Notes under the pieces: model-generated
What the model saw: the letters and a program-made list of their open reading frames with translations, nothing else
Told to the model about the DNA's origin: nothing
Databases searched by the model: none
Position numbers and translations under genes: made by a program
Assembly: GCA_040754655.1 (NCBI GenBank)
Contig: JBFMCE010000097.1
Coordinates: forward strand, 1-14,436
From: Bdellovibrionota bacterium
Lineage (GTDB): Bacteria; Bdellovibrionota; UBA1018; UBA923
Direction of reading: 5' to 3'
DNA: 14,436 nt
Shown: positions 1 through 14,436 of the stretch, one piece after another
Layout of the letters: every line of letters begins with the position of its first letter
How positions within the stretch are numbered: position 1 is the stretch's first letter

Positions 1-142
1 TCGGATCGTGAGTAGGCGGATTCGCGAATGCAGGGGTGGGGATACTCCAAAGCGCCGAAGAAAGCGCTAGCGCGATGCTACGAATCGCCAGCCTTGTTTT
101 CAACGAGCGGAAAGAAAAACAAACTTTTTCCCTTGATGCCAT
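1..142 (-). CDS. 5' part of an exported (Sec signal peptide) protein running off the left edge; not in the ORF track
   Basis: ATG at 142-140 preceded by AAAAGGGGGATGTAAA (RBS-like). Open frame MASREKVCFSFRSLKTRLAIRSIALALSSALWSIPTPAFA-NPPTHDP to the window edge, with a basic n-region, a hydrophobic core and an AFA cleavage site. Confidence 0.7.
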   Translation of the reverse strand, partial: MASREKVCFSFRSLKTRLAIRSIALALSSALWSIPTPAFANPPTHDP

Positions 143-168
143 TTTACATCCCCCTTTTACTCTTCCCG

Positions 169-199
169 GCCTCGATTGAGTCGTTGATCCAATCGAGGC
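169..199. repeat. Perfect 10-bp inverted repeat (hairpin) just upstream of the RBS of the minus-strand gene
   Basis: GCCTCGATTG (169-178) / CAATCGAGGC (190-199), 11-nt loop. Confidence 0.7.
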
Positions 200-396
200 G
201 CACGGCCACCAGTTCGCCACAGCAAGGCACGACTAACAATCGATAAGAAAAGCGTCAAGAAATTCAGCAGTTTAGATCAAGATCCCAAAACGGGAAAAGT
301 TTGCTGCCCACGCCATTATAACCGACAAAAATACTTTTAATACAAAACAAAATCAGTCCGATATAGTCAGTGTTAGTTATTCAATGGGACCGCTGC

Positions 397-468
397 GAGA
401 GGAGATGTTGATCATACCCTATCCCAACATCTCCTCCCACGCGCGGAACACATCAACAAACCCGCGCG
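397..468 (-). repeat. Two tandem hairpins immediately 3' of the SPFH stop codon (3'-end stabiliser or atypical terminator)
   Basis: GAGGAGATGTTG (399-410) / CAACATCTCCTC (425-436) is a perfect 12-bp stem that extends to 15 bp through G-U pairs only on the minus strand. CGCGCGG (440-446) / CCGCGCG (462-468) is a 7-bp stem. No U-tract follows. Confidence 0.6.
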
Positions 469-472
469 AAGC

Positions 473-1231
473 TCAACGCCCTCCGCCACTAAACATTCCC
501 TTCATCAATTCCAAAGGAATCGGCATGAAGGTGGTTGTATTTCGCTCAGAAGAAATCTCAACCATCGTTTGCAAATAGCGCAGTTGAATGGTGATCGGGT
601 TTTGATTCATCACCTCCGCTGCCTCGGAAAGTTTTTTAGAAGCCTGATATTCACCGTCGGCAGCGATAATCTTCGCCCGGCGTTCTCGTTCCGCCTCTGC
701 TTGGCGGGCCATCGCACGCTGCATCTCGGCTGGCAGGTCGATCTGTTTTACTTCAACGTTTGAAACCTTGACACCCCAAGGTTCGGTCTGGGTATCAAGG
801 ATTGTCTGCAATTTGTGGTTGATTGCCTCACGCGCAGACAAAAGTTCATCGAGCTCGACTTGTCCCATCACCGAGCGCAACGTCGTTTGCGCGAGTTTCG
901 AAGTCGCGAGCAAGTAATTCTCAACTTCGACCACAGCGCGGTTGGGATCTAAAACCCTAAAATAAACGACTGCATTGACTTTGACCGTGACGTTATCGCG
1001 GGTGATCGCATCTTGCGCCGGAACATCTAAAGTTACGGTGCGCAAATCGACTCGAACCATCTTATCGACCACGGGAATCAGTAAGATCAAACCCGGTCCT
1101 TTCGCACCTTGGATGCGTCCCAGGCGAAAGATCACGCCCCTTTCATACTCATTGAGGATGCGAACCGCCATCGCAAGGAATGAGCCGATGATCATGATGA
1201 ATAATATTGCGCCGCCTGATAAGAATTCCAT
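473..1231 (-). CDS. SPFH/band 7 (stomatin-like, slipin) membrane protein
   Basis: N-terminal TM segment; motifs [63 protein letters not shown] and LRYLQT; directly downstream of nfeD. Confidence 0.96.
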
Positions 1232-2518
1232 TTACGCTTTCCTCACTCTAAGCTTGAAGCCTTTGTTCTCAATAACCGAAATTCGGTCTCCAACATGCAC
1301 CGAATGATCAGGATCGAAAAGTTCAAAATCCCAAATTTCGCCCCTCATGAGGCATTTGCCTTGCCTGCCTGCGGCATCGATCGACTGCACTACGCCCTCA
1401 AAACCTTCCATATGGCTTAACCCTCGATAAACCCCGCGCCGGGCCCGAAGAAGGCTTGTGCCGACAAAAAACGCAATGAGACCGATCGCCAAAACCGTAG
1501 GCAGCACAAGAGCCAAGGAAAGCCTCAGGTCTCCGGTCGACGGATCCATCAAAAACAAGGCTCCTAGGACAAGGGAAACGATTCCACCGATCGTCAAAAC
1601 GCCATAACTTGTGACGAAAACCTCAAGAACAAACAAAACAAGGCCCAAGACCAAAAGCGCCACGGCGCCTGAATTGATTGGAAGAGTAGAAAATGAAATG
1701 AATGCCAGTATCAAGCAGATCGAACCTAAGACACCAGGAAAGATCAAACCTGGCGAAGTCAACTCGGCATAAAGCCCAAGCCCGCCGGCTACCATCAAGA
1801 GGTAACTGACGTTAGGATCGCCCAAGAAAGACAAAAGCCTTTCACCCGCCGTCATCGTGATTTTTTCAACCGCGCTTCCGACCACGCCCACGATTTGTTT
1901 CTTTCCAGAAGGTAAAGCGACCACCCTACCCTCGGTCTCGGTCAGCATTTTCTCAAGATCGATCGCCAGAAAATCTATTACTCGAAGCTTCACGGCCTCG
2001 TCCGCCGGCACCGAAACCGACTTGCGAATGGATTGTTCAGCCCATTCGGCATTCCTACCGCGAAGCTGGGCCTGAGACTTGATGAAAGCAACCGTGTCGT
2101 TCACTGCCTTTTCGGCCATATCACCCTTGATGTCTTGGCCCTGACCGGCGACAGGATGTGCAGCACCGATATTCGTCCCGGGCGCCATCGCAGCGACATG
2201 AGCGCTCATGGTAATGATGGTACCCGCGCTTGTGGCCGACGCTCCTGACGGCGAAACATAAACGGCGACTGGAACCGAACTCTGACCGATGCTCTGAACG
2301 ATTTCCCGAGTAGAAGAGAGAAGCCCCCCGGGAGTGCTCATGACCACGACTAAAAGAGAAGAATTCTGCGCCGTCGCCAAATCAATACTACGCTGTATAT
2401 AGCGAACCGTTCCGGTGTTGATAACGCCGTTTACTTGCGCGACGTATACTTTCGAGGAAGCATGAGCTGAAAAAACAAAGAAAACCGAGAATACCCACAA
2501 AACTGAGAATCGCTTCAT
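1232..2518 (-). CDS. nfeD: Long-form NfeD: ClpP-like (S49-type) serine protease domain, membrane domain and C-terminal OB-fold
   Basis: Signal peptide (AHA), TPGG, ATSAG (catalytic Ser), MAPGTNIGAAHPV, EKAVND (catalytic Lys), RGRNAEWAE, several TM helices, RGEIW; canonical pairing with an SPFH gene. Confidence 0.94.
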   Translation of the reverse strand: MKRFSVLWVFSVFFVFSAHASSKVYVAQVNGVINTGTVRYIQRSIDLATAQNSSLLVVVMSTPGGLLSSTREIVQSIGQSSVPVAVYVSPSGASATSAGTIITMSAHVAAMAPGTNIGAAHPVAGQGQDIKGDMAEKAVNDTVAFIKSQAQLRGRNAEWAEQSIRKSVSVPADEAVKLRVIDFLAIDLEKMLTETEGRVVALPSGKKQIVGVVGSAVEKITMTAGERLLSFLGDPNVSYLLMVAGGLGLYAELTSPGLIFPGVLGSICLILAFISFSTLPINSGAVALLVLGLVLFVLEVFVTSYGVLTIGGIVSLVLGALFLMDPSTGDLRLSLALVLPTVLAIGLIAFFVGTSLLRARRGVYRGLSHMEGFEGVVQSIDAAGRQGKCLMRGEIWDFELFDPDHSVHVGDRISVIENKGFKLRVRKA

Positions 2519-3348
2519 GGTTTCAGCTCCGCCATGACCTTCTTCATGTCTTCCCAGACTTCCTTCTTGGCCTCAGGATTCCTCAATAAGAAGGCCGGAT
2601 GATAAGTCGGCATCAGCTTAGTGCCTCGATATACGGTGAAATTTCCCCTCATTTTGGTGATCTTTACGTCTCCGCCCAACAAGCAGCGCAATGCCGTGGC
2701 GCCAAGAGCGACGATCACCTTGGGTTTGATGCAATCGATTTGCCTGAAAAGAAACTGCTCACAAGTGCCTGCTTCATCCGGTTCAGGAACACGGTTTCCC
2801 GGCGGGCGGCACTTCACGACGTTTGCGATATAAACCTGCTCACGACTGAGGCCCATTGCTTCAATGATTTTATCCAACAACTGGCCTGCCTTGCCAACGA
2901 AGGGCCTGCCTTGCAGATCCTCTTGTTCACCAGGGCCTTCTCCGACAAACATAAGAGTAGAATCAGGGGATCCTTCGCCAAAAACAATGTTCTTTCGGGT
3001 CTTGCAAAGCTTACAGCGCTGGCAGTCGCCGATTTCTTGTTGAATTTCCCGCAAAATGGCAGCTCGTTCTGTAACAGGCTGAATCGCCTTTAAAGAAGCG
3101 CTCTGTTCAGACTGGCCCTGCTCTCGCCGCAAATCTTGAGTTTGAGCCAGCTGTGCTGGTACTGGTACTGGCGCCGGTGCAGATGCAGGCGCTGAGGCTT
3201 GAGACGGAACGCGAGAAGGCGGCGCATCCCCGCGCGCTACACGTTGTTGAGCGCGCCATCGCCGTTCCAACCAAGCCTTCGAAATAAAAGCGGATCGCCC
3301 GTAAGCCAGCTCTAAGCTTTCTTTCCAGAGAGAAAATTTTTCCTGCAT
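2515..3348 (-). CDS. udg: Uracil-DNA glycosylase family 4 ([4Fe-4S]) with an N-terminal extension and Pro/Ala linker
   Basis: CQRCKL, VFGEG, VGEGPGEQED, GRPFVGKAGQLL, NVVKCRPPGNRVP, PTYHPAFLLR; stop overlaps the nfeD start (ATGA at 2515-2518). Confidence 0.95.
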   Translation of the reverse strand: MQEKFSLWKESLELAYGRSAFISKAWLERRWRAQQRVARGDAPPSRVPSQASAPASAPAPVPVPAQLAQTQDLRREQGQSEQSASLKAIQPVTERAAILREIQQEIGDCQRCKLCKTRKNIVFGEGSPDSTLMFVGEGPGEQEDLQGRPFVGKAGQLLDKIIEAMGLSREQVYIANVVKCRPPGNRVPEPDEAGTCEQFLFRQIDCIKPKVIVALGATALRCLLGGDVKITKMRGNFTVYRGTKLMPTYHPAFLLRNPEAKKEVWEDMKKVMAELKP

Positions 3349-3410
3349 AGGCGACTAACATGAAAGTTTTCGTTGGGATTGGCAAGATCTGGCTCTAAAA
3401 TGGAAGAAGC

Positions 3411-3482
3411 ATGAAAAACACCTTGTTTTGGATTTCCCTGGGCTTTCTAGCCTTAGTGCTTATCGCCAACGCGCAGGCGTAA
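3411..3482 (+). CDS. 23-aa small ORF consisting only of a signal-peptide-like sequence (small membrane protein or gene remnant)
   Basis: MKNTLFWISLGFLALVLIANAQA-stop, preceded by purine-rich GGAAGAAG and followed immediately by an inverted repeat. Confidence 0.45.
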   Translation: MKNTLFWISLGFLALVLIANAQA

Positions 3483-3505
3483 AAGGGTTCACTGTCTAAC
3501 CCTTT
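3482..3505. terminator. Possible terminator-like hairpin after the small ORF
   Basis: AAAGGGTT (3482-3489) / AACCCTTT (3498-3505), 8-nt loop, short T run. Confidence 0.35.
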
Positions 3506-3606
3506 GACACCTGTTCATGCGCTTATACCCCCAAATGCCCCAGTACAAGCTTAGATGAGCCCCAATCCCTACGACAGAGCCTGGTATACCGGTTGCACTA
3601 TGCGTC

Positions 3607-4797
3607 GTGGCTATGAAGAAGAAAAGACCTTCTCTGACCAGCACAACCTTAATTGCAAGCCTGGCAACAGTGCTCGTCCTTTCTTTTTTGTCAGGTTGTG
3701 GCGACGAAACCAATAATGGTTTGAGCTCGGATGCGGAAGAGTACGATGCCTCTCAGCTCGATCAAGAGATCACCCTTGAAGACCTTGGCGGCGCCGAGTA
3801 CTTGGGTTTCCTCGAAGAAGCTCAAAAAGAAGAAGAAATCAAAAAGAGCGTAGAGAAAATAGAAAAAATTGAGCAAAAAATCGAGGAAATCGATCAAAAG
3901 CCGCAATCTTCCGTACCGGATCGCTCTGAGAAAATCAGGCTTGAGAAACAAAAGATCAAAGAAAAAGCCATCGCCAACGCACGCGAATGGGAGTTGAGGA
4001 TCAGTCGCCACTTGAACAGAAACTCAAGCTCAGCGAACCTGAAATACCACAACGACCACTCCTGGCAGTGGGATGAGGGCGTAAGACGGTTTCTGCACCA
4101 TTACAACGAGGTATACAAAGACCCCAAGAGCGGGCGCCGTGGCGTTTATCCACCGGTGACGGCGGCTGATTACCGCGGGTATATTTTTGGCGGCGACCCG
4201 ATCTGCGTCAACCCCAGAACCTACGCCAATGTTTTTGACGTGGCTTGCGGCGCCGACTGTCGCTCTTTCGTGCGCTGGAACTACAAGAACGCGATGTCAG
4301 TTGAAGCAAAACTTCCCATGCTTGCAACCCAGTATATGATCGACATCATCTTGCCCTATCTTGATGTCGAGAAAGAGCGGCCAGGCCCCCTGAGCTACTC
4401 TTATCGAAAACAGCTTGCCCGTGAAAAGTACGTCGACCGCATCAAAAAGAAAGCCCAATACCTGCGCTCAATCGGTGAACGCGGCGTCGATGCGACCTGG
4501 GAGCAAACGCACATTGGTTATTTTGATTACTTCAATTACGTTACTGACGGCGAAGCTCAGAACGGCGACTATGTCGTTTACATCCTGCACACGGATAAGA
4601 GCTATCGTGAAAGCGGCCACGTGGCTCTTTTGGTCGATATCAATGGCGGAAAAAACGCCACCCTTGGCGCTTCTACTGGCAAGAGCGGGCTCATCTACTA
4701 TTCATACCTACCAAACAAGACTCATCTGCTCCGCCCGAACTTGAACAAGATCTTAAGCGAGCTCAAAGGCGAGGAAATCGCCGACGACGAGCCGTAA
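3607..4797 (+). CDS. Lipoprotein with acidic linker, coiled coil and a divergent NlpC/P60-like (papain-fold) Cys peptidase domain; start may be ATG 3613
   Basis: Lipobox LSGC (C31); E/K-rich helical stretch; GYIFGG (cf. YxWGG), ADCRSFV (C218, codon 4258-4260), GDYVVY and SGHVALL (H338, codon 4618-4620). Confidence 0.7.
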   Translation: MAMKKKRPSLTSTTLIASLATVLVLSFLSGCGDETNNGLSSDAEEYDASQLDQEITLEDLGGAEYLGFLEEAQKEEEIKKSVEKIEKIEQKIEEIDQKPQSSVPDRSEKIRLEKQKIKEKAIANAREWELRISRHLNRNSSSANLKYHNDHSWQWDEGVRRFLHHYNEVYKDPKSGRRGVYPPVTAADYRGYIFGGDPICVNPRTYANVFDVACGADCRSFVRWNYKNAMSVEAKLPMLATQYMIDIILPYLDVEKERPGPLSYSYRKQLAREKYVDRIKKKAQYLRSIGERGVDATWEQTHIGYFDYFNYVTDGEAQNGDYVVYILHTDKSYRESGHVALLVDINGGKNATLGASTGKSGLIYYSYLPNKTHLLRPNLNKILSELKGEEIADDEP

Positions 4798-4812
4798 CAC
4801 AAAGAGCCCGGC

Positions 4813-5340
4813 TCAGCTCTCGCGTTCAACCTCAGTCTCGTACTTGAGCTTTCCTGGCGGCATACAGCTTCCCCTGATGTAATAGCGCCGCGGCTCTCGA
4901 ATGATCTGTGCGCACCCGAAGTCATCGGATTTCGAAGAAGGGTTACGGCTGAATTCAAAAGAGTCGTCGATCGCCTTCTGAGCGCCGTGCTCGCTGGCGG
5001 TTTCAACTGCGAATTCGACTACAACCGTTGCTCCTTTCGAGACAACTGCCTTGATTTTCACGCTGCGAACCACTGCCCAGTTCCGCAGATCGCTGCAGGC
5101 CCCTTCATTGCACTCGCTTGGACCAATATTGAGGCTTGGAAACTTCTCTTTGTTCACGCAGCCCTTGCTTTGATGCGGAAATCTGCGGCCCGAAAGCTCC
5201 CATTCCAGAAGATCACGGGCTAATTCTTCGTCACTGCGAGAAGAACACTGCCGAGGCTGGGAAGCCGCCTTTTGCCGGGAAGCCATGGCATTCCAGACTG
5301 AAAACCACGCCATGAACAACAAGATGAAAAAATACTTCAT
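4813..5340 (-). CDS. Small exported 6-Cys hypothetical protein, translationally coupled to the upstream NlpC/P60-like gene
   Basis: Signal peptide MKYFFILLFMAWFSVWNAMA; six Cys; ATGA overlap at 5337-5340. Confidence 0.75.
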   Translation of the reverse strand: MKYFFILLFMAWFSVWNAMASRQKAASQPRQCSSRSDEELARDLLEWELSGRRFPHQSKGCVNKEKFPSLNIGPSECNEGACSDLRNWAVVRSVKIKAVVSKGATVVVEFAVETASEHGAQKAIDDSFEFSRNPSSKSDDFGCAQIIREPRRYYIRGSCMPPGKLKYETEVERES

Positions 5341-6827
5341 TGGCTACTTCTCCCGTCTTCATTCATCGATTGAAAAAAATCAAGGCCCGGCCCAAGAAGG
5401 CGTTTGCCGAATTCCTTAAGCAAGTGTTTACGAAAACATCCTTGAATGCACTCGTCATTCAAGATCTTAAGCCTCTTCTCGGGTGGAGCCGTGCATCCGG
5501 CCTTTTTTTCCCCGACGTGCCGGATGATTGAAGCTGCGCGGCCTTCATACCCGTGAACGATGGCTTGAAAAACAGGTTCTTTCTTTTTCCTCCTGTTTTT
5601 CTGCCGAGGATCCGCTTGAGGCGGGTTCTCGCGGTAAAGCTTGGCCCTGCAGGCCTGCAGGGCCAAAAACTCAATCACTGCGATTCCATTCTTGCTGAAG
5701 AACTTTCTTGCTTCCATGCGATTGACGCCAAGATTGCCGGAAATCGAACTCTGGAGGATCGAGAAATTGAACTTGCGAGGATCGATCTGATCACGCGTGC
5801 AACGAGTGACGTCCTTCAAACCGAAAGGATCGGTGCCGACCTGATCGATCATTACGATGTGCTTCGACCACGAAATCACATCTCCTGCTCTCAGGCTCGA
5901 GCTCTTGAAATCCACCGTCTCAAAACAATCGTCCTTTCTTCCAAGATCCATATAGTCTTTCGCTCCGATCCCGTAAGAGCCATAACTGTCGTCGTTAGGG
6001 CGAACTCTGAGCCCAGAGGCCGCAAGCGCCGCCGAGACAAACCCTGAGCAATCTAACGCAAAGTAAGGAGCTCCCTGGGCATGCTTTTCGGTATGCAAGT
6101 TGATCACCCTATTGTTCGCATCAAATGGCTCTAATTTAGCGCCAAACTCATAAAGGACTGGTGTGCGCGAGAGATCAACGCAGCGATTCGCTTCGCCACT
6201 GCATCTTTCGTATCCGGCCACGCACTCGCGCTGTTCGGGAAGACAGCTTTCCGGGTTTCCAAGGCAATTCGCGCTTGCGCACAACGGGCCTCCGCCGCTC
6301 TGTTCGCAAAGCCCTTCAATGCACCTGTTGTACGCATCATGGCATGCGGCGCGAGGATTGGGCCAATCCTTAAGATAATAGTGAGAGTTGATGACGCCCA
6401 TGAGAGGCGAGGTCGGAATGACGCCTTTGGCGATCAATCGACTCTCAAGCTTCGGTGAAAGCACGGGAATGATGCGGTCTAACCTTCCGGGAAATTCCCG
6501 TGACGGGTAAACATCCAGCGCCCAGCCAGGAATGCCCCCATGAGTTTCGTCATCGTACTCGCCTTTCTCAAGCACATGGCAACTCTGGTACATCACCGCC
6601 ATGATCTTGCGCGCTCCGAATTGAGGTTCCATCGAAAGCTCTAAGAGGGAATCCCCTAGGCGCGCGATGTCTTTGGCGGCGGCGTCGACTTGCGCTCCTA
6701 CCGGTGCGCCTTCAGTACTCACGGGGTATCGGCAAGCCTTGTTGACATCTTCAAGGTCGCCGGTAGGCCGTGCGAAAACCAGAGGTAAAAGTGTGAAGTA
6801 AAAAGAGAAAGCAAAAAGGATTCTCAA
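5337..6827 (-). CDS. Secreted Cys-rich protein with an NlpC/P60-like catalytic domain (putative peptidoglycan peptidase/amidase)
   Basis: TTG start after GAGAGGG; signal peptide ending VFA; LYEFGA, LDCSGFVSAAL (C260, codon 6048-6050), LRAGDVISWSKHIVMI (H323, codon 5859-5861), ILQSS; 18 Cys in total. Confidence 0.78.
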   Translation of the reverse strand: MRILFAFSFYFTLLPLVFARPTGDLEDVNKACRYPVSTEGAPVGAQVDAAAKDIARLGDSLLELSMEPQFGARKIMAVMYQSCHVLEKGEYDDETHGGIPGWALDVYPSREFPGRLDRIIPVLSPKLESRLIAKGVIPTSPLMGVINSHYYLKDWPNPRAACHDAYNRCIEGLCEQSGGGPLCASANCLGNPESCLPEQRECVAGYERCSGEANRCVDLSRTPVLYEFGAKLEPFDANNRVINLHTEKHAQGAPYFALDCSGFVSAALAASGLRVRPNDDSYGSYGIGAKDYMDLGRKDDCFETVDFKSSSLRAGDVISWSKHIVMIDQVGTDPFGLKDVTRCTRDQIDPRKFNFSILQSSISGNLGVNRMEARKFFSKNGIAVIEFLALQACRAKLYRENPPQADPRQKNRRKKKEPVFQAIVHGYEGRAASIIRHVGEKKAGCTAPPEKRLKILNDECIQGCFRKHLLKEFGKRLLGPGLDFFQSMNEDGRSSQ

Positions 6828-6976
6828 AAAACACCCTCTCGTAATCTCTCATTGTACCACGGTCCAAAGCCGCCTTGGTGAGGCAAGTTTTTCCGTATCA
6901 AGCCCATCGCCCTGTGTGCCGAAACCAAGAATAAGTAAGGCGTTTTTCGATTTTTTGTCGCAAGGAGGCGCAAATC

Positions 6977-7210
6977 ATGAATACCAAGACTGAAAATTCC
7001 CTCGATCCCACTGCCCTCTGTTTCGAAGAATATCAAGACTGCTTTGGCGAAGCCGGTGAAGTGATGAAGCGGCATCTTCTATGCACCTTATGCGGTGGTC
7101 ACCTGCACTTTAACCATCTCTCTGATTTCAAGCACGGTTTGATTCAAGAAACCGCACGCTGCCCTGATTGCGGCATTCGCGTGAGACAACGGCTGCATAA
7201 AGTTCAGTGA
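6977..7210 (+). CDS. Small zinc-ribbon protein (CxxC-x22-CxxC), function unknown
   Basis: Perfect RBS AAGGAGG at 6962-6968; CTLC and CPDC pairs. Confidence 0.8.
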   Translation: MNTKTENSLDPTALCFEEYQDCFGEAGEVMKRHLLCTLCGGHLHFNHLSDFKHGLIQETARCPDCGIRVRQRLHKVQ

Positions 7211-7278
7211 GTTTCACCCTGCTTAACTGTCGGCAATAACTTGAAACTATTGGGAGTATTTACTCTTTAAGAGACAAC

Positions 7279-7307
7279 TTGAGTCTGACCTTAATTAGAC
7301 CTATAAT
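7279..7307 (+). promoter_or_regulatory. Sigma70-type promoter of the TA operon
   Basis: TTGAGT (7279-7284), 17-nt spacer, TATAAT (7302-7307), 20 nt before the antitoxin ATG. Confidence 0.8.
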
Positions 7308-7325
7308 AGGTCTTAAGAGGTCAGA
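7284..7325. promoter_or_regulatory. Nested palindromic operator, probably the antitoxin autoregulation site
   Basis: Inner AGACCTAT-A-ATAGGTCT (7297-7313) centred on the -10 box; outer TCTGACCT (7284-7291) / AGGTCAGA (7318-7325). Confidence 0.8.
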
Positions 7326-7327
7326 TC

Positions 7328-7585
7328 ATGAAAATTGCAGCTATTTCCGAACTCAAAGCGAAGCTGGCCCGGTACATTCGACTTGTAAAGTCCGGGGAAG
7401 AGGTCGAGATCCATGAACGTGGGGTACCTGTGGCTCGTCTTACGTCGATAAGGAAAGAATCCGTTCTTGCGCTGACTCCCCCTCGAAGAAGCCCTTCTTC
7501 TTTGGCCAAGTACCGTTTCTCAGTGAAGCCAGTTTCAAAATTCGACGTCGTTGAGTTGCTTTTAGAAGATAGAGCAAAAAGGTGA
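7328..7585 (+). CDS. Type II antitoxin, Phd/YefM (prevent-host-death) family
   Basis: ISELKAKLARYIRLVKSGEEVEIHERGVPVARL signature; GTGA overlap with a PIN toxin gene. Confidence 0.92.
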   Translation: MKIAAISELKAKLARYIRLVKSGEEVEIHERGVPVARLTSIRKESVLALTPPRRSPSSLAKYRFSVKPVSKFDVVELLLEDRAKR

Positions 7586-8007
7586 TCGCTTATATCGACT
7601 CATCAGTCATGATGCGCGTCTTGCTAGGCCAAGCCAACGCTTTAAAAGAGTTTTCCAAAGTTGAACGACCAGTGGCAAGCAAGCTTTTGAAGGTTGAAGG
7701 CCTCAGAACCTTAGACCGACTGCGAACCCGTGGAATGTTGACAGAAACTGAATTCATAAAAAGCGCCGAAGAGTTTCGAGATTCGATTGATGCTATCGAA
7801 TGGATAGAAATCACGGACGCAATCTTAGATAGGGTCGGTGGCAATTTTGCGGTCGCGCTTGGAACCCTTGATGCCATTCACCTCTCATCAGCCTTGCTCT
7901 GGAAAGAACAAACCAAAATGAGTCTTCATTTCTTAACCCACGACGAGATTCTCGGCAGGGCCGCCCGATCTCTGGGATTTCATGTTTTGGGCTGTCTTGA
8001 AGGTTAA
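7582..8007 (+). CDS. vapC: Type II toxin, VapC/PIN-domain ribonuclease
   Basis: YIDSS, VE, LGTLDAIHLSSAL, FLTHD..L..AA..LG; acidic PIN residues present. Confidence 0.92.
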   Translation: MIAYIDSSVMMRVLLGQANALKEFSKVERPVASKLLKVEGLRTLDRLRTRGMLTETEFIKSAEEFRDSIDAIEWIEITDAILDRVGGNFAVALGTLDAIHLSSALLWKEQTKMSLHFLTHDEILGRAARSLGFHVLGCLEG

Positions 8008-8058
8008 TAAAAAAACCTTCCCCTCTTGAAAACCATTCTCCAGCCGCAGCCGCATACC

Positions 8059-9813
8059 TCATCTCTTCTTCCCCAAAATCCTCTTATCCCTCACTTGCCT
8101 GTGAAAGGTGATCGCAAACCTGTGGCTCTCGTCGCGCGCTTGTGTCAACACGCGGTAAGACCCCGTTCCAGGTTTGAGCATGATCGGGTTTTTCTGGCCA
8201 GGCTTGAACACGCGTTCCATTGAAGCTTTCACTTCGGCGTCTTGAAAGCTTGATTCCGTGCGAGCTTTCGCAAGAGAAACGAGTTCAACACCAACGACGC
8301 CAAGTTCTTGAAAAATAGCTTCAGCCTGAGCAAGCTGTCCCTTGCCGCCATCGATGACCACAAGATCTGGAAGTGAGTGGTCGTTCACGAAACGCCGCTC
8401 TAAAACCTCTCTTAAGCTCTTGAAATCGTCAGGTCCCACGACCTCACGCACATGGTAATGCCGGTACAAAGACTTCTCAGGCTTGCCTTCAACCAAGACC
8501 ACACGTGACGCGACCGTTCCTTCACCCTGAAAATGACTGATGTCATAACATTCAATGCGATGGGGAAACTTTTGCAAACCCAGTTTCCGTTGCACGTCAG
8601 ACAAGTCATCCAAGGTATGACTGATGTCTTCAGAGATTTCGACCAAGTGGTGCTCTGCGGTTTTGTGGACCATCGCCACGAGATCAGCAGCCTCACCGCG
8701 TTTGGGAACTCTGAAGTCCACTCGTTTTCCGAGAGCGCGAGAAAGAAGGGCTGCGTGCTCTTTAAGGGAAACGCGCTGGATCACGCCATCGCCTGAATCT
8801 TGCTCGACCGCCGCCCCAACGTCCAACTCTGGCAATAAAACTTCCTTGGGCAAAAGCTGTGGGGTTTCTTGGTACCGATTCACATAATACTGCGCCAAAA
8901 AATTGAACAAGAACTCTTCATCGATCAAATACGGATCGATATCCTCGAACGGAAATTGAAAAACACCGACCGTGCGGCCTTCGCGAACGGCCATGATCAC
9001 CACCACCGCCCTGCCTTCTTGTTTTGCCCGCGCGAAATGAACCACGTCACGATCAAAGTCGGCCTCGGGATTCGTGATTTTTTGCTCTTGGGTGATCTGC
9101 TCGATATGGGAAATGCGATCCCGGATCTCGGCAGCCCGTTCAAACTCTTCCGATTCAGCCGCCTTGAGCATCTGCGCTTTGAGGTCACGAACCACCTCAT
9201 TGGTTTTGCCTTCGAGAATCTTGAGCACGGTCTTGATGTTCTCACTATAGGCTTCTTCACTGATGTAATCCACGCAGGGAGCCGAACATTGGCCCATTTG
9301 ATACAAGATGCACGGGCGCGAGCGATTGCGAAACTCGTTGTCTGAACAATCTCGAAGCTTAAAAGCCTTCTGCGCCCATCTCAAAACCTCTTTGATCTGA
9401 AAGGCTGAAACATAAGGCCCAAAGTACCTCGCACCGTCTTTTCTTACCCGCCGCACGTATTCAAGCCGGGGAAATGGATGGTTGAGATCAAGCCGCACAT
9501 ACGGATAAGATTTGTCGTCTTTTAAACGCACATTGAACTTCGGTCGGTACTTTTTGATCAGATTGCATTCAAGAATCAGCGCTTCAACTTCGTTGTCGGT
9601 AAGCACGACTTCAAAGTCAGAAACTCTGCGCACCAACAGCTCCGTCCTGGGATTTCGATCTTTCTGCTCTTGAAAGTAGCTTGAGACCCTTGCTCTCAGG
9701 TTCTTTGCTTTTCCGACGTACAAAACCCCTCCTGCTGCATCTTTCATCAAATAGACGCCAGGATCGTCTGAGAGGCCCTTGATTTTGGAGTCAAGTGGTG
9801 GTGTTATAGGCAT
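8059..9813 (-). CDS. uvrC: Excinuclease ABC subunit C lacking the C-terminal HhH domain
   Basis: GIY-YIG (PGVYLM..YVGKAKNLRARVSSYF), Cys-rich region (RPCILYQMGQCSAPC), UVR (FERAAEIRD), RNase H-like domain (RIECYDISH, VIDGGKGQL, RDESHRFA); ends about 17 aa after HRFA. Confidence 0.96.
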   Translation of the reverse strand: MPITPPLDSKIKGLSDDPGVYLMKDAAGGVLYVGKAKNLRARVSSYFQEQKDRNPRTELLVRRVSDFEVVLTDNEVEALILECNLIKKYRPKFNVRLKDDKSYPYVRLDLNHPFPRLEYVRRVRKDGARYFGPYVSAFQIKEVLRWAQKAFKLRDCSDNEFRNRSRPCILYQMGQCSAPCVDYISEEAYSENIKTVLKILEGKTNEVVRDLKAQMLKAAESEEFERAAEIRDRISHIEQITQEQKITNPEADFDRDVVHFARAKQEGRAVVVIMAVREGRTVGVFQFPFEDIDPYLIDEEFLFNFLAQYYVNRYQETPQLLPKEVLLPELDVGAAVEQDSGDGVIQRVSLKEHAALLSRALGKRVDFRVPKRGEAADLVAMVHKTAEHHLVEISEDISHTLDDLSDVQRKLGLQKFPHRIECYDISHFQGEGTVASRVVLVEGKPEKSLYRHYHVREVVGPDDFKSLREVLERRFVNDHSLPDLVVIDGGKGQLAQAEAIFQELGVVGVELVSLAKARTESSFQDAEVKASMERVFKPGQKNPIMLKPGTGSYRVLTQARDESHRFAITFHRQVRDKRILGKKR

Positions 9814-9849
9814 TCACTAGATAATTACCACTTTACGGAGTGATTCGCG

Positions 9850-10296
9850 ATGCCTGCCTCAGGTACTGGTTCAGAAGTGTTGGCCTACTGCGGGAGCTGC
9901 AAGATGGACCTTTCTGCGGTCATTGTGGCTCAAATTGGCTCTAAGATAGCGAAAGTTCAATGCAAGACCTGCAAAAAAGAACACGCTTACAAAGGTCCAA
10001 AAGGCGCCAAAGAGCCTTCGAAAGCCGCTATTGCAAAGAAGAAAAAGTCTGCTGAAGCTGCCGAAGCCGCAGAGTCCGCTCGAGCCGTTTCATTTGAAAC
10101 GGAATGGAAGCGGCTCATGGGTGAAGCTGAAAAGGCGCCTCGCGTCAGCTACACGATCAAATCTCAACTCAAAGTGGGTGATGTCATCAAACACACCAAC
10201 TTTGGGGACGGCATCGTAACCCGCCTGATCCATCCCGACAAAGCTGAAGTGCTTTTTCGCACGGACATGAAGCTTCTGATTCACTCTCGGAGCTGA
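9850..10296 (+). CDS. Hypothetical protein: N-terminal C4 zinc finger, Lys/Ala-rich linker, C-terminal PcrA/UvrD-type Tudor-like domain
   Basis: GGAG RBS at 9837-9840; CGSC and CKTC; LKVGDVIKHTNFGDGIV...EVLF...KLL matches the GDxVxHxxFGxGxV pattern. Confidence 0.78.
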   Translation: MPASGTGSEVLAYCGSCKMDLSAVIVAQIGSKIAKVQCKTCKKEHAYKGPKGAKEPSKAAIAKKKKSAEAAEAAESARAVSFETEWKRLMGEAEKAPRVSYTIKSQLKVGDVIKHTNFGDGIVTRLIHPDKAEVLFRTDMKLLIHSRS

Positions 10297-11894
10297 AACG
10301 TTCTTCGCGCAATCAGGCACATGCGGTGGGACTGAATTCCTGAGAAGGGTTCTGGCTCACGAACACCAGGCATGACTCTCATCACATTAAGGCCGTGCTC
10401 TTCGAGCATCGAGCGCCACTGCGAAAGCGTATAGTGCCGCATGCGAAGCTCGGCTCTGCGGGTGCTTTGATCAGGACGAACAATCTTTCGTCTCTCGATG
10501 GTAGTTCCACGAAACCAGTCCCACCTGATCTCGCGCAGCAACATCCCATAAGGAGACTCTTCATAGTCGCGGCTGTAACCCGTACCTTGAAGCTCCCTCA
10601 CCAACCATTCGCGATTGCCGGTTTCGATAAAGGCTCTTCCACCGATTTTCAAGACTCTGGCCATCGTTTCAAGCACGCGCTCATCATCGGCCGCCTCATC
10701 AAAATACCCAAGTACGGAATCAAAGTGTAAAAGCGCGTCAGCGGCCTTGGGCATCTTGATCGTGCGTACATCACCATGAATGATCTGGATCTGCCCTGGT
10801 TTGGGTTCTGAATCCGTACCAATGATCGAGATTCCTTTGTCATTTGCGGTGCGTATCGTCTGAGCCAAGAGAGGTTCCGACAAATCAACCGCCGTCACGG
10901 CGAATCCCCTGCTTGCAAGTTCAAGGGCATGGCGCCCGTAGCCGCTTCCCAAATCGATGATATGACCGCCCGCGGGAACCTGCAATTCCTTCAAGATGAA
11001 ATCAACATCGCGCCTGGCTTGCGGTTCTTCCCAATGGCGTCTCAGTTGCATGTACTCTTCATCAAAATGGCTTCTCCACCACGGGATAGCGCCATCTTCA
11101 GCATCAGGTTCCGCTTCGGAGCGAGATCTCAGCCATGGAAGAACGGCATCGATGACTTCAGGGCTCATTCGCGTATTGAAAAACTGAAGCGGGCTGTCTT
11201 CTTGAGGCTCGTGGTGCTCTTCTGGCGAGAGCAAATGGCCTAATCCCGGAAGCACGAGGCCAAGACAAGAATCAAGCCCTTTCTCTAAACCAATGGTGAC
11301 GGGATCATGCACCAATCTCGCTTCAGAAACCTCTCGAAACGCATGATCTTCTTTCCCGCAGATGATCAGATAAGGCACTTCAACTGAAGCGAAATGCGAC
11401 AGCTCTACGACATTTGAAAGCAAAACGATGCCCTGGATGAGCGCCGCTCTTTGAAGGTCAGCAATCTTATCGATCACAAGCCTTGTGCCTTGGCTTTGAC
11501 CCAAAAGAAAAACGCGCCAGTCGTCTACGTCAGGGTGAGAAATCGCGTGCAGAGTCGCGCAATAAAGGTCTTCCGACAGAGTTCTTTCATCATCCGGGGA
11601 AAACTTGCCCTGACTTTGCCCACAACCCCTTTTGTCGTATCGAAAAACAGCGTACCCAGCCGCGGTCAAGCCGCGAGCGAGCGTGAGAAACCCGTCATAA
11701 TGAGGAATCGCCGGGCCATTGCAGTTTCGGTCTCGTCCGGCGCGGTTATGCGCCATGATCATCAAAGGTCGTCGACCTCCATAGAGCACCGGATCAGGAA
11801 AGTTCCATTCACCGGCGAGCTCAGTCTGATCGGTAGACTCGAAATGCGTCTGTTGAATTTTCACGGCATCTCCTGACATAATAAGGTGCACCAA
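10281..11894 (-). CDS. Fusion of an alpha/beta-hydrolase (N-terminal) and a class I SAM-dependent methyltransferase (C-terminal); start may be ATG 11879
   Basis: AVFRYDKRGCGQSQG, nucleophile elbow LLGQSQG (Ser codon 11493-11495), GKED, GLGH; then IIDLGSGYGRHA, VTAVDLS, GDVR, LKIGG in one uninterrupted frame. Confidence 0.85.
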   Translation of the reverse strand: MVHLIMSGDAVKIQQTHFESTDQTELAGEWNFPDPVLYGGRRPLMIMAHNRAGRDRNCNGPAIPHYDGFLTLARGLTAAGYAVFRYDKRGCGQSQGKFSPDDERTLSEDLYCATLHAISHPDVDDWRVFLLGQSQGTRLVIDKIADLQRAALIQGIVLLSNVVELSHFASVEVPYLIICGKEDHAFREVSEARLVHDPVTIGLEKGLDSCLGLVLPGLGHLLSPEEHHEPQEDSPLQFFNTRMSPEVIDAVLPWLRSRSEAEPDAEDGAIPWWRSHFDEEYMQLRRHWEEPQARRDVDFILKELQVPAGGHIIDLGSGYGRHALELASRGFAVTAVDLSEPLLAQTIRTANDKGISIIGTDSEPKPGQIQIIHGDVRTIKMPKAADALLHFDSVLGYFDEAADDERVLETMARVLKIGGRAFIETGNREWLVRELQGTGYSRDYEESPYGMLLREIRWDWFRGTTIERRKIVRPDQSTRRAELRMRHYTLSQWRSMLEEHGLNVMRVMPGVREPEPFSGIQSHRMCLIARRTFQLRE

Positions 11895-11920
11895 CTTTGA
11901 TCGCTAAAGAGGAGCGCCTC

Positions 11921-12568
11921 ATGATTGCACGAAAAACACTAGCTTGTATCTTCACTGTCTTTCTATTCTGGGTCAGTCAATTGGGAATTCAGGGATGCGC
12001 CCATAAAAAGAAGGCGGAGCCGGTGACCTTGAAGAGATTGCAAAGCAAACGTGTGGCACTTGTTGAGATCCGCGGAGAGAGCGAGTCAAAAAAGCACGTC
12101 GAAGCCGCGATCTTGAACGAAATCCTTGACCATGGGCGTTTTGAGATCGTCGATCGCAATTCAGTGCTCGATGCCCAAGTCACCTATCCTCACGAGAGTG
12201 ATTGGCAACGCCTGGGCCAAAAAGTTGGGGCAGATTACGTGATGTCGGTGCGAGTGCTCGACTTCAGCGCAAAAGACCGCCAGGGTTTTGACAAGATCGA
12301 AGAAGAAGACTCTGTGCTCACGGAAGAAAGCGGTTCAAAAGAACCCGTCATCGGGACTCGCTATCAAAAGGTGAGGGCGATTGAAGGAAATGTGAAGCTG
12401 CAAATCGTCTTCTTTGACGTCGCACAGAATGCGGTTCTTCACCAAGGCATGGGCAGCGCCAAGGAAGTTAGAAATTCGCGTGACAAGACCTCTTTCCGAA
12501 AGATGGACATGCTCGATAAACTTTCGAGGGAGGCGATCGCAAACTTCTTCAACGAATTGCCTGAGTGA
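11921..12568 (+). CDS. Lipoprotein with a CsgG/LpoB/TolB-N-like alpha/beta fold
   Basis: RBS AGAGGAG at 11908-11914 favours ATG 11921 over TTG 11897; lipobox IQGC; RVALV, GRFEIVDR, LGQKVGADYVM pattern. Confidence 0.7.
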   Translation: MIARKTLACIFTVFLFWVSQLGIQGCAHKKKAEPVTLKRLQSKRVALVEIRGESESKKHVEAAILNEILDHGRFEIVDRNSVLDAQVTYPHESDWQRLGQKVGADYVMSVRVLDFSAKDRQGFDKIEEEDSVLTEESGSKEPVIGTRYQKVRAIEGNVKLQIVFFDVAQNAVLHQGMGSAKEVRNSRDKTSFRKMDMLDKLSREAIANFFNELPE

Positions 12569-12590
12569 TTTCGAAAGGCGCGGCGCCCCC

Positions 12591-14375
12591 CTATTGGCTC
12601 GCTTCCGCGCCGAAAGCGATGAACTGGTCCGTGACCGAGAGATTGTCCGCGGCGATCCAAGCGGCCGAACGTTCAGTGTTCGAGAAGCGAACCTCATCAA
12701 TTCGACCGTCCCATGAGCTCACGGCCGAATCTTTCGAGCCCTTGCCGATCAAGAATTTGGTCGCGCCTGTGATGCCACCGTTACGCGCGGCCGAATTGAA
12801 GGTCGGTGTATTCAGAACGCCATCGATGTAAATCTTCAAAGCGCCGTTTGCCGGGCGGCTTATGACGATGTATTGCCAATCCGTAGTCTGAACGCCAGAC
12901 GCGCTCTCAAGCTGAAGTGTATTGCCCCCGCCCACTGTGATGCCCGCTTTGATGACGTTCGAGCCACCCCCGCTTGCTCCATCGACGTCGTATCTTAAGC
13001 TCAATACGTCGTCTGAGCCGTTGGGGGTCTTCGCGCTGATGATGCCTTTGTCGGTGCCCGTGATGTTTGATTTCACCCATACAGATAAAGTGAATGCATT
13101 GACTCCGTTCACATAAAATTCGCCATCGTCATCGTTGAGCTCATCGCCTGCGCCGTCGAACTTGAGGCTCCCACCTGCTTGCCCTGCGACTTGGTCATCG
13201 CTGGCCATCGTGGCGCTCGCGACGGCATGCGCAGCATTCGAAGTGCTGTCGGCCATTTGACGGGCCCCCAACGAAGGGTCTTCCTTGAGATGCCATACAG
13301 CCCTGAAGTTTGCGTTCCAAACCGCAGTTGGATTTCGACCGTCGGCTGCCGCTGCATTTCCGTGATACATCCAGATAGAGTCTGATGCTGATGAAGCATC
13401 AATACGAGGCACTTTCACCCAAACGTACGAAGTGCCGTTCTCATCCCACTTTTCAATCTCATGAGACAACAATGTCTTTCCATCGGTGTCAGTGAACCTA
13501 AGGTCTTGACCGCTATTCTGGGTTTCTGCGTAGTTGATTCGACTGCTATTCAGTACGACCAAAACCGGGAAGTCGGTGAGATTCTCAGATTGTGCCCCAT
13601 TCCGGAAGGTAAGCCTACGGCGCTTGGTCCAATTGTTATCAAGCCAGTCGGCCACCGTAATAGACACGGTCGCGGTATTACTGAAGTCATCGCCATCATT
13701 CACTCGAAAAGTGAACGAGTCAGAACCCGCGAAGTCGAGACCGGGCGTATAAGTGAGGTTTGGGGCAGTGCCCGTAAGAGCGCCATTCGCGGGGTTAGTC
13801 ACGACCGAATAAGTCAGTGCATCGCTGTCACCATCGATCGCTGCAAGCGTGATCGAAACTCCCGTGTTGATTTGAGTGGTGATCTGCTGGCTTGAGGCAA
13901 TTGGAATATCTTCAACAGAAGTCACTGAAATTGAAACCGTGGCAACATTCGAATCGGCCAATGCGTCTCTTGCTTTGAATGTAAAACTGTCAGCTCCATT
14001 TACGTTGGGGTTTGGCGAGTATTGAAAGGCTCCCGTAGAAGCATTCGTGATCATCACAGTGCCCTTGGTTGGATTGGTCACGATTGAAAACGTGAGGGCG
14101 TCGCCATTGGCATCTGTCGCGGTTAGGACGCCAGTGAGCAGATCATCTTCAAGCACCGTTACAACGCTGCCAACCGCTACCGGAGGCTCTTGAGGCGCGA
14201 TTGTGTTGCCTGAACCAAGGCCGGATATGCCAGCTATCCCGTCTGAGCCCCCACCTGCGCCTGCACCTATTCCTCCACCCAGACCTTTGGGCGAACAGCC
14301 CGTTCCAGCCAAAGCCAAGGTTAAGCCGAGTGTCGCTAGAAGCATCGAATTGAGGTTGAAAAACACTCTATCCAT
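12591..14375 (-). CDS. Surface (probable lipo)protein: Gly-rich linker, two cadherin-like/Ig repeats, DUF2341 and a LamG/concanavalin A-like domain
   Basis: Hydrophobic leader ending AGTGC; two repeats with DxxGDALT(F/Y)S.VTNP..G...Y.P....G.DSFTF...D....SN.ATVSI.V; FPVLV, DLRFTD, EIEKWD, VWVKVP, IWMYHGN; FTLSVWVK, KIYIDG, GRIDEVRFSN..RS..WI. Confidence 0.85.
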   Translation of the reverse strand: MDRVFFNLNSMLLATLGLTLALAGTGCSPKGLGGGIGAGAGGGSDGIAGISGLGSGNTIAPQEPPVAVGSVVTVLEDDLLTGVLTATDANGDALTFSIVTNPTKGTVMITNASTGAFQYSPNPNVNGADSFTFKARDALADSNVATVSISVTSVEDIPIASSQQITTQINTGVSITLAAIDGDSDALTYSVVTNPANGALTGTAPNLTYTPGLDFAGSDSFTFRVNDGDDFSNTATVSITVADWLDNNWTKRRRLTFRNGAQSENLTDFPVLVVLNSSRINYAETQNSGQDLRFTDTDGKTLLSHEIEKWDENGTSYVWVKVPRIDASSASDSIWMYHGNAAAADGRNPTAVWNANFRAVWHLKEDPSLGARQMADSTSNAAHAVASATMASDDQVAGQAGGSLKFDGAGDELNDDDGEFYVNGVNAFTLSVWVKSNITGTDKGIISAKTPNGSDDVLSLRYDVDGASGGGSNVIKAGITVGGGNTLQLESASGVQTTDWQYIVISRPANGALKIYIDGVLNTPTFNSAARNGGITGATKFLIGKGSKDSAVSSWDGRIDEVRFSNTERSAAWIAADNLSVTDQFIAFGAEASQ

Positions 14376-14436
14376 ACCTTTAATTTTAGGTTAAAATTAT
14401 TTCATAATTATTTCTTATAAATCGATATAATATATC
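14376..14436. promoter_or_regulatory. Very AT-rich upstream region of the surface-protein gene with palindromes and a direct repeat
   Basis: TAATTTTA-GGT-TAAAATTA (14381-14399); AATTATTTC twice (14395-14403, 14406-14414); GATATA-A-TATATC (14424-14436). Confidence 0.45.

Follow-up and report, generated by a model that had tools for sequence, protein, structure and literature searches.

The convergence of two putative NlpC/P60-like hydrolases on one small exported protein, within a 14,436-nucleotide stretch of Bdellovibrionota DNA (the window), raises the question of which of the three genes belong together. A first-pass annotation had read all three as a single module in which the small protein serves both enzymes. 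The comparisons presented here lead to the verdict that two of the genes, referred to as C and B, are an undescribed peptidase-partner pair confined to the Bdellovibrionota, and among the papers on Bdellovibrio and NlpC that a full-text search listed, no title or abstract opening contains a description of such a pair. The genes and the junction between two of them are arranged as follows:

3607..4797, plus strand: gene A, a lipoprotein of 396 amino acids with lipobox Cys31, from a very rare family
4813..5340, minus strand: gene B, an exported protein of 175 amino acids with four conserved and two extra cysteines
5337..6827, minus strand: gene C, a Sec-exported, cysteine-rich, divergent NlpC/P60-fold cysteine peptidase of 496 amino acids with a putative catalytic triad
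5337..5340, minus strand: the ATGA in which the stop codon of C and the start codon of B meet, read from the sequence

The ATGA combines the ATG of B (5340-5338) with the TGA that ends C (5339-5337), and the annotated coupling of C to an exported 175-residue protein with six cysteines was found exactly there. Genes A and B are convergent, with 15 bp between their stop codons. All three genes lie inside a lineage-specific insertion bounded by udg and uvrC, the gap between these two genes being 4.7 kb here as against 0.46-1.9 kb in four of five genomes of the same family. An 83-codon open reading frame on the minus strand (6824-7075), which apparently overlaps the start of C, has been dismissed as a gene because the opposite strand carries a 77-amino-acid gene with an AAGGAGG ribosome-binding site, whose homologue adjoins uvrC in another genome (G001). 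None of the 14 proteins encoded in the window matched the families of the type VI secretion system (T6SS).

Gene C starts with a TTG at 6827, preceded by GAGGG, and its N-terminus (MRILFAFSFYFTLLPLVFA/RP) has been assigned by eye as a type-I signal peptide, while A carries the lipobox L-S-G-C; the export signals first annotated for the two enzymes were in this way confirmed. The same can be said of the ordered motifs that had been read in both proteins, as Y-x-F-G, D-C, G-D and H occur in each. In C these are Y226-E-F-G-A, D259-C260-S-G-F-V, G315-D316-V-I and H323-I-V, and residues D259, C260, G315, D316, H323 and D333-P334-F335 are invariant in an alignment of seven sequences. The residues and the region of C that bear on its proposed activity are located as follows:

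6048..6050, minus strand: codon of the putative catalytic Cys260, within D-C-S-G-F-V and first residue of model helix 260-270
5859..5861, minus strand: codon of the putative catalytic His323, within model strand 323-330
5829..5831, minus strand: codon of Asp333 (in D-P-F-G), candidate third residue of the triad, ten residues past His323
6180..6359, minus strand: cysteine-rich insertion (residues 157-216, 11 cysteines), largely specific to this window

In a wider alignment of 30 C-family sequences, Cys260 and His323 are retained in 25 members and D333-P334 in all 30. The cysteine-rich insertion corresponds mostly to gaps in the other sequences of the seven-sequence alignment; it has been modelled as two helices (158-176 and 197-214), and its matches to knottin toxins were at chance level only.

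Standard family models barely register this protein. The Pfam NlpC/P60 model (PF00877) matched C with an E-value of 0.012 and 16 bits, below the gathering cut-off of 23 bits, and the score in a whole-genome Pfam scan was 18.5 bits; the same model matched 18 of the 30 C-family members, at best with an E-value of 6.8e-5. No NCBIfam model matched A, B or C, and searches of the PDB with the single sequences of C and A returned chance-level matches only. When a profile of the C family was used against the PDB, all nine weak matches were NlpC/P60 proteins, aligned at or around D-C-S-G. A whole-genome scan of this assembly, which is 90% complete, detected no gene above the Pfam NlpC/P60 cut-off, and several NlpC/P60-like proteins in these genomes escape the standard family models.

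The predicted structure of C (pLDDT 77.3, pTM 0.76) has been more informative, and the fold comparison proposed in the first-pass annotation came out in favour of an NlpC/P60 domain with both Foldseek and VIA-align. NlpC/P60 domains fill the first 19 rows in VIA-align, led by CwlO (8wt3_A) with Z 9.8 and an rmsd of 2.7 A over 129 of 134 residues, and in Foldseek such domains occupy the top seven rows and 12 of the top 13, with E-values of just 0.04-1.2. As in papain-like enzymes, the putative nucleophile cysteine of the model begins a helix and the histidine lies on a strand of the beta-sheet, and the superposition of the full domain on solved enzymes implies that Cys260 and His323 would be juxtaposed. 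On these models, C is firmly placed as a divergent NlpC/P60-fold protein. It shares with the family the papain-like fold (Z 7.9-9.8), the D-C-S-G-F-V nucleophile motif and the G-D...H motif order, and differs from it in scoring below the Pfam cut-off, in an insertion of about 145 residues that separates the N-terminal helices from the core, and in possessing at least eight conserved cysteines together with a conserved cysteine-rich C-terminal tail.

The small protein B has a signal peptide with predicted cleavage at ...WNAMA/S and cysteines at positions 32, 61, 77, 82, 143 and 159, of which 32, 61, 143 and 159 are invariant in the alignment of B sequences. No match to B was found in Pfam, NCBIfam or the PDB sequences, a B profile matched no PDB chain at E-values up to 10, and 21 members of the B family gave neither an ankyrin nor any other match in Pfam. 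A search of 5.8 billion proteins recovered only 14 proteins of this kind, all of 150-175 amino acids and either named 'hypothetical' or unnamed. The Atlas model of B (pLDDT 0.54) resembles NTF2-like folds at TM 0.36-0.45, a weak similarity that serves as a lead only; for a B homologue in the Atlas no model is stored, and its feature scores, at most 0.84, are likewise leads. Judged by these searches, B belongs to no described family.

A survey of 116 genomes of the order has revealed how closely B follows C. Matches to C occur in 24 of these genomes and matches to B in 18, and for 16 of the 19 B matches the gene immediately upstream, in the same orientation, is a C match. Two further B matches stand beside short C-type reading frames, which brings the number downstream of a C-type gene to 18 of 19; the remaining one is an orphan with no C-type neighbour. 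An iterated profile added one more C-B pair. The flanking genes differ between the C-B loci, and the pair spans three families of the order. The coupled pair that had been annotated in the window is consequently a conserved arrangement. The wider neighbourhood survey proposed at the same time was borne out in part, as C and B recur together while A is missing from the other C-B loci examined. The comparative data accordingly indicate that the functional unit is the C-B pair, the three genes not being one module.

Gene A presents a different picture. It starts with a GTG at 3607, and an ATG at 3613 is the start of a database copy (P0005). Its motifs (Y192-I-F-G-G, D217-C218-R-S-F-V, G320-D321-Y-V and G337-H338-V) fall in columns that are invariant in the alignment of its six-member family, and the putative catalytic residues are encoded as follows:

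4258..4260, plus strand: codon of Cys218, at the head of model helix 218-230, where the confidence of the model is low
4618..4620, plus strand: codon of His338, within model strand 334-344

The third catalytic position is not conserved, with a serine here and a histidine in three of the six members. The Pfam NlpC/P60 model did not match A of the window and matched one of the six family members (E-value 4.5e-4), a profile of the A family found nothing relevant in the PDB, and an hhalign comparison of the A and C families gave an E-value of 8e-4 with a probability of 25%. The predicted structure is of low confidence (pLDDT 58.9, pTM 0.54). In VIA-align its top 18 rows are NlpC/P60 domains at Z 5.4-7.2, a range in which values, being under 8, can reflect a common arrangement; the model covers, for example, 124 of the 135 residues of the NlpC/P60 domain 3gt2, and the rows that follow are the CHAP-domain endolysin PlyC (Z 4.7) and unrelated chains (Z 3.9 or less). 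A helical insertion of about 70 residues (237-310) lies within the domain. These features suggest that A probably has an NlpC/P60-like fold with a helical insertion (Z 6.2-7.2 for the likeness to the family), differing from the family in that insertion and in the unconserved third position. The conserved family columns and the fold predictions together make the motifs of A and C more than chance strings. The resemblance to NlpC/P60 enzymes that had been annotated for both proteins is therefore firm for C (Z 9.8, 18 of 30 members matched in Pfam) and probable for A (Z 7.2).

The distribution of A is extremely narrow. Only six proteins among 1.84 billion representatives belong to its family, and a full-length A occurs in just two of 401 genomes of a sample of the phylum. 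No A was found in 40 relatives, among them carriers of the C-B pair, and no A-type gene was present in the C-B loci that were read gene by gene. A paralogue with 39% identity exists in the same genome, and neither this paralogue nor the other full-length relative (G406) has a B-like or C-like gene within its 1.5-kb flanks. It can be concluded from this pattern that A stands outside the C-B pair, and that what they have in common is their location in one slot for variable cargo, flanked by udg and uvrC.

The C family itself contains forms that bear on the function of B. Five short C forms, from five species of one genus, have Cys260 replaced by serine and His323 by glutamine, and B adjoins this catalytically dead C in all five species. 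For the least saturated pair of these species, dN/dS amounts to 0.09 for B as compared to 0.23 for the dead C, and the amino acid identities amount to 92% (B) and 70% (C). Substitution patterns thus indicate that B is under strong purifying selection beside a C that lacks the catalytic cysteine and histidine. The dead-C clade may represent a later co-option, which would make it little informative on the active pairs. The C homologues without B form one clade (29 rows, SH-aLRT 99) and are nearly all lipoproteins with an additional N-terminal domain, whereas the B-linked forms carry type-I signal peptides; the C tree has no outgroup, so that the order of loss and gain of B cannot be told from it. 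That the N-terminal domain of the lipoprotein forms might be a fused B was considered and rejected, as the B profiles matched only separate B-type reading frames and never a C-type reading frame in the loci searched. In a further search, all 27 related C loci came from records titled Bdellovibrionota and no others were found; the pattern used favours the lipoprotein clade, for which reason the three of 27 loci with B do not represent a frequency. Two cultured isolates are among the carriers of these loci, and both have the lipoprotein form alone, with no B.

Several described systems invite comparison. In Bdellovibrio bacteriovorus, Bd3460 inhibits two endopeptidases, Bd3459 and Bd0816 (PMC4686830). 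The likeness lies in the setting within the phylum and in an exported wall peptidase whose gene adjoins that of a small exported protein, a potential restraint on the enzyme; Bd3459 and Bd0816 are DD-endopeptidases and not NlpC/P60 enzymes, and Bd3460 is an ankyrin-repeat protein (PMC4686830). B, unlike Bd3460, has no ankyrin match and persists beside dead enzymes. The Tae/Tai systems pair a wall amidase of papain-like fold with a small periplasmic partner from a neighbouring gene, and Tae3 (Tae3-Tai3, PDB 4hz9) can be aligned with the model of C (Z 6.2); C differs from Tae in its Sec signal peptide and in a window with no T6SS gene, and B differs from Tai in having no sequence match to any solved chain. 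A protein similar in size to B is IseA (YoeB) of Bacillus subtilis. IseA is secreted and inhibits NlpC/P60 D,L-endopeptidases, which makes it comparable to B as a small secreted protein acting on such enzymes outside the cytoplasm, and its gene is regulated separately (repressed by WalR) and not, as is B, translationally coupled to one enzyme (PMC7299342). The PDB profile search detected no similarity between IseA and B in a PDB copy that may not contain an IseA chain. PnpA of Photobacterium damselae is a type-II-secreted NlpC/P60 endopeptidase that cuts the peptidoglycan of competitors and not its own (PMC7860986). It resembles C as a secreted, T6SS-independent NlpC/P60 enzyme whose gene lies in an unstable chromosomal region, and differs in that self-protection is by substrate specificity, the section headings of the paper naming no partner gene (PMC7860986). 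For the retained dead C forms, a precedent is found in RipD of Mycobacterium tuberculosis (PDB 4jxb), with its non-catalytic NlpC/P60 domain. The alignment of RipD with the model of C has a Z of 8.3. RipD is not known to have a partner protein.

Taking into account the fold of C, the conservation of its operon and the independence of A, we regard it as reasonably probable that C and B constitute a two-gene operon in which B is an obligate partner that regulates or localises C, and that A is separate. C would be a Sec-exported, disulfide-rich and very divergent papain-like cysteine peptidase of the NlpC/P60 type, in which Cys260, opening a helix, acts as the nucleophile, His323 belongs to the sheet that follows and Asp333 is the likely third residue. 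By analogy with the D,L-endopeptidases, which it resembles most closely, it would most likely cut the stem peptides of peptidoglycan; the NlpC/P60 superfamily also contains amidases and acyltransferases. The ATGA overlap would keep the synthesis of B matched to that of C, and B would be exported to the compartment of C, where we infer that it binds C one-to-one, as an obligate subunit that regulates or localises the enzyme and does more than confer immunity. A toxin-immunity pair would account equally well for the order of the two genes, their translational coupling and their common route of export. C would in that case degrade the wall of prey or competitors, and B, as its cognate periplasmic inhibitor, would silence C in the producer, as Bd3460 does with Bd3459 and Bd0816, Tai with Tae and IseA with LytE. 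Such a role is consistent with the position of B directly downstream of C, with the restriction of the family to Bdellovibrionota-titled records (27 of 27 loci), with the precedents of Bd3460 and IseA (PMC4686830; PMC7299342), and with the lack of B in the lipoprotein clade, whose members are tethered to the membrane and pose no risk by diffusing freely in the periplasm. We nevertheless hold it to be possible rather than likely, as B evolves at a dN/dS of about 0.09 next to a C devoid of its catalytic cysteine and histidine in five species, has neither an ankyrin signature nor a sequence match to any solved chain, and was found as an orphan in just one of 19 matches. Toxin-immunity systems commonly include orphan immunity genes, and the near absence of orphan B genes sets B apart from immunity families. 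A purely protective role is, on the comparative evidence, weakened by the retention of B beside dead C forms and by the existence of a lipoprotein clade that dispenses with B.

Two other arrangements have been weighed against the operon of C with an obligate partner B. B may be a co-transcribed passenger, exported to perform an unrelated function of its own and having no physical link to C, and no family match ties it to peptidoglycan; yet 18 of 19 matches, drawn from three families and from varied contexts, strictly preserve both the adjacency and the order of the two genes, which is hard to explain without a functional link, as is the maintenance of the start-stop overlaps, and we consider this improbable. 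The single Sec-dependent hydrolase-immunity module, in which B would inhibit both A and C, draws on the adjacency of the three genes, the 15 bp that separate the convergent A and B, the apparent NlpC/P60-like character of both enzymes, the common udg-uvrC insertion and the precedent of Bd3460 as one protector for two enzymes (PMC4686830). The phyletic pattern is what disfavours it and renders it very improbable: no A-type gene occurs in the C-B loci read gene by gene or in the 40 relatives, which include C-B carriers, full-length A is limited to two of the 401 phylum genomes, no B-like or C-like gene lies within 1.5 kb of the A paralogue or of the G406 relative, and A and C are themselves barely related (hhalign probability 25%). 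The three-gene module of the first-pass annotation is accordingly not supported.

The preferred reading, with B as the obligate partner of C, can be extended in a more speculative direction, which we put forward as a tentative possibility. B may be the founder of a new family of regulators for NlpC/P60 enzymes, confined to the predatory Bdellovibrionota, with the C-B complex exported in a latent state and activated solely on the wall of the prey. One genus may have turned the complex into a non-catalytic device for wall binding or signalling, and the lipoprotein clade may have exchanged B for a lipid anchor together with a novel N-terminal domain.

Predatory bacteria must cut the walls of their prey while sparing their own, and to our knowledge only one mechanism of self-protection, that of Bd3460, has been worked out. 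The C-B pair would constitute a second candidate pair of enzyme and partner, with a different enzyme fold and with a partner that falls in no described family. It also offers three natural contrasts, namely active pairs, catalytically dead pairs and lipoprotein forms without a partner, which make the role of B directly testable.

The window is one of 196 contigs of a 3.78-Mb assembly that is 90% complete, and a reading of its ORFs bore out the positions proposed in the first-pass annotation for three genes, here termed A, B and C. The features considered are as follows:

473-2518 (-): tandem NfeD membrane protease-like and SPFH/Band 7 genes, an ordinary NfeD-stomatin pair
3607-4797 (+): gene A, 396 aa, GTG start, lipobox L-S-G-C with Cys31
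4813-5340 (-): gene B, 175 aa, signal peptide, six Cys
5337-6827 (-): gene C, 496 aa, TTG start preceded by GAGGG, hydrophobic N-terminus ending V-F-A
6977-7210 (+): zinc-ribbon-like gene, 77 aa, AAGGAGG ribosome-binding site, two CxxC pairs
7328-8007 (+): Phd/PIN toxin-antitoxin pair; Phd/YefM antitoxin of 85 aa (E 2e-8), overlapped by 4 bases by a PIN-domain toxin of 141 aa (E 0.0019, below cut-off)
10281-11894 (-): 537-aa fusion of alpha/beta-hydrolase (Hydrolase_4) and SAM-methyltransferase domains
12591-14375 (-): probable lipoprotein of 594 aa, combining bacterial Ig/cadherin-like repeats with DUF2341 and a LamG-like domain, likely a surface adhesin

In the database copy, gene A starts at an ATG two codons after the GTG. 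The ATG of gene B overlaps the TGA of gene C as ATGA. An 83-aa ORF at 6824-7075 (-) was rejected as spurious, the opposite strand being occupied by the 77-aa gene with its AAGGAGG site. The motifs attributed to the two larger proteins are present at the expected residues (C218 and H338 in A, C260 and H323 in C) and constitute invariant columns in the family alignments.

Gene C itself matches Pfam NLPC_P60 below threshold (E 0.012, 16 bits, cut-off 23); within its family, 18 of 30 members match this domain (best E 6.8e-5) and 13 of 30 match the endolysin-like domain PF25309. The family profile gave nine weak matches in the PDB, all of them NlpC/P60 proteins and all at or around the D-C-S-G motif. 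A model based on the 30-sequence alignment (pLDDT 77.3, pTM 0.76) places Cys260 at the start of a helix and His323 in the next sheet. A Foldseek search with this model gave weak E values (0.04-1.2), but NlpC/P60 domains filled the first seven rows and 12 of the first 13; in VIA-align, they occupied all top 19 rows, the best being CwlO (Z 9.8, rmsd 2.7 A, 129 of 134 residues). The core is split into helices near residues 62-80 and a part spanning 224-440; the intervening insertion of about 145 residues includes an 11-Cys stretch that is largely peculiar to the window. Asp333, ten residues past His323 within an invariant D-P-F-G, is likely the third catalytic residue. Gene C is, as predicted from profiles and model, a divergent NlpC/P60 enzyme with putative catalysis. 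A search of the whole assembly (90% complete) with NLPC_P60 at E up to 0.01 returned gene C as sole match, below the cut-off, and the genome therefore seemingly lacks a canonical NlpC/P60 enzyme.

The conserved unit is C together with B. Searches with single proteins found B homologues in three relatives; in each of these, B lies immediately downstream of a C homologue, and the surroundings differ among all three. Profile searches across 116 genomes of the order detected C in 24 genomes and B in 18; of the 19 B matches, 16 immediately follow a C match and share its strand. Two others adjoin short C-type ORFs that missed the C threshold, and the last lies on a short contig, apart from the C gene of its genome; orphan B genes are nearly absent from this sample. 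One additional pair emerged when the B profile was iterated. No sequence match to gene B was found in Pfam, NCBIfam or PDB, and among 5.8 billion proteins searched by profile, only 14 of its family were found (150-175 aa), unnamed or "hypothetical". Conserved features of B are four Cys (32, 61, 143, 159) and an E-L-S-G motif. At one locus (L023, genome G076, contig C38), a C-type gene is followed not by B, but by a second ORF sharing its N-terminal region (1498-3261 and 3-1319, both -); the B match of this genome lies on another short contig.

Gene A belongs to a very small family: 1.84 billion representatives, searched exhaustively, yielded six proteins. Among 401 genomes sampled from the phylum, full-length copies occur only in this genome, which has two, and in one other (G406); partial matches belong to further divergent proteins, of which three of four match NLPC_P60 weakly. 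With a poor model (pLDDT 58.9), the top 18 VIA-align rows were NlpC/P60 domains covering nearly the whole target (Z 5.4-7.2), followed by the CHAP-domain endolysin PlyC (Z 4.7) and unrelated rows (Z at most 3.9). One of the six members matches NLPC_P60 (E 4.5e-4), and profile-profile comparison with the C family aligned the Y-x-F-G and D-C motifs (E 8e-4, probability 25%). At the position that usually holds the third residue, the window copy has Ser, and three of six members have His. The proposal that both enzymes are NlpC/P60-like accordingly stands for C and is probable for A, which would represent a different and very rare family. The paralogue of A (C14:34202-35221, -; 351 aa, 39% identity) is a lipoprotein with Val at the third-residue position, adjoining a protein of 433 aa and an exported, low-complexity one of 116 aa.

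The first-pass annotation had proposed uniting A, B and C in one candidate Sec-exported hydrolase-immunity module, in which B may inhibit one or both enzymes. Gene A was found in none of the 40 relatives searched and is missing from the other C-B loci read gene by gene, which makes a three-gene module very improbable; no B-like or C-like neighbour occurs within 1.5-kb flanks of the paralogue or of the G406 relative. Gene A is a rare, probably NlpC/P60-like lipoprotein unrelated to the C-B unit. The uvrC-udg distance is 0.46-1.9 kb in four of five same-family genomes (in the fifth, the two genes are on separate contigs) and 4.7 kb in the window, where the extra DNA comprises A, the B-C pair and the Phd/PIN pair; A, B and C are all cargo. 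The gap also holds the small zinc-ribbon gene, a conserved uvrC neighbour given that a homologue divergently adjoins uvrC in another genome (G001), and the type II Phd/PIN pair sits between uvrC and this gene, inside the lineage-specific gap. In G001, the slot is occupied by a gene for another secreted protein, longer than 354 aa (L098, 1-1063, -), so that the secreted cargo of this slot varies across genera.

Natural variants bear on the role of B. Five species of one genus carry short C proteins (about 305 aa) with Cys replaced by Ser and His by Gln, and B is still downstream (loci L005, L034, L035, L045 and L048; genomes G033, G031, G048, G046 and G018). In the pair with the least saturation, the dead C has a dN/dS of 0.23 and an amino-acid identity of 70%, compared with 0.09 and 92% for the accompanying B. 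Judged from these sequences, the short forms and B are a retained pseudoenzyme-partner pair under purifying selection, and the low dN/dS of B indicates that it is preserved even where inhibition would have no target. In a quick LG+G4 tree of 53 distinct rows (57 less four merged as identical), midpoint-rooted with no outgroup, those homologues of C that lack a B gene group together as one clade of 29 rows (SH-aLRT 99). Nearly every member of this clade is a lipoprotein that carries an additional N-terminal domain, a strict lipobox pattern being present at 20 of 24 B-less loci in a scan of genome contigs, while B-linked forms have type-I signal peptides.

Three known systems offer functional analogies: Bd3460 guards against two DD-endopeptidases (PMC4686830), IseA is secreted and inhibits NlpC/P60 D,L-endopeptidases (PMC7299342), and PnpA is a type-II-secreted NlpC/P60 enzyme acting on competitors' walls (PMC7860986). 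The dead-C pairs, the B-less lipoprotein clade and the near absence of orphan B genes fit a stoichiometric partner better than a plain antidote. Such a partner may act in regulation or localisation and be replaceable by a lipid anchor; a non-inhibitory or regulatory partner subunit is our tentative assignment, a true inhibitor of C is a somewhat less likely identity for B, and a role in latency or self-protection is possible in active pairs. A pattern scan found C-family genes in 27 public records, all with titles denoting Bdellovibrionota of some kind, and the two from cultured Bdellovibrio isolates carry the B-less lipoprotein form. The pair is described in none of the matches listed for Bdellovibrio and NlpC in the full-text literature, as judged by titles and abstract openings. 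The C-B pair is a real, undescribed and lineage-restricted peptidase-partner operon, with peptidase activity predicted.
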